Shown here: in pieces, positions 1-64,000 of the stretch | Layout: each line of letters opens with the position of its first letter | How positions within the stretch are numbered: position 1 is the stretch's first letter | NCBI GenBank assembly: GCA_000092065.1 | Contig: CP000592.1 | Reading direction: 5' to 3' (one strand) | DNA: 64,000 nucleotides | Source of the DNA: Ostreococcus lucimarinus | Taxonomy: Eukaryota | Translations under genes and position numbers: made by a program | Notes under the pieces: generated by a model | Told to the model about the DNA's origin: nothing | Seen by the model: only the letters and a program-made list of their open reading frames with translations | Databases searched by the model: none

Positions 1-10910: not shown

Positions 10911-13900
10911 ATGACGGCGGTGAAGCGCGCGAACAGATGCGCGACCGTCGCGTTCAGGTGCGCGCGATCACCGATGCGGCGACCGCGGCGCGCGCGCGAC
11001 GCGCGACGCGTACACGCGCGCGCGAATCTTGAATGCGATTGTCCCGCGGGACGACGCGAAAAGTGACGAGGCGCGCGCGAGGCGCGCGCGAGCGCGCGAA
11101 AATCGCGGTCGAGACTGACGAACGCGCGCGTGCGCGCGCTTCACAGCCCGGATGCGCCGTTTCTGGCGACGGGGACGATGGCGGGGGCGATCGATTTGTC
11201 GTTTAGCACGACGGCGTGTTTGGAAATCTTCTCGACGGACTACGCGGATGGGGAGTTTGAGATGCCGACGCGCGGGAAGGCGGTGCCGTCGACGGAGAGG
11301 TTTCATAGGTTGGTGTGGGGGAGGGGCGCGGCGTCGGAGGAGACGCGGCTGGGGTTGATTGCCGGGGGGTTGGTGGACGGCACGGTGAACGTGTACAATC
11401 CGGCGAAGATCGTGGACGGCGCCCAGAGCGGGGCGATAATCACAAAGTTGGCCAAGCATCAGGGTGCGGTGAGGGGCTTGGACTTTAACACGTTCTCACC
11501 CAACCTGCTCGCGAGCGGGGCGGAGGATGGGGAGCTTTGTATTTGGGATTTGGCAAATCCGAACAAGCCGTCGTTGTATCCCGCGCTCAAGTCTACCTCG
11601 GGCGGCCCGAGCGCCGGGGAGGTTTCGTATTTGGCGTGGAATCATAAAGTGCAGCACATTTTGGCGTCTTCTTCGCTCAACGGTACCACGGTGGTTTGGG
11701 ATTTGAAGCGTCAGCGTCCGGTGATTTCGTTCACCGATCCGAATTCCCGCCGGCGGTGCTCGGCGTTGCAGTGGAACCCAGAGGTGGCGACCCAGCTTAT
11801 CGTCGCGAGCGACGACGATCGCTCGTGCTCGCTTCAGGTGTGGGATTTGCGGAACTCTATCTCTCCTGCGCGCGAATTCGTCGCCCATTCCAAAGGCGTG
11901 CTCGCCATGGCCTGGAACTTGCAAGATCCGTCCCTGCTGCTCACGTGCGGCAAGGACAACAGGACGCTTTGCTGGGACACCGAGGCCGGTGAGGTCATTT
12001 CCGAGCTTCCCGCGAGCGCGAACTGGAATTTCGACGTTCAATGGAGCAAGACGACGCCCGGCATCTTGTCCACATCTTCGTTCGACGGCAAGATCACCTT
12101 GCACAACTTGCAAAAGGCGGGGGCGACGGCGCAAGGTTCAGCGGACGCTCACGGCGTGAGCTCGGACTTTTCCGAACTCGCCCACCAGCAAAGCGCCGGT
12201 CCAACGATGCCGATGAAACGCGCACCGAACTGGTTGAAACGTCCTTGCGGGGCCACTTTCGGATTCGGTGGTAAGCTCGTGGCGCACGGAGCCACGCTCC
12301 AGGGTGCCCCGGCGACGCCGGGCGCCGTGACCGTGATTTCCGTCAAGAGCGAGACGACGGATGGTTTGGTGGTGAAAGAAAACAGCTCCGAGTTTGAAGA
12401 CGCCGTGAAGGGAGGAGACACGGAGGCGCTGATTAAATTTTGCGAGGCGAAGAAACGCATGGCCAAGGGTGAAGAGCACGAAGCTTGGACGTTTATGAGT
12501 ATCTTATTCACCGAGGACGCCAGGCGAGAAATGTTACGCCACCTCGAGTTTGGTGACGCCTTGGAGGCGCGCGAGAAGTCCCTCGCGGCCTTGTCGATTA
12601 AGGATACTGATGATTCGCAAGCCGATGCGTCGACGCCGGTGAGTACACCGACGTCGCCAGCGCTGCCTCCGGTCGAGGACTCTGACGCATTCTTCGACAA
12701 CCTTGGAGACGCGGCGCAACCTACGTCGCCGAAGCACATTCCGTCGCCGAAAAAACCGGCGCCGAAAAAACCGGCGCCGGTGGTTTCAAAGGCTCCACCG
12801 CCGACGGCTGCTGATTTTGAGATTCAACGCGCTTTGATTGTAGGCGATTACAAAGCCGCCGTGGACGCGTGCAAGCGCGCCGAGCGCTACGCCGACGCCC
12901 TCATCCTCGCCGCGGCTGGTGGTCCGGAACTATGGGCTGAAACCCAAGCTGCGCACATTGCGCGAGTTCCGCGCCCGTACATGCAAGTGGCCGCGGCGGT
13001 GGTCGGAAAGAACTTGTCGAATCTCGTCAAGGCGCGGCCGGTGTCGGCTTGGCGTGAGACGCTGGCGTTGTTGTGCACGTACGCCCCTGGTGATGAATGG
13101 GGTCCATTAGCGGAAGTTCTCGCCGAGGGATTGGCAAAGAGCGGAGATCATAAGTCTGCGATGCTGTGCTACGTTTGTGCGGGTAATGTGGATGCGGCTA
13201 TCAAGTACTGGCTGTCTTCACTGCCGTCGAGAAACTTTAGTCCAAAGGATTTGTACAGTGTAGTCGAGAAGGCTGTGATGATGACTCGCGCGGCGGGACA
13301 ATCGGAAGCTACGCAAGGTTTCACGAGTTTGATTACGAATTACGCGGAAATGTTGTCTTCCCAAGGTGATCTGGACAGCGCGTTAGATTACTTGGGCATG
13401 GTTCCCGGGACCCCGGGTGAAGAAGTAAACGTCTTGCGCAACAGAATTATTCGCAGCAGTATTTCCAACAAGGCGACCACGAGTGCGCCAGTCGTCGCGT
13501 CTCCGGTCTCTGCGTCGGTGGTACAGCCGTCGTATGGCGCTCCATCCACGATGTCTGCGTACCAGGCCTCGCCACCTCCGGCACAGCCATCGTCTTATGG
13601 ATCCCAAGCCGCGTACGGCGTCCCGCCGTCGATGACTTCGGCGTACAGCACCCCGGCGCCTCCGCCTCCGCCGACGACTTTCACGCCTGCGGCTATGGCG
13701 CCACCGCCAGTTTCGCAAGTTCCTCAACGAGCGCCGCAGCAACCGGCGCCGATGATACCGACGATGCCTCCGATCGATATGCAGGGTGGGTACTTTTCGG
13801 GATCATCGCCGACCCCTGCGATGCCCCCCGGGACCGCAGCGCCCCGGCCGCCGCCACAACAGGCAGCTCCCACGGGACCGCCGCCGAGACAGACCGCGTA

Positions 13901-14864
13901 CGACAGTGCGCCTGTTGAGAGCGCGTACGCCACCCCTAGTGGATACGGGGGAGGTATGAGTCAGCCAGCGCAACCGTCTGTGCCTCCGTCGATGACCGCG
14001 GCGTACAACGTCGCCGCTCAAGTCGCCGCGGGCAACATGGGCGCCCCCGCAGCACCCCCGATCGGCGGTGGTTACGGTGCGCCTCCGGCGCCGATGGCTC
14101 CGCAGCATCACCAAGCGCCACCACCAATGCCCGGAATGATGGTTCCGACTCCCATGATGCCGCAACAACAGCAGCAAATGGGCGGGCCGCCGCAACAACA
14201 GCCCTCGCGCGCACCGCCGCCGCCGCCTTCGTCCGTCGCCCCCGCTGCCTCGTTCAACCCTGCGCCCGCAACGCCGCCGCCGATCATTCCGCAACGCGTC
14301 GAGCAACCGGCGTACGGTGCGAATGCGCCTACACCGCCACCTTCGGCGCAGGCGTACGGCGCGCCGCAGCACCAGCAGCAGAGCTTCCAGCCCGGCCCGC
14401 CGCAACCGTCAACCTTTGCGCCGGCTCCGCCGCCGATGCAGCAGCAGCCGGCCGCAGCACCACCACCGCCACCTGCGGCGCCGGCAAAGCCGCAACCACC
14501 GGCGAACTGCTCCGTGGAAACCGTCGACACGAGCAAGATTTCACCCGACCTCGCGCCCGTCGCGCAGTCGCTTCGCTCGCTCTACGACGCGTGCGCCGCC
14601 GCCGCCGCCGCCCATCCAGCGAAGCGTAAAGAGATGGACGACAGCTCCAGACGACTCGGTGTTCTCCTCTGGAAGCTCAACGCCGCCGAGGTGTCCCCAT
14701 CCGTCGTCGCCAAGCTCAAATCTCTCGCCGAGGCGCTCGACACGGCGAATTTCACCGCCGCGCACGGCGTCCAAATGGCCCTCACCACCGGCGATTGGGA
14801 CGAGTGCAGCGCCTGGCTCACCGCGTTAAAGCGTCTCACGAAATTTCGATCCACGTTTCCATAG
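10911..14864 (+). CDS. SEC31: COPII coat subunit Sec31; join(10911..10957,11147..14864)
   Basis: The main ORF has the WD40 beta-propeller closely matching SEC31A (LATGT..LEIF..LIAGG..NVYNP..AKHQGAVRGLDFN..ASGAEDGELCIWDL..), then a long Pro/Ala/Gln-rich region and a conserved C-terminal helical domain. The conserved N-terminal M-x-VKRA..ATVAF|SP is encoded by a 47-nt micro-exon at ATG 10911. A 189-nt intron joins it: donor CAG|GTGCGCGCGA, ACTGAC branch point, acceptor CACAG at 11145-11146. Confidence 0.85.
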
Positions 14865-15001
14865 AGTTATGACCGTTTGAATGACAAATTAGCGCACTTT
14901 CTTTCGAAATCGACTCGTCGGCGTTCCCTCTCGCCGGCCCGCCTCGACGCGCCCTGCAGATCGTCTCGCCGCCACACGTCCGCGCGCGCCCCTCGACCTC
15001 G

Positions 15002-15850
15002 ATGACGGCCGCAGATGATGACATAGACGAGGACGCGTTGCTCTACGGCGATGTCGGTGCGTGCGCGACGCGAGCGACGACGCCCACGCGGCGCGCGCGC
15101 CGACACACAATTCTCCCGCTTAAACTTTCCCGCGCGCTCGACGCGCGCACCGCGCGAAAGACCCGACGCGGGGCGACTGACGACGACGTACGCATTTCGC
15201 ACGACCCAGACGACGACGCGCCGGTTCGATCGACGACGACGGCGACGACGGCGCGCGCGGCGGCGGCGCCGGTCAAGGCGGCCGCGGCGCCGCCGCGCAC
15301 GTCTTCTCCGAACGTCCCGGACGACGGCCGCCCGACCGCGGTCTACGTCGCCTCTCTCACGTGGTGGACCACGGACGCGGAGCTGGAGGCGATTCTCGGC
15401 GAGTTTGGCCGAGTGAAGTCGCTGACGTTTTTCGCGGACAAGGCAACCGGGAAGAGCAAAGGGTGCTGCGCGGTGGAGTTCGCGACGGCGGATGCGGCGG
15501 CGCAGTGCAAGGAGAATCTGCACGGAAAGGAGATAAATGGAAAGTCGTGCGTGGTGACGTTCGCGGAAATTCCAAAAGTGCAACCGGCGGCGGCGTCGCT
15601 CGGGCGGAACGATCCTTTGCCGCCGCCGCCGGACACGGCGTGGAAGGGGCCGATTCCGCCGGATAAGCCCGGATACGGCGGCGTTCCGTATCCAGCGCCG
15701 GTGCGTCCGCCGCCGCCGATGCACCCGCAACAGATGATGATGATGCAGCAACAGATGCGCGGCGCGCCCCCGGGAGCGCGAGCGCAGACGGGCGCGGGCG
15801 TCGGCCCGCCGCCCCCGCCGCCGCCAATCAAACGAGCGAGACAGGAATAG
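15002..15850 (+). CDS. RRM protein, CFIm68/CPSF6-like (possibly incomplete at 3' end)
   Basis: The RRM VYVASLTWWTTDAELEAILGEFG..FFADKATGKSKGCCAVEF matches the CPSF6/7 RRM (LYIGNLTWWTTDEDL..FFENRANGQSKGFALV). A Pro-rich tail follows. No RS domain is seen, so further 3' exons are possible. Confidence 0.65.
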   Translation: MTAADDDIDEDALLYGDVGACATRATTPTRRARRHTILPLKLSRALDARTARKTRRGATDDDVRISHDPDDDAPVRSTTTATTARAAAAPVKAAAAPPRTSSPNVPDDGRPTAVYVASLTWWTTDAELEAILGEFGRVKSLTFFADKATGKSKGCCAVEFATADAAAQCKENLHGKEINGKSCVVTFAEIPKVQPAAASLGRNDPLPPPPDTAWKGPIPPDKPGYGGVPYPAPVRPPPPMHPQQMMMMQQQMRGAPPGARAQTGAGVGPPPPPPPIKRARQE

Positions 15851-15983
15851 ACGAACGCGCGACGACGACGGCGCGTTCAGGCGACATCGACGACGTGTAA
15901 TACACAACTAGACGGTAGACGACGACGAAACTCCCCGCGCGTCCCGCTCGGTCGAGCGGCACACGCCGAGGCGCGCCCGCGCC

Positions 15984-16991
15984 ATGCCCGACCCACCCCC
16001 CTCGCCTCCCGACGACGCCCCGGCGCGTCACGCGTTCAACGCCGACCGCGCCGTCGCGAGCGAGCGCGCTGAAACCGCCCGCGCGACTCCCGCGAGCGAT
16101 GTCCCAGCGTCCACCAGCCGCCTCGTCGGTTTCGCCTCGAGCACCGTCGAGCGCGTCGACGCCGCGTTCAAGGCGTCCACGGTCGGACTGATGACTCGAG
16201 AAGATTTCGTCAAGCGTCAGGACGAGATCGAGGGCGCGATGGCGAGGGAAAAGGCTGAGAAGGAGGAGGAGGCGCGAACGCGGGCCGAGGAGGTCAAGGC
16301 GAAGCGGAAGCGAAAACGGGCGACGAAGACGTCGCATAAATTATCGTTCGGCGACGAGGAATCAGACGAAGTCGCGGAGGGTGAAGAACTAGTCGTAAAT
16401 AAGGGCTTCGGGCTCGGGAAGAACCCGAACGTGAACACAGAATTTCTCCCCGACCGCGCGAGAGAGGAGGAGGAGCTTCGAGAGCGACGAGCGATAGAGG
16501 AGGAATTTCTCACCAAGTCGCGCTTGGAGAGGAACGAACCCGTGATCATCACGTATAGTTATTACGACGGCTCGCGCAGAGCCGGCGGGAAGATCAAATG
16601 CGTCAAAGGCGATACCGTGGAGGCGTTTCTCGGCAAGGTGCGCGCCGAGCTCTTGGCCGACGGCGAGCGCACCGTGCAGCGAGACATGCGTCACTGCGAC
16701 GTCTCCGGGATGATGTACGTCAAAGAAGATTTGATCATGCTCCCAGATTTAACTTTCCACGAGCTCATCACGACCAAGGCGCGCGGGAAATCCGGACCGC
16801 TGTTTCGCTTCGACGTCAAGGACGACGTTCGCCTCCGCGGCGGCGCCAACGTCGAGGTTGAAAATTCCCATCCCGGCAAGGTCATCCTCCGCTCTTGGTA
16901 CGACAAGAACAAGTCCATGTTTCCAGCGAACCGTTGGGAGGTTTTCGAGCGCGGCAAATCGTACGCCGAGGAGGGCTACCGGATCAAGTGA
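15984..16991 (+). CDS. XAP5: XAP5/FAM50 family nuclear protein
   Basis: The protein has a charged coiled N-terminus. Its C-terminus, KVILRSWYDKNKSMFPANRWEVFERGKSY, matches the FAM50A/XAP5 signature (SRSWYEKNKHIFPASRWE). Confidence 0.8.
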   Translation: MPDPPPSPPDDAPARHAFNADRAVASERAETARATPASDVPASTSRLVGFASSTVERVDAAFKASTVGLMTREDFVKRQDEIEGAMAREKAEKEEEARTRAEEVKAKRKRKRATKTSHKLSFGDEESDEVAEGEELVVNKGFGLGKNPNVNTEFLPDRAREEEELRERRAIEEEFLTKSRLERNEPVIITYSYYDGSRRAGGKIKCVKGDTVEAFLGKVRAELLADGERTVQRDMRHCDVSGMMYVKEDLIMLPDLTFHELITTKARGKSGPLFRFDVKDDVRLRGGANVEVENSHPGKVILRSWYDKNKSMFPANRWEVFERGKSYAEEGYRIK

Positions 16992-17124
16992 CTTTTCGTC
17001 CCGGTCGTCCGCACGCCGCGCCTCGCGCGACGGCGCGGTCCCGACACTAGCCCATCGCCCATCGGCGCGTAATTCACCATTCACCTCGTACACGTCTCGC
17101 GCCAACCCCTCCGCGCCTCCTCGA

Positions 17125-18561
17125 ATGGTTCGCGGTAAAGTCCTCGTCGTCGCCGGCTCCGACTCGGGCGGCGGCGCCGGCGTCCAAGCCGACGTCAAGG
17201 CGATCCTCGCCCACGGCGCCTTCGCCACGACCGCCATCACCGCGCTCACCGCTCAAAACACCACGGGCGTGCACGGCGTCCACGCCGCACCGTTGGAGTT
17301 CATCGAGGCGCAGATCGAGGCCGTGGTGACGGATCTACCGCCAGACGCGTGCAAGACGGGGATGCTGGCCAACGCGGCGACGACGCGCGCCGTCGCCGAC
17401 GCGATCGAACGACATCGATTGACCAACGTCGTCGTGGACACGGTGATGCTGGCGAAAGGCGGCGCGAGCCTGCTCGAAGCGGAGGCGCTGGAGGTGATGC
17501 GGGATCGATTGGCGCCGCTCGCGACGGTGATCACGCCAAACGTCCCGGAGGCGGCGGCGCTGCTAAACTTGAGCGAGGAAGAGTTCGTGATGGAGACGAT
17601 GGCGACGCGGGCGAAGGAGTTAGGGAAGTTAGGGTGTCAGTGGGTGTTACTTAAGGGTGGGCACGTCAAGGATGACGCGGAGATGTCGGTGGATTATTTG
17701 TACGAGGCGAACACGGGGAGGACGACGACGTTCTCGAGCGCGAGAATAGATACGAGGCACACTCACGGGACCGGGTGCACGCTCGCGAGCTCGATCGCGG
17801 CGTCGTTGGCGCAAAGGTATGACGTTCCTACGGCGGTGCATCGAGCGAAGAGGTACATCTCGGAGGCGATTCGAACGAGTCCGGGGTACGGCGCGGGACA
17901 CGGGCCGTTGAATCATTTGCCGTTTCACGCCGGCGCGGCGGCGCGTGGAAAGCGGTTCGATCCGCGATGTTTGAAACTTTATCTCGTCAGCAGTGAGGCG
18001 TTGACCATGGATAAGCTTCGACAGGCGCTCGAGGCGGGAGTGACGATTGTGCAGATGCGCGATAAGGATCCCTCGACGAGGGCCTTGATCGAACGCGCCA
18101 AGGCGATGAAGGCGGCGTGCGATGAATACGGCGTCCCGTTCATCGTCAACGATCGTGTCGACGTCGCCATCGCGTGTGACGCCGATGGTGTGCACTTGGG
18201 TCAGTCAGACATGACTTGCGCGGAGGCTCGACAAATTCTTGGTCCGAATAAATGGATCGGAGTGAGCTGTCGAGAGGTGTCTTTGGCGCGCCAAGCAAGC
18301 GCCGACGACGCCGATTACATAGGGTGCGGCGCGTGTTTCGGCACTAATTCCAAGGGTGACGCTAAAGTCATCGGCTTGGATGGTGTCGGGAAAGTTATCG
18401 CGGTAGCTCGCGAGCTTTCCTTACCAGTCGTCGCCATCGGGGGCGTCTCGCTCGAAAACGCCGCGTCTGTTCGAGCGACGGGCGCCGACGGAATAGCCGT
18501 CATTTCCGCCGTCGCCAACGCGGCGGACGTGAAAAAGGCGGTCCATAAGTTGCTGCATTAG
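17125..18561 (+). CDS. TH1: bifunctional hydroxymethylpyrimidine (phosphate) kinase / thiamine-phosphate synthase (ThiD-ThiE fusion, TH1-like)
   Basis: The N-terminal half (KVLVVAGSDSGGGAGVQADVKA..GMLANAATTRAV) is a ThiD/PfkB-type HMP-P kinase. The C-terminal half (VSSEALTMDKL..IVQMRDKD..VNDRVDVAIACDADGVHLGQSD..AIGGVS) is a ThiE TMP synthase. The first ATG in the ORF is at 17125. Confidence 0.9.
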   Translation: MVRGKVLVVAGSDSGGGAGVQADVKAILAHGAFATTAITALTAQNTTGVHGVHAAPLEFIEAQIEAVVTDLPPDACKTGMLANAATTRAVADAIERHRLTNVVVDTVMLAKGGASLLEAEALEVMRDRLAPLATVITPNVPEAAALLNLSEEEFVMETMATRAKELGKLGCQWVLLKGGHVKDDAEMSVDYLYEANTGRTTTFSSARIDTRHTHGTGCTLASSIAASLAQRYDVPTAVHRAKRYISEAIRTSPGYGAGHGPLNHLPFHAGAAARGKRFDPRCLKLYLVSSEALTMDKLRQALEAGVTIVQMRDKDPSTRALIERAKAMKAACDEYGVPFIVNDRVDVAIACDADGVHLGQSDMTCAEARQILGPNKWIGVSCREVSLARQASADDADYIGCGACFGTNSKGDAKVIGLDGVGKVIAVARELSLPVVAIGGVSLENAASVRATGADGIAVISAVANAADVKKAVHKLLH

Positions 18562-18600
18562 TTCAATCCTAACGTGTTAATACTATCATTAGCTAGATGA

Positions 18601-19188
18601 CTACGCGTGCGCGGCGAAGAAGTCACGTTCAAGACGAATCGCCTCGACGTAATTATCGACGGCGCGCTCATCCTCGATTTCTTCGGGTAATAACGACTCT
18701 AAACGACACGCGAGGGATTCCATCTCATCCCCACCGTACGCCTCGAACCATTCGGCGTACGGTGACGTCCGCGGGTCGGGAATTCCGTCTACACCCGCAT
18801 CCGCTCGCGTGAGAAAGTACCGACCGACGTACGCATACAGTCGCATGCACGGAATCATCCCGGCGACCAACTCGAGCGAAGATTTCCCGTGCAAAGACTC
18901 CAGAAACTCCACGTACGCCCGGCTCGCGGCGTGCACCTCGACGGCGTCCACGTCCACGCCCCACTTTTCACACGCCGCGGAGTGTAACTTCAGCTCGTCG
19001 AGCACGCCGCCGATGAGTTCGTGAAAGACTCTCTGCTCGTCGACGTCCGCGGCCAGGCGAAGCGCCTGCGCGTACGCTCGATTGAAATGAAACAAGAAGT
19101 ACGCGTCTTGCGACAGATAGCGAAGATACTTCTCGCGAGGGAGCTCCCCGGTGGCCATCTGATGCACGAACGACCCGCTGGCGGTCAT
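18601..19188 (-). CDS. tenA: TenA/thiaminase-II family protein (aminopyrimidine salvage); N-terminus may lie in an upstream exon
   Basis: The ORF (GELPREKYLRYLSQDAYFLFHFNRAYAQALRLAADV..) has the TenA/PqqC-like helical pattern. The frame upstream of ATG 19188 still encodes TenA-like residues (ALWSRPDVAKYVAE) but has no ATG before a stop. It is convergent with TH1, with only about 39 nt between stop codons. Confidence 0.75.
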   Translation of the reverse strand: MTASGSFVHQMATGELPREKYLRYLSQDAYFLFHFNRAYAQALRLAADVDEQRVFHELIGGVLDELKLHSAACEKWGVDVDAVEVHAASRAYVEFLESLHGKSSLELVAGMIPCMRLYAYVGRYFLTRADAGVDGIPDPRTSPYAEWFEAYGGDEMESLACRLESLLPEEIEDERAVDNYVEAIRLERDFFAAHA

Positions 19189-19930
19189 CTCCGCGACGTA
19201 TTTCGCGACGTCGGGGCGACTCCACAGCGCTCGCGCCGAATCGGGCCGAGCGGGCGTCTGCGAGCGACAACCACGTCACCGAAACCCGTCAGTCGTCTCG
19301 CAAACGCGCGCGAAACCGATAAAAACGCCTCGCGCGAGCATTCCACGACGCGCGCGTCGACCGACGACCGTCGCGCCGCGTCTGTCTCCGCGCCGCCGCC
19401 GTCGCCGCGTCGCGCCGCCGCGCGCGCGCGCGCGCGTCGCGCCACCGCCGTCGAGGCCGTCCTCCGTCCGCCCGACGCGCGACGCCCGAACGTCAAAAAC
19501 CACGATCGCCACCCATCGCCGCGTCGTCGCGTCGTTGAGAACGCCCCCGCGCGACGCGCGCCGCCTCCGAGCGTCCCGCGCGCCGCCCGCGCGTCCCCTT
19601 CGTCGCCCGCCCTCGTCGTCGCCGCGCGCGCGCACCTCGCTCGCGGTCGTCGACGGATCCATCGCGCGCGCGTCGTCCGTCGCGCCGCGCGTCGCGCGTC
19701 GCCGCGCGCGCGTCGCGCGTCGTCGCGCGTCGTCGCGTCGTCGTGTGCGCGACGGACGCCGCGCGGGTTCGCCATCGATCGCGCGCGAACCTCGACGCAT
19801 CGATCGATCGCGTCGCTCGAAACGCGTCGAAAGGCGTCGATCGCGCTCGATCGATCGCGTCGATCGCGCCATCGATCGGCATCGATCGCGAGGGCGACGG
19901 CGGGCGTCGATCGCGCCATCGATCGCGCAC

Positions 19931-20134
19931 GCGCAGGCTGGACAAAACGTAATCACGCATTTCGAGCTCATCGGCTTGACGAATGCTGAATACGTAGGAA
20001 ACTCTTTGAGGTATACCACTTAACGCGGATCCAAAGTTGAAACCACTAAAACGGCCCCAAGAGTTTCCTGTGTATTCAACGTTCGTTAAGCCTATGAGCT
20101 TGAAATGCGTGATCGCGTTTTGTCCAGCCTGCGC
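19931..20134. repeat. inverted pair of an ~85-nt dispersed element (copy F 19931..20010 forward, copy G 20058..20134 reverse), spacer about 47 nt
   Basis: GCAGGCTGGACAAAACGTAATCACGCATTTCGAGCTCATCGGCTTGACGAATGCTGAATACGTAGGAAACTCTT recurs as its reverse complement about 50 nt downstream at roughly 85% identity. It shares the GGCTGGACA..CTCATnG..(T/C)(G/A)AATACGTAG(G/A)AAAC cores with the copies at 27178..27500, 43405..43455 and 53978..54055. Confidence 0.7.
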
Positions 20135-20311
20135 TTTCGGCGGCCGCCCGTGGTTTCCGCGGTCGGTGGTCGACCTCGCCTCGAAACCGGCGCCGACGAT
20201 CGGCCGCGCGAAACGAAACCGGGCGATCGATCGATCGACGATCGATGCGCGCGCGGCGCGTCGAACGCGTCCGCACACCGCGCTCGGCGAGTGGCTTCCG
20301 ACGACGCGCGA

Positions 20312-20400
20312 CGGCCGACGGCGCGCGAATCGAGCCTGAGAACACGTAAATCGTTTGAACTTGTATCGGGGTAATACCTGCGTAAGGACTGAGCCGGCGA
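20312..20400 (+). ncRNA. candidate thiamine pyrophosphate (TPP) riboswitch aptamer in the 5' leader of the SSS transporter gene
   Basis: Read directly: CCUGAGAACACGUAAAUCGUUUGAACUUGUAUCGGGGUAAUACCUGCGUAAGGACUGAGCC. It carries the J3-2 CUGAGA, the UUUGAAC(C/U)UG segment, a P5 hairpin CGGG-GUAAUA-CCUG (consensus CUGG-AUAAUG-CCAG) and CGUAAGGA (consensus CGUAGGGA). The changes preserve pairing (CUUG with UAAG; CGGG with CCUG via G-U). The transporter ATG is about 70 nt downstream at 20468. Confidence 0.65.
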
Positions 20401-20467
20401 ACGACGCGCGAGGGGTCGCGCGAACGACGAGGACGCGGGGGTTAGGGCAAATCCCGGAGAAACGACG

Positions 20468-22339
20468 ATGGCGAACTACGGGTGGTTGTACGCGCTGATA
20501 TCGCTGTACGGGGTCGCGTCCGGCGCGGCGGCGACGTTCGCGCACCGGCGAAATAAGGCGGCGGCGAACGACGCTGGGGACGCGATGCGGAACCACTTCG
20601 GCGGCGGGAAGGGACTCGGCGGCGTCGCGCTGTTTTTTACGCTCTCGGCGTCGCTGTTTTCGGCGTATTCCGTGGAAGGGATCGCGTGGGAGGCGTGGTT
20701 TAAGGGATGGTTCGCCACGCGATGGATTCCAGCGGGCGTCGGGGTGTACATGGGATTTTTGATCATGGCGCCGCGACTGAACGCGCTCGGAAAATTGCGA
20801 GGGTATCTCACGCTGAGCGAAGTCGTCTACGACAGGTTCAGCGCGCCGAATTCTCGGCATCAACTCACGGCGCACGCGCTGCGAGTGATCACCTGGGGGT
20901 GTTTGTTGCTTCCAATCTTCTGCTACCAAATTTCGCAGTTTGTGTCGATGGGTAAAATCGTCGAGGCGTTCACCGCCGGCGCCATCTCGGAGACGGGCGG
21001 GGTGTTGATCTTTGCCTTGATCATGATCGCCGTCGAGGCCGTCGGTGGTCTTCGTGCGGTGGCGTATACGGACATCATTCAAGGATGCATGCTCATCGTC
21101 GGTTCGCTGATCTTCTTCATCGCGAGCGGGGTGGAATTCGGTGGATTGTCGCGAGCGAAGGATTACTTCGCCGCGGCGTCACCCCCCAAGTTTCAAACCA
21201 TTCCCAAAACGGACGGGTCTTGGTCCATCATATCGTACACCTCGTTCACGCTTCGCGTGTCCGTCGCGGCGACGATGTTTCCGCACCTCGCCATGCGATT
21301 GTTCGTCGCGAAGGATCGTAAAATGCTCCAACGCGGTTTGGCGGGGATGAACTTTACCTTTTTCTGGGTCCAACTCTCCACCATGATCGCCGGTTGGACC
21401 GCGGTGTACGCCCTGCGTGATGTCGCCACTGTGGCGGACATCGGAAATCAACAATCAATCTTTGGAAAACTCGCACTCCAGCTGAAGAACGCTTCGGCGT
21501 TCGGGGACTTCTCCGCGTCGCTCTTGGTTCTCGCCGCCTTCGCGGCGATGATATCCACCGCCGACTCTGGTTTGCTCGCCTTCAGTACGATGTTTGTGCG
21601 CGACATTTACCAGCCCTACGTTCAAAAAGTGTTCCCAAAAGCGCGTGTCGATGGAAACGCGCTGAAAATCGTTGGATTGGTGTCCTCCCTCGCCGCTCTC
21701 GGTGTCGGTTTGGGGCTGTCCATCGTCAACCTCCGCGAAGGCAAACCCGACATCACTGGGTTGTTCTCCATTCAAACCGTCACCCCGATTCACGCCGTTC
21801 CAGCAGTATGGGGTGGGATCCACCTTCACTGGCTCTCCGGCGAAGCCGTCCTAGCCGGTATCGTGGCTGGTGTCATCTCCGGCTTGGTCATGGTTCTGGA
21901 CACCGAGTTCAACGTCAAGCGGAACCTCGGCCTCGATGAACACTCCACGGGGTGGAACACCGCATGCTTTGCGTTTTTGATAAACGTCGGCGTCGTCATT
22001 CTCGTCACACTCTTGGAAAAGTTTGTCGTCCCCGCCGCGAAATCCGCGGCGACCGCGCAAACGAACACGCTGTTCATCGGTAAAAAAGTGGACAAGATGC
22101 TCTCCAACCCGATCCCGTGGTTCTTCATGATTTTCACCTTGCTCGCGGCGTGTCCGTTCTGGTACAAGCCCGGGAGTCAAGTGAAATACGTCGGCGACAT
22201 GGCGGCGTGGGGGTTTACGAGCTTGTTCTTTTCCTTCATCCTCGCGCTTCAAGTATCGGCGATGTACATGTATCGCTGGGAAGATTTCGTCCCCGAAGGC
22301 GAAGACGAGAAATCCGTCGACAAGGCGGGTCAGGTGTGA
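20468..22339 (+). CDS. sodium:solute symporter family (SSF/SSS) transporter, putative thiamine or thiamine-precursor transporter
   Basis: 623 aa with about 13 hydrophobic transmembrane segments and the SSF-like pattern (GGGKGLGGVAL..SAYSVEG). It is riboswitch-associated and flanked by thiamine-metabolism genes. The substrate is an inference. Confidence 0.85.
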   Translation: MANYGWLYALISLYGVASGAAATFAHRRNKAAANDAGDAMRNHFGGGKGLGGVALFFTLSASLFSAYSVEGIAWEAWFKGWFATRWIPAGVGVYMGFLIMAPRLNALGKLRGYLTLSEVVYDRFSAPNSRHQLTAHALRVITWGCLLLPIFCYQISQFVSMGKIVEAFTAGAISETGGVLIFALIMIAVEAVGGLRAVAYTDIIQGCMLIVGSLIFFIASGVEFGGLSRAKDYFAAASPPKFQTIPKTDGSWSIISYTSFTLRVSVAATMFPHLAMRLFVAKDRKMLQRGLAGMNFTFFWVQLSTMIAGWTAVYALRDVATVADIGNQQSIFGKLALQLKNASAFGDFSASLLVLAAFAAMISTADSGLLAFSTMFVRDIYQPYVQKVFPKARVDGNALKIVGLVSSLAALGVGLGLSIVNLREGKPDITGLFSIQTVTPIHAVPAVWGGIHLHWLSGEAVLAGIVAGVISGLVMVLDTEFNVKRNLGLDEHSTGWNTACFAFLINVGVVILVTLLEKFVVPAAKSAATAQTNTLFIGKKVDKMLSNPIPWFFMIFTLLAACPFWYKPGSQVKYVGDMAAWGFTSLFFSFILALQVSAMYMYRWEDFVPEGEDEKSVDKAGQV

Positions 22340-22437
22340 TGCGCCTTGAGCGTGATTCGGCTAGCTAAACTATACCTTTTTCAATTTCTACACCATAGCT
22401 AGTCTATTTCACACGGTCCTCATCTCCGACGCGCTCA

Positions 22438-23262
22438 CTACTCGTAGCTTTTTAGACTCGCCAGCGCGTCAAAGAATGCCACTTGGAAAGAAGCAGGTCC
22501 GGAAAAGTTCCCTAACCGAACAACGTCAGTCGCAATCCGTCTGTACACTAGGCACGAGGCTCGCAACGCTCTCGCATTCGCTAGTCCCGATCCAGGAACC
22601 GTCGCCGCCAGGAAGGCTCCGAGGCAACAACCCGCGCCAGAAAATTTCTGCAGAATCGGCGCATCGAACTCATGAACGGCTTCGTTTCCGGGCGCACCAT
22701 CGACCCGAGTTGATCGCGGTGTGGTAACATAATCCACGCTCCCAGTCATCACAATCATCGCGCCAAGCTTTTCCGATAGTTGATTCAGCGCGTCGAAAAC
22801 GTCTTTTTCCGCGCAGTCGCCGTCGGACGATTCCGGCGTAACGCTCAAATTCGCCCCAACGCTACCGTTCACAGCAAACAACTCAATCAACGCTTCGATT
22901 TCACTTCGATTTCCCTTCACCACAGTGCGCATCGGTCGCACATCGCTCGCGTCCCGAGCGACGGCGCCGCGCCGTTCCAACCACTCCTTTACCGTTCTCC
23001 CTCTCGTCTCCAGTCCACACCCCACGGGATCGACCACGACGTTTTGCGCGCTGAGCACGGCGTTTGCGATCTCCGCCGTCGTGGGCGTGCCGAAATTCAA
23101 CACGGTCACGTCGCAGAGCGATGCGGTGAGCGCGGCTTCCTCGTAGGTGGTGCATCCCATGCACGGTTTCGCACCGACGGCGAGCACGACGTCCGCGGCT
23201 TTGGACGCCGAGCACGCGTTCATGATGAGCTGAACCTTCGGACTCGCGCGCGCGTCGTCCAT
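22438..23262 (-). CDS. thiM: hydroxyethylthiazole kinase (ThiM)
   Basis: VQLIMNACSASKAADVVLAVGAKPCMGCTTYEEAA aligns with the ThiM N-terminus (LVHSITNNVV..LALGASPVMA), and the C-terminal GAGCCLGAFLAA matches the ThiM GAGC motif region. It is convergent with the transporter gene, with about 98 nt between stops. Confidence 0.85.
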   Translation of the reverse strand: MDDARASPKVQLIMNACSASKAADVVLAVGAKPCMGCTTYEEAALTASLCDVTVLNFGTPTTAEIANAVLSAQNVVVDPVGCGLETRGRTVKEWLERRGAVARDASDVRPMRTVVKGNRSEIEALIELFAVNGSVGANLSVTPESSDGDCAEKDVFDALNQLSEKLGAMIVMTGSVDYVTTPRSTRVDGAPGNEAVHEFDAPILQKFSGAGCCLGAFLAATVPGSGLANARALRASCLVYRRIATDVVRLGNFSGPASFQVAFFDALASLKSYE

Positions 23263-23464
23263 GACGGCGCGTTGACTCCCGCGGTCGCCGAGAAGTGCGG
23301 GCCGGGGCGCCGCGACTCGCGAGACAAAGGCGCGCGAACGAGACGAAGGACGAAGGAAACGGCGGCGAGTTCATTCGTATCACGCGCAGACATCGTCGTC
23401 ATATATCAAATTATATCGCTATGGTTTGTCATGTTCGCTAATGGTTGGTATGATACAGACCGAT

Positions 23465-23480
23465 CGCGTTGATAAACGCG
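23465..23480 (-). terminator. candidate histone mRNA 3' stem-loop after H2A (CGCGUU-UAUC-AACGCG; 6-bp stem, 4-nt loop)
   Basis: A perfect hairpin sits about 32 nt downstream of the H2A stop. Its position is analogous to the replication-dependent histone 3' stem-loop. Confidence 0.4.
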
Positions 23481-23511
23481 CGCGGTCGACCGTGTCTCGA
23501 AGAGTCGCCGT

Positions 23512-23877
23512 TTACTTCTTGGACTTCTTCGGCAACAACACGGAGTGGATGTTCGGCAAAACACCACCGGCCGCGATGGTCACCGTACCGAGGAGCTTGG
23601 AAAGCTCTTCGTCGTTGCGGATCGCCAACTGAATGTGGCGCGGCACGATGCGGGACTTCTTGTTGTCTCGGCTCGCGTTGCCCGCGAGTTCGAGCACCTC
23701 CGCGCACAAGTATTCGAGCACGGCGGCCAAGTAGACCGGCGCACCGGCACCGACGCGCGTGGCGTACTTGCCAGCCTTCAAGTAACGGGCGACACGACCG
23801 ACCGGGAATTGCAAGCCCGCCTTGGCGGATCGGCTCGTGGCCTTCTTGCCGGACTTTCCTTTACCGCGACCAGACAT
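23512..23877 (-). CDS. H2A: histone H2A
   Basis: [42 protein letters not shown] is canonical H2A. Confidence 0.95.
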
Positions 23878-24389
23878 TTTCGTGAAAGACTGCGAAGCGC
23901 GCGAAACGACGACGAGCGGTCAGTGCGCGTTCTCTCGCGGCGGCGACGACGGCGACGAGACGAGCGCGAAAACAATCAACGCGCGCGCACGTACGTTGTG
24001 TGTTGTGTGAGTAAGCGAACGGGCGTGTGCACGCGCGTCGAGTAATGACGCTCGCGCGCCATCGCGCGCCCACTCGACGAGTTTTCGGAAACGAAGCGCC
24101 GCGCGGCGCACTAAGTTTCCATACGATTGGGTGCGTTTTCGCGTTTGACACGAAATTGTGAATTATGATTGGCTTTTTGCTCGTAGTAGTAAACAGTATG
24201 TATCTGTTTCGTGCAATTACACAAAACGCGGTGATTCTATTGGCTGAAAAAGCACGAGTCACTCCAGTCGACGAGTCCTGACCCGTGAACTCGACTCCCC
24301 GAAACGATGAGTCGATTTCGCGAAAAATCGCCCGTTGCCGTCGCGCGTCCCGGGCGCGCGCCATTCCACGACGCGAACGCACGAACACG
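23878..24389. promoter_or_regulatory. bidirectional H2A/H2B promoter region with CCAAT boxes
   Basis: This is a divergent histone pair. Three ATTGG (CCAAT on the minus strand) occur at about 24126, 24178 and 24238 in an AT-richer island within GC-rich DNA. Confidence 0.55.
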
Positions 24390-24728
24390 ATGGCCAAGAA
24401 ACCCGCGCAAAAGAAGCCCTCGGGCGCCAAGAAGGTTGGACGCAAGTCCAAGTCCGAAACCTACAAGATCTACATCTACAAGGTCTTGAAGCAAGTGCAC
24501 CCGGACACCGGTATCTCCTCCAAGGCGATGTCCATCATGAACTCGTTCATCAACGACATCTTCGAGAAGATCGCCACGGAAGCCGCCAAGCTCGCGCGAT
24601 ACAACAAGAAGCCGACGGTCACGTCCCGCGAAATCCAAACCGCGGTCCGATTGATCTTGCCGGGTGAACTCGCCAAGCACGCCGTCTCCGAAGGCACCAA
24701 GGCTGTCACCAAGTTCACCTCCGCGTAA
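24390..24728 (+). CDS. H2B: histone H2B
   Basis: [71 protein letters not shown] is canonical H2B. The track ORF starts at an alternative codon at 24285; the first real ATG is at 24390. Confidence 0.95.
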
Positions 24729-24753
24729 GCGTTTCGAACGACGGCTTCGTTCC

Positions 24754-24765
24754 CCTCCGCGGAGG
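24754..24765 (+). terminator. candidate histone mRNA 3' stem-loop after H2B (palindrome CCUCCGCGGAGG)
   Basis: A self-complementary 12-mer sits about 26 nt downstream of the H2B stop. Confidence 0.35.
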
Positions 24766-24999
24766 CGGGCGACTTTATTAGCACGAAAAACAGAAAAAAA
24801 CCAAAAACAGTCTAGGGAAATCTTTGTTCCATGGACTATAAACTTTTGGTGTTCATTAACACCACCACTACGATAAAGAATTGTCCTCTTGCCACGCGCC
24901 CCTTCGTCCTCGCTTCGACTTGAGAAGTTTAAACGTTTAAATTTGTGTGATTCAACAATGCGGTGCCTAGCGGCGATACTAGATAAAGTGCGGTCGCGT

Positions 25000-26892
25000 T
25001 CATCGTCCTCGCGCGTACATTTCGTCGATGTCGCGCTGGAACCGCTCGCGCGCCTGCGGGCGCTTCAACTTGAACGTCGGGGTGATCAAACCGTTCTCCA
25101 CGGTGAACAATTCGTCGCACAGGCGAATCGCTCGGACTTGCTCGAATCCCTTCAGGCCGGCGTCGTTCCCCGTGGCGATCATGCTCTTCAACACGTGAGC
25201 TTTCACGCGTTCATCGGCGCACAAATCTTTAAAGCTCATGCCCTTGAATTCGGACGACTTCGCGGCCGCCCAAGGCATCAAGACTTCCTCATCGGGGACG
25301 ACGACGGCGACGAGGTGCGCCTGAAGGGAGTCGCCGTAGACGAAGGATTGTGCGACAAACTTGTTGCGGGCGTAGACGTTTTCAATCTTTTCCGGCGCCA
25401 CGTACTCGCCTTGAGCCAGCTTGAAGATGTTCTTCTTTCTATCGATAATTTTCAAGCGACCGCCTGGGAGCCAGGTGCCGATGTCGCCCGTGTGAAGCCA
25501 ACCGTCGCGGTCGACGACGTCCGCGGTCTCGGCGTCGTTCTTGTAATACCCACGGAACACGCTCGGACCGCGCACGCAAATCTCTCCGCGAGGATGAGGG
25601 TGATCATTTTTCGTGTATCGCATCTCGGGAACGTCCACCAGTTTGATCTCGCAGCACGGCGCCGGGGCGCCGACGTGACCCGTGGTGAAGTCGTCTTGCG
25701 CCGTCTTTGAGATTACGCACGCGGATTCCGTCATGCCGTAACCTTCGAGCACGCATCCGAAAGCGATGCGCAAAAACTCCATGACTTCAGCGCTGATCGG
25801 AGCGGAACCTGTGGACATGTAGCGGACGCGGCCGCCGAGCTTGGCGCGAAGCTTGGAGAAGACGACTTTCTCGAACAGGGCGTTTGGCGTTTGACCCTTG
25901 GACAGCGCCCGTCGTTTGGACTCGAACGCCCACGCGAAGAGCTTTTGCGCCACCACGCTGCCCTCGCGCACGCCCGCATTCACTTTATCGTAAATTCGGT
26001 TCCATAATCGAGGCACGGAGCAAAAAACGGTCGGTTTCAAGGCGTTGATGTCGTCCAAAAGTTGCAAGACGTCTCCGCGATAAAACCCAACTTTGGCGCC
26101 GTTGAACAACACTACCAGCATCGTCACTCGCTCGTAGATGTGAGCGAGCGGAAGATACGATACGTGACTATCGCCCGGACCGAGTTCTAAGTCATACGCA
26201 TAACCTGCGGCGTTGCTGATCAAGTTTCGATGCGTCAGCATGACGCCCTTCGGCGCCCCCGTCGTGCCGCTAGTGTAACAAATCGTCGCCAAATCATCCG
26301 GCGCCGCCGGTGTCGCGGGCGATGGATTCCGCGAACCGATCTCTAACATATCTTCATAACTCACCAGTTTCACCCCCGGCGGCAAGAGCTCGCGAGCCGA
26401 GCGAATCGCCGCGAAATCCGAGCTCCCGGCGCCTCGACCGCCGTAGCACACCACGAGCTTCACCGTCGGCGTGTCCTTCAAACACGCCACCATCGTCGCC
26501 AACACCGCGTGCGAGCACGCCACCGCACACAAAGACGCATGGTTCGCGATGTACACCACCGCATCCGGTCCGAGGGTGTCGTACAACGGCACAGAAATCA
26601 CCCCCTGTCGCGTCATCGCCGCCTCGAGCGCCACCCACTCCGGCGTGTTGATGCTGTACAACCCCATCGCGCTCCCCGGCGCGATCCCAAACCGAGCCAT
26701 CGCGCTCCCCAGCGCCACCCGTTCGCGCGCAACCTCCGCGAACGTCCTAAACGTATACTTCCCCGGCGTCCCGGTCTTCGCGTCCACGTCCCTCGTCCCC
26801 AGACACGGCGCGTTCGCGTGTCGCCTCGCCATCGATTCCCAACAGTCGTGCAGCGTCCGCACCGACCCGTGCGGCGCCGCGAATCCCGTCAT
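25000..26892 (-). CDS. LACS: long-chain acyl-CoA synthetase (AMP-binding superfamily)
   Basis: The AMP-binding motif YTSGTTGAPKGVMLTHRN, the fatty-acyl-CoA-synthetase linker and the GWLHTGDIG..GRLKIIDRKKNIFKLAQGEYVAPEKIE motifs are present. The first ATG is at 26890-26892; the track start at 26895 is an alternative codon. Confidence 0.9.
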   Translation of the reverse strand: MTGFAAPHGSVRTLHDCWESMARRHANAPCLGTRDVDAKTGTPGKYTFRTFAEVARERVALGSAMARFGIAPGSAMGLYSINTPEWVALEAAMTRQGVISVPLYDTLGPDAVVYIANHASLCAVACSHAVLATMVACLKDTPTVKLVVCYGGRGAGSSDFAAIRSARELLPPGVKLVSYEDMLEIGSRNPSPATPAAPDDLATICYTSGTTGAPKGVMLTHRNLISNAAGYAYDLELGPGDSHVSYLPLAHIYERVTMLVVLFNGAKVGFYRGDVLQLLDDINALKPTVFCSVPRLWNRIYDKVNAGVREGSVVAQKLFAWAFESKRRALSKGQTPNALFEKVVFSKLRAKLGGRVRYMSTGSAPISAEVMEFLRIAFGCVLEGYGMTESACVISKTAQDDFTTGHVGAPAPCCEIKLVDVPEMRYTKNDHPHPRGEICVRGPSVFRGYYKNDAETADVVDRDGWLHTGDIGTWLPGGRLKIIDRKKNIFKLAQGEYVAPEKIENVYARNKFVAQSFVYGDSLQAHLVAVVVPDEEVLMPWAAAKSSEFKGMSFKDLCADERVKAHVLKSMIATGNDAGLKGFEQVRAIRLCDELFTVENGLITPTFKLKRPQARERFQRDIDEMYARGR

Positions 26893-27177
26893 CAACGCAT
26901 CGGGATACTCCGCGTTCCTGTTCGTCGTCCTTCACCGTCAGTCATCGCGTTCGTCGTCCCATCGCGCGCGCGTTCGCCGCCAATCCTCGTCGCGATTGTC
27001 GCGCCCTCGCGTCGACCCACCGTCGCGTGGGCGTCTCTCGCGCGCCGCCCGTTCCCGGAACTTCGACGCTGTACGTCTTCATCGCGCGCGCGTCGGTCGT
27101 TCGCGCCGGTCTGCCGTCCGTCGTCGCGCCGCGTCACCGCGAGTCGGCGCGGTCGACCGATGGATGTCGTTACGCGC

Positions 27178-27500
27178 GGGCTGGACACGCCGCGCGCGTG
27201 CGATTCACACTCATCGACCTAAAATTCACTAAATACGTAGAAAACGACACAAGGTGCCATTGGGTTTGCTGGCGCGGGCTGGACACGCCGCGCGCGTGCG
27301 ATTCACACTCATGGACCTAAAATTCACTAAATACGTAGAAAACGACACAAGGTTCATTGTGCATTGCTTTGCCCACGAAGTTCTCATGGGTGTCGGGTCC
27401 GCCCCGTCCCGGGCGCGGGCTGGACACGGCGCGCGCGTGCGATTCACACTCATGGACCTAAAATTCACTAAATACGTAGAAAACGACACAAGGTTCATTG
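27178..27500 (+). repeat. three tandem copies (27178, 27275, 27417) of the ~85-nt element GGGCTGGACACG(C/G)CGCGCGCGTGCGATTCACACTCAT(C/G)GACCTAAAATTCACTAAATACGTAGAAAACGACACAAGG
   Basis: Direct reading shows three near-identical copies, with periods of 97 and 142 nt and unique spacers between them. All are in forward orientation, and the last ends about 110 nt before the RPL26 ATG. This is the same family as the copies at 19931..20134, 43405..43455 and 53978..54055. Confidence 0.8.
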
Positions 27501-27612
27501 TGCATTGTCCCATTGGGTTTGCATTGACGGATCATCGAAAAACACACACGGCCCGCACGGCGCGCCCGTCGTCGCGCCCCGCGCCCGCCTCGCCGTCTTT
27601 CGCCGACGCCCG

Positions 27613-28273
27613 ATGAAGTACTCGACCTCCGTCACGAGCTCCCGTCGCAAGACGCGCAAGGCGCACTTCACCGCCCCGAGCAGTGAGCGCCGTAAAATCA
27701 TGTCCGCCCCGCTCGCGAGCGAACTCAAGGCGCAGTACGGCGCGAACGCGGTGCCGATCCGCGTGAACGACGAAGTGCGCGTGACGCGCGGGAAGTTTAA
27801 GAATCGCGAGGGGAAGGTTGAGCAGGTGTATCGCAAGAAGTGGGTGATTCACATCAAGAATATCACGCGCGATAAGGTGAACGGTACGTTTCGATGGCGT
27901 CGAGATCGCGTCGCGCGGCACGACGGGGACGAGGGCGAAGACGATGATTCGAGGAAAGCCCTAGTTAGGGTCGGCGCGCGAACGCGCGGGGACGACGGAC
28001 GGCGTCGTCGCGCGCGCCGCCGGGGAGTAGATCGATGAGGACGGGACGATGGTGACGCCTCGCGCGAGCGAACGAGAGACGCGCGAGTGGGAGACTGACC
28101 GAGCGACGAATCGTGGTTTTCGCATCGCAGGCGCGACGATCAACGTCGGCGTCGACCCGTCCAAGGTGCTCATCACCAAGCTCCACATGGATAAGGATCG
28201 CAAGGCGCTCTTGGCGCGCAAGGGTGGTGCTAAGGGCACGGACGCCGCGGACGCGATGCAAACCGTGTCTTAA
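27613..28273 (+). CDS. RPL26: 60S ribosomal protein L26 (uL24); join(27613..27883,28131..28273)
   Basis: Exon 1 ([56 protein letters not shown]) and exon 2 ([30 protein letters not shown]) match human RPL26. A 247-nt intron joins them: donor G|GTACGT, GAGACTGAC branch point, acceptor CAG at 28128-28130. Confidence 0.9.
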
Positions 28274-28322
28274 ACAAGGTTATCGTCGTCTTAGGATGTT
28301 TGTGAGCGAGTTAAATCTCTAG

Positions 28323-31294
28323 ATGATTGGAGGAGACGGGCGCGCGCGTCGAACGCGCGTCTCGTCTCCATCGTCGGCGTCCCATCGCTCGCATCGCGGT
28401 AGCGCCCATTCGCGCGTCGCGCGTCGTACGCGTCACGCTAATATTTCCCGCCATTCGTTCGCGCGAGGAGGAGGCGACGTCGCCGAATCGAAACCGACGC
28501 GCGCGCCTCTGCGCGCCTCCTTCTCACCCGACACGTCACTTCGCGTCGTCGTCGTCGTCGGATCGCCGGTCGAGGCGATGCCCGGGGACGACGCCGGGCA
28601 ACGCGCGCGGTCGAACGGCGCCGGAGAGGACGTCGCGCTCGCCCAGCGCGCGTGTCCGCAATCGTGGCGCGCGTACTTTCCCGACGTTTCCTACGAGTTT
28701 AACGACCGCCGCGCCGAGCTGAGCCGGGCGCTCACGACGTTCTTCGCGTCGACGAGTGGGAAGGCGTTCGTGAGAGATGTGCGTCGAGCGACGAGGCGAG
28801 GCGATCGCGCGGACGAGGTCTTGAATGAGATGACTGACGACAATTTTGAACGCGCGCGCGACAGGTGGAACTCTTCGACGAAGGAACGATCGCGGTGACG
28901 ATCGATTACGCGAAGCTGCGGGAGAAGACGCAACACATAAGTGATTTACACGCGGCGTTGACGTGCGCGCCGATGGAGTGCATGGCGTGCTTGCGTTGCG
29001 CGGCGCACGAGGCGACGCTGGCGAGCGCGGAGGGACGAGCGAGGCTGCAGGACGCGTACGGGATTCCAGCGAGTGATTTACGCGTCGTGACGTCGATGAC
29101 GACGTGCGTGAAATTAGTGAACTATGAGGAGAGCAAGGTGAGATTCGCGGCGATGCGGAGTAACGTGGTCGGGCGAGTGGTGAGTTTGAAAGGGACGGTG
29201 ACGCGCGCGGCGCCGATAAAGCCCGCGGTGACGCACATGGTGTTTGTGTGTCAGACGTGTCAGGAGCGGTCGAGGTGCACGTTCAAGGATGGGAAATATC
29301 GTCCGCCGTTAGTGTGCTCGACCGAGCGATGTCGAGGGAAGAAGTTTGTGCACGAGTTGAGCAACGTGGAGTGCGCGGATTCGCAACGCGTTCGAATACA
29401 AGAAATCGCCGACGACGGGGTGATGAGCGAGGAGGGACGCGTACCGAGATTTATGGATTGCGAGTTGCGAGGCGCACTGACGGATTCATGCGCCCCAGGA
29501 GACGTGGTGACGATGCTGGGGGTCGTGGAGAGCGATACGGTTGACGGCGGCGGCGGCGGCGCGCTCGCTCGGGGACGCAACCAGGCGCTCAGCGAGTTGT
29601 ACTTGAACGCATGGTCTTGCACAGTGTCGCGTGGCAAAGGTGACAGCGAGGATGCATCTGGTAGAAACGATGAAAATAATGGCGGTGCGGCGAACGCCCC
29701 GAATGGTACCGTGGACGCAACCGCGAACGATGAAGCCGTGGCGGACGATGGCGCGACATTGGGAAGTAAAAGGTTTAAAGTGAGCGACAAGCAGGCACGA
29801 ACGAACGGAGAAGACGACGTAGAAACGACGACGGCACCGACGTTGTCTACACAAGATTTAGAGTTCATCGCAGATTTCAGTCAGCAAGATGGGGAAGAAA
29901 TCGTGCGAACGCTCGTGCACTCTCTGTGCCCTCAAATCTTTGGTCACGACGTTGTCAAGCTCGGACTCTTGCTTTGCCTCTTTGGCGGTGTGCGCAAATC
30001 TGTCACCGGTTGTGGAAAAGTCCCTACCCGTGGGTCTTTACACTGCCTCGTCGTCGGCGATCCGGGTCTCGGGAAGAGCCAAATGCTCAAAGCCGTGTCA
30101 AATCTCGCGCCGCGATCGATTTACGTGTGCGGTCGAACCGTCTCTGCCGCCGGTCTCACGGCGGCCGTGGTGCGTGATCCGGGGACCGGAGCGCAAACGT
30201 TCGAAGCGGGTGCCGTAGTTCTCGCTGATCGAGGCGTGTGCTGCGTCGACGAGTTTGACAAGATGCCAAACGAGCATCAAGCCTTACTCGAAGCTATGGA
30301 GCAGCAGAGCGTCTCGGTGTGCAAAGCCGGCCTCAACGCCACGCTTCCCGCGCGCACGTCCATCATCGCCGCGGCGAATCCCGTGCAAGGGCATTACAAT
30401 CGCGGGAAAACCGTGAATGAAAATCTGAAAATGTCCGCACCGTTACTCAGTCGATTCGACTTGATTTTCATCTTGTTGGACACCGTCGACGAAGTCTTGG
30501 ACGAGCACTTGAGCGAGCACGTCATCGCGCAGCACAGTGGTAGACACAGCCAAGCGCGTCGCGCACAAGCGCGACAAAACTTGCACGCATACTATAACGA
30601 GGTAGATGCCGATGGACGAGCGTTGGAGGACGCCACAGAGCGCGCGTTCACGCAAGATTTGCGCGACGACGCCGCGCCGTACGTTCCGCTACGTTCGCGT
30701 TTGCGCGTCGTCGACGAGGCCATGGAAATTCTGTCGCACGACGTCATGCGGAAGTATATTTCTTACGCTCACGCGTACTGCCATCCCAGACTCACCGGTG
30801 AGGCTGCCGAGATATTGCAAACGTTTTATCTCGAGCTGCGCTCTCGAGCGCCCGCCGACGGTACGCCGGTGACAGCTCGCCAACTCGAATCCCTTGTGCG
30901 GCTCGCCGAGGCTCGCGCGCGCCTCGAACTTCGAACCGAGGTCACCGCAAACGATGCCAAAGACGCCGTGGAAGTCATCAAAGCTTCTCTCATCGACGCA
31001 CTGAGTGATCAGCACGGGCGTTTACGTTTCAACCGCGCCGGCGGGAAATCAACCAAGCGGAGCAAAACGAAACTCTTCATCGAAGCCATGAACGCGCGTA
31101 CGGCGTCCAACGACTCGGCTTACTTCAGCATCGGCGACCTCCACGCCCTGGCCGACGATTTAAACCTCGGTATCGCCGACATCGACGGCTTCATCGAAGG
31201 TTTAAACATTGCCGGCGAACTCCTCAAATGCGGGCGTCTGTACAAGAGCGCGAGCGCGTCGTCCGCGGAGACCCCGGGCAAGCGTCGACGATGA
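28323..31294 (+). CDS. MCM8: DNA helicase MCM8; join(28323..28769,28865..31294)
   Basis: The main ORF has the MCM AAA+ core (Walker A GDPGLGKSQML, arginine finger SRFDL, IDEFDKM) and an MCM8-specific N-terminal region with a zinc finger. The upstream-frame ORF encodes the MCM8 N-terminus (QSWRAYFPDVSYEF..TTFFAS). They are joined by a 95-nt intron: donor TTC|GTGAGA, GATGACTGAC branch point, acceptor GACAG at 28863-28864. Confidence 0.85.
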
Positions 31295-31531
31295 CGCCGC
31301 GCCGTCCGCCGCGCGCGAACGACCACCATCGATCACCCTAGACGAAAACACCCCCCACGACCGCGCGTCAGCGCACTCAATCATTAGCGGAACGAAACGA
31401 CGACTAGACGTAGCAGCCAACCCCGCGTTCGCCTTCCCGCCGCACACCTCGGCGCGCGCGACCGTCGCGTTCGCGCTCGGTCGACGCGACGCGTCTCTCG
31501 CGCGCGTCTCGCGCGCGTCTCGCGCGTCGCC

Positions 31532-32467
31532 ATGTCCACCGCCGTCGTCGCTCGACCGCGCGCGCTCGACCTCTCGAGGTCGTCCCCGCGCGCGCTTCGC
31601 GCGCGCCCGCGCGCGCGACGCGCCGAAGCGACCGCCGCCGCCTCGTCGTACGACGGTAAAACCGTCGTGTGCACGCGCGAGCGCGGTAAGAACGGCGCGC
31701 TGATGAACCTGCTCGCCGCGAGAGGCGCGCGGTGCGTCGAGCTGCCGCTCGTGGAAGCCGTCCCGGGCGAAGACGCGGCGACGTTTCCCGACGTGCTGAA
31801 GCGCGAGAGCTGGGATTGGGTGTGCGTCACGAGTCCAGAGGCGGCGAAGGTATTTTTAGAGGCGTACGAGAGGGCCGGTAGGCCGAGCGGGGTGCGAGTG
31901 GCGGTCGTCGGCGCCGGGACGGGGAAGGTGCTCGCGAAGGCGGAGCCGACGACGTTCGCGATGGATAAACAGTTCACCCCGAGCAAAGCCACGGCGGCGA
32001 CGATGGCGGCCGAGTTACCGTGCGATCAGGGGTCGTTGATACTGTACCCGGCGAGCAAGAAGGCGGCGACGACGCTGCAGGATGGATTAGAAGCGCGCGG
32101 GGCGACGGTGGTGCGCCTGAACACGTACTCGACCGAGCGCGTCGAGCGACTGAGCCCCGAGGACGTCGCCGCCGCCGTGCGCGCCGACGTCGTCACTTTC
32201 GGAAGCCCCAGCGCCGTTCGCGCCTGGGTCGAGCTCTGCGGCGACGCCCTGTACGAGCGTCTCACCGCCGACGCGCGCGCGCTCCAGCCCGCCTACGTGT
32301 GCATCGGCGAAACCTCCGCCGAGGCGTGCGCCAACTGCGAGCTCCCCGACGTCTTCTACCCCGAGCTCCCCGGCATCGAGGGCTGGGCCGAAACCGTGTT
32401 CCTAGCCCTGGACATGCCCGTCGACGACCGTTGGGACGGCGTCGATCTCACGCGCTACCGCGCCTAG
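31532..32467 (+). CDS. UROS: uroporphyrinogen-III synthase (HemD) with N-terminal transit-like extension
   Basis: This has the HemD fold pattern (VVCTRERGKNGALMNLL..WVCVTSPEAAKVFLEAY..VAVVGAGTGKVL..LILYPASKKAATTLQDGL). The Arg/Ser/Ala-rich N-terminus suggests plastid targeting. Confidence 0.8.
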   Translation: MSTAVVARPRALDLSRSSPRALRARPRARRAEATAAASSYDGKTVVCTRERGKNGALMNLLAARGARCVELPLVEAVPGEDAATFPDVLKRESWDWVCVTSPEAAKVFLEAYERAGRPSGVRVAVVGAGTGKVLAKAEPTTFAMDKQFTPSKATAATMAAELPCDQGSLILYPASKKAATTLQDGLEARGATVVRLNTYSTERVERLSPEDVAAAVRADVVTFGSPSAVRAWVELCGDALYERLTADARALQPAYVCIGETSAEACANCELPDVFYPELPGIEGWAETVFLALDMPVDDRWDGVDLTRYRA

Positions 32468-32485
32468 CGTTCGCCTCCGTAGCCG

Positions 32486-32821
32486 ATGTCGCCGCGAGCC
32501 GCACTTCAGCGCGCCATGTTCGCCCTCGCGTCCGCCGTCGCCCCCCCGATCGCGCGCTTCCGCATCAACCGCGCCCATTCCCGCGCCGTTCGCTGTCGCG
32601 CGGCGTCCTACGACGCGCTCTCGGGCTATCAAAAGAACCGCATGGCGCAGGCCAAGACGGATGCCGATTGGGCCGCCATCGAAAAAGACGTCCCCGGCGC
32701 GCGCGCGATGCACGCCGCGGCGCAGAGAACGACCCAGGCGCAGAGCACGACCAAGACCGATCCCATGGACCAGCTCTGCGCCGACGATCCGGGCGCGATC
32801 GAGTGCAAGGCGTTCGATTGA
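32486..32821 (+). CDS. small hypothetical protein (111 aa) with presequence-like N-terminus
   Basis: An ATG ORF begins only 19 nt after the UROS stop. It has strong GC3 codon bias and a non-degenerate amino-acid composition, unlike the Arg/Ala-rich artefactual ORFs. I do not recognise the family. Confidence 0.35.
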   Translation: MSPRAALQRAMFALASAVAPPIARFRINRAHSRAVRCRAASYDALSGYQKNRMAQAKTDADWAAIEKDVPGARAMHAAAQRTTQAQSTTKTDPMDQLCADDPGAIECKAFD

Positions 32822-32930
32822 TTCGATCGATGCGATCGCGTCGAGGCGCCAGCGCTGGCGTCGATCATCGTGATTTTTATTATTATTATACGGAGCATGC
32901 GCGCACACGAGACGGTTACGAAGAATTATA

Positions 32931-35501
32931 ATGTTATTGCTACTGTTTGTACATAGCTCCGTTTGTCCGAAATTCGTTACACGGCGCGCCGGTGCCCATC
33001 GCGACGACCGCGATCCGCCGCACTCCGCGGCGCGACGTCGACGATGTACTACGGCGCGCCGTCGAAGCGGGTGCGCGGACGCGCGCGCGACGACGACGCG
33101 CGACGACGCGCGAACGAACGCGCGAACGGGACGAGCGTCGACTGACCGAGATACGAACGACGCGCAGGGCGTCCCGACGGACATCGCGAGCGCGCTGCAC
33201 GCGCACGCGAGCGAAGCGCTCTCGCCCGACGACGCCGACGGCGCGGCGGGAGATTTCGCGGAGACGCAGCGGCTGCGCGACGCGGCGACGACGAGCGCGA
33301 ACGAAGGGAGCGAAGACGTCGAGGCGTTCGCGGAGTATTATCGCGCGCTGCGAGCGTTGGAGTCGAGGATACCGATATCCGAGGGCGCGGGACACGCGAG
33401 GGTGGAGTTTGAGTGGTTCGACGTCGGTCGAGGGGTGAAGGCGGCGCCGGGGACGATCGCGTCGAGGGACGCGGAGTACGAAAAGTGCGCGGTGTTGTAC
33501 AATTACGCGGCGGCGTTGTCCAGGCGAGGGGCGCGAGAGGCGAACGCGGGAAGGTCGGATGAGGGGATAAAGCGCGCGTGTGCGGCGTTTCAGCAGTCCG
33601 CGGGAGCGTTTGAGATGTTGGCGGATGTGAGCGAGCGAAAGCTCGGGCAGTTTGCGGCGAGCGCCGACGTCGGGCGAGATTTTTGTGAGACGATGATCAA
33701 GCTTCACTTGGGGCAAGCGCAAGAGTGCTTTTACGAAAAGGCAAAGGCAAAGAAGAGCAGTCACGCTATAGTCTCGAAGTTGGCGCAACAGGCGCGAGTG
33801 TACTACGAAGACGCGTTGGAGGGGGCGGGGAAATTGGTTGGGTACTTGGACGAAGACTTGACGCAATACTTGAACTTCAAGCGCGCGTACGTCGGTGCGG
33901 AGGCGTTTCGACTCGCCGGAAAGATCGTGTTAGACGCCGACGAAACAAACGTCGGACCCGCTGTCGCGAGATTGCGTCAAGCGCGAGATTTACTCGCGCA
34001 GACGATTCGAGACGCGCGCGTCGTGTCGAGCGACGCTGAACTCGAGCGAACGAAAAAATTTATAGACGAAGTCATCGCGCCCGAACTCAAGGCTGTCGAG
34101 CGCGATAACGAGTGCGTGTACATGGAACGCGTGCCAAAGTTTGAGGATTTGCCCGCGCTCGCGGCAGCGAACATGGTGAAACCAATTCAACCGCCCGCCG
34201 AACATCTCTCTCCAGTCGACGTGAAGCTCTTCCAAAGCATCGTTCCCGACAGCGGCGCCAAGGCACTGAGTCGGTACACCGAGATGGTGGATGAATTGAT
34301 TCGAAACGAAACCGACACGCTCGCTATGGCTAGTGACGAAGCCCGCGTGGCTTTGCGCGAGATGGAGCTTCCCGAAACTCTCATCGCTTTGTCGACGCCC
34401 GTACCGCTCGGCGGCGATTTAGAAGAACGAGTCGGCGCATTCCGCTCATCCGGGGGCGCGGGTGCGTTATCGGCAAGTCTCTCTCGCGTGGACGAGCTCA
34501 ATCGTCAATGCTCAAATATCGTGCAAACAATTCGTGAGACTTTGGACACAGAGGCCGCGGAAGATGCCGCATCGCGCGCTGTCCACGGCGAAGGCGCGTG
34601 GCGTCGGGAAGCGTCGTCGTCCAAAAATAGAGAAATGATGCAAGTGTTGAAGCGCTACGAGGTCGATTTAGAAGTCGCGACGAAGAGCGATACCCAACTT
34701 AAAGAACGCCTTGAAGGCGCTGGAGGCGTGCTGGAGGTGCTTTCTGAGGAGAACATCAAGAATAACGCGCCGACGTTGACTCAACCCTTGGCGCTCTTGG
34801 AGGATGACGCCTCCGTGGCGTCGGAAATGCAAGCAACTTTGGAAGATCTCGAAGCCATCGGAAACGAGCGAGCTGGGATCGAAGAGTTGATGCGTAAGAC
34901 AAAGTCGGAAGACAACATCCTCACAAAGCTCATGGCGCAATCGGGCGAAAGTCTCGACGCTCTTTTCAAAGAAGAGATGAAGAAATACGACCAAAGTAAG
35001 GATGGCGTTATGCTCAACATTTCAAAGCAAGCGGACGCGCTCTCTCGTTTGCGCACGTTGCACGAAAAGTTCGTCACGATTTACGACATTGAAGCACTAC
35101 GACGGGATGTTGAATCGCACGAGCATAGCGTACGCCACGCATTGTCTATTGTCGGCGATTTGCGCTCAGGAATGGAGCAAGGCGTTCGATTCTATTCGGG
35201 ATTTCTTGACGCAGCGCGTCGCACGCTGACGGACGTTCAAGAGTACGCGAGTGCGCGTCGACTGGAAAAAGAAGCGATCGCCGAAGAGCTGCGCGTTCAA
35301 AAAGCACGCGCTGACGAGCGTGCGGCGCAGATGGCTACTCAAATGAACCAGATGCACTTTCACCAGCCGCCGCCTCCGCCGCAACAGTACTACCATCCTT
35401 CGGCCCCCGCGTATCCTTCGCCCGCCTATGGCGCTCAACCCCCGCCTCCTCATTGGCAAAACCAGCCAGGAAGGTATGCGAACTGGGAAAATCAATCTTG
35501 A
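32931..35501 (+). CDS. ALIX: BRO1-domain protein ALIX/PDCD6IP-like; 5' boundary uncertain
   Basis: BRO1 and V-domain signatures are present (YYRALRALESRIPISE..VEFEWFDV..CAVLYNYAAAL..MIKLHLGQAQECFYEKA..SKLAQQARVYYEDA). The C-terminal Pro/Tyr-rich tail (PPPPPQQYYHPSAPAYPSPAYG) resembles ALIX. The first about 80 codons after ATG 32931 are AT-rich and junk-like, and no in-frame ATG lies near the BRO1 start, so an upstream exon or different start is likely. Confidence 0.8.
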   Translation: MLLLLFVHSSVCPKFVTRRAGAHRDDRDPPHSAARRRRCTTARRRSGCADARATTTRDDARTNARTGRASTDRDTNDAQGVPTDIASALHAHASEALSPDDADGAAGDFAETQRLRDAATTSANEGSEDVEAFAEYYRALRALESRIPISEGAGHARVEFEWFDVGRGVKAAPGTIASRDAEYEKCAVLYNYAAALSRRGAREANAGRSDEGIKRACAAFQQSAGAFEMLADVSERKLGQFAASADVGRDFCETMIKLHLGQAQECFYEKAKAKKSSHAIVSKLAQQARVYYEDALEGAGKLVGYLDEDLTQYLNFKRAYVGAEAFRLAGKIVLDADETNVGPAVARLRQARDLLAQTIRDARVVSSDAELERTKKFIDEVIAPELKAVERDNECVYMERVPKFEDLPALAAANMVKPIQPPAEHLSPVDVKLFQSIVPDSGAKALSRYTEMVDELIRNETDTLAMASDEARVALREMELPETLIALSTPVPLGGDLEERVGAFRSSGGAGALSASLSRVDELNRQCSNIVQTIRETLDTEAAEDAASRAVHGEGAWRREASSSKNREMMQVLKRYEVDLEVATKSDTQLKERLEGAGGVLEVLSEENIKNNAPTLTQPLALLEDDASVASEMQATLEDLEAIGNERAGIEELMRKTKSEDNILTKLMAQSGESLDALFKEEMKKYDQSKDGVMLNISKQADALSRLRTLHEKFVTIYDIEALRRDVESHEHSVRHALSIVGDLRSGMEQGVRFYSGFLDAARRTLTDVQEYASARRLEKEAIAEELRVQKARADERAAQMATQMNQMHFHQPPPPPQQYYHPSAPAYPSPAYGAQPPPPHWQNQPGRYANWENQS

Positions 35502-35591
35502 TTACGAAACGCAGCATTGTACAATGTTTACAGTCTCTACGAATCTCGTCTAAAAAAGCTAGCGTAAAGTAGCGTTGTGAGAATCTCATCT

Positions 35592-38500
35592 TTAGGAGAG
35601 ATCAAAGCTTCCTTGCCCCTCGCTCATCGCGTAAGTTAAACGTTCCAGCATGATTTCCTTGCATGAGTACGGCGGAAGCTTTAAGTAACTCGCGCAAGTC
35701 ATCGCAGAAGGCAAGTCGCCGTCCGCCAGCGGCGTTCCGGCCGCGACGGGAGCAGAGTCGATGGATGACAAACCAACCGTTGAGGAAGGTTGCTTGCAAA
35801 CCACAGTGAGACGCGGTTGAAGTGACGCTAGGCCGCCAGGAGGAAGCCTCGGTGCACCAGTGACGAATCGCATGAATGACCGTTGTTGATTCGGCGTGAA
35901 AGCACTGAGAATGTCACAGAAGTTCTTGATCGGCGGAGAAAGCGCATTGTAGCCGTGATCAAAAGTAATGCACTCGGTGAGCATTTCTGGCGTCCACTGT
36001 TCACCTTGTCCGCAAATGACTGCTTCCAGTTCGCTTTCGTTGAACATCTGCAGCCTAGCGAGAGGAACGACTTGTTCCAAACCAGTACGAACTGATTCAA
36101 AATAAGCCGCGACGCCAGATCCTACGCACGCGTCGACGATGGTGTCCACGTACTCTCGCAAGTTGACCTCGTTCACGCCAACTTCCGAACCACCCTTGAT
36201 GAGTTCCATGGAAGCTCCCGGGATGACAAACGTGAGACACAGGTCTTCGATATTCACTCCGTCAACAGTGACGTTTCTCCATTCACTTTCGGGTCGACCT
36301 TCGCGCTTCATGGTCTCGATCTCATTCGCGGCTGCGTCGAGTCGTCGCAACGTGTTTCCGAGACCAGGATCAATTTCGATGAGATCGTGGAGTCCCAGCG
36401 ATCGCCCGAGAAGCATTCGATAAAACGCCGGCGCCAGAGGTAAATCTAGCATTCGACCATCTTGTAAAACTTTGCCTATCGATTGACCAAGAAGTTTGAA
36501 GTTCTTCAGACGACTTGCGTGAGTCTTGCCGCCGAGCCGAGGCGGGGTGATTGGCGCCGGGAACAAACCGTGAGGAGCTACGACGAGATCATCCTCGTTT
36601 GCCACACCAGAGTCCCGCCAGAGATTCAACTTGCGACGCTTGAACTGCTTCGATAGCAAGGTGAAGAACTCAAGCGTTGGTCCAGTACCAGTGCCCACCT
36701 CTTCGAAAAACTCGACCTCTAGCACCATCTTGAGCGTGTTTGGAATGTCGAACACCTTCTTTGCGCTTTCGAAGATTTGCCCTCGATTCACTCGGACTTT
36801 TTGTCGCTGTAAACGACCGATTCGAATTTCGCGTCCACCATCTGTAGTTACCGCCCCACTATCGCTCCCATTGCCATGGAGGTGATGGAGCGTGCGAGAC
36901 AGAGAAAAGGAGACGCATTTGAAGAGCTTGTGACGAAGCTCGAAAGGGAACAACCAAGGGCAGACTCGAGCGAGTGCAGTGCACCACGTCGGCGTCGCTG
37001 ACCCGCAAAGCGTCAAAGTATCTTGCAACTGACGCGCGAGCTTTCCAGTGAGCTTTCCATGAATGAACGATTCTTCAGGCAACGAAACATTGCGAGCCGT
37101 AACGAGCGGTTCGTCGCCGTCCAAGAGTAAAATGCGAGACGCTGAAGTGCTCATTTCGTGCAAGACGCTCAAGACGACGAGAAGGTCATTGAACTGCGGA
37201 GACGCATCTTCGTTCGCCACGGCAACTTTCAACCTATCGCAGAGAGCGGGAACAAGAGAGCCAAGCGCCGCTCTGTATTCGCTATTGCCTAACTCAGCAA
37301 TGGTTTCATTCATCTTCGTCGCGTCGTCCTTTGAGTCGTCCACCACGCCGCCGAGTTGCAGAGGCATGGGAACGATATCCGAGGACTTTGCGGCCCGATA
37401 CACAATCGTATTTGTCTTTTCCCAGTTCGTTTCAGTCATCGTCATTCCTTCCTTGCGCGCGATCGTGGAGATAGCTTGCAGCAGCGTCGTCGCCGAGTTC
37501 AACTCTTCGCCATTCACTGAGAACACGAGTCGATTTGTCTCGTTTGCAGCGGCAGCTCGAGCTGCGAAAGAGTCTGATCGATTCGGTTCCTGCGCATCAT
37601 CTTCCAGTTGTGGATCTTCCTGTTGAATATCTTCGTTCGTCAAATCCAATTCTCGACCATCTGCCTCTCCATCGTCTCCCAAAACGGCATCCTCGTCGTC
37701 CTCGCTCATTTCCTCATCCTCGTCGTCATCCTCGTCATCCTCGTCGTCGTCATGCTCCATCTCTGGCGGGGGCGATAACCGAGACGACCTTCGAGGTGGC
37801 GCAGGAGCACCTCTCAATTTATACACACGAGGATACAAGAAGTCTTCAATCGCGCTCAGCGTCGCGAATGGCTCCACCAACACGACGTTGTTTGAGTAAT
37901 CGGTGAAATTCTCCGCGCCCTGATTCGCGCGCTTGAATCTCACCTTGAACGGTCGGACTAAGCCAGCAAGATTGGAGTCATCTCCGGAGCTATCGCGACC
38001 ACGTCGAGCGAACGACGGTTGAATCGTCGTCACAGCGATCGACAAGTCTTCGCACGATGCCAAAGCGTCTGAAAGATGCCTAATCAGGCTTGCAAACGCG
38101 CCTGTATTTTTTGTACGTCCGGCTGCCTTGATGAATGTCGCATACCTTCTCACGAGCGCTCGCGTATCCTTCCAATCTCGCGGAACAAGATACTCTCTAA
38201 GTGCGGTAACGGCATCGCTCTCTAAAAGCTCGAACGTACTGGCATTGGAGACAGACTCTAAGAACTCAACCACAGAGGTGGCGTCGCCAGTCATTCGCAG
38301 GGTCGCGCTTGCTCGTCGTAGACGATCCACACTTGGATCTTCCGCGTCAGCTAACTGCTCCGCATTGACGAAAAACTTTTCATACACTTGCCTTGCACGT
38401 GCCAGTGCTTCTCGATATTCCGGACCATCCGTCGTCATAGCCGCCGCGCGCGCGGCGATGCCTCGCGAGCCACCGCCGAGCGCTGGAACGAGTCCAACGG

Positions 38501-40871
38501 GAGTCTTTGTCGTATCTCTTGCTCGTTCTTTTGTAGATGTGGACTTGTCCATGACGTCTGAGAGTCGTTCGTACTCTTCGGATAGTTTCTTCAACGCGTG
38601 TACGGCGCCCTCCTTTCGGAGTAATTTGGCCATGTCTACCATCTTTTTTCCCATCCCAGATTCCACGAGGTCCAAGCAGCCTTGAATTCGCTGCGCATCC
38701 TTGCACGAGAGCTGAGCGGAGCAAAAGGCCGCGAAAGAAGTCGTCTCTAAGACATTCTTGAAAGAATCGTCCGTCGAAAGCTGCGTCCACTTCGTGAGAG
38801 CGGATAAACACTTCACCTTGACTGCCTGAGGCACGCTAGAGTCAACCGCTTGCATCAAGACGTTCGTCAGGTGCTTCGCGTACTTGACCAATAACTCTGG
38901 TTCTTGCTTGGTCAACACTGGAACATTCTTCTCGCACAGTGACGCATCCTTCTCGCGCTTATTCCCAGAACGCGGTGACGATCGCATCCGTGGACCAACA
39001 GCCGGTAACAAAGCATCGGCGAGCGTGGCAACCTCGAGCAACTGCTCCGAAGTCACGATTGGCGAAGCCAAACCGCTGCTCGCGGGAGACGCTGACGATG
39101 GACCAGTGTTCATCGTCGTGAGAACCTTGCATCCAGATAGTGCGACAGATAAAGTTTCTGGTAAACCTTGTCGAAGAAGTTCGATGGCGACATCGGGATT
39201 GTGCACTGTGCAAACGTTCAGTAGCTTGATGAGCGAGTGATGCGTCGCCGGATTGACTGAACGCACCGAGTGCGGGGCGATGAGATTCACGACGTTCGCC
39301 ACGACACCGCTCTCACACAAACGAACGATTCGAGTTTCAGAATCTTTCGCCATTTTCGCAGCCAAATTCGTCAAGCATGTGCACGCGCAGTCTACCAGAC
39401 GAGGATCGTCGTGAGATAAAAGGTTTGCTAAGATTGGCACGGCGTCCATAGCACCGTCCAAGGCTGAGCTCGGAAGCTGTCGACAAATGTTCGCCGCAGT
39501 CTGCAAGCTTACACGTTGCATGCCGATGGAGAAAAAGTCCAAATACGACAAGCAAGCGATCAGAGCGCCTTGTCGCGCGCATTCTGCGCCGTAATCTTGA
39601 CTCAGCTTTTCCAACGCCTGCAGTGACTGCTCGGCGAGATCGATGTACTCAATTGTGAGCAAACGCGAGCAAAACTGGGGCAACGCGCCGTGATGAACGA
39701 TGGCTCCTCGTGAGGGAGGCATCACGTCCGCCATCGTCGTCAGTGCGCGTGCGGCGAGGAGCATAATGTCTGGCATATACTCCATCGTCATCAACTCGAT
39801 CAAAGCCGGAACAAAGGAATCGAGGGGCATGCTCATCATCAACTCCTCCCCCGAAATCACCAAGACCTCGTTGAGCTCGCTCAAAGCCGCCATTTGCGCC
39901 GAGGGATCGTCCATTTGTTTCAAACCGCGTAAGATCTCTTTCAATTTGCTCGAACTTTGACGAAACAATCCTCCACCCGCCCCGCTGGCGGCCGCCGCGT
40001 TGCCCAGACGCCGCAAGAGCGCTCGCAAGCCAGCCTCTGGGTCGTCTCGGTCCATGGCGTCTCGTAACTCGTCCATATCATCATCCATCTCGTGATCCAT
40101 ATCCTCGTCGTCCTCGTCGTCTTCTTCGTCGTCTTCATCATCGCTCTCGTCCTCGCCATCCCCAGATTCATCTTCAGAGTCGTTCTCGGAGTCGTCGCCG
40201 TCGTCGTAGTCGTCGTCGTCCTCGTAAAACCCGTCCCAGGCCCCGTCGCCGCCCTCGCCCTCTCCCGCGTCCTGTCCACCTCGACCCTCGCGATTCGCGC
40301 GTCCATCGCGTCCACAATTATTTTCAGACGTCTTCTTCGCTCCTCGACCATCGTGTCCATCGCTAACGCGCGTCGGCTTCCCCCCTCGTTCGCCCCTTTC
40401 GCCGCCACCGCGCTCTCTCGCCTTCCCGCTCGTCGACGTCGTCTCCACCCCCCGACCGATCGACTCGACGTTCTGCTCGATCTTATCCTTCTTTTTTGTC
40501 TCACTTTTCGTTTTCACCCTCTTCGTCTTCGCTCGCGCGCCGCGCTCGTTCGCCGTCGCGTTCGCTCGTTCGCCGTCGCCGCGTTCGCCGTCGCCGCGCC
40601 GAGAGATCTTCTTCTTTTGCCCATCGCGACTTTTCTTCCGCGTCCGCGTCTTCGCCAGCACCGCGCGCTCATTTTCTGCGGTCTTGACGTCTTTCGCGCG
40701 CTTGCGTTTCCCCACCACGGCTTGCACGTCCGCGTTCGCGTCGAGCGCGCGCGTTTTCGTCGCGCTCGGCGATGCGTCGGCACGCCGCGCGCGCGACGTT
40801 TTCGACGATTTACGCGTCGCCGGGGACGCCGCGAGCGGCAACAGCGCGTCCAGAGGGACGTGTGAAGACAT
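35592..40871 (-). CDS. UPL3: HECT-domain E3 ubiquitin ligase, TRIP12/UPL3/Ufd4-type (about 1760 aa)
   Basis: The C-terminal HECT domain ends in the catalytic-Cys region (..[35 protein letters not shown]). The N-terminal armadillo-like repeats ([44 protein letters not shown]) are typical of TRIP12/UPL3. There are two long Asp/Glu tracts. The first ATG is at 40869-40871. Confidence 0.9.
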   Translation of the reverse strand: [1759 protein letters not shown]

Positions 40872-41081
40872 CACGCGCGATCGCGCGCCGAGACGTGCGA
40901 ACGCTCGTGCGCGCGCGATGCGTGCGCGCGAAGTTGTGCGGCGCGAGGCGGCGACGAGGCGGCGACGAGGTCGCGAGGCGACGACTCGTTAAAACGCGCG
41001 AAAGCGAAGTCTTCAACGCGAACTCATCGGCGATGATGGGTCACAAAACAAAATCTACGCGATTCGCGATTCGAAGCGAAA

Positions 41082-41840
41082 TCAAAGCACGCCGGACTTG
41101 ACGATCTTGACCTCCTTGACCGGGCGGTCGCCGCGCGCCGTCGGGTTGGCTTCGATGGCGCGGACCACGTCCATCCCCTCCACGACGTTCCCGAACACGA
41201 CGTGCTTGCCGTTTAACCACGGCGTCGCCGCGGTGGTGATAAAAAATTGCGAACCGTTCGTGTTCGGGCCGGCGTTGGCCATCGACAGCACCCCCGGTCC
41301 GACGTGCGGAATCGCGAACGTCTCGTCCTCGAACTTGCCGCCGTAAATCGAATAGCCGCCGCGGCCGTCGCCGCGTTGGAAATCCCCACCCTGCAGCATG
41401 AAATTCGGGATCACGCGATGGAAGATTGAATTCTCGTACCCGAATCCCTTCTCTCCCGTCGCGAGCGCTTTGAAATTCGCCACCGTCTTCGGCGCTTCTT
41501 CGCCGAACAAACCGATGACGACGCGTCCCGCCGGCGCGTCGCCGATGGTGACGTCAAAGTACACCTTATCCGTCACGTTCAGCGCGCACAGCAGCGGCGC
41601 GGTGTCTTTAGTCGCGCATGTCTTCTGCTCGTCCTCGGCGCGCGCGCCGCGCGACGCGAGGGACGCCGCGGCGAGCGTCGTCGTCGACAGCACAAAGTCA
41701 CGGCGGTTTCGCGACGCGTTCGCGTCGTCGCCCGCGCGCGCGCGCGTCGCGGTCGCGCGTCGGCGCGTCGTGGACGTCGCGATCGGCGTCTTCGGCGTCG
41801 CGCGCGGGCTCGCGGCGGCGCGCGCGACGAGGCAAGGCAT
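41082..41840 (-). CDS. CYP20: cyclophilin-type peptidyl-prolyl isomerase with bipartite (twin-arginine) thylakoid-lumen-like targeting sequence
   Basis: The cyclophilin domain is present ([58 protein letters not shown]). It is preceded by an Arg/Ala/Thr-rich presequence, then [23 protein letters not shown], which is an RR motif, a hydrophobic core and an AxA site. The rest of track ORF 41082..43301 is antisense to the neighbouring gene and is rejected. Confidence 0.9.
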
Positions 41841-41882
41841 GTCGAGCGTTGGAATGACGTCACAAGGCGACGCGCGTCGACG

Positions 41883-43265
41883 ATGAGATCCTTCACCGTG
41901 CGCGCGGAGAGCGCGTCTCGAGGCGCGGCGAACGAGCTGCGACGAAGCCCGGGCTCGCGCCGAGGGCCGAAGCGCAAGATCGTGCCCATACCGAGCGCGA
42001 GCGCGGCGAAAACGGCGGACGAGGACGAGGACGAGGACGGAGGTCTGGAGTACGAGCGTGATTTTCGCGCGGAAGCGCCGCGCGGAGGCGAACGAAGCGC
42101 GAGCCTGACGTCGGCGACGGCGAGGGCGAAAGCGGACGCGACGCACGTGCCGTTCGTGGCGCCGAGACTGGCGATCGGGATCGCGAGCGATGTGCTGGAA
42201 CGGCTGTCGCGCGGGCCCGAGGACGGGTTCCGGGACGTCGCGGATTTCGCTCGGAAGCTCGGAAGCTCGAACGACGTGCTGGGTGACATTCAGAGGCGCA
42301 CGGAGGAAGAGATCGATCGGTTGGAGGCGATCGGGGTGAAGGCGACGGCGCCGGTGCGGGAGATGGTGAAGGGGACGCTGCCGGAGGAGGTGTACGAAAA
42401 GTATCTCGCGCCGGCGGTGGAGTACGCGGAGCGCGAAGGATCGACGGAACGCGCGCGAGGCGAGGGCGAGGGCGAGGGCGTGAGTCACGATGATGAATTC
42501 AACGATGATGCGGTGAACGCGGCGGCGGATGCGGTGGCGGCGGCGATGGCGGGGATGGACGTCGGCGAGACGGACGCCGCGAGCGCGTCCGCGAGCGCGT
42601 CCGCGTCCGCCGCCAAGGCGGAACCGAGCGCGGAAGAAAACTTCGAAAACATGGCTGCCGATGCGATAATGTCTAGCAGCACGATGTCGGCGTCGTACAC
42701 GGCGCCAGAGACGACGTACGGCGCCCAGGCTCCGGACGTGCCCAAGCGCGCGCCGACCCCGGTGCCCGTGCCCGTCGAACCCGTCGCCGCGACGCCAGCG
42801 GCGTCCGAGCCGATCTCCACCGAAGCTTTCGACAAAACCGTGGGTTACTGGCGCAAAATCTCCGCCGAGTGCCCCGACGAAGAGCCTTTGATGGACATCA
42901 TGGACATGAACGTCGTCTTCCGTCAAGCCGCCGGTTTGCTCAACTACCTGCGCGTCTCCCGCCCGACGCCCACGTCCTGGTCCGTCGCCTCCAACGCCGG
43001 CATCATCTCCATCGAAGAGTCGTACCCGATCGACGGCACCCCGACCGCGACCCCTCGTCGGGACTTGCGCTCGGGCGACCAAACCGGCGTCGTCTCCGCC
43101 GACGCCGACGTCGTCGTCCTCTCCATCGCCTGGTCCGACCCTCTCGCCGGTCGCCAGACGGAAACCTTCCGCGTCGACGACGACGGCGCGCTCGTCCGCG
43201 ACGTCCGCGTCACCCTCGACGGCGGCGACGAGTGGTCCGGCGTCTATCGCTACGCGCGCGCGTAG
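41883..43265 (+). CDS. hypothetical protein (460 aa) with transit-like N-terminus and conserved-looking C-terminal domain
   Basis: This is an ATG ORF with coding-like bias. The N-terminus is Arg/Ser-rich, the middle is acidic and Ala-rich, and the C-terminus ([62 protein letters not shown]) looks globular. I do not recognise the family. The start is only 42 nt from the cyclophilin start on the other strand. Confidence 0.5.
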
Positions 43266-43404
43266 CCGCGCAGCCGCGCCGCCGCCGCGCGTCAATATCA
43301 TAGTCCAATCGCCTGTTAACTACGCACCCAACCCTCGAATCGTGATTCGTCCGACCCCCCCCCGACGCGCGCGCGCGCCACACCCCACGGGTCTCGCGGT
43401 TTTC

Positions 43405-43455
43405 CCACTCATGGGCTCACGCGTCACTAAATGCGCAGAAAACGACGCAAAGTTT
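43405..43455 (+). repeat. partial or diverged copy of the ~85-nt upstream element (CACTCATGGGCTCACGCGTCACTAAATGCGCAGAAAACGACGCAA)
   Basis: It shares the CACTCATGG and TCACTAAAT(A/G)CG(T/C)AGAAAACGAC(A/G)CAA cores with the 27178..27500 copies. It lies about 80 nt upstream of the RimO ATG and points toward it. Confidence 0.4.
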
Positions 43456-43531
43456 TCGCACCGCGCGACACTGTGACGTTGTCCCGACTGAGGTTTCGCG
43501 ATTCGCGCGCCGCACACGCGCTCGCGTCGCC

Positions 43532-45064
43532 ATGTCGACGCCGCTCTCGACGCGCGCGCGCGCGCCGACGCGCGCGGAATCTCGGACGCGGCGTCGCGAC
43601 CGCCGAAAGACGCGCGCGACGCGAACGACGCCGCGGTCGATCGCGGAACCGTCGGAAACCGGAACCGGCGGCGCCGACGCGGCGAGCGATTCGCGACGGA
43701 AGCGCGTCTCGATGGTCAGCCTGGGGTGCCCGAAGAACACGGTGGACGGGGAGGTGATGCTGGGGGATCTGCACGGCGCGGGATTCGACGTGACGGACGA
43801 TCACGAGAGCGCGGACGCGATCGTCATCAACTCGTGCGGATTCGTGGAGGACGCGAAGAACGAGAGCGTGGAGGCGATCCTGGAGGCGTCGCAGCTGGCG
43901 AACGGGAGCAAGAAGATCATCGTGACGGGATGCTTGGCGCAGCGGTACGCGAACGATCTGGCGAACGAGCTGCCGGAGGCGGACGTGATCGTGGGGTTTG
44001 AGAATTACGCCAATCTGCCGAAAACCGTGGGGGGGTTGCTCGGCGTGGAGACGAACGGGTTGATCGCGCCGCAGCAAGCGCGGGTGCAGGTGGGAGGGGC
44101 GAGCCCGCCGTTTAGAGAAGAGATAAAACGGTTGAGGATCACGCCGAGACACACGGCGTATCTGAGAGTGGCGGAAGGGTGCGATCACAAGTGCACTTTT
44201 TGCGCGATTCCGAGCTTTCGCGGGAGGTTTCGGTCCAAGCCGTGGCAGTCAATCATCGACGAAGCGAAGGCGTTGGCGGATTCGGGAGTTCGTGAGCTTA
44301 ACTTGATCGCAGAAGATACGAATCAGTGGGGCATCGACTTGAGAGCGAGCGATGGACGCGGGTTGGCCGAGCTCTTGTACGCGCTCGCCGAGGTCGAGGG
44401 CATCGAGTGGATGCGCATCCTGTACGCGTATCCGTCGTACTTTTCCGACGAGCTCATCCGAGCCATCGCGGATGTTCCGCAAGTGTGCAAATATATCGAT
44501 ATTCCGCTTCAGCACATCACAAACTTGTCGCTATTGCGAATGAATAGGCCGCCTCGGCAGCACACGGAGGATTTGTTGTACAAGCTGCGAGACCGAATTC
44601 CGGATTTAGCGCTTCGCACAACCTTCATCAGCGGATTCCCGGGAGAAACCGAGGAAGAACACGAAGAACTAATGCAATTTTGCCGTGATTTCAAATTTGA
44701 ACGACTCGGTGCGTTTGCGTACAGCGAAGAGGATGGTACGCCGGCGATGGAATACCCGGACCAAGTTCCGGAGGAAATTCGCGCGATTCGTCGCGACCAG
44801 CTCGTGTCGCAACAGCAAGAGATCAGCGAAGACTTTGCGATGAGCCGCGTCGGAAAGGACGTGGATGTGTTAATAGATAATTGGGACGAAGATATGCAGG
44901 CGTTCATCGGGCGTACCACGCTCGAGGCGCCGGATATTGACCCCGTGGTTTTCGTCACCGAGGACAAGTCCAAGGGCTTGCCTCCGATCGAACCGGGACA
45001 AATGCGAAGGTGCAACGTCATCGGATCGAGTCTTTTCGATCTCGAGGCGCAACCCATCATGTAA
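43532..45064 (+). CDS. rimO: radical-SAM methylthiotransferase, RimO/MiaB family (ribosomal protein S12 methylthiotransferase-like), organelle-targeted
   Basis: The MTTase N-domain (VSLGCPKNTVDGEVMLG..ADAIVINSCGFVEDAKNES), the radical-SAM CxxxCxxC (CDHKCTFCAIP) and a C-terminal TRAM-like region are present. The Arg-rich N-terminal extension suggests a transit peptide. Confidence 0.85.
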   Translation: MSTPLSTRARAPTRAESRTRRRDRRKTRATRTTPRSIAEPSETGTGGADAASDSRRKRVSMVSLGCPKNTVDGEVMLGDLHGAGFDVTDDHESADAIVINSCGFVEDAKNESVEAILEASQLANGSKKIIVTGCLAQRYANDLANELPEADVIVGFENYANLPKTVGGLLGVETNGLIAPQQARVQVGGASPPFREEIKRLRITPRHTAYLRVAEGCDHKCTFCAIPSFRGRFRSKPWQSIIDEAKALADSGVRELNLIAEDTNQWGIDLRASDGRGLAELLYALAEVEGIEWMRILYAYPSYFSDELIRAIADVPQVCKYIDIPLQHITNLSLLRMNRPPRQHTEDLLYKLRDRIPDLALRTTFISGFPGETEEEHEELMQFCRDFKFERLGAFAYSEEDGTPAMEYPDQVPEEIRAIRRDQLVSQQQEISEDFAMSRVGKDVDVLIDNWDEDMQAFIGRTTLEAPDIDPVVFVTEDKSKGLPPIEPGQMRRCNVIGSSLFDLEAQPIM

Positions 45065-45272
45065 ATTGTTTCTTCAACGCATAACTACGCGCAGGCTTCA
45101 TTTTAATCCTTCATTTACCAACACGTTTAGCTTTACATCACGTCACATTTATCAACGCGACGCGGCGGCGTTCGCTCTCACCGCTTAACGATCATCTGAA
45201 ACAAGTGAAAGTGTACATTTAATATGCTAAACACACGCGGGCTGCTAAAATTATCTACACGACGCTTCTCCG

Positions 45273-46283
45273 TCAACGCGTAAAGTTGAAAATGGACCAG
45301 TTTGAGTCGCCGTCTTCGTCGTCGCCGCGCCTAGTCGTCGCCCCGACGTCGTCGTCGTCGATGGATAGACGCAGCTCCCCCTTGGGCACAGATCTCGGCG
45401 CAGGGAGCGTGGCTTTTGCTAATTTGCCAACCTCCCCTCGAATGTTTGGCGTCTCGGAGATGAGCTTGTTGCGCAGGCGAACGTACTCTTGAAACGATTC
45501 AATCAACCAAGGAATGCGCGTGTTCTGCACATCCTTAAAATTCGGTCGACGACCCTTGGCCTGCTCGAATCCATCGCTCCAGCTCGCGAGCTCGTTCCTG
45601 AGCCTGGTGTACGCGCTGAGTTCGTACGAAAACTGATTCACCTTGACAGTGGACGACGCAACCTTCTCCGCCCGCGTCGTCGACTTTTTCATCGCGATCA
45701 GCTTCGTCAGCTTCGCCGTGCGCTCCCTCTCCGCCGCTTGCTGTCTTTGCTGCGCCGTCCCCGCATTCTTCACGGTTGAACTCTCCGCGATCTCCGCCAA
45801 AGACGACGTCGCCGCCGCGCCCGCCGCCGCGCGCGCCGCGCGCCACCGCTCGCGCTGCGCCGCCGCGATCTTCTTCCTCGACTCCGCGCTCCGCCGTTCA
45901 CCCACCTTCGACGCCGCCATCGACGTCCGTCGCGCCTCCTCCTCCGCGCGCGTCTCCGCGGCCGTCTCCGCGCTCGCCTCCGCGTCGTCCTCGTCGTCGC
46001 CGCGCTTCGTCGCCCTCGTCCCGCCTCCTCCCGGCGTCGCGCCCTCCCCCCCGCTCGCCACGACCTCGGGAAACCGCACCTCGATCGTCGCCAGCAGTTC
46101 CCGCACCCCGTCCGCGTCGCCGCGCGCGATCTCCTTCCGCGGTCGCCCGCGCCGCGCCGTCCCGACGCCCGTCCCGCGCGCGTTCGTCGCGCGCGCGACC
46201 GCGCGCGTCGCGCGCGCGCGTCGCGTCGACGCGCGCGCCGTCGTCATCGCGCCTCGCGTCGCCGTCGCGCGCGCGTGCGCCAT
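45273..46283 (-). CDS. hypothetical protein with N-terminal AT-hook (RRGRPRK) and conserved C-terminal region
   Basis: This is an ATG ORF of 336 aa. It has an AT-hook and Ala/Arg-rich low complexity, then a non-repetitive C-terminal roughly 120 aa (FSYELSAYTRLRNELASWSDGFEQAKGRRPNFKDVQNTRIPWLIESFQEYVRLRNKL). I do not recognise the family. Confidence 0.45.
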   Translation of the reverse strand: MAHARATATRGAMTTARASTRRARATRAVARATNARGTGVGTARRGRPRKEIARGDADGVRELLATIEVRFPEVVASGGEGATPGGGGTRATKRGDDEDDAEASAETAAETRAEEEARRTSMAASKVGERRSAESRKKIAAAQRERWRAARAAAGAAATSSLAEIAESSTVKNAGTAQQRQQAAERERTAKLTKLIAMKKSTTRAEKVASSTVKVNQFSYELSAYTRLRNELASWSDGFEQAKGRRPNFKDVQNTRIPWLIESFQEYVRLRNKLISETPNIRGEVGKLAKATLPAPRSVPKGELRLSIDDDDVGATTRRGDDEDGDSNWSIFNFTR

Positions 46284-46585
46284 CGCGCGCGCGCGTGTGC
46301 GCGCGTCGCGCGCGCGTTATCCGATCGAGATCCCGCGGTCGAGGTCGCGTCGGGACTGTTTACCCATACGCGCGCGGTGTATCGACACATGCACAATCAA
46401 AGACGGGCCTTTATATCACCGCGCGATCTTTACATCCCGTTCGCGCGCGTTCGAATGCGAACCATCGACGCCGCGCCGCGACGCTAAATCCGGCGACGCT
46501 GACGCGGCCGGTCGCGCGCGCTTTTCGAATCGCGCGCGCGCGTCCGCGCGCGCGACACATCCACGCGCACGCACGCCCGACGAAA

Positions 46586-47414
46586 ATGTCCGCGATCTTC
46601 ACCACCTCCATGTCCGCCAAGGCCTCGGCCAAGGTGCGCGCGACGCGACGCGCGAGCGACGCGACGCGCGATCGGTCCGCGGACGCGCGCGAGTATCTCG
46701 CGGGTGTTCGAGGACGCGCGGGCGCGTCTCGCGCGCGCGGACGCGCGGACGCGCGATCGCGGACGCGCGAACGATGGGAAAGAATCGTTCGCGGCGGGCG
46801 GGCGCGCGATGCGGGAGGTCGCGCGGTCGCGGGACGAGCGGCGCGCGATCGCGCGCGCGCCGAGGGAACGGGCGGTGGATCGGGGTTGGGACGCGAGACG
46901 CGAGGGACTGACGAACGCGCGATCGCGCGCGCGCGCAGGTGCAATTCCGCGCTCGCCCGACGAAGGCGTTCGCGGCGCGCCCGGTGCAGTGCTCCGCGGT
47001 GAAGTTCTCCGTGAACGCGGCGGCGGTGCGTGCGAGCGAAGCGAAGGCAAACCTAGGCGTTTGAACGCTTCGGATAACGCGCGCGAGAGACGCGAGACGG
47101 GCGCGACGCGGCGATCGCGGACGCGTGATTCGGCGCGCAATGACTGACTGAGGTGGCGTTTGGTTTGTCCTTCGCGCGCGCAGAGCCAAGACACGCTCGA
47201 CAAGGTTCGCGGCATCATCTCCGAACAACTCGGCACGGAGCTCGACGCCGTCGCGGCGGACGCCAAGTTCGTCGACTTGGGCGCGGATTCTCTCGACACC
47301 GTCGAAATCATGATGGCGCTCGAAGAGCAATTCGAAATCACGCTCGATGAGGAAGGTGCCGAGAAGATCGCCACCGTTCAAGAAGCGGCGGACATGATCC
47401 AAGCGCAAATCTAA
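46586..47414 (+). CDS. ACP: acyl carrier protein precursor; proposed join(46586..46633,46939..47025,47184..47414), with only the last exon certain
   Basis: Exon 3 encodes a canonical ACP ([40 protein letters not shown]..), including the phosphopantetheine-site DSL. The track ORF starts at a TTG inside this exon, so upstream exons are required. Two upstream exons give a 45-aa presequence [16 protein letters not shown]|[29 protein letters not shown] with no acidic residues. Both introns have GTGCG(C/T)GCGA donors and ACTGAC branch points 25-35 nt before AG. The splice coordinates are approximate. Confidence 0.7.
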
Positions 47415-47696
47415 GTCTAAGTGGCGAGGTGTTTGGCGTTTTCGCCGACGCCGTCGTGTCTCTTAGCAAACATAAGATAATTCTTGTCAAAGACACACAG
47501 TTTTGACGCGCTCAATTTGAGAACCATTAAAGTCATCGTTCGCGCGTCGCGCTCGCGTCGCTCGCGTCCTCGTCCTTCGGAAAGGATGTGACTGATTAGA
47601 CTGACGTTCTCGAGATCCTCATCGCGCGGAGAACGACACACCGCATCGCGCGCGCGCGCGCTCAGACGCCCGCACTCGGTCGGGTGATAGAAAGCC

Positions 47697-49805
47697 ATGG
47701 CGCACGCGCGTAGGTACGCTCCACCGCGCGCGCACGGCGCTTTCAGCGCGCAAAACGGCGCGTATGGGATCCCGTTTCGCCTGTCCCGGTTGCCGCTCAT
47801 CGTGCTGATCGGCGCCGTGATCGCCGTGTCTGTGAGCATTTCGCGCTCGATCGCGCGAGAATCGATGCGATCGCTCGAGGTAAGCGAAATGCGGGCGAGC
47901 TTGGAGGCGATGAAGGCGCGAGCGCGGGAGTTGGAGGAGGAACTCGTGACGGCGACGGCGGCGACGGCCAAGGCGGTGGAGGAGACGGCGGCGCACGAAG
48001 AGACGCGAGCGCGATTAGCCGCGGCGAAGGCGGAAGCGTCCAGGGCTGAGGAAGAGAAAAGGCAGGCGGTGGAGGCGAGGGAAGCGATCGAGACGGATGT
48101 GCTGCTGGAAAAGGTGCAGGAGAAGGTGGCGATACCGGGGAGCGGTAAGACGAAGCGAGTCCCGACGGATACCGGCGCGAAGGAGGTGGAGGAAGTTTTC
48201 GGGGAGAAAGCCATGAGTGACGTCGCAGAAGTGGCCAAGGTTGTGGGTAAGAATAAAGCACGCATGGGTGAGGGTGATGAGGCGACGATGGACGATGAGG
48301 AGTCGAAGGAAATAGCAGACGGCGCCGACGAAGGGAGCGCGGCGAAAATCGACAATTCATCGAAAGATATCGCCGACGTACGTGTAAAGATCGCCACCGA
48401 TAGCGCCACAAACTCGGATCCGTTGCTTAAAAACTTGGCTCAATCATCCGTCAAGGCGACGAGTGAAGTATCGATGACGTGCAACGGGAAAGAGAACACC
48501 GAGCTTTGGGGCGGCGTAGTGAAAGATGGGAACGCTAATAAACAGCCAGACGCCGCTGCGTGCTGTGATTCGTGCGCAAAGATGAACGCGAATGGGGCGA
48601 ATCGATGTTCGGTGTGGGTTTACAGTGCGTCAAGCAAAGCGTGCTGGTTAAAGTTTGATGAAAATCCCGCCGCGGCGAAACCCGCCAACGAAGGACCGGG
48701 CGTGCCGTGGACGTCTGGTTGGTTTGATTTGCCGAAAAACACAATCGCGCCCAAGTATGAGTCCGCTACTGGGAAAACAGACTTGCCAAAGTGCTTGCAC
48801 GTCGTGATGACAAGCAACGGCAACGTGTACATGAACTGGCAATCACGAGTGATGTACTCGAGTTACCTCAGACACGCCGCCGAGGACGGGAGCATCATGA
48901 AGGCGTTTACTCGCATCTTGCACAAAGGACGGGAAGATGAGTTGATGCACGAGATTCCGACCATGCGATTCAATCCAGTTCAAGCGAAATGCGACGGATG
49001 GTGTGACTATCCCGTCGCCGATCGCTCCAAGGCTGTCGAGCAATGGTTGGAAACGGCAGACTCGGAGCGATGCTCGCACGTCGTTATGGTGGAGACGGAT
49101 CACATCATCGTGAAATCACCATCGCCCGAAATTTTGATGCCGCGCGGTCAAGCCATGGGCTTCAAGTTCGGGTACATGAACCCGCAACAATCGAGACTGA
49201 AGAAGATGTATCCTGAATATTTTGCGGATGGGAAAAAGATGCCCCCCACAGGCAACGCGCCGTCCGTCGTGAACACGGTCGATTTGAGGAAAATTGCACC
49301 GCTTTGGGCGCGCTTCGTGAACGAAACTGAATCTCCGGAGTCAGTTCGTAAAGAGTTAGGTTGGGTGCGCGACATGTACGCGTACGATCTCGCCGCATTA
49401 GCCACTGGCATCGAGCACGAGCTCTCGGAGTGCCCGGAGAGTCTCCTCATGGCGCAGCCGCCCGCCGACTTCGAGCTCGGTAACGCGTTCATCCTTCACT
49501 ACACGTGGGGGTCGGAGATCTACGACAAAAACGAAGAATTTATTTGGAAATTCGACAAGCGGTCGTACCTAGAAGGCCAATACGGTGAAGGTCCTTACAT
49601 TCTTCAAGAAATCCCCCCCCCGCCCGAGTGGGACGACGGTGCCAAGGGTCTTCAGCTGCAGACTTTCTTCAAACCTCGTGCGTTGACCGAAAAGCGACTC
49701 GGTCTCATCAAAACATTGATCGACGAGTTCAATCATGCCGTGCGTTCGCTATCAAAAATTCCGAAAGGCTACGCGACGATCGAGGAGGCGCGTTTATACG
49801 TGTAG
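47697..49805 (+). CDS. HPAT: GT95-family glycosyltransferase (hydroxyproline O-arabinosyltransferase / peptidyl-Ser galactosyltransferase-like), type II membrane protein with Cys-rich PAN/apple-like module
   Basis: An N-terminal signal anchor (LPLIVLIGAVIAVSVSI) is followed by a coiled Ala/Glu stretch and a Cys-rich block (CNGKEN..CCDSCAKMNANGANRCSVWVYSASSKACWLKF). The catalytic region matches plant HPAT motifs (HVVMTSNGNVYMNWQSRVMYSSY, TRILHKGREDELM, HVVMVETDHII, LRKIAPLW, GWVRDMYAYDLA, HYTWG, WKFDKRSYL). Confidence 0.8.
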   Translation: MAHARRYAPPRAHGAFSAQNGAYGIPFRLSRLPLIVLIGAVIAVSVSISRSIARESMRSLEVSEMRASLEAMKARARELEEELVTATAATAKAVEETAAHEETRARLAAAKAEASRAEEEKRQAVEAREAIETDVLLEKVQEKVAIPGSGKTKRVPTDTGAKEVEEVFGEKAMSDVAEVAKVVGKNKARMGEGDEATMDDEESKEIADGADEGSAAKIDNSSKDIADVRVKIATDSATNSDPLLKNLAQSSVKATSEVSMTCNGKENTELWGGVVKDGNANKQPDAAACCDSCAKMNANGANRCSVWVYSASSKACWLKFDENPAAAKPANEGPGVPWTSGWFDLPKNTIAPKYESATGKTDLPKCLHVVMTSNGNVYMNWQSRVMYSSYLRHAAEDGSIMKAFTRILHKGREDELMHEIPTMRFNPVQAKCDGWCDYPVADRSKAVEQWLETADSERCSHVVMVETDHIIVKSPSPEILMPRGQAMGFKFGYMNPQQSRLKKMYPEYFADGKKMPPTGNAPSVVNTVDLRKIAPLWARFVNETESPESVRKELGWVRDMYAYDLAALATGIEHELSECPESLLMAQPPADFELGNAFILHYTWGSEIYDKNEEFIWKFDKRSYLEGQYGEGPYILQEIPPPPEWDDGAKGLQLQTFFKPRALTEKRLGLIKTLIDEFNHAVRSLSKIPKGYATIEEARLYV

Positions 49806-49974
49806 AGCGCGACTCGTAAAATTCTGTGTAGTGCATTACATCTGTTGTTATTCATCCCTTCGAGGCGTTACCCGAGCGATAGACGCCTCGTTTCATTGGC
49901 GCCGCGCGCGTGTGTGCACGTCGAGGCGAGGCTGGAGACGAGGCTGGAAGAGATTGTTTAGTGTTACACGACGA

Positions 49975-50790
49975 CTACTGGAGCAGGAACAAGATGAGCA
50001 CGATGAGCGACACCAAAACTGCGATGACGATGCAGATCAGGCGATTTCTCGCCGCGCGCTGCGACTTGTCCGCCTTGGTGAGTTCTTTTTGCGCGTCCTT
50101 TGTGCGCACCGCCGTGCTCACAATGTTCGCCTCGATGTCGTCAATCATCGACCCTTGTTCGTTCACCAACACCGCGAGGTCTTGAAATATCTCATTTACT
50201 TCTCCGATCTGTTGCTGAATCTCCATGATCCCTCGTTCGCGCTCTTCGATCAACGCGTTATTATACTCGAGCTCGCCGTCCACCTGCGCAAAGTCGCTTC
50301 GCTGTTGCTGCTGCTGCATCAATTGCTGCGTATCCTGATACGCCGCCTCGCCCTCGCCCGACTCCTCGTCCATGGTACCGTAACTCGTCTTTCCCTTGCC
50401 CTTTTGCGGTAAGAACGTCGACTCTCGCTCCGCGCACGTCCTCTGCGCCTTTTGAAAATCCTTTAAAACGGCGTGAAAATCCTTCACCAACTTTTGATGC
50501 TTCGCCACGTGCTCCGCCTTATCCTCATCGTCCACGTCCACCGCGTTCGTGACCGCCTGCGCCAATCGCTTCACCGCTAACGACGCGTCTCGCGCCATGA
50601 CGCCCAGTTTTTCCCGCTGTTCGTGTAATTTCGCCCGCAATTCTCGCGTGTCCTTGCCCGTGCCCAGGACGTCGACGGCGCGCTTGAAGGCGCTCACGTG
50701 CGTCGTCATCTGGAAGATGAGTCCGCTGACGTTGCGGGACTCGGCGTCGAGGTCGTCGGCGGCGGCATCGCTCGTGGAGGCGCGGGACAT
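49975..50790 (-). CDS. SYP2: Qa-SNARE syntaxin (PEP12/SYP2/syntaxin-7-like)
   Basis: A Habc-like N-terminal region is followed by the SNARE motif (ALIEERERGIMEIQQQIGEVNEIFQDLAVLVNEQGSMIDDIEANI, with the Q at the zero layer) and a C-terminal transmembrane anchor (LICIVIAVLVSLIVLILFLL). Confidence 0.85.
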   Translation of the reverse strand: MSRASTSDAAADDLDAESRNVSGLIFQMTTHVSAFKRAVDVLGTGKDTRELRAKLHEQREKLGVMARDASLAVKRLAQAVTNAVDVDDEDKAEHVAKHQKLVKDFHAVLKDFQKAQRTCAERESTFLPQKGKGKTSYGTMDEESGEGEAAYQDTQQLMQQQQQRSDFAQVDGELEYNNALIEERERGIMEIQQQIGEVNEIFQDLAVLVNEQGSMIDDIEANIVSTAVRTKDAQKELTKADKSQRAARNRLICIVIAVLVSLIVLILFLLQ

Positions 50791-50937
50791 GGCGCGCGCG
50801 CGCGCGGATCTGCGGCATCGTCTTTCTTCACCTGGGTGTTGCGCTCCAAGGGTCGTGATTGGCGGATTTGGTCGCGGCGCGCGAGCGGCGACGGAGGCGG
50901 GTCTAGATTGGTTGGGTTACGATTACTGAAGAACGAA

Positions 50938-52290
50938 TCACGCTGCGCGCTGCGCGGAGACACCGGCGCGCTGCAGCGCGGCGGTGTGCAGGGCCTGGAG
51001 TAATTTATACGTGAACACGGGCATGTCGGTGGTGTCGAAATCCATGGGCTCGGCGAGGAAGCTCGGCACGAGACCTTCGATGTTGCCGAAACCGAGCGGC
51101 ACGCACGCGACCTCGTCGGCGACGCGACGACCGGGTTTCGGCGGACGCATAGGATCCTCGCCCGTGGGTTCGCCGTCTTCGCCCTCGGCGGCGCTGAGTC
51201 GGAAGGTGAAGCCGGTGCCGATGTGCGTGAAGTGGTGCACGCCTTGAGACTTTTCTTGCCATCGCAAGCCGGTGAGCGCCTCGAGTTCGAACGCGCCAAA
51301 ATCACCATCGCGGCCGCTCCCACCGGCACGTCCACTCGCACCCGCGCGCGTGGCTTCGAGCTCTTCTTCCATGCGAAGCATCTTCCCTTGGTACGCCAAA
51401 ACGGTTTCGCGCAACTCGGCGTTTTCGCGCTCGAGCGCGTACACCTTTTCGCTCGCGCCCTCGGCGCGAGAGGCAATGTCTCGCTGACGATCGGCTTCGG
51501 TGCGCAAGTGATGCACTAACTCATCCGCCTTGCGCTCGTGATCCATCAACACTCCTTGCTGTCGCTCGGCCTCATTCATGAGATCTTGAAGCTTCTTCGC
51601 CTTGAGCTGGTCGTACTTGGTTTGCAGCTTCTCGTACGCGCTTTGAAGCATGCGGTACGCCCCACCCCACGCCGTAGACTGCGGCATGTGCGCTTCGTTG
51701 ACGTTCACGACTCCATTCGCTCGATTCGCCGCGTCTGCCGCCGCCGCTGCCGCCTTGCCGAGTTTGGAGCTGTTCGGCGGCCGCCCTCGCCCGCGCGACG
51801 GCGTCCTCGCCCCAGGCGTCTTAACTTGACGCAAAAATTCAGGACTATCGATATCGGATCCCGGTGAAGACACCGAGGCTAATTTTGCGGCTTTATTCCT
51901 TCCCGAATCCGATCGCTCGTTCGCCTCGAAGTACTTCGCCGGTCGCTTCAAACCTTCCTTGGCGATGGCCGCCGCCTTGGCCATGGCGCTCACCTTTCTC
52001 GAGACGCCCGCCGCCTTTCCAGCCTTCTTCCCACCATCGTCCCCGGTTCTCTTCGCCATCGCCGCTTTCGTCGTCCCAACCGGTCGTCCTCGTCCACGCT
52101 TCGCCGCGGGCGCCGTTTCACCCTCCTTCCCCGTCGCGTTCCCCCCGCGCGCCGGCGTCGTCTTCGTCGGCGTCTTCTTCGTCGGCGTCTTCTTCCCCGC
52201 CTCCTCCCCCGACGACTTCTCTCGCCGTTTCCGCGCCTTCTCCGGCTCCTTCGTGAACGCTTTCGTCGATTTCTGTTTCACGCCGCGCAC
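50938..52290 (-). CDS. hypothetical coiled-coil protein with two AT-hooks (GRGRP) and conserved C-terminal domain; start uncertain
   Basis: The N-terminal part is Lys-rich with two AT-hooks, the centre is coiled-coil (LQTKYDQLKAKKLQDLMNEAERQQ..ENAELRETVLAYQGKMLRMEEELE), and the C-terminus looks globular (FTHIGTGFTFRL..VACVPLGFGNIEGLVPSFLAEPMDFDTTDMPVFTYKLLQAL). The track start at 52290 is GTG. The first ATG is at 52059, but coding-like sequence extends upstream, so an upstream exon is possible. Confidence 0.45.
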   Translation of the reverse strand: MRGVKQKSTKAFTKEPEKARKRREKSSGEEAGKKTPTKKTPTKTTPARGGNATGKEGETAPAAKRGRGRPVGTTKAAMAKRTGDDGGKKAGKAAGVSRKVSAMAKAAAIAKEGLKRPAKYFEANERSDSGRNKAAKLASVSSPGSDIDSPEFLRQVKTPGARTPSRGRGRPPNSSKLGKAAAAAADAANRANGVVNVNEAHMPQSTAWGGAYRMLQSAYEKLQTKYDQLKAKKLQDLMNEAERQQGVLMDHERKADELVHHLRTEADRQRDIASRAEGASEKVYALERENAELRETVLAYQGKMLRMEEELEATRAGASGRAGGSGRDGDFGAFELEALTGLRWQEKSQGVHHFTHIGTGFTFRLSAAEGEDGEPTGEDPMRPPKPGRRVADEVACVPLGFGNIEGLVPSFLAEPMDFDTTDMPVFTYKLLQALHTAALQRAGVSAQRAA

Positions 52291-52871
52291 GATTCGCGCG
52301 TCATCGTCAATCTCTCGTCCATCACCTTCCCTCGCGTCTCGTCCGCCGCGTTCGCCCTCGCGGGGGACTTAGCGTTCGTCCCTCGCGTCGTCCCTCGCTC
52401 GCCCGCCGTCGTCGCCGTCGCCGTCCCGTCGCCGCGCGCTCGCGCCGTCGACCGACGCGCTTCACGACGCGCGTCCCTCGTCGCTCTCGTCGGTCGCTTT
52501 CGTCGCTTTCGTCGTCCCGAACCGACGATCGAATTCGAATTCGCATTCAAACGTCCGTTGGTTTCTCGAACGGTCGCGTTCGCGTCGCGTCGCGTCGCGT
52601 CGCGTCGCGTCGCGTCGCGTCGTCGCGCGCACCATCCACGCGGGCGTGCTCGAACCGCTGTCGGCGTACGAGACCGGGTCGCGCGCGCGCGTTTCGCGCG
52701 GCATGACGACGATCGATGGGCGCGTCGCGGTGTGGCGAGCGATCGACCCGCGCGGCGCGGAGGCGAGCGCGGAGGCGAGACGCGCGCGAGGGATCGACGA
52801 CGACGCGCGATGACGACGATCGAATCGTTAACGATGATGGTGATCGCGATGAATTACGAGACCACGGCGCG

Positions 52872-53273
52872 TCAGGACGCGGCGCGGGACGCGCGCGCGA
52901 TGCACGCGCCGACGGAGGAGAGCCACTCGTCTTTTTCGCGCTCGGACGCGGCGACGAAGACGTGGGACTCGCCCATGCAGGTGATTTCGAACGAAGCCTC
53001 GTCGCCGGTTTTCTCGAACGCGGACGTCGATGATAAACAGTATTTCATGTCGATCACGCCTCGGGTCTTGCTGCTCGAGGTGACGTTGGAGTCGAGAAAC
53101 CAGAACAGTTTGCCGTCCTTGAGGACGAACCATCGTCGGCGCCAGGTGCGAACGACGTCGCCGCGTTTCATCAACCACCCCGCGCGCGCGGGTTCGCGCC
53201 AGAATTCTACGCCACCGGTGTCGTGAACTTTTCCTATTTGGCTGAGATTGGCTAAGATCGCGCCGAACACCAT
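52872..53273 (-). CDS. small pleckstrin-homology (PH) domain protein
   Basis: AGWLMKRGDVVRTWRRRWFVLKDGKLFWF..KTRGVIDM..FEITCMGESHVFVAASEREKDEWLSSV has the PH-domain pattern. The first ATG is at 53273, which is only about 26 nt after the bL27 stop on the same strand. The track start at 53303 is GTG. Confidence 0.55.
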   Translation of the reverse strand: MVFGAILANLSQIGKVHDTGGVEFWREPARAGWLMKRGDVVRTWRRRWFVLKDGKLFWFLDSNVTSSSKTRGVIDMKYCLSSTSAFEKTGDEASFEITCMGESHVFVAASEREKDEWLSSVGACIARASRAAS

Positions 53274-53299
53274 CTTCGCCGCTTGAAATGAAATCGAAA

Positions 53300-53701
53300 T
53301 CACGCCACGCCCTCGACGTACTTTGGGTGCGTCTTCGACAGCGGCGCCACGTTGATCAACTTCCTCCCCCTGTGCTTATCCGTGCTGAAACAAACCTTCC
53401 CTTGCACCAGCGCGAACAACGTATGATCTTTCCCGATCCCACAATTCGTCCCCGGATGCCACTTCGTCCCTCGCTGCCGCGCCAAGACGTGTCCCGGCCG
53501 CACGACTTCGCCGTCGCCGCGCTTCAACCCCAAAAACTTTGGATTCGAGTCTCGCCCGTTGCTCGACGACCCGCCCTGTTTCTTCGACGCGAACCGCACG
53601 AATATCGTCTGCGTCGCCGCGCGCCACGCCCGCGCGCCCTCCTCCGCGATCGTCGCGCGCGCGGTCGACGACGCGAGCGCGCGCGCGCGCGCGCGAAGCA
53701 T
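53300..53701 (-). CDS. RPL27: organellar ribosomal protein bL27 (bacterial-type L27) with N-terminal transit extension
   Basis: [64 protein letters not shown] is bacterial bL27. About 35 aa of Arg/Ala-rich presequence begin at ATG 53701. The longer track ORF to 54013 is GC-rich artefact upstream of that ATG. Confidence 0.85.
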
Positions 53702-53977
53702 GAACCGCGCCTCGCGCGCGCGTCCGCGTCCGCGCCTCGCGCGCGCGACCGCCGCCTTCGTTCGCGCGCGCGCGCCTTCGCACGCGCGACGCCGCGACGG
53801 TCGACCGACCGACGATCGCGCGTCGCGTCGTCCCGCGTCGCGTCGGCGCGCGACGCGACGGCGACCGGCGATCCGCGACCCGCGGTTTACACACGCCTCG
53901 AGAGATCCGCTTCGATGGGCGAAACGGGGACTCGTATACGGAGCGGAGGCCCGCGCGCGCGCGGCGACCGCCCGAGG

Positions 53978-54055
53978 CGCGGGCTGGACCCCGCGCGCGC
54001 GTGGGTGCCGCACACATAGGTTTAAAAATCACTGAATACGTAGAAAACCGTTCCA
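53978..54055 (+). repeat. diverged copy of the ~85-nt upstream element (GGGCTGGACCCCGCGCGCGCGTGGGTGCCGCACACATAGGTTTAAAAATCACTGAATACGTAGAAAACCG)
   Basis: It has the same cores and order as the 27178..27500 copies. It lies about 200 nt upstream of the polyubiquitin ATG, points toward it, and sits in the divergent bL27/polyubiquitin intergenic region. Confidence 0.5.
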
Positions 54056-54107
54056 GGTGCGTCGACCCCGCGGCCCGGCCATCGCAATCCACCCCCCCTG
54101 TTTTTGA

Positions 54108-55756
<1,649 letters not shown>

Positions 55757-56044
55757 ATACTTACATTTAGTCCCACGTCCGCTTCGGCGATCTCCGCCGC
55801 GTTTGCTATTCTGAAAAGATTTCTGCGGGCGAGGCGTTGAGAACGTGAAGCGCTTCAGCAGACGAACGACACGAAAGATGTACCGATTCTTGTTTTAGCC
55901 ATTACCATTACCATACACACATGTAACGACAGTACCAAAAGCTGTACGCCACTTTATGTTCCTAATCACGTCTTATCGAATCCTCGAGCGCGAGAGGTGC
56001 GCGAGCGCGCTCCGTCCCGCCCTTCACACGCGGCCCCGCGAGTC

Positions 56045-56371
56045 ATGTCGTCTTCGACACCACTCGACCCATCGACGCCGATTACGCTCGTATCGAGCCA
56101 AGGGGATGAATTCGTGGTCGAGTACGATCTTCTGCGCGCCAGTGGTGTGCTTAAACGTCTGTTCGCGTCGAGCGAGGCGGCGGATTTCGAGGAACAACGA
56201 AGCAAGGTGGTCAAGCTTCGCGACATCTCCACCGCGATTTTGCGGAAAATAATAGACTATTGCGAATACAAGCGCGCGCACGAGCATTCGTCGAAAGCAC
56301 CACCTCGATTTCAAATCGACGAAGAGGACGCCATCGAACTCTTGATGGCGGCAAACTTTTTGGACATTTAG
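56045..56371 (+). CDS. ELOC: Elongin C (SKP1-fold BTB/POZ adaptor)
   Basis: ITLVSSQGDEFVVEYDLLRASGVLKRLF..VVKLRDISTAILRKIIDYCEYK..EDAIELLMAANFLDI matches Elongin C through to the C-terminal LLMAANFLD. The first ATG is at 56045. Confidence 0.85.
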   Translation: MSSSTPLDPSTPITLVSSQGDEFVVEYDLLRASGVLKRLFASSEAADFEEQRSKVVKLRDISTAILRKIIDYCEYKRAHEHSSKAPPRFQIDEEDAIELLMAANFLDI

Positions 56372-56465
56372 CGGCGAGGCGAACGAGTGTGAAGTCGAAC
56401 GAATGAGTAGAAATCTAGCTAGTGATTGTGTATGATACGTATAGAATATAGCTTACACCGGATGT

Positions 56466-57383
56466 CTACTCTTCCCTCATGCGATTGAGCATGCCACTGT
56501 CGCACAGTTGCGCCTCGCACGTGGCGAGCACGTCTTCGCCGAGCGGCGCCGACGGATCCGTCAGCCTCGCCGTGGTCCAGATTCGCAGCCCGTGCGATTG
56601 CACTTCTTTAATTTGCACCTGGATTTTGACGGTGTGATGAAGGGGAAGCGGTTTCTTGATCTTGACGTTCATTTCGATGGTGACGCAGCAGGGTGCTCGC
56701 CAACATTTGACCAGCTCGGCTGTCGCTTCGTCAAGAATCGTTTCGATGCAGCCTCCGTGGGCGAGATTATACGTCTGAATGCCGATCGCACCCGTATCAC
56801 CCACGCGCGCAACACCGACGAGCTCTGGATACTCGCTCGATCCCGTCCTCGCGCGCTCTCGGTAAAAATATCTCAAATCAAGACCTCTTTTCGCCGCGTC
56901 GTCGCCGACGGCCCACGATTCGCAAGTCACGAATACCCCTCGCCCGAGCCCAGGAGTCGCCTTTTGAAACGCTCGAAGCGAATTATCGCGACTCAACTCC
57001 ATCAACAACGCATCCCGCATCGGAAACAATCCGTGCTTTCGGAACGGGATCCCCGTCTTGAAGACGTGTCTTCGATAATCCGCCGCAGCGTCCTCGTGCT
57101 TATTCAGCATCGCCCGCTCCTTCGCGTCCCCCAGCGCGCTCGCTCGCCCATCGTTCACCTCGCGCCCACCGCCCGCTTGTTCGCATCGTCTCTCCCGCAC
57201 CCCCACCGGCACGTCGCGCCCACCGCTCTCGTAATACGCTCTGATTTCTTCCTCCCCGCACGCGCGCAACTCCTCGTCCTCCAGTTCCCGCGCCTCCGCG
57301 TGCGCCTCCGCGAGCACCACGGACAGGTTCAGCATTCGATGATAATTCATCCCGTCGTCCGCCGTCGCCGTCACCGTCGCCAT
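56466..57383 (-). CDS. hotdog-fold thioesterase family protein (PaaI/4HBT-like C-terminal domain)
   Basis: The C-terminal about 130 aa (NLAHGGCIETILDEATAELV..VTIEMNVKIKKPLPLHHTVKIQVQIKEVQSHGLRIWTTARL) fits the 4HBT/PaaI hotdog pattern, HGG...D. The N-terminal half is unassigned. Confidence 0.55.
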   Translation of the reverse strand: MATVTATADDGMNYHRMLNLSVVLAEAHAEARELEDEELRACGEEEIRAYYESGGRDVPVGVRERRCEQAGGGREVNDGRASALGDAKERAMLNKHEDAAADYRRHVFKTGIPFRKHGLFPMRDALLMELSRDNSLRAFQKATPGLGRGVFVTCESWAVGDDAAKRGLDLRYFYRERARTGSSEYPELVGVARVGDTGAIGIQTYNLAHGGCIETILDEATAELVKCWRAPCCVTIEMNVKIKKPLPLHHTVKIQVQIKEVQSHGLRIWTTARLTDPSAPLGEDVLATCEAQLCDSGMLNRMREE

Positions 57384-58130
57384 CGCGCCGCGACGTGCCG
57401 CGTCGGCGAAAACTCAAATTCCAAAATTCCATAAACGCTCGAAAAACGCTCGCCGCGATCGCGCACCGACGGGTGCCCGGAACCGACCGCAGACGACGAC
57501 GCGCGACGACGACGACGCGATCGACGACGCGACGACGCGGCGCGGCGCGACGCGCGAACGACCCGACCGACGCGCGCGTCGAACGACGCGACGAGGGACG
57601 ACGCGCGCGCGATGACGGCGACGTCGGCGCTCGCGGTGCGTCGGTGCGGTGTTTCTCGGAACGCGCGACGGCGTCGAGGGCGACGCGCGAGAGCGACGCG
57701 CGAGAGCGACGCGCGCGCGCGCGATCGGACGACGCGATCGGGACGCGCGGCACGGCCGCGATGCGCGCGCGAGGCGCGAAGAGAAGACTGACGACGCGCG
57801 CGTCGGGGATCGATTCGTTTGTATAGGGCGCGGTCGAGACGCGCGCGCGCGGTCGAGGCGACGATTCGTTGTTGAAGGTTATGCGCGCGGCGAGCGAAAA
57901 GGCGAAGCGAGAGTTCATGAGCAGTGATCGAGGCGTGGTGTCCGTGTGCTCGTGTTTGTTGAAGGTGCGTTCGGGGAAGGAAACTCGGATTGCGTCGGGT
58001 TGCGTCGGGCCGCGTCGACGCGTCGACGATTGAGATCGGCGATTGAACGAGACTGACTGACTCGCTCGTTTTCGATGCTCAGGAGCTCGAGGGCACGAGC
58101 GTGGATTGGTCCGTGGACGTCATCGGCGCG

Positions 58131-60641
58131 ATGACGAATTTAATGGTGCAGTTCTCAGACTTAGATTGCGTGGACGTCGATCGCGTGCGAGATAAGTTGA
58201 TCGATGCGTTTGAACGCTTGGTCGATTACGCGCAGACGGCGGCGGAGAGCAATTTCTCTTCCATGTCCAAGGATATGCGCGATGTTTATGTGGATATCGT
58301 GTGGATTATTACTGAGTTGGTGAATGGTGCGGATGCGAAAGAAAAAGCGGATTGGGAGCGATTCGTCAACACCGCTACTAACGCGATTCTCATCGAAAAT
58401 TTGCCCCCTCTGATGCGACGGGAAACGCTTCTCTGTTTGAAATCGGTCACGCAAGGATGTGTGGACACGTCGACCGCACTTAAAGATGCGATTTATCCGA
58501 ACGCTAACGTCAAAAGAAGTAGACGCGGTGACTCGAACTCCAAGCTCGGTTTACTTAGGCAAGTGTTTTTGAAGTGCGGCGATTTCAACGCCCAAAAGCA
58601 CATCGCCGAGATTTTGTTCCGTCTCGTCAAGGCGAACCTTCTCGAACAAGACGTCGCGTCTACCATCTTCAAGCACGTGACGTCACAGTTTAAGGATTTA
58701 TTCAGGATTCAAGATACCGCGCAGATGTTCAAATCGCTCAAGACTTTGGTTCGACACTTCAACGCCGCGCAAGGCAGCGCTGCCTCGGTCAAGTCTTTTG
58801 AAGCCAAAAATTTACGTCTAGTTGACTTGCAAGTGCACGATAAATGGGTCAATTTCGGTCAAGAAATGCTCACCGTGCACGTGGTCATGGAAGACGATGG
58901 TAGTATTGAGCCGGTGGATATCTTGTACTCGAACATTCGCGCGTTTTCTATGCCCAAGAAAAACGTCGCGCACATCGGCATTCGCGAGAAACCTCTTGGC
59001 TTGGCGGCGGAAGATCCTTTTGATATCGAAGACGACGAGTGGATTCAAATCGAATTCCATGATCAAAATGTTCCGGCTGTGATTGAACAGCTGTTTCGAA
59101 TCGGTAAGCAAAACGACATCGTCGAAATGTACATCACGAATGCAAACTTGGTGCCGAGCAAAAAAATGTCCGCGGGCATCTTAGACGTCGAATTGAACTC
59201 TGAGTCTGAATCTTTGGAACATGATGCGCCCGCGGTGAAACCGACGCCCGTCGTGCTCAAATCGAAGTCGAAGCCGAAGCCGAAGAAAGCGCCTCGGAAG
59301 ACTCGTGAGAAAACTGCCGCTCTAGTGGTCTCCGAAACAGAATCCGATTCTGAGGAAGTGCCGAAAGCCGTCAAGCCGACGCAAGCGTCTCGACAGCTTC
59401 CGAAGCGTAAAGCGAAGCAAGATGGTATCAAAAAGTTAAACCAGCAGCTCAATGATATTTTAGAGACTTCCGATCTCGCCGAAGAGCCTGAACCGTCGCT
59501 GTCTCCTCCACCGGCAAAGCGCACCTCGCCTCCGCAACGACTTCAACCTGTTCGTCAGCTTGAGTATTCTCCGCGACGCGAAATGGAGGACGATGAGGAC
59601 AACGACAACGACGACGACGACGCGCAAGAAGATGAATGGACTCATGAAGATATTCCTGCTCTCGTGAAGATGATCAAGGCGAAAGGTACGACGAAGAAGC
59701 AGCGCGAGGAATACCAGCGCGTCGTCGATCGATTGAAGCAAAGCGAATCTCGCGATGTTTCTTTGGGGAAGTCATTGTTTAAAACGCCCGCGCCGTCGCT
59801 TCAAGCGCCGAAGACCGGACCACGACCTGGCATACTCAAGTCCCCCGACGCTAAGCGTTTGAAAACCGGTCCTTATGATAGCGTCGTGGATTGGCGCAAG
59901 CGTCTCGCCCCAGTTCAAACGACAAAGAAGCCCGCTCGAACGACTACGACGGCGACTACGACTACGACGGACTTGAACTTTGACGACGATGAAGACGATG
60001 AAGACACTGGTGGTGGTACTTTAACCCCTCTGTCAAACTTTCTCAACGCATCTGACGATGTCTCGCCGTTACTGAGCGACGAAAAAGCGAAGAAGAAGTC
60101 TAAAACTCGCCGCTCGGCGCCCGCGGACGTCGCCGCCATGGGCGACGACATGGTTGGATTCCAGCAAATGATGCAATCTCTCGCCGAACGCAATCGACGA
60201 ATCGCGCGCGAGCGCATCGAGTCACTCGTGAACGAGTTCAGAGTCGAGTCCGAGGCCGCGAGTCGTAAGTTCATCTCTCAAGCCGAACAAGATTACGAAA
60301 CGTTCGCGCGCGCCGCCGGGCGCCAAGCCGCCGAGCGTTCGCGAGAGTCCAAAACCATCGCCTCTCGCGTCGAAGCCCTCACTCGCGAGTACAAATCCGC
60401 GCTCCGCGTCGCCTACGAAGATTTTACCGCCAACAAGCGCGCCATCGTCGCCGACACCGCCCGCATCACCGACGATCTCGCGCAAATCGACGCCAAGCAC
60501 GCCGCCGCCGCCAAGCGGCTCCTCGAAAAGCTCGACGCCAAGCGCCGCAAGGTCGCCACCGACGTCGACACCGCCGCTCGCGCCGCCCACACCAACGACG
60601 GCGTTAAATCCATGCTCTTAGAGCTCGCTCGCAAGATGTGA
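58131..60641 (+). CDS. hypothetical nuclear protein: structured N-terminal about 330-aa domain, long Lys/Ser/Pro-rich disordered middle, C-terminal coiled coil
   Basis: The ORF has coding-like bias. The first ATG is at 58131; the track start at 58101 is GTG. The architecture (helical N-domain, acidic/basic low-complexity linker, about 150-aa C-terminal coiled coil) resembles chromosome-axis proteins, but I cannot assign a family. Confidence 0.45.
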   Translation: [836 protein letters not shown]

Positions 60642-60717
60642 GCGCGTCTCGCGTCTCCGATACGTCCGCCCGATACGTCCGCCCTCGTCCGTCTTATCTA
60701 AAAAAAAAAAGACCAAG

Positions 60718-63479
60718 ATGGTCTTTGTCGTCGCACCCTTTTTCTCGACGTCACCACGTTTCCGAGTCCCCCGAACGACCGTTCGCGACCCATCGGCTGA
60801 TCTTTTTCGCTCCAGCGTGGCGGCGACCGGGACGAATGCGCGTGCCGTCGTCGCGTCGTCGCGCGCGCGCGTCGCGTCACATCGACGCGTGCGCGCACAC
60901 CGACGACCGGTAGACATGATCGCACACACGGCGACGTCGCGCGTCGTGCGCGCGCGCGCCGCGACGCGCGGACGCGGGACGACGACGACGACGACGCGGA
61001 GAATTATCCAAACGCGCGGCGCCGCGCGCGAAGACGCGCGCTGGGCGACGCCGCGATGCGTCCCGGCGCCCGGCGCGCGAGCGATGGTGAACGTCGGAGG
61101 ACGACACGCGCGCGCCGCGGGGGGCGGACGGATGGATCGACGACGCAACGCGGCGACGAGGACGACGAGCGCGAGCAAGGGCGAAGGGGACAACGCGGCG
61201 AGCACGGAGGAGATTGAAAAGTGCCTCGAGGATGAGGAGTGCAAGAGCGAGACGCTGATGACGTTGGAAAACGCGCTCGCGAGCGTGGACAGCGACGTCG
61301 TGGGTGACGCGGATGGTGGAGTTGTGGTGAAGAAGGAGACGACGCCGAAGGCGTTCGTCAACGCGAAAACCATCGACGAGTCGGATTTCGAGGACGTGGT
61401 GGTTTCTGAACCGCCGTTGAACATTGAACGATTGAAATCAGTAGGAACGATCGCTCGATCGTTCGAGATTTGGAGCTTTGTCGTGGCGTTCGTGTTCAGA
61501 CGGGTTTTCATAGGGGTGAAGTGGTCGTACAAGGGCGGATACACCGAGGAGAAGCGCATCGCGAGGCTCGAGCGTTTGGCGAGCTGGTTGCGCAAGGGGC
61601 TGCTTCGACTTGGACCGACGTTCATCAAGGTTGGTCAGCAGTTCTCTACTCGTGTTGATGTGTTGAGCCCGCAATTCATTCGAGAGCTCGAAAAGTTGCA
61701 AGATCGCGTCCCGCCGTTTCCGACCAAGCTCGCCAAGGAAATCCTCGACGAAGAGCTCGGTGGTCCGGTTGAATCGTTCTTCGACAATTTCGAAGACACT
61801 CCGCTCGCGGCGGCGTCCTTGGGTCAGGTCCACCGCGCGCAAATGAAGGCGACGGGCGAGCAAGTCATCATCAAGGTGCAACGCCCGGGCTTGAAGGAGA
61901 TTTTCGACATTGACCTTAAAAACTTGCGCGTCATCGCCAAGTGGTTGCAAAAGGTCGATCCGAAGAACGACGGCGCCAAGCGCGATTGGGTGGCGATTTT
62001 CGATGAAACGGCGCGCGTGCTGTACGATGAAGTCGACTACACCAACGAGGCGAAGAACGCGGAAGAGTTCAAGAAGCAGTTCACCGGCGACGACTGGATA
62101 AAGGTTCCTCGCATTTACTGGGAATTCACCAAGCGTCGTACGTTGTGCATGGAGTACGCGCCGGCGACGAAGATCAACGATGTGGAGGCCATTAAGGCGA
62201 TGGGAATCGATCCCGATCGCATGGCTCGCCTCGCCGTCGAGGCTTACTTGCAGCAAGTGTTGCGATTTGGTTTCTTCCACGCGGATCCGCACCCTGGTAA
62301 CGTCGCCGTCGACAAGGGTGATCCGGAAGGCAAGGGGCGATTAGTTGTGTATGATTACGGTATGATGGGTCGCATTCCCAGCCAAACTCGTGATGGATTG
62401 TTAGATTTGTTCTATGCGACGTACGAAGGTCAAAGCGACAGCGCCGTGAAGGCGTTGATGAAGATGGGCGTGCTCGTGGACACGGGCGCCGATCTCACCG
62501 CGGTGAAGCGTACGGCGGATTTCTTTTTGACGCAATTCGATGCTCGCATCAACGCGCAAAAGAAGGCTCGCGAAACGAACAAGGAAGAGTTTGAGGCTGA
62601 GTTCAAGGCGCCGCGCACCAAGGAGGAGAAACAGCAAGTTCGCAAGCGCATTTTGTCCAACATCGGCGAAGATTTGCTCGTCGTGAGCAAGGATCAACCG
62701 TTCCGATTCCCGGCTGAATTTACATTTGTGGTGGTAAGTACTCGCTCGCTCGCTCGCTCATCGACAGTGGCACTTTGCAGATCGTTTGCGATGATGAGAC
62801 AACGCTATCTAGATACACTTTCTCGATGAATGTTTCTGGGTTTCGGCTCGGCGCAGTGTTGATTACTTTACAGCAATGTGGTTTCTCTGAGCATACGCAC
62901 TCGGCTCGTCGACCAAAGCGTCATCTCGCGAACGCACTGAAACTGACCTATAAAATTTCTTCCCTCTCACAGCGAGCCTTCTCCGTGTTAGACGGAATCG
63001 GTAAGACGCTCAACAAGAAGTTTGACATTTCCGAAATCGCGGCGCCGTACGCGCGCAACTTGCTCATTGAAGCGAACCCGAACTCGTTGCCGCCGCAAGT
63101 CGTGACGGCTCAGCGCGACTGGTTGCGTCGCGCCGATGCTCAAACGAAGGCCATCGTCAACTTGTTCAAGGGTCCGGATGCCATTTATGACATTGCGGAC
63201 ACCATGCGTCGCATCGAAACGGGCAAGTTGAAGATTCGCGTCCGCGCTCTCGAAGCCGAACGCGCGCTTGATCGCATGGCCATCATGCAAGGCGTTACGA
63301 TTCAAGCTCTTCTCGCGGCCTGCGCGACGAACATTGGTGTTGTGTTGTACGTGAGTAGCTTGACATTGTACGCGCAATGCGCGTTTGGCGCCGCCGGTTT
63401 GCTCGCGTTCAAGGCGCTCACGGGCCAACTCAAGGTTGCCAAGCTCTTGAAGAAGGAGAACTCCATCCTCGGAGCTTAG
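60718..63479 (+). CDS. ABC1K: ABC1/ADCK-family atypical kinase (plastid ABC1K-like); join(60718..62733,62973..63479)
   Basis: An Arg/Ala/Thr-rich presequence precedes the ABC1 domain (LGPTFIKVGQQFSTRVDVL..ASLGQVHRA..IKVQRPG..FHADPHPGNVAV..YDYGMMG). The first ORF ends at FTFVV followed by GTAAGT, and the second ORF resumes with RAFSVLDGIGKTL, which is the expected continuation. The intron is 239 nt, with a GAAACTGAC branch point and a TCACAG acceptor at 62971-62972. Confidence 0.85.
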
Positions 63480-63624
63480 ACGCGCGGAGGAAACGTACGA
63501 CGAACGTAGAGATACATATGTGGCATTTAATGCAACGCTCAAAATTCATTATTAAAATTATAAACACCTCACGACGACGAATTGATGAGTGAAGCCGCGT
63601 TAAAAATATGAGCCGGCGGCGACG

Positions 63625-64000
63625 CTAAAAATCGCAGTCAGTGCGGAACGAGTGATTCTCTTCTCCACCCTGCATGACGCCTGCTTTCTGGTACTGATCC
63701 ACGCGATGTTCGAAAAAGTTTGCCTTGCCTTGGAGCGAAATGAGCTCCATCCAATCAAACGGATTGACCGCGTTGTAAAGCTTCGACACGCCCAACTGAA
63801 GGAGAAGTCGGTCGGCGACAAACTCGATGTACGTGCTCATCATGTTTGCATTCATACCGACGAGGGAACAGCTCAGAGCGTCGCACACGAACTCTTTCTC
63901 TATTGTCACCGCATCTCCAACGAGTTGGTGTAGAACCTTCTCCGATAATGGATTCTCCAGCATGCTATACAACAGACACGCAAAGTCGCAGTGTAATCCT
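63625..64000 (-). CDS. RNR2: ribonucleotide reductase small subunit (R2), 3' portion; the gene continues beyond the window end
   Basis: [64 protein letters not shown] matches the RRM2 C-terminus ([52 protein letters not shown]). The reading frame stays open to the window edge. Confidence 0.85.
   Translation of the reverse strand, partial: [124 protein letters not shown]

Follow-up and report, generated by a model that had tools for sequence, protein, structure and literature searches.

In bacteria, thiamine (vitamin B1) genes are found in operons controlled by TPP riboswitches, for example thiM-thiD-thiE and operons containing tenA. Such operons lie on one strand and give one transcript, and the riboswitch governs all of the genes by termination or RBS occlusion. 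Eukaryotic TPP riboswitches of the splicing type are known from Neurospora NMT1, from the 3'UTR of plant THIC and from Chlamydomonas THI4 and THIC. In yeast, thiamine activities are linked by protein fusion, with THI6 joining ThiE to ThiM and THI20 joining ThiD to TenA. A further group for comparison consists of the SSSP, ThiV and Dur31 symporters: they share the PF00474 domain, their mRNAs carry a TPP aptamer and their role is related to thiamine. For SSSP/ThiV, experiments support the uptake of thiamine in P. tricornutum and of HMP in SAR11. The closest described system is the set of TH1, TENA, SSSF and THIM genes that McRose et al. (2014, ISME J 8:2517; Suppl. Fig. S4) reported as co-located in Ostreococcus spp. 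and Micromonas pusilla CCMP1545. Table S2 of that study lists XP_001420601 as the SSSF of O. lucimarinus, assigns it 0 introns and places a riboswitch, for which Worden et al. 2009 are credited, in its 5'UTR.

We analysed a stretch of 64,000 nucleotides of the Ostreococcus lucimarinus genome (GCA_000092065.1, contig CP000592.1), referred to here as the window, in which four adjacent genes had been predicted to form an operon-like cluster for thiamine biosynthesis and salvage. The cluster spans positions 17125-23262 (6138 bp), and its strand order is + - + -, in agreement with the predicted 6 kb and alternating orientation. TH1, a ThiD-ThiE fusion of 478 aa (XP_001420600/A4S5F9), occupies 17125-18561 on the plus strand and is followed by a TenA_C-type aminopyrimidine aminohydrolase (18601-19188, minus strand, 195 aa as annotated, XP_001420767/A4S5G0). 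The single-exon gene of the sodium:solute symporter SSSF (20468-22339, plus strand, 623 aa, XP_001420601/A4S5G1) and the thiazole kinase gene ThiM (22438-23262, minus strand, 274 aa, XP_001420768/A4S5G2) complete the set. As read from the sequence, TH1 and TenA converge on an AT-rich gap of 39 nt between their stop codons (18562-18600), and SSSF and ThiM on an AT-rich gap of 98 nt (22340-22437), exactly the distances claimed for these 3' ends. The 3' UTRs of TH1 and TenA must overlap or share the 39-nt gap. The GC content of the cluster is 0.58-0.64 and matches that of its flanks. The flanking genes (histones H2A/H2B, MCM8, proteasome RPN2 and others) support the eukaryotic nuclear setting that had been assumed. 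A scan of 26 further ORFs of the window found no other member of a thiamine family. We had considered that a TenA_E gene (A4S5E6) might be nearby, as its accession number hinted, and none of the scanned ORFs qualified.

Five neighbouring proteins of the window are exact matches to accessions XP_001420599, XP_001420600, XP_001420601, XP_001420767 and XP_001420768 of O. lucimarinus CCE9901. Very probably, then, the locus is the known TH1-TENA-SSSF-THIM cluster of this strain, which builds B1 from imported pieces. The novelty implied by the original prediction does not hold, since the same locus in the same genome appears in McRose et al. 2014 (Suppl. Fig. S4, Table S2) and nothing of substance differs between the two. 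The cluster reading is correct, and the locus is not new, having been described between 2009 and 2014. What is added here beyond McRose et al. is the metagenomic synteny, a corrected register for the aptamer, a problem with the TenA start codon and an inverted duplication.

Pfam searches placed each of the four ORFs in the thiamine-related family that had been named for it, at the predicted coordinates and strands, with all five profiles (Phos_pyr_kin, TMP-TENI, TENA_THI-4, SSF and HK) matched as claimed. TH1 carries both of its domains in one polypeptide and over the full profile lengths, PF08543 (Phos_pyr_kin) N-terminally at residues 13-263 (E 6.7e-90, 301 bits) and PF02581 (TMP-TENI) at residues 285-463 (E 6.9e-63, 212 bits), against a cut-off of 27 bits for both. 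The protein has no N-terminal extension, because the kinase domain begins at about residue 13. ThiM matches HK (PF02110) at profile positions 6-245 of 247 (E 3e-24, 86 bits, cut-off 27). In an alignment with hydroxyethylthiazole kinases of the PDB, its 'sGAGCclga' lies opposite 'vGTGCalsa' of 6jyy, so that the G-x-G-C motif with the catalytic Cys is kept. Homologous recombination works in O. tauri. Deletion of ThiM in that species leaves no precursor salvage (PMC5322297).

The TenA ORF matches TENA_THI-4 (E 8e-21, 75 bits, cut-off 22), and its best match among solved structures is 3mvu (E 1.5e-18). In the PDB alignments, solved TenA proteins have 'laPCvmgY' and 'llPCfwsY' opposite its 'mipCmrlY', so that the 'PC' motif contains the catalytic Cys; the partner residues Asp in 'sQDayf' and the C-terminal Glu in 'lERDFF' align as well. 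This combination of fold, Cys, Asp and Glu identifies the protein as TenA_C, and we take the catalytic Cys to be Cys135 in B. subtilis TenA numbering. The start of the gene is less satisfactory. The ATG ORF begins about 22-25 residues later than the solved TenA chains, and conserved in-frame coding sequence that encodes the N-terminal helix alpha-1 runs upstream to 19275; when this in-frame stretch was read back to a TGA, it held no ATG, GTG or TTG, so a complete helix alpha-1 beginning from a recognisable start codon was not found. The missing start is a problem of the gene model and no argument against family membership. We also observed a candidate 69-nt intron (GTTTTT...CAG, with a CTGAC branch-like motif) whose removal would keep the frame; it has a poor donor site, and in one other lineage (L024) the corresponding stretch is without a visible ATG.

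SSSF matches SSF (PF00474) with an E value of 1e-30 and 107 bits (cut-off 22.8), and it is orthologous to the SSSF proteins of McRose et al. 2014. The ORF has V413 and S616, the two residues that separate XP_001420601 from its cluster representative. Its organism-named homologues are all from eukaryotic algae, at 37-81% identity, and a homologue with 74% identity clusters with XP_003062945 of M. pusilla CCMP1545. SSSF and SSSP form separate groups in McRose et al. 2014, with 15 and 13 predicted TM helices respectively, and the SSSP of O. lucimarinus is a different gene (XP_001417224) located outside the window. Our own count of TM helices by hydropathy found 9 strong segments, a measure too crude to set against the published 15 and not a topology prediction, and it was set aside.

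A riboswitch had been predicted ahead of the transporter gene, and there is a real TPP aptamer 73 nt 5' of the SSSF ATG, though it is sub-threshold in Rfam. A search of 7.5 kb with RF00059 gave a TPP match of 29.6 bits (E 0.01) at 20301-20406 and no hit in the window at the gathering score of 54.3 bits, which is a curation threshold and not a structural feature. The Rfam alignment was mis-registered around a 41-nt insert in P3, and comparison with orthologues re-placed the aptamer at about 20282-20394 on the plus strand. At three orthologous loci (O. tauri and two other lineages) the aptamer lies upstream of SSSF and scores 43.5-48.2 bits. The structure is the three-way junction of the TPP class (P1/P2-P3/P4-P5), with P1 formed by GCUCG(G)/(C)UGAGC, P2 by GCGA/UCGU, a long P3 containing the insert, CUGAGA at 20336-20341, and the P4-P5 sensor arm made of CUUG/UAAG and CGGG/CCUG. 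Kept among the orthologues are CUGAGA, GAAC-UUG and an AAU-containing P5 loop followed by GCG-(N)AAGGA. We dropped counts of P1 pairs taken from MAFFT columns, since bulges shift the register among lineages, and used per-sequence folding together with a test of self versus cross complementarity instead. Unconstrained folds recover P1 and P5 in all 15 distinct sequences, P4 in 13 and P2 in 10. Eight different P1 hexamers occur, each complementary to its own 3' strand, and the contiguous P1 pairing averages 5.9 bp within a sequence vs 2.8 across lineages; compensatory changes are also present in P2 and P5.

The linker between the aptamer and the start codon (20395-20467, 73 nt) is not conserved in sequence among lineages, and no ATG occurs from the aptamer to the SSSF start codon in any of them. 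Further upstream, ATGs lie at -17 to -163 from the aptamer and could give uORFs that end within it, in which case regulation would follow another mechanism; a transcript starting upstream of 20245 would include a uORF with its stop codon, UAA, at 20346-20348. We considered a 5' splice site at GUAAG, within the 3' strand of P4, and rejected it, as other lineages have GGAAG, CAAG or AAAG at this place and McRose et al. 2014 list 0 introns. The aptamer class is that of the splicing-type riboswitches, including the eukaryote-style variable P3, whereas SSSF is intronless, conserved splice sites are missing from its leader and no spliced isoforms have been reported, so the expression platform differs from the splicing type. 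Searches for a second riboswitch that might serve TH1, TenA or ThiM were negative, both in the window (to E = 10) and at the three orthologous loci (to E = 1).

The rest of the divergent region between TenA and SSSF contains a CG-rich low-complexity spacer with short tandem repeats (19189-19925, Tandem Repeats Finder), the short ORFs of which are Arg-rich artefacts, and an inverted duplication found by repeat search (19926-20139). The 81-nt arms of the latter (19926-20006 and 20059-20139) are 86% complementary and separated by 52 nt. The fold has an energy of -136 kcal/mol (z = -17), equally good on both strands. We considered this long hairpin as a conserved regulatory RNA, a MITE or a viral element and rejected all three, because the fold is strand-symmetric, the element is single-copy in the window, none was found in IMG/VR, it is absent from O. 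tauri and other lineages, and a 97%-identical relative has one arm only. We conclude that it is a recent, strain-specific inverted duplication, which probably lies outside the conserved module.

The full four-gene order was found in 11 contigs beyond the window, representing O. lucimarinus and at least five further Mamiellales lineages, among them an O. mediterraneus-like one and M. pusilla. The adjacency of non-homologous genes of one pathway, kept across species, makes this a eukaryotic functional gene cluster, and the co-inheritance put forward in the original prediction is borne out by recurrence of the order across Ostreococcus clades and in M. pusilla. The synteny in related algae that it proposed to check is present; in O. 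tauri TH1 is gone from the cluster site and found elsewhere. The adjacency is not essential, since O. tauri functions in this arrangement. The term operon-like survives as a metaphor only. With two convergent pairs and one divergent pair the genes do not share a strand or a single RNA; alternating strands permit no common transcript, hence this is not an operon, and the aptamer belongs to the transporter alone.

The rival that survives best, though we regard it as rather unlikely, is that the adjacency is a neutral relic of an ancestral order and that the enzymes are constitutive and independent of SSSF. The alternating strands and the restriction of the aptamer to SSSF agree with it, as do the relocation of TH1 in O. 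tauri and an inversion of ThiM together with H2A in one Ostreococcus lineage. In Ostreococcus, moreover, the housekeeping flanks (XAP5, H2A/H2B and acyl-CoA synthetase) are as syntenic as the cluster itself. Against this, the four-gene order extends to M. pusilla, in which neither of the Ostreococcus flanking genes H2A and acyl-CoA synthetase was detected next to it; only about 1e-9 to 1e-8 runs of four thiamine genes are expected by chance per genome, assuming 7,651 genes of which 6-10 are thiamine genes; and bacteria have independently grouped the same functions with an SSS transporter. In our main reading the four genes are separate transcription units, and they probably persist side by side because each is of use only with the others and they are inherited or lost together.

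In the reading that we prefer, O. lucimarinus, which lacks THIC and THI4, has to obtain B1 from imported pieces, and the cluster holds most of the functions needed. The enzymatic steps are well established: AmMP is hydrolysed to HMP by TenA_C and HMP converted to HMP-PP by the ThiD half of TH1; ThiM acts as kinase on the thiazole precursor, and the ThiE half of TH1 couples the two products to give thiamine monophosphate. SSSF is the predicted Na+-coupled importer, with the TPP aptamer in the 5' leader of its mRNA, and we infer that it imports a B1 precursor and not intact thiamine. The aptamer would probably lie near the cap, followed by the ATG-free leader, and at high TPP the bound form may hinder ribosome loading or scanning and cut the mRNA level with no involvement of splicing. 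The SSSF mRNA of M. pusilla rises more than 10-fold in the absence of thiamine (McRose et al. 2014). The same four activities are physically linked in yeast, where the link is protein fusion in other pairings; here ThiD and ThiE alone are fused and the rest are held together by gene adjacency.

A literature search found no transport assay of SSSF. Intact thiamine is a possible substrate by analogy with the related SSSP/ThiV proteins, whose cargo is thiamine in the diatom case and HMP in that of SAR11. That SSSF carries intact thiamine like the diatom SSSP or fungal Dur31, so that its neighbours would be uninformative on precursor uptake, we consider unlikely. CCE9901 does take up thiamine, and Chlamydomonas and Volvox, which make B1 themselves, still keep a riboswitch-bearing SSSF (McRose et al. 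2014), a retention equally compatible with the uptake of thiamine and of a precursor. However, SSSP already provides Ostreococcus with another symporter under riboswitch control, and SSSF and SSSP occur in taxa that have retained TH1 and THIM, whereas Micromonas clades without these genes, such as RCC299, are listed with the riboswitch genes ATS1 and UNK1 instead (McRose et al. 2014). SSSP/ThiV is reported in HMP-only auxotrophs (E. huxleyi, SAR11), and SSSP plus SSSF in dual auxotrophs. In our estimate, the leading candidate for the substrate would be a thiazole precursor, e.g. cHET, at somewhat under an even chance, followed by a pyrimidine (HMP, AmMP or FAMP) at roughly one chance in three; thiamine comes well behind, and any other substrate would be less likely still.

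The locus recalls the bacterial thi operons in its thiazole kinase, HMP-P kinase, TMP synthase, TenA (sometimes present there), SSS-family transporter and TPP aptamer, and differs from them in having four monocistronic genes on alternating strands, an aptamer dedicated to just one of them and a transporter of the eukaryotic SSSF clade instead of SSSP/ThiV. A horizontally acquired bacterial thi operon that was rearranged later is the least credible origin: the THIE-THIM-THID-SSSP operon of Alkaliphilus oremlandii has the same content and the 3mvu match of TenA is far ahead of other TenA structures (next 1.5e-08), but TH1 is a plant-like bifunctional enzyme (McRose et al. 2014), here a single ThiD-ThiE chain, the named SSSF homologues are algal throughout, and the cluster has flank-like GC and monocistronic genes on alternating strands. 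It is also conceivable from the geometry, and in our judgement very doubtful, that the one SSSF aptamer governs how strongly all four genes are expressed, with no operon involved. The divergent 1.28-kb promoter region is common to SSSF and TenA, and SSSF runs head-on into ThiM with 98 nt from stop codon to stop codon, so a TPP-dependent change in SSSF transcription or in the stability of its mRNA might spread by transcriptional interference or by overlapping antisense 3' ends. If true, a eukaryote would here achieve by other means what riboswitch-controlled polycistrons do in bacteria.

The cluster finding adds nothing new on the substrate of SSSF or on how a riboswitch acts in the 5' leader of an intronless gene. 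Its significance has been recognised in the literature already: the marine primary producers Ostreococcus and Micromonas are abundant and have no B1 synthesis of their own, and the cluster is the genetic core of living on B1 fragments from other plankton.

An ORF scan of the window revealed four long ORFs at 17125-23262 on alternating strands (+ - + -), as the original prediction had it, and Pfam profile searches placed all four unambiguously in the families it had named. TH1 (17125-18561, + strand) carries a full-length phosphomethylpyrimidine kinase (301 bits) followed by a full-length thiamine-phosphate synthase (212 bits); TenA (18601-19188, - strand) matches TENA_THI-4 with 75 bits, SSSF (20468-22339, + strand) the sodium:solute symporter family with 107 bits, and ThiM (22438-23262, - strand) hydroxyethylthiazole kinase with 86 bits. 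The predicted 3'-end spacing was exactly reproduced from the sequence, the stop codons of the convergent pairs being 39 nt (TH1/TenA) and 98 nt (SSSF/ThiM) apart. Alignment to solved structures showed that ThiM retains the G-x-G-C cysteine motif and that TenA retains the catalytic Cys ('PC' motif) with its partner Asp and Glu; we therefore classified TenA as TenA_C type (aminopyrimidine hydrolase). Exact-sequence look-ups identified the window as O. lucimarinus CCE9901: TH1, TenA and ThiM are identical to XP_001420600 / A4S5F9, XP_001420767 / A4S5G0 and XP_001420768 / A4S5G2, and the neighbouring XAP5 and H2A to XP_001420599 / A4S5F8 and XP_001420769 / A4S5G3, respectively; SSSF is XP_001420601 / A4S5G1. 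The family name SSSF was given by McRose et al. 2014 (PMC4260697), who tabulate the O. lucimarinus protein XP_001420601 (0 introns, 5' UTR) as a known riboswitch gene, with credit to Worden et al., and report that in Ostreococcus spp. and Micromonas CCMP1545 SSSF is co-located with TH1 and THIM. The original prediction and its reading are right, and since that study covers the same locus in the same genome, the cluster is a correct rediscovery of a published locus.

Relatives of the transporter were then located on public contigs and their neighbours mapped by tblastn. As far as the contigs reach, the gene order XAP5, TH1, TenA, SSSF, ThiM, H2A/H2B, acyl-CoA synthetase recurs in environmental O. 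lucimarinus contigs, two further Ostreococcus clades and O. mediterraneus-like contigs; in a sister strain whose SSSF is 97% identical it was seen in part only, contig ends being limiting. Micromonas pusilla, with an SSSF 99% identical to the CCMP1545 protein, also has the four-gene core. The exceptions are O. tauri, where the TH1 site holds a 567-aa sulfotransferase-like gene (locus L001, 6032-7735, - strand), and one Ostreococcus clade (loci L017-L019, L024, L037) in which a block of ThiM and H2A is inverted relative to SSSF (both on the + strand). With these exceptions, the proposal of a co-inherited module is supported. The O. tauri rearrangement breakpoint lies between TH1 and TenA, TH1 being in place in all other lineages; in the inverted clade ThiM is still near SSSF and the convergent SSSF/ThiM layout is gone. 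The divergent histone pair H2A/H2B (23512-23877, - strand, and ~24390-24728, + strand) directly follows ThiM and keeps its synteny with the cluster in every Ostreococcus lineage that was mapped. Amino-acid identity to the window differs sharply from gene to gene: 95-98% for H2A, 73-81% for SSSF, 62-77% for TH1, 49-69% for TenA and 33-51% for ThiM, which is therefore by far the fastest-evolving cluster member. This fast evolution may be linked to the published use of cHET, not HET, by these algae.

No thiamine-related gene was found outside the cluster among the 26 other ORFs scanned across the 64 kb. They are housekeeping genes of the usual kind, among them those for proteasome RPN2, UNC-50, a cohesin loader, AIM24, XAP5, MCM8, HemD, ALIX, a Sec16/WD40 protein, an RRM protein, an acyl-CoA synthetase, a HECT ligase and a cyclophilin. 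Given 7,651 genes of which 6-10 are thiamine genes, ~1e-9 to 1e-8 four-in-a-row thiamine runs are expected by chance. The label 'operon-like' does not fit, since co-transcription is impossible on alternating strands and the aptamer precedes one gene (SSSF) only; 'conserved eukaryotic functional gene cluster' suits the locus better. Its origin from a bacterial operon is unlikely: TH1 is plant-like according to McRose et al. (PMC4260697), the SSSF homologues bearing organism names are without exception from eukaryotic algae, and the GC content of the cluster matches that of its flanks. Neutral synteny may apply as far as regulation goes, but it is hard to reconcile with persistence of the cluster as far as Micromonas.

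Rfam at the gathering threshold gave no match in the window. A permissive search of 16.5-24 kb gave a single TPP match (20301-20406, 29.6 bits, E 0.01), whose score is low because the model fell out of register around a P3 of unusual length; the 5' half of the true aptamer starts with the conserved (A/G)CGAGUGGC at 20287. Orthologous sites 5' of the transporter, one from O. tauri and two from metagenomic lineages, scored higher, at 48.2, 47.3 and 43.5 bits (E 2e-6 to 3e-5). Unconstrained MFE folds of 15 distinct orthologous sequences contained P1 and P5 in 15/15, P4 in 13/15 and P2 in 10/15 cases, with a P3 hairpin in every fold. P1 is formed by eight different hexamers, each complementary to its own 3' strand (4-10 contiguous bp, mean 5.9), compared to a mean of 2.8 contiguous bp when 5' strands were paired with the 3' strand of another lineage. 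Compensatory switches were seen in P2 (ACGA/UCGU to GCGA/UCGC) and P5 (CAGG/CCUG to CAAG/CUUG to CGAG/CUCG), and covariation of the aptamer is clear. The window aptamer spans ~20282-20394, 73 nt 5' of the SSSF ATG. Orthologue scores, folds and covariation thus establish the predicted riboswitch-preceded transporter, for which the standard model score alone is insufficient.

The usual eukaryotic alternative splicing cannot be the riboswitch mechanism, because SSSF is intronless, the splice-site-like GUAAG within P4 is not conserved across lineages, and no sequence conservation was found downstream of P1 among the aligned lineages. We surveyed ATGs in window positions 20245-20467 and at nine other loci (L001, L004, L006, L008, L009, L019, L024, L029, L037). 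From the aptamer start to the SSSF start codon (160-260 nt) there is no ATG in any lineage. For the window stretch taken singly this absence lacks significance, as 12% of shuffled sequences are likewise free of ATG. The nearest ATGs lie 17-163 nt 5' of the aptamer at non-conserved positions, and their ORFs end within the aptamer or, in three lineages, past it; the candidate uORF in the window runs from ATG 20245 to TAA 20346-20348. We read this pattern as a probable transcription start near the aptamer, where a ligand-stabilised cap-proximal structure would impede loading of the 43S complex or its scanning and so lead to mRNA decay. The pattern is also compatible with uORFs terminating within the aptamer.

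TenA and SSSF are separated by 1.28 kb, mostly CG-rich short tandem repeats (19189-19925); this intergenic region is about as long in O. tauri and the L006 and L024 clades and only ~230-600 nt in M. pusilla, L004 and O. mediterraneus-like contigs. An inverted repeat with 81-nt arms (19926-20006 and 20059-20139, 86% complementary, 52-nt spacer) and a predicted fold of -136 kcal/mol (z = -17), equal on both strands, sits between TenA and the aptamer, ~140 nt 5' of the latter. It also occurs in environmental O. lucimarinus contigs L012-L014; it is unique in the window, and no copy was found in other lineages or IMG/VR viral contigs. The sister strain (L015/L016) has the right arm alone, and ~126 nt (19940-20065) is therefore a recent inverted duplication. 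Annotated TenA (195 aa) begins ~22-25 residues after the start of solved TenA proteins, and its N-terminal helix is encoded in frame 5' of ATG 19188 (19189-19275, - strand), 'ARALWSRPDVAKYVAE' being conserved with O. tauri 'AVDLFNRPDVRSYVDD'. Between helix and TGA 29 codons up there is no ATG, GTG or TTG, and an upstream start is likewise absent in environmental O. lucimarinus contigs and a second clade (L024); an ATG does occur upstream in O. tauri, L006 and L008. Likely explanations are initiation at a non-AUG codon or an unannotated intron, for which CTGAC...CAG is present in both the window and L024.

As for the SSSF substrate, taxa that retain TH1 and THIM carry SSSF and SSSP according to McRose et al. 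(PMC4260697), and Micromonas clades without these two genes carry ATS1 and UNK1. SSSP/ThiV has been reported for organisms auxotrophic for HMP alone (E. huxleyi, SAR11), and SSSP together with SSSF for pyrimidine-plus-thiazole dual auxotrophs. Because of this taxon profile and the adjoining ThiM, a thiazole precursor is our leading, still tentative, guess. A pyrimidine, suggested by the upstream region common to SSSF and TenA, is possible and comes second. Chlamydomonas and Volvox, which are B1 prototrophs, retain riboswitch-bearing SSSF (PMC4260697); thiamine is therefore still a candidate, an improbable third. CCE9901 grows on HMP, AmMP or FAMP if cHET is supplied (PMC10470507), O. tauri loses precursor salvage on ThiM deletion (PMC5322297), and M. 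pusilla SSSF mRNA rises >10-fold under thiamine deprivation (PMC4260697). Data from orthologues support repression of SSSF under thiamine availability. SSSF probably imports a precursor rather than thiamine. By established enzymology, TenA_C converts AmMP to HMP, ThiD yields HMP-PP, ThiM phosphorylates the thiazole precursor, and ThiE condenses HMP-PP with the phosphorylated thiazole to TMP.

Follow-up and report, generated by a model that had tools for sequence, protein, structure and literature searches.

An inverted pair of dispersed repeat units between the divergent TenA and riboswitch-controlled transporter genes of Ostreococcus lucimarinus

What kind of element is a ~200-base hairpin-forming sequence that lies between two divergent thiamine-related genes of the green picoalga Ostreococcus lucimarinus, a short distance upstream of a metabolite-sensing RNA? 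Ostreococcus genomes are among the most compact of free-living eukaryotes and are usually described as nearly repeat-free outside two outlier chromosomes. A preliminary description of the locus had proposed a MITE-like insertion, a bidirectional promoter built from two unidirectional modules, or a source of hairpin RNA. The stretch of DNA that we analysed (the window) comprises 64 kb with a GC content of 60.7% and belongs to O. lucimarinus CCE9901, to which three proteins encoded around the hairpin match exactly. As O. lucimarinus is a eukaryote, the logic of bacterial promoters and terminators is not applicable here.

The hairpin-forming sequence lies within a 1279-nt spacer that separates a gene of the TenA/thiaminase-2 family (XP_001420767, Pfam PF03070; 18601-19188, minus strand) from the divergently transcribed SSSF gene (XP_001420601, Pfam PF00474; 20468-22339, plus strand), which encodes a sodium:solute symporter of the SSF/SSS family and is the riboswitch-controlled gene of the locus. 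The position in a shared upstream region of divergent genes is thus as previously described. A ThiD/ThiE fusion is encoded at 16858-18561 on the TenA side, and hydroxyethylthiazole kinase (XP_001420768, an exact CCE9901 match) at 22438-23262 on the minus strand beyond the transporter. In all Ostreococcus, SSSF carries a TPP riboswitch in its 5'UTR and is collocated with TH1, the ThiD/ThiE fusion, and THIM (PMC4260697, McRose et al. 2014); the locus in the window is this thiamine-salvage cluster.

The TPP riboswitch aptamer was located at 20301-20406 on the plus strand, in the 5' leader of the transporter gene. It matches the full length of the Rfam model RF00059 (29.6 bits, E = 0.0012) and contains the CUGAGA and ACCUG boxes; its score is below the gathering score of 54.3, so that standard Rfam annotation misses it. 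The aptamer core (20329-20388) is ~80% conserved in four Ostreococcus lineages. The aptamer is a neighbour of the inverted pair and lies outside the repeat: 167 nt of sequence, with a GC-rich segment, separate it from the right arm, which places the pair upstream of the aptamer as had been claimed, at a distance slightly shorter than the earlier figure of about 180 nt. On the other side, a low-complexity CG-repeat spacer of ~700 nt (19240-19925, 65-93% GC) lies between TenA and the pair. Its GC content reaches 80-93% at 19330-19760, where gene callers put spurious ORFs of 230-365 aa, and a similar GC-rich tract is found in the Ostreococcus-like lineage L027. One metagenome contig (L080, 1-2305) matches window positions 15277 to ~19740; beyond that point it leads not to the pair and the transporter but into an unrelated gene that encodes a LON substrate-binding domain. 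Either the contig is a chimera, misassembled within the CG-repeat tract, or the DNA is rearranged.

The ~200-base hairpin-forming sequence is real. A repeat search returned two arms of 81 nt each (19926-20006 and 20059-20139), separated by 52 nt and with 86% complementarity; the outer ends of perfect pairing lie at 19931 and 20134, so the whole pair measures 204 nt. When the arms are delimited by a sequence profile instead, the left unit occupies 19931-20015 on the plus strand (nhmmer E = 2e-21) and the right unit 20049-20134 on the minus strand (E = 2e-20), which leaves a spacer of 33 nt (20016-20048) made up of the divergent 3' tails of both units around a central GGATCC (20027-20032). The account of two opposed copies about 85% identical is therefore borne out, as is their separation, with 52 nt (or 33 nt by the profile units) in place of the ~47 nt given before. 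The 5' end of the left unit (GCGCAGGCTGGACAAAAC) faces outward and the unit points to the transporter, while the right unit points to TenA; this arrangement had been termed crossed, correctly when compared with the way in which other copies of the family face genes. The window contains three occurrences of the terminal 19-mer, GCGCAGGCTGGACAAAACG, where 0.01 would be expected. Every other inverted repeat of at least 35 nt in the 64 kb is CG low-complexity sequence; among the long inverted repeats, the pair alone is free of low complexity. It also constitutes the only AT-rich island of the spacer, with 40-46% GC against 65-93% GC in the rest.

The potential for a long stem, part of the earlier account, was evident from folding. 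The predicted RNA fold of 19920-20145 has an energy of -133.5 kcal/mol, compared with -61.4 +/- 4.5 kcal/mol for 200 shuffled sequences (z = -16.1), none of which was as stable. The minus strand folds equally well (-135.0 kcal/mol), and folding of the pair as DNA gives -73.9 kcal/mol (z = -13.2).

Each arm proved to be a copy of a dispersed, non-coding repeat unit, in agreement with the earlier view that both arms represent an upstream element found repeatedly in this DNA. BLAST of the region against the window revealed a third, incomplete copy near 10.8 kb, and a profile made from the arms and rebuilt with the new matches recovered 8 copies at 5 sites in the 64-kb window; about 12 further sites were found in metagenomes (see below). 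The unit is ~85 nt long, or up to ~115 nt with its tail. It has a sharp 5' end, GC.GGCTGGAC(AAAAC), followed at fixed spacing by CTCAT, CTAAAT and AATACGTAG(A/G)AAAC, and similarity decays after ~85 nt. Terminal inverted repeats are absent from the single unit. Inspection by eye for C/D or H/ACA boxes found none, and a snoRNA reading of the unit was rejected. A downstream motif, GACSGTTCAYGAC, is common to a few loci and to a 70-nt repeat unit of O. tauri, and it is not enriched in the window.

Besides the pair, the window contains a solo copy on the minus strand (10766-10850), three tandem copies on the plus strand (27174-27258, 27272-27358 and 27413-27499) upstream of the ribosomal protein gene RPL26 (ATG at 27613), a diverged copy (43390-43455, plus strand, nhmmer E = 1e-6) 77 nt upstream of a radical-SAM gene (MiaB/CDKAL1-like by Pfam, 43532-45064), and a copy (53977-54062, plus strand) upstream of a polyubiquitin gene. 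The 5' end of the solo copy is turned toward a Sec31-like gene (11130-14864), and the copy points to a tandem array of 11.7 copies of a 38-nt unit (10219-10669), for which a 76-nt period with 96% matches is also seen; an ORF that covers this array (9854-10660, minus strand) has low GC3 and no Pfam match. At the polyubiquitin gene, the 228-nt period repeated 4.6 times with 98% identity (54712-55758) is the coding repeat itself; judging by the ORF structure around 54114-54740, the first ubiquitin unit may be preceded by an intron or a leader.

The family extends well beyond the window. A scan of JGI metagenome contigs with the pattern GGCTGGACN{40,50}AATACGTAGRAAAC returned 41 loci, about half of which map onto the window at 99% identity, the remainder representing other sites. 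Taken together, the window and these 41 loci contain ~17 distinct family sites, ~12 of them beyond the window, in the O. lucimarinus complex. Neighbouring genes fall into 90% clusters with the CCE9901 proteins XP_001422256 (heme oxygenase), XP_001419396 (RBM39-like) and XP_001416504, and the widely separated accession numbers of neighbour proteins suggest that the family is spread over several chromosomes. One or two units also precede the heme oxygenase gene in contigs whose encoded protein is identical to that of CCE9901. The genes near copies are functionally unrelated (RPL26, polyubiquitin, heme oxygenase, RBM39-like, bZIP and radical SAM). Stretches of 80 nt are identical between the heme oxygenase site and a site upstream of an uncharacterised 173-aa protein. 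Two neighbour proteins of 173 aa were considered as a single gene with an inverted array and turned out to be unrelated. Six matches to a 17-mer in viral contigs were attributed to chance, being matches to the 17-mer only; two family patterns gave no match in viral contigs, and no link to prasinoviruses emerged. No description of the family was found in the literature on repeats and promoters, and a search with the sequence string returned nothing relevant.

Direct tandem arrays of 2-3 units with periods of 98-141 nt are common, and many contigs end at units. The RPL26 array, with three units in the window (27174-27499), has one, two or three units across strains (L047, L059-L061, L067, L072), and the polyubiquitin site (53977-54062) has one or two copies depending on the strain (L062). 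These copy number differences look like polymorphism by unequal exchange. The family can be classed as a short interspersed intergenic repeat: its homologous copies occupy several unlinked loci, and their number is polymorphic. In a 95%-identical relative (L041 4557-4963 and L043 116-522), a 400-nt spacer contains a unit and a second box-1-like sequence, GGCAGGCTGGAAAAAC; CCE9901 has an unrelated 100-nt spacer without a unit at the matching site (window 5161-5261). This sole case of presence and absence is a replaced spacer from which neither boundaries nor a target-site duplication can be read, so no clean empty site was obtained.

Most copies point to a gene start that lies 10-150 nt from the last unit. 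As most sites are located between divergent genes, orientation is informative at few of them, and the unit of L041/L043 faces away from the nearest start. At the heme oxygenase locus (L034, L046, L055, L064, L084-L086), the 20-50 nt directly 3' of the unit, after ...CTCGACGAGA, are wholly strain-specific in flanks that are otherwise near identical; such variability at the edge could reflect repeated breakage and repair, or gain and loss of arrays. In one subfamily, GTAAGT or GTAAGC stands before the unit, and the ends of many units read AG|GT (L034, L054, L066, L071, L074, L042/L073). These sequences resemble splice sites, and some copies of the family could be 5'UTR introns; both arms of the pair lack the GT site.

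How the pair came to be inverted can be judged from the similarity of its arms. Left and right arms are 86% identical, and neither exceeds 79% identity to any other copy of the family; being closest to each other, they are sister copies. This indicates that the pair probably arose as a local tail-to-tail inverted duplication of one unit, or else that its arms have since been homogenised. In the resulting layout the 5' ends are outward and the 3' tails meet at the central GGATCC. In one haplotype (L040) a conversion tract makes the left arm resemble the right one, and another (L014) has a 4-nt insertion in the spacer (20016-20048). All O. lucimarinus-type contigs that span the locus carry the pair (~30 contigs from many samples, with 17 distinct 300-nt haplotypes). 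Variation in this region between strains is ~1% and is clustered at 20092-20094, the arms being ~99% conserved. The right flank is joined to the left flank in L001/L015 (2453-2490), L019 (1877-1904) and L049 (1-80), as if the entire ~240-nt module had been tandemly duplicated in some strains; this suggestion carries the reservation that both scaffolds (L001/L015 and L019) contain 100-N gaps. Short Logan/JGI contig ends (L075-L077, L083) were considered as possible RNA ends and discarded as assembly breaks: they coincide with SNP clusters or lie within the repeat, and the neighbouring gene is present on the contigs as well.

No target-site duplication was found at the symmetric boundaries of the pair, whose flanks read ...gcgcac on the left and tttcgg... 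on the right. The sole symmetric match between the flanks is the palindromic GCGC, which is part of the conserved 5' end of the family. Nor was a second inverted pair present among the ~17 sites of the window and the 41 metagenome loci; elsewhere the units are solo or in direct tandem. The pair thus lacks two defining features of a MITE, a target-site duplication and recurrence of the inverted form (seen at one of ~17 loci), and the MITE-like label proposed for it at the outset is not supported.

At this spacer, the aptamer core (window 20329-20388) is the only part that can be aligned with O. tauri and three other Ostreococcus-like lineages. No long inverted repeat was found in the spacer of these four lineages and no members of the family were detected in them at permissive thresholds; 22 kb of syntenic O. 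tauri sequence, including the region upstream of RPL26, contained no family copy. An nhmmer search of the islands of the other lineages with a profile of 28 sequences yielded no match to the pair even at E <= 100, and a similarity to CTAGACAAAAT in L023 was judged to be due to chance. The family appears, on these comparisons, to be specific to the O. lucimarinus lineage. The notion of an insertion is supported only loosely, in that both the pair and the family are absent from the orthologous spacers; the spacers are, however, unalignable outside the aptamer, and a clean empty site is lacking. The proximal region of RPL26 in O. lucimarinus still resembles its O. tauri counterpart, which is without the element.

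Each lineage nevertheless possesses an AT-richer island at the same relative position, ~330-670 nt upstream of the transporter ATG and followed by a GC-rich segment and the aptamer. The island of O. tauri consists of 5.0 tandem copies of a 70-nt unit with 98% identity (L021 2826-3174, the same as L088 17496-17844), a unit that was not found elsewhere in the 22 kb of synteny. The island of L027 has 2.2 tandem copies of an 82-nt unit, and the repeats in that of L023 (31-45% GC) are all short, at 14-23 nt. The O. lucimarinus island coincides exactly with the inverted pair. The other islands are unrelated to it in sequence and are built of repeats in two of the three lineages.

A transcript across both arms could in principle form a long stem, and the arms were therefore examined for signs of function as RNA. 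Among the 86 positions of the arm pairing, 72 are Watson-Crick pairs; the mismatches comprise six that are G.U on the plus strand, three that are G.U on the minus strand and five others. Neither strand is favoured by the G.U mismatches, and SNPs in the population both restore and break pairs. RNAalifold applied to 18 diverse units produced a consensus fold of only -1.76 kcal/mol with no covarying pairs, from which we conclude that the unit is not a structured RNA. Searching the whole window against Rfam at the gathering threshold returned no match; a permissive search (E <= 10) of 19700-20600 returned only the weak TPP match and chance matches to miRNAs and sRNAs in the CG-rich flank, with the arms unmatched. 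A loss of RNAi genes is to be expected in O. lucimarinus, and no small-RNA machinery is expected in the genus. For O. tauri, the loss of the RNAi genes has been reported (PMC9871001). With no G.U bias between the arms, no conserved structure of the unit and this reported loss, the suggestion of a source of hairpin RNA finds no support. Nor is the hairpin likely to belong to the sensing RNA; unlike the aptamer, it is not conserved between species. A functional hairpin RNA is a less likely identity for the pair than a piece of promoter DNA or a passive repeat.

Several explanations of the pair compete. A functional hairpin RNA, in which a transcript over both arms would form a stem of 80 bp and yield small RNAs or a structured leader or terminator influencing the riboswitch mRNA, would account for the high predicted stability of the stem on either strand and for its position upstream of a metabolite-sensing leader. 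We nevertheless consider it very unlikely: wobble pairs show no strand-specific bias (6 versus 3), arm SNPs disrupt pairs as well as restoring them, single units have neither a conserved structure nor an Rfam match, RNAi genes are reported to be lost in O. tauri (PMC9871001), the aptamer lies 167 nt downstream beyond a GC-rich segment, and other Ostreococcus species regulate the same riboswitch gene without a hairpin. A true MITE, transposed into the spacer as a unit with 81-nt terminal inverted repeats, is improbable to the same high degree. Its size of 204 nt, its AT-richness, the absence of coding capacity, the long terminal inverted repeats and the restriction to one lineage are what such an element would present; yet the only candidate for a target-site duplication is the palindromic GCGC from the 5' end of the family, the inverted layout occurs at 1 of ~17 family sites, and the arms share derived features seen in no other copy, as expected for a duplication in place. 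Fainter still is the likelihood of a DNA cruciform or boundary, that is, a palindrome that extrudes under negative supercoiling and serves as an insulator, a hotspot of replication or recombination, or a protein-binding structure. The DNA hairpin is strongly favoured over shuffled sequences (z = -13) and lies between divergent genes, and the suggested tandem duplication of the whole pair in some scaffolds hints at local instability. Against this, extrusion is disfavoured by the 52-nt spacer and by the 14% of mismatched positions, the repeats that other species carry here are direct tandem repeats and not palindromes, and both scaffolds with an extra copy contain 100-N gaps.

A more serious competitor is the view that the repeat is selfish and neutral: the family would be a small non-autonomous element, mobile or spread by recombination, and the pair an accidental inverted duplication with no role in expression; such elements would build up between genes, since a compact genome tolerates them nowhere else. 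This explanation is quite possible, though we lean against it. It fits the high similarity of copies at unrelated genes, including the identical 80-nt stretches, the variation of copy number between strains, the presence of a unit in the 95%-identical relative where CCE9901 has none, the hypervariable junction beside the element at the heme oxygenase locus, the many contigs that end at the element, the 14% divergence of the arms without a compensatory pattern, and the absence of the family from O. tauri. It is less easily reconciled with the occurrence of the pair in every haplotype examined and its good conservation between strains, with its coincidence with an AT-rich repeat island whose position is conserved in all lineages, with the conserved boxes at fixed spacing, or with the majority of copies facing a gene start. 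Hallmarks of transposition are also wanting, as there is no target-site duplication and the single unit has no terminal inverted repeats. The reading that we tentatively favour, with confidence just short of even, is that the pair may act at the DNA level, as an AT-rich promoter or regulatory island of the divergent TenA gene, the transporter gene, or both.

Within this promoter reading, the idea of two unidirectional modules appears plausible: the pair is the only AT-rich island of the spacer and a repeat island occupies the same position in other species. Each unit would be a directional module that fires in its own 5'->3' direction, supplying a TATA-like sequence (TAAATAC or TGAATAC) ~29 nt before its 3' edge and an ACGT-core site, TACGTA. 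Transcription from the left unit would run rightward across the right unit and give the riboswitch-transporter mRNA; that from the right unit would run leftward across the left unit and give the TenA mRNA. Each mRNA would then carry at most one arm, and no 80-bp RNA stem would form; the palindrome would have come about incidentally, when a module was duplicated in inverted orientation. Several considerations weigh against such promoters. The leaders that they imply, ~430 nt for the transporter and ~850 nt for TenA, would be long for Ostreococcus, and the native RPL26 promoter may be independent of the element. In addition, one copy of the family faces away from the nearest gene start, and a neutral selfish repeat would yield the same sequence patterns.

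A bolder form of the promoter reading, which we regard as speculative and rather unlikely, would see in the units species-specific portable promoter cassettes that copy themselves before unrelated genes. The island would then be rebuilt in each species while the riboswitch stays fixed, and the pair of O. lucimarinus would be a convergent arrangement. If this were true, the promoters of the two divergent genes would each fire through the other, and TenA and the transporter could be coupled via transcriptional interference or a short antisense overlap. A repeat family that is located before housekeeping genes such as RPL26 and polyubiquitin, and that makes up the only AT-rich island upstream of a riboswitch-controlled vitamin-B1 transporter gene, would help to explain promoter turnover in compact genomes and would show which sequence to use or to avoid in algal expression constructs. 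Should the pair prove to be neutral, the finding would be an ordinary one. The account of the riboswitch itself is unchanged by the pair.

Among known systems, MITEs resemble the pair in being short (here 204 nt), non-coding and AT-richer than their surroundings (40-46% GC against 60.7% for the window), with terminal inverted repeats (81 nt, 86% complementary), and in their lineage-specific occurrence in intergenic DNA close to genes. Unlike a MITE, the pair has no target-site duplication and its inverted structure exists at one locus only; what is dispersed is the single arm, itself free of terminal inverted repeats, and the two arms probably arose by duplication in place. Hairpin-RNA or miRNA-like loci derived from inverted duplications share with the pair a long, near-perfect predicted stem but differ in that the pair shows no strand bias in wobble pairs. 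The introner elements of Micromonas are likewise short, lineage-specific, sense-oriented repeats of Mamiellophyceae, and some copies of the family are preceded by GTAAGT and end in AG|GT; family copies, however, lie in intergenic or leader DNA rather than in coding sequence, and the arms of the pair have no GT 5' splice site. The SSSF/SSSP TPP riboswitch of Mamiellophyceae (PMC4260697) is present at this very locus, where the aptamer (20301-20406) precedes SSSF in the company of TH1 and ThiM, whereas the pair, 167 nt upstream, is not conserved in other riboswitch-bearing species. TE-derived or 'mobile' promoter modules differ from the family described here in that at least one of its copies faces away from the nearest gene and its units are putative promoters. 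They resemble it in that near-identical units of ~85 nt stand upstream of unrelated genes, mostly facing them, with a TATA-like box and an ACGT core at fixed spacing and with a tandem copy number that varies.

Follow-up and report, generated by a model that had tools for sequence, protein, structure and literature searches.

A probable TPP riboswitch aptamer in the AUG-free 5' leader of the intronless SSSF transporter gene of Ostreococcus lucimarinus

How can a riboswitch in a 5' UTR work in a eukaryotic gene that has no introns? The SSSF gene of Ostreococcus lucimarinus raises this question. It lies in a stretch of 64,000 nucleotides from contig CP000592.1 (the window), which we analyzed as a whole, and a TPP aptamer precedes it on the same strand, ending 73 nt upstream of its ATG. 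The aptamer would tie the TPP status of the cell to the expression of a putative transporter of vitamin B1 or a precursor, in a B1-auxotrophic picoeukaryote that is among the most abundant of the ocean. To the existing record we add a helix assignment for the O. lucimarinus copy, which was left unresolved in a table published in 2014, and the observation that the SSSF aptamers of the Mamiellophyceae form a clade just under the Rfam cut-off for TPP riboswitches. We also add a set of leaders with neither upstream AUGs (uAUGs), conserved splice sites nor a conserved expression platform. These leader features sharpen the question with which we began, and in it lies the residual value of the locus.

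SSSF is a single ORF of 623 aa at 20468-22339 (+) and belongs to the sodium:solute symporter family (Pfam PF00474, E = 1e-30). Its product is identical at 621 of 623 positions to O. lucimarinus XP_001420601. That record, XP_001420601.1, falls in the 90% cluster of the window protein and is annotated 'SSS family transporter: sodium ion/pantothenate [Ostreococcus lucimarinus CCE9901]'. Over the 300-nt leader, metagenome contigs encoding exactly XP_001420601 differ from the window at a single base (-297), and the SSSF start codon is confirmed by the conserved N-terminus NYGWLYALI. TH1, with HMP-P kinase and TMP synthase (ThiD and ThiE) domains (PF08543 and PF02581), is encoded at 16858-18561 (+), the coordinates being those of the ORF as listed. 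It is followed by a TenA/THI-4 family gene at 18601-19188 (-) (PF03070). On the other side, convergent with SSSF, lies ThiM, coding for hydroxyethylthiazole kinase (22438-23262 (-), PF02110). An XAP5 gene, indicative of a eukaryote, adjoins the thiamine gene cluster. The Pfam assignments of TH1, TenA and ThiM, which flank the aptamer, bear out the thiamine context that the first-pass annotation had read from the surrounding genes, as does the PF00474 match its description of the downstream gene as a transporter of this family. The synteny of TH1, TenA, SSSF and ThiM is kept in O. tauri and in metagenome loci. SSSF, a member of this cluster, putatively transports thiamine or one of its precursors.

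A TPP riboswitch at the O. lucimarinus SSSF gene is already known, as it is recorded for XP_001420601 in the work of 2009 and 2014. McRose et al. 2014 (PMC4260697) divided the riboswitch-associated PF00474 genes into SSSF, SSSP and SSSQ, found both SSSP and SSSF in Ostreococcus spp. and Micromonas CCMP1545, noted that SSSF is collocated with TH1 and THIM, and placed all the Ostreococcus riboswitches in 5' UTRs. Their Table S2 lists O. lucimarinus SSSF (XP_001420601) with 0 introns and a riboswitch in the 5' UTR, and credits Worden et al. According to McRose et al. 2014, the element was proposed by Worden et al. 2009. A footnote to the same table adds that, for O. lucimarinus and O. tauri, the structures had not been resolved and none were given. 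No later paper characterizing the Ostreococcus copies was found in the literature searched. As far as the earlier proposal is described in McRose et al. 2014, the published riboswitch and the element studied here share the gene, the 5'-UTR position, the TH1/TenA/ThiM neighborhood and the single exon. We see no substantive difference between them; the length of P3 (44 nt) and the 4-nt insertion found where P3a would be only add detail. Only the detailed helix assignment of the O. lucimarinus copy appears to be unreported.

The most recognizable part of the element is CCUGAGAACACGUAAAUCGUUUGAACUUGUAUCGGGGUAAUACCUGCGUAAGGACUGAGCC at 20334-20395 (+), the 3' end of which is 73 nt before the SSSF ATG at 20468, in line with the roughly 70 nt given in the first-pass annotation. 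The full TPP aptamer runs from 20282 to 20394 (+) and comprises P1, P2, the 44-nt P3, CUGAGA, P4 and P5. The string reported in the first-pass annotation is thus present, but the element begins about 30 nt further 5' than had been thought, and 20312, where it was taken to start, falls inside P3. In the window, each of the 22 consensus pairs is either canonical or G-U, as seen in the pair list and a constrained fold. The covariance models align over their full length, with P1 closing both the P2-P3 arm and the P4-P5 arm in a three-way junction. This RNA has the architecture of the TPP three-way junction together with all of its sequence motifs. A degenerate motif made up of CUGAGA, UGAACYUG and GCGUARGGA has a single match in the 64-kb window, and 100 dinucleotide-preserving shuffles gave none.

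P1 is formed by GCUCGG at 20282-20287 (+) and CUGAGC at 20389-20394 (+). The pairing of the 5' strand with the 3' strand is found in the constrained and minimum free energy (MFE) folds and in the model alignments, and the 3' strand is placed by the MFE fold, a model alignment and the pair list. P1 may be extended by CCG at 20278-80 with CGG at 20395-97 (+). The 5' strand of P2 (CGA-G-U, 20288-20292 (+)) is part of an invariant CGAGUGG and is assigned to P2 in the cmscan alignments of orthologs. Its 3' strand is A-AA-UCG at 20348-20353 (+), placed by the cmscan alignment and the pair list, and the AUCG within it is invariant in the leaders. The P2 pairs are C88-G53, G89-C52, A90-U51 and U92-A48 with G91 unpaired (last two digits of the 202xx and 203xx positions). 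P3, by the fold, is a hairpin of 44 nt at 20293-20336 (+), closed by GGCU/AGCC and longer than those of the orthologs. The J3-2 CUGAGA, the pyrimidine-binding pocket, occupies 20336-20341 (+) and is found in every ortholog leader; its C closes P3. Next, where the optional P3a stem would stand, comes ACACGU (20342-20347 (+)), which contains the 4-nt lineage-specific insertion. The J2-4 junction UUUGAA (20354-20359 (+)) matches the UuGAA consensus of cmscan, and its GAA is invariant.

The pyrophosphate-sensor arm (20360-20386 (+)) matches the consensus CCUgAUccGGuUAAUaCCggCGuAGGGA with compensated changes. P4 pairs CUUG with UAAG (20360-63 with 20383-86 (+)), and its second pair is U-A for the consensus C-G. 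J4-5 (UAU, + strand) separates the 5' strand of P4 from that of P5, and P5 pairs CGGG with CCUG (20367-70 with 20377-80 (+)) under the L5 loop GUAAUA (20371-76 (+)), which fits the loop pattern (U/G)UAAU(A/U). J5-4 is CG at 20381-82 (+). The first-pass annotation had named CUGAGA, P5 and its loop correctly. What it called the pyrimidine sensor, UUUGAACUUG, is instead the end of P2 with J2-4 and the 5' strand of P4, and the pyrimidine sensor is the P2/J3-2/P3 arm. Thermodynamic stability is uninformative in so GC-rich a context: the aptamer region folds no better than its shuffles (z = +0.83). The consensus fold of the window aptamer lies 5 kcal/mol above the MFE.

Rfam alone gives a much weaker picture. 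A scan of the window at the default gathering thresholds returned no match. When 20150-20550 was scanned with an E-value threshold, the best family was RF00059 (TPP) at 20301-20406, with 29.6 bits and E = 5.5e-4, over the full length of the model (positions 1-105). The gathering cut-off of RF00059, a curation threshold rather than a biological feature, is 54.3 bits and is not reached. The score is low because cmscan puts P1 and P2 inside the long P3, and because of the length of P3, the missing P3a and the 4-nt insertion. The helices proposed by cmscan (P1 GCGCG/UGAGC, P2 ACGG/UCGU and P3 GGCGC/GAGCC), with one mismatch each in P1 and P3, were rejected, as the true P1 and P2 are 30 nt further upstream. 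That placement follows from orthologs with a short P3, in which the invariant CGAGUGG provides the P2 5' strand. In these Rfam itself aligns CGAGU as P2 5' and the hairpin as P3, and scores the alignment at 52.7-53.2 bits (E ~1e-7). The first-pass annotation had held that a sub-threshold score with no P1 helix would count against the aptamer. The score does fall below the cut-off, but there is a 6-bp P1 (GCUCGG/CUGAGC), which emerges when the alignment of the long P3 follows that of the orthologs.

The low score is common to the relatives. All 11 SSSF-leader sequences tested, the window and ten orthologs, score below 54.3 bits, the window at 29.6 and the orthologs at 29.7-53.2. The whole SSSF clade of the Mamiellophyceae lies below the cut-off and is therefore missed by default Rfam annotation. 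The sequences in question, window 20301-20406 and loci L001, L003, L006, L010, L012, L014, L016, L017, L031 and L067, span Ostreococcus-, Micromonas- and Mantoniella-type sequences.

We compared the leader with those of orthologous genes. A search with the transporter protein returned an exact match in a Logan assembly, the O. tauri protein (81% identical) and some ten other relatives with identities of 74-80%, among them a Mantoniella antarctica transcript. Every ortholog locus that was fetched has CUGAGA followed by GAACUUG and GCGNAAGGA at 150-215 nt upstream of the start codon. A pattern scan of metagenomes was loose: most of its matches were due to chance, and the gaps it allowed did not admit the 15-nt spacing of the window itself. 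Among the matches listed, L031, L067, L073 and L119 were useful after filtering. In 12 of 12 leaders the invariant CGAGUGG lies upstream of a variable hairpin ending in CUGAGA. The aptamer is found at the same place in every ortholog examined and its structure covaries, so the conservation on which the first-pass annotation had let its case depend is borne out.

The covariation was measured on alignment A1, a plain MAFFT alignment of 12 distinct leaders including the window that was not fitted to structure. In A1, 83.6% of the cells at the consensus pairs can pair, compared with 31-48% when the partners are slid by 1-3 columns, and 12 of the 26 pairs have changed on both sides, which 0 of 500 shuffles matched. 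A MAFFT alignment without the window (A2) was dropped, as the 5' ends of O. tauri and L015 were misaligned, and the model-derived A3 was used instead. A covariance model built from A1 (R1) served to realign the orthologs without the window. In the model-fitted alignment 88.6% of the cells are paired and 18 of 26 pairs have changed on both sides; we gave more weight to A1 because a model-fitted alignment leans towards the structure. A leave-one-out model (R2), built from only the 13 orthologous sequences with the window excluded, matches the window at 20275-20403 with 57.0 bits and E ~1e-12, and has no other significant match on either strand of the 64 kb. With RF00059 as the best Rfam family, this agrees with the reading in the first-pass annotation of a TPP aptamer in the leader of the transporter.

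Covariation extends to all helices. P1 covaries at six of its six pairs in the orthologs, its sequence differing in almost every lineage with the pairing always kept. The second and third pairs of P5 have changed on both sides (A-U/G-U/G-C and G-C/A-U), and the basal pair of P2 is A-U, G-C or G-U among the leaders. In P3 the pairs G-C, G-C/G-U and C-G are conserved and the interior is not. Identity of the core, from CUGAGA to the 3' strand of P1, to the orthologs is 70-81%, about that of the first 600 nt of the coding sequence (72-81%), compared with 22-64% in the P3 interior and 4-56% in the leader after the aptamer. The helix-preserving substitutions noted in the first-pass annotation are thus real, and the core is conserved at the level of coding sequence while the rest of the leader is not. 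The RNA is under purifying selection with compensatory changes across the Mamiellophyceae. Within the population, 15 contigs show no polymorphism at 20181-20442, a 262-nt block containing the aptamer, and their SNPs cluster on either side of it, at 20093-20180 and 20443-20455. As overall diversity is low, the invariant block is weak evidence of constraint.

What the aptamer does for SSSF is suggested by the leader and by a relative. The leader that holds the aptamer is free of AUGs and runs on into the coding sequence without a break. No AUG occurs between P1 and the start codon in the window leader or in nine orthologous leaders. The probability that the unalignable part after the aptamer is free of AUG by chance is 0.08-0.61 per leader, with a product of ~2e-6. 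Control by an upstream ORF was rejected, as a uAUG is found in no leader. In the Mantoniella transcript the whole aptamer is in the 5' UTR, contiguous with the coding sequence. After the aptamer, the window leader (20395-20467 (+)) is without AUG and unconserved among orthologs; no conserved sequence was found downstream of the aptamer in the ortholog leaders, and for this reason no expression platform is recognizable. Thiamine withdrawal raises SSSF mRNA more than 10-fold in M. pusilla CCMP1545 (McRose et al. 2014, PMC4260697). This response does not show that a 5'-UTR aptamer regulates by itself, because the M. pusilla genes also carry 3'-UTR aptamers. On this evidence 20282-20394 (+) is quite probably a TPP riboswitch aptamer in the 5' UTR of O. 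lucimarinus SSSF, acting as a TPP-dependent OFF switch. When cellular TPP is high, the aptamer would bind TPP, P1 would close and SSSF expression would fall. Such an OFF switch would match uptake and salvage to need.

It could be instead that the aptamer is real and conserved without being a gene-control switch in this place, either as a relic or in another role. There is precedent in diatoms, where well-conserved predicted TPP aptamers 'do not operate as riboswitches' (Llavero-Pasquina et al. 2022, PMC9544697), as was shown experimentally for THIC and SSSP aptamers (PMC9544697). We found no expression platform conserved downstream of the aptamer, and no experiment in Ostreococcus in the literature searched. 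However, the diatom aptamers are in 3' UTRs, a different arrangement, and the orthologous SSSF mRNA of M. pusilla does respond to thiamine deprivation. Moreover, covariation keeps P1 to P5 across Ostreococcus-, Micromonas- and Mantoniella-type leaders, which implies that the fold is still being selected. A conserved aptamer that does not regulate has to be taken seriously, although it is unlikely.

If SSSF is controlled by the aptamer, as we favor, splicing is the route to consider, as all characterized eukaryotic TPP riboswitches work via splicing (McRose et al. 2014, PMC4260697). The first-pass annotation had speculated that a GUAAAU at 20346-20351 within the aptamer is a TPP-regulated 5' splice site, as in the fungal and plant switches. 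The hexamer does resemble a 5' splice site, and AG dinucleotides follow it before the AUG. It owes its existence, however, to a 4-nt insertion that is confined to the O. lucimarinus lineage. The window reads ACACGUAAAUCG, and all other leaders read ACAC-AUCG or similar. The insertion, at 20344-20347, occupies A1 columns 73-76, which are gapped in all 11 other sequences. It appears as the insert 'guaa' in the R1 and R2 alignments, at the site of the optional P3a stem, and is fixed in 15 O. lucimarinus-type population contigs. Together, the insertion and the 44-nt P3 make the window copy the most divergent of the set. At the position of GUAAAU the orthologs read CACAUCG, and a GU is absent there from all 11 other leaders, which have ACAC-AUCG or AAUAAAUCG.

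The rest of the leader points the same way. SSSF is recorded with 0 introns (McRose et al. 2014), and the Mantoniella transcript keeps the aptamer unspliced and contiguous with the coding sequence. No leader has a uAUG for alternative splicing to include or remove, and joining 20345 to sequence after the downstream AGs creates no AUG. A splice from GUAAAU to AG would therefore have no evident regulatory consequence. In the leaders compared, no conserved splice site lies in or next to the aptamer. The proposed 5' splice site finds no support, and a splicing-type switch at this gene is very improbable.

The step from aptamer to repression of SSSF is most likely made without splicing. Ligand-dependent roadblocks to translation have a precedent in synthetic aptamers placed in eukaryotic 5' UTRs. 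By analogy with these, and from the absence of splice sites, upstream ORFs and a platform, we suggest that the compact aptamer, stabilized by its ligand early in the 5' UTR, may hinder loading of the 43S complex or its scanning to the first AUG. The poorly translated SSSF mRNA may then decay. We advance this specific route, obstruction of 43S loading or scanning by a ligand-locked aptamer, only tentatively. The more general proposal is a natural eukaryotic riboswitch that dispenses with splicing, in which an aptamer in an intronless 5' UTR without uAUGs blocks the 43S complex or triggers decay; this we regard as conceivable, at somewhat short of even chances. To our knowledge, non-splicing control of this kind in eukaryotes has been documented so far for synthetic aptamers alone. 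The idea is not new, as McRose et al. 2014 (PMC4260697) already raised it in writing that such riboswitches 'may operate in an as yet undocumented manner'. The present set of AUG-free leaders, with neither a conserved platform nor a conserved splice site, makes a splicing-free mode cleanly testable.

The ligand could also be another thiamine-related compound, such as a precursor that SSSF transports, rather than TPP. Ostreococcus relies on exogenous precursors (PMC5322297), SSSF is a putative carrier of thiamine or a precursor, and the loop at the P3a site, beside the pyrimidine pocket, is enlarged. The insertion lies, however, at a site where the Rfam model already allows an optional stem, and the TPP consensus is kept in both arms, including CUGAGA, the J5-4 GCG, P4/P5 and the UAAU loop. 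With both sensor arms so preserved, a different ligand is hardly to be expected. That GC-rich intergenic DNA resembles the TPP consensus by chance, as the sub-threshold Rfam score, the empty default scan and a fold no more stable than shuffles might suggest, is excluded by the leave-one-out match, the absence of the motif from the shuffles, and the covarying aptamer at the same place in every ortholog examined.

The TPP aptamer at SSSF can be set beside better-known systems. With the TPP riboswitches of RF00059 it shares P1, a P2-P3 arm with CUGAGA, a P4-P5 arm with GCG and the UAAU loop, and an association with thiamine genes, but it has no P3a, its P3 is long (44 nt) and P4 has a U-A pair in place of the consensus C-G. 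The eukaryotic switches of plant THIC (3' UTR) and of fungal NMT1 and THI4 (5' intron) are built on this aptamer fold, likewise without a P3a, and fungal examples share the U-A pair in P4 (McRose et al. 2014, PMC4260697). Those plant and fungal switches act by alternative splicing in multi-exon genes, whereas SSSF is intronless and its leader has no uAUG and no conserved splice site. In bacteria, the switches of the thiV/SSSP type, e.g. in SAR11 and Marinobacter, also place a TPP aptamer directly upstream of a PF00474 transporter and are likewise linked to thiamine (McRose et al. 2014, PMC4260697). These bacterial switches work by transcription termination or by masking a ribosome-binding site, unlike a eukaryotic leader for cap-dependent scanning, which has no ribosome-binding site. 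SSSF is also a PF00474 subfamily other than SSSP.

Micromonas-like contigs from Tara have a further aptamer. In L014 (2452-2571 (+)) and L013 (3159-3277 (+)) a second TPP aptamer follows just past the SSSF stop codon, and this 3' aptamer scores 41.5 bits with Rfam and 28.2 bits with R1. Aptamers in both the 5' and the 3' UTR, as in these two loci, are the arrangement given by McRose et al. 2014 for M. pusilla CCMP1545. A 3'-UTR copy of this kind was considered for the window and rejected, as only 98 nt separate the stop codons of SSSF and ThiM and leave no room for it. With models R1 and R2 no second aptamer copy was found in the 64-kb window.

On the TenA side, a 244-aa ORF at 19185-19919 (-) overlaps the TenA ORF by 4 nt and has no Pfam match. 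In population contigs, gene callers assign it 159-364 aa, and TenA is 180-302 aa in other species. Either an N-terminal extension or a wrongly split gene model may account for the 244-aa ORF. Regulation of the divergent gene on this side by the aptamer was also considered and rejected, since the aptamer is on the SSSF strand and ~360 nt from the start of that gene. A GATC-rich, repetitive and palindromic stretch at 20215-20250 (GATCGATCGATCGACGATCGATGCGCGCGCG) occupies part of the intergenic DNA from which the TenA-side ORF and SSSF diverge. Similar CGATCG runs are also found inside the P3 of O. tauri.

A CACA- or CACAAC-like motif lies 5-12 nt upstream of P1 in most ortholog leaders, in flanks that are otherwise poorly conserved. 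In the window it is CGCACACC at ~20268-20276, and L002, L005, L013, L015, L017 and L138 have it at the same relative position. The motif may be an initiator or another transcription-start element, although the assembled Mantoniella transcript extends ~25 nt beyond it. Past ThiM, synteny with L139 (6045-6410 and 6923-7261) predicts a divergent histone pair at 23512-23877 (-) and ~24335-24667 (+), with an H2A C-terminal domain on one side. The order of ThiM, the histones and an AMP-binding enzyme is kept in O. tauri and the population contigs.

Follow-up and report, generated by a model that had tools for sequence, protein, structure and literature searches.

Ostreococcus is a textbook case of extreme genome compaction, with intergenic regions of less than 200 bp, and is to our knowledge the most compact free-living eukaryote. 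Its transposable elements are thought to be confined mainly to two outlier chromosomes. The described systems closest to the repeat reported here are MITEs (Tourist and Stowaway, and the promoter-preferring mPing), Helitrons and other non-autonomous rolling-circle elements, promoters that are mobile or derived from transposable elements, and the introner elements of Micromonas. Like the introners, the repeat is a short non-autonomous sequence that has spread within one lineage of a compact prasinophyte genome. Unlike them, its copies are intergenic instead of intronic and have no delimiting splice sites; introners are said, after Huff et al. 2016, to have TIRs and target-site duplications (TSDs).

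The repeat was found in a 64-kb stretch of Ostreococcus lucimarinus DNA (the window), where the evidence points to a young, unstable sequence of mobile type rather than to a conserved promoter module.

Copies and anatomy of the repeat in the window

Three intronless ORFs of the window (XP_001420601, an SSS transporter; XP_001420607; and one RimO entry) were exact matches to O. lucimarinus CCE9901 proteins on a 538,963-bp chromosome. Genes are densely packed, and the GC content ranges from 51 to 68% (2-kb windows). Eight copies of the repeat were found in the window, at five sites. The first-pass annotation had reported at least seven; all the copies that it listed were present, and the eighth, at 10764-10850 on the minus strand, was missing from its list. 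The 15-nt core RAATACGTAGRAAAC (up to 2 mismatches) occurred nine times in the window, against 0.23 expected, and none of 100 shuffles reached nine.

Upstream of RPL26, three copies on the plus strand form direct repeats that are 91-99% identical pairwise. Copy 1 (27174..27260; repeat search, nhmmer E=2.8e-20) has the core order GCGGGCTGGAC ... CTCAT ... AAATACGTAGAAAAC ... CAAGG. Copy 2 (27272..27399) consists of a core (27272-27358) and a 3' tail (TTCATTGTGCATTGCTTTGCCC...GGGTGTCGGGTCC), and the two move together in wild strains (128-nt HSPs covering 27272-27399 in contigs L026, L028 and L039). Copy 3 (27413..27499) ends approximately 113 nt before the RPL26 ATG (27613). Just 3' of these copies, at 27500-27545 and in the tails, short GCATTG / CCATTGGGTTTGC motifs (reverse CCAAT boxes) recur. 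In L012, an unrelated site, a GCATTGCTTTGC motif likewise follows the copies, so that CCAAT-like boxes may be part of the 3' tail.

The copy at the polyubiquitin locus (53977..54063, plus strand) is located in the gap between bL27 (minus strand, ATG 53701) and polyubiquitin (plus strand, ATG 54259), and is approximately 70-75% identical to the RPL26 copies. Just upstream of it, there is an 85-nt indel polymorphism (53877-53961) of a sequence unrelated to the repeat; the window and L029 have these 85 nt, whereas L011, L020 and L035 lack them. The polyubiquitin gene itself (54243-55695) is built of 228-nt repeats; fewer units were called in wild contigs, for example L065, and the number of units may be collapsed in assemblies or polymorphic.

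Two copies form an inverted pair (left arm 19931..20016, plus strand; right arm 20048..20134, minus strand) in the gap between a minus-strand ORF and an SSS transporter gene with a TPP riboswitch. The 3' ends of both copies face each other, and the repeat search returned them as 81-nt arms, 86% complementary, with 52 nt between. The TPP riboswitch aptamer (20301-20406, plus strand) matched RF00059 with 29.6 bits, below the gathering score of 54.3 (E=8e-4 in a 601-nt search), and has the cores CUGAGA and ACCUG...UAAUACC...GCGUAAGGA. The SSS transporter (20468-22339) follows downstream of it, within a thiamine gene cluster that also holds ThiD/E (~17125-18561), TenA (18601-19188, minus strand) and ThiM (22438-23262, minus strand).

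The two remaining copies are old and diverged. One lies between a minus-strand gene (ATG 43301) and RimO (ATG 43532) on the plus strand (nhmmer E=5e-11); the first-pass annotation had found it in diverged form at 43405..43455, and its true extent is longer, 43371..43457. The other (10764..10850, minus strand) lies between a minus-strand repeat-containing ORF and a WD40 gene (plus strand, start 11130). It was found with a profile made from the seven-copy alignment (nhmmer E = 2.5e-5, and 9e-15 in a second run), and its position is kept in L010, a 95%-identical lineage. Directly downstream of this copy, a 38-nt unit is repeated in tandem approximately 14 times (10221-10745); this array lies inside or adjoins the minus-strand ORF 9854-10660 and could not be aligned between the window and L010.

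The core of the repeat is approximately 85 nt long (87 nt in coordinates), and the full unit, with a variable 3' tail of defined alpha, beta or gamma type, approximately 100-140 nt. The 5' terminus is sharp, (G)CAGGCTGGAC (on the other strand GTCCAGCCTG(C); also given as GCAGGCTGGAC), and the 3' end is ragged. From 5' to 3', the terminus is followed by a GC-rich near-palindrome, a CTCAT box and a AATACGTAGAAAAC box. The blocks common to the seven-copy alignment are GGCTGGAC, CTCAT and AATACGTAG.AAAC, and the consensus of 70 distinct aligned copies is GCAGGCTGGACAAAACGCGATCGCGATTTCGGCACTCATAGATCTAAATCACGGTAAATACGTAGAAAACTCGACGAGAATAGGTTT. The repeat also contains a TACGTA core (bZIP-type) and TATA-like runs (TAAAT/TAAAAT).

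The retention of three cores, noted in the first-pass annotation, was confirmed among the independent window copies, with 62-93% identity in the cores against 37-65% in the rest, a contrast subject to ascertainment because the copies were partly found via those cores. For the metagenome copies described below, core conservation is there by construction, since they were selected through two of the three cores. In the copies free of this bias (RimO, 10764-10850 and the right arm of the inverted pair) the cores are decaying. Between loci, the copies from wild genomes are 75-96% identical and those of the window 47-78%; by these values the window's own copies are older than the metagenome copies.

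Distribution among sites, strains and species

Metagenomes (JGI) were scanned with the strict pattern GGCTGGAC-N38-48-RAATACGTAGRAAAC, which gave 41 contigs. The RPL26, riboswitch and ubiquitin loci of the window accounted for 17 of these. Two further contigs, L008 and L010, belong to the 95%-identical lineage and correspond to the left end of the window, and the remaining ones represent approximately 10 other sites. The neighbour genes at the other sites have O. lucimarinus orthologues on chromosomes of 366, 783, 702, 466, 693 and 362 kb; since these are six other chromosomes, the family is dispersed genome-wide, and the idea that it is clustered locally on the chromosome of the window was dropped. 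In total the repeat is placed at 15 or more sites on at least 7 chromosomes, and from one site to the next the flanks are not homologous. No common function links the neighbours, which include a heme oxygenase (XP_001422256), Med14 (XP_001418698), an alpha/beta hydrolase, a Sel1-repeat protein, RBM39, an ATAD2-like AAA protein and a bZIP-like protein; XP_001419180 was an exact match. Many sites carry head-to-tail arrays with units of 98-142 nt, and an inverted pair was seen once. A viral origin was also considered and rejected, the strict pattern having no match in IMG/VR.

The profile and the scan bear out the first-pass annotation in that short non-coding elements of one true family lie in the intergenic DNA 5' of genes. 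Its author had not recognised a described element, and our searches of the literature on Ostreococcus promoter motifs and transposable elements, and with the core sequences, found no description either. The repeat family is real and, as far as could be found, previously undescribed.

For comparison between species, syntenic loci were identified via orthologues of the AMP-binding gene in O. tauri (L046) and two other Ostreococcus species (L047 and L048; 75-79% protein identity). In all three, RPL26 is head-to-head with the AMP-binding gene and the SSS transporter is nearby. A profile search of their RPL26 and thiamine-transporter loci gave nothing at E<=1, and nhmmer on the three orthologous RPL26 upstream regions alone (1 kb) gave nothing at E<=1000. 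Neighbour proteins were looked up for seven of the approximately 10 extra sites, and none of these sites came from outside the O. lucimarinus-type clade. Within this comparison, the repeat is specific to the O. lucimarinus lineage.

Across species, the ~40 nt that immediately precede the RPL26 ATG (CTCGCCGTCTTTCGCCGACGCC) show conservation. The RPL26 array is located more than 100 nt upstream of the ATG and thus upstream of this stretch, and the gap between the AMP-binding gene and RPL26 measures 480-720 nt in O. lucimarinus versus approximately 290-375 nt in the other species. A shared core-promoter/TSS module, one of the examples suggested in the first-pass annotation, is not supported by these data: at the syntenic loci neither O. 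tauri nor L047 nor L048 has the repeat, the conserved RPL26 sequence is downstream of it, and its neighbour genes have no common function. The RPL26 promoter of L047 does contain AAATACGTAAAG and TAAAAATCAC, noticed by eye, a resemblance that the profile did not detect. Directly before the RPL26 ATG, a pyrimidine-rich sequence, CTCGCCGTCT(T/C)TC..CGACGCC, is conserved between O. lucimarinus (27570-27612) and O. tauri (L046, 9713-9760) and is likely to be the start-site/5'UTR region of RPL26.

After H2B, the wild scaffold L050 (14518-21872) continues with Sec23, a GNAT-bromodomain gene and a PHD gene and not with AMP-binding/RPL26/MCM8, which is either a structural variant or a chimeric scaffold. 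A Sec23-like gene also adjoins the AMP-binding gene in the more distant species L048.

Copy number varies between closely related strains. Among contigs 98.6-99.9% identical to the window, RPL26 is preceded by 1, 2 or 3 copies. One or two inverted pairs are present at the riboswitch locus (the whole pair is doubled in L044 and L053), 1 or 2 copies at the ubiquitin locus (2 in L029) and, in ten strains, 1 or 2 copies at site F, which XP_001419180 and RBM39 flank. Three unrelated types of spacer separate the copies of site F, and two of these types, alpha and beta, recur at other loci; this indicates ectopic exchange or repeated acquisition beside an existing copy. At the site of copy 10764-10850, the riboswitch and RPL26 sites and site F, every O. 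lucimarinus-type strain examined has kept at least one copy.

In L008 and L010 a copy of the young subfamily, 88-90% identical to copies at other loci, lies approximately 61 nt upstream of the ATG that matches position 5311 of the window, on the opposite strand; the window has none there. In this tail-to-head gap, 99 nt of the window (5162-5260) are replaced by 405 unrelated nt in L008 (4558-4962). No clean pair of empty and filled sites was recovered. By eye, the 405-nt stretch also holds another copy, which is degenerate (GGCAGGCTGGAAAAACC...CGCTCATC).

Between the window lineage and L010, the copy at 10764-10850 is 84% identical and the adjacent intergenic DNA 92%, and at site F the copy of one strain is far more diverged than its flanks (95.6-98.2% identical). 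Judged from these alignments, orthologous copies diverge faster than their flanks, and no evidence of purifying selection on them was seen. The first-pass annotation had favoured functional constraint over recent spread. This preference was not upheld, in view of the high identity (80-96%) of wild copies at different loci, the absence of the repeat from the promoters of three sister species, the polymorphic copy number and the pace at which orthologous copies outrun adjacent DNA.

Gene context and transcription

Site classes and gap counts were made by hand from ORF and gene calls. Where both flanks were known, 11 of 13 sites were divergent, 2 were tandem and none was convergent. All five window sites are head-to-head: the repeat-containing ORF (minus) and WD40 (plus), the ORF (minus) and SSS transporter (plus), AMP-binding (minus) and RPL26 (plus), the minus-strand gene and RimO (plus), and bL27 (minus) and polyubiquitin (plus). 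The divergent sites outside the window are B, C, D, F, G and J; A and K (L008) are tail-to-head. Within the window the repeat occupies approximately 5 of 8 divergent gaps and none of approximately 20 other gaps. From these gene calls, the robust rule is location in head-to-head (bidirectional-promoter) gaps, almost exclusively.

Orientation follows no such rule. According to the first-pass annotation, every copy points toward the downstream start codon, which is so inside the window, though uninformatively, since in a divergent gap either orientation faces a start codon. Ten divergent sites show only one orientation; the nearer gene is the one ahead at 6 of them and the one behind at 3, and at 1 both are equally far away. 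In the two tandem gaps the copy points toward the ATG at site A and away from it in L008, where, as in L010, it aims at the 3' end of the preceding gene. In L040, 47 nt separate the array from the gene behind it and 673 nt from the one ahead, and at site F only 13 nt lie between the 5' end of the copy and the ATG of the gene behind it. L008/L010, L040 and site F are thus counter-orientated, and neither orientation nor distance to the start codon (13-673 nt) is fixed, as L008, L040, site F and the inverted pair demonstrate.

Some copies are located only 13-60 nt from start codons, so transcription of those genes must start in the repeat or pass through it. A Tara unigene for RimO starts approximately 98 nt before the ATG, inside the repeat. 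As near-ATG copies are necessarily transcribed or traversed, they probably contribute promoter or 5'UTR sequence. A plant snRNA-type promoter (USE+TATA) was considered as well and rejected: TCCCACTCATGG in the RimO copy resembles a USE, but the TATA-like run follows at approximately 12 nt and not at 23-34 nt.

Interpretation and comparison with known elements

The features that define known classes of mobile elements were searched for. In solo copies, the best inverted match of the 12-nt 5' terminus in the sequence 70-240 nt downstream was no better than that in shuffles (p 0.07-1.0), which gave no sign of TIRs; only the pair at the riboswitch locus matched, and its 'arms' are two whole copies. 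Candidate TIRs noticed by eye, GGGCTGGAC ... GTCCGCCC at RPL26 and GTGCAGG ... CCCTGCAC in beta-type units, failed the shuffle control. Inspection of the flanks found no clear TSDs, the 3' boundary being ragged; the junctions at site F share only CAG or GTGTGCAG, which is also part of the repeat. A tRNA-derived SINE was rejected (no tRNA by ARAGORN, no Rfam match at E<=10, and a B box resemblance of only 7/11 by eye), and the tails are of alpha, beta or gamma type, with no A-rich or simple-repeat 3' tail. Canonical Helitron termini (5'-TC ... CTRR-3') and an A|T target were absent by inspection, and the flanking bases vary. With no TIRs, no TSDs clear on inspection, no A-tail and no Helitron termini, the repeat is not classed with the MITEs, SINEs or Helitrons. 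The suggestion of a domesticated SINE or MITE, made as a fallback in the first-pass annotation, came nearer to the findings than its first choice did, but the features that define either class were looked for without success, and any domestication is hypothetical.

The head-to-tail arrays with polymorphic copy number are a minisatellite trait. Dispersal to at least 7 chromosomes makes a minisatellite alone insufficient, and a purely local duplication of this type, in which the likeness between loci would be due to chance or to ancient shared promoter motifs, is scarcely credible. It would account for the arrays of variable copy number at several sites; against it stand the 80-96% identity between units of 85-140 nt whose sites lie on different chromosomes and have unrelated flanks, and the same spacer types at different loci. 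We also regard as very improbable that the repeats are transcribed units, either a small non-coding RNA gene or its relic (snoRNA-like, another Pol II/III transcript or a dead snoRNA retrocopy). A study of medium-size RNAs in O. tauri discarded reads on repeats of 10-15 copies, which were read as truncated snoRNA retrocopies (PMC7671301), and this precedent speaks for such an origin, as do the sharp 5' end and the resemblance of the head-to-tail clusters to polycistronic snoRNA clusters of plants and algae. The RNA searches, however, speak against it. Rfam gave no match at gathering thresholds for the whole window and none at E<=10 on the arrays, on either strand; ARAGORN found no tRNA; single copies folded no better than shuffles on both strands; RNAalifold predicted no consensus pair for 23 diverse copies; and inspection of the copies revealed no C/D or H/ACA boxes, T-run terminator or A-tail. 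In the two palindromic helices that were named explicitly, pairing reaches only 71% and 63%, and the covariation is modest and, by the tool's own warning, not decisive. The better paired of them (71%) is the AAAAC-GC-rich-GTTTT near-palindrome, which starts 4 nt inside the terminus and in which 4 of 8 pairs have changed on both sides. A joint shuffle control of this near-palindrome and the CTCAT helix (2-5 of 500 for four of five measures, 103 of 500 for the fifth) is not decisive.

A stronger contender, though still unlikely in our opinion, is a bidirectional promoter or upstream activating cassette, possibly derived from a transposable element and co-opted. It would recruit a transcription factor (e.g. 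a bZIP protein on TACGTA) and/or give TATA-like and start-site sequence to one or both flanking genes, with tandem copies tuning expression. Such a role would fit the placement almost exclusively in divergent promoter regions, cores conserved above background, copies so near to start codons (13-60 nt) that they must be transcribed or promoter sequence, at least one copy retained at each examined site in all O. lucimarinus-type strains, the 5' end of the RimO unigene inside the repeat and the two motifs seen by eye in the RPL26 promoter of L047. It fits poorly with the absence of the repeat from three sister species, in which the proximal RPL26 promoter is conserved without it, with variable distance (13-673 nt) and orientation, with 1-3 copies at an essential, highly expressed gene (RPL26), and with heterogeneous neighbours and orthologous copies that outpace their flanks; the profile, moreover, missed the resemblance in L047. 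The comparative tests lend no support to a conserved promoter function, while a contribution to promoters is plausible. A bolder variant appears improbable to us: a self-propagating bidirectional-promoter cassette, that is, a mobile unit of ~100 bp that enters beside its own kind or in nucleosome-free head-to-head gaps, gives start or factor sites in both directions and by its rapidly varying copy number tunes the promoter strength of unrelated genes (RPL26, ubiquitin, the thiamine transporter) in natural populations.

The reading we favour, with moderate confidence, is a lineage-specific, non-autonomous repeat of no recognised class, mobile or recombining, for which bidirectional promoter gaps are either a tolerated or a targeted location. 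This reading is argued for by the dispersal, the restriction to one lineage, the unstable copy number, the gain in L008/L010, the divergence of copies faster than flanks, the conserved RPL26 promoter downstream of the array, the unrelated neighbours and the bias to divergent gaps. We count against it the lack of TIRs, clear TSDs, a poly-A tail and Helitron ends in the copies inspected and of a clean empty site among the strains, as well as the start of the RimO unigene inside the repeat. Core conservation and retention at four sites also count against it, since they are equally expected of a functional cis-element.

As a mobile or recombining repeat, it would have been seeded at new sites by a trans-acting or recombinational mechanism, after which unequal crossing-over and ectopic gene conversion would have added and removed copies and kept them alike. 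Copies may persist in divergent gaps because these are the only places that tolerate ~100 extra bp in a genome so compact (intergenic regions <200 bp), or because open chromatin is the preferred target. Any promoter or 5'UTR contribution (TACGTA, TAAAT/TAAAAT) would be a by-product and not a conserved function.

A repeat that has spread on ordinary chromosomes, lies almost exclusively in bidirectional promoter gaps and varies in copy number between near-identical wild strains would be a marker of very recent genome dynamics in natural populations, and it would explain the recurrent assembly breaks at its loci. It would also serve as a natural experiment on the amount and the kind of additional DNA that a minimal eukaryotic promoter can tolerate or put to use. 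If the copies carry promoter activity, they would be useful short parts for genetic engineering of Ostreococcus.

Among the described systems, TE-derived and mobile promoters share with the repeat its location in promoter regions of unrelated genes, its motifs resembling transcription factor sites (TACGTA, TATA-like) and the necessity that some copies are 5'UTR or promoter sequence. The repeat differs from them in being known here from its sequence, with no sign of purifying selection on orthologous copies. Like MITEs (Tourist/Stowaway, and mPing with its preference for promoters), it is a short, non-coding, multi-copy sequence whose subfamilies differ in age; it is confined to one lineage, lies near the 5' ends of genes, causes breaks in assemblies and is present in one lineage and missing in a close one, an insertion polymorphism, though with no clean empty site. 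Unlike MITEs, it has no TIRs in solo copies and no TSD recognisable by inspection, has one sharp and one ragged end, and forms head-to-tail arrays. With Helitrons and other non-autonomous rolling-circle elements it shares asymmetric ends, the lack of TIRs and of clear TSDs and what may be a subterminal palindrome, GC-rich and 5-20 nt inside one terminus, and, as in rolling-circle arrays, it forms head-to-tail multimers in which new units are found directly beside an existing unit; in contrast to Helitrons it has no 5'-TC, CTRR-3' or A|T target, and the palindrome is only ~71% paired across copies. Given the sharp 5' end, the subterminal near-palindrome, the ragged 3' end, the multimers and the units beside old ones, the repeat would be most like a one-ended, rolling-circle-type element or an array-forming repeat spread by ectopic recombination.
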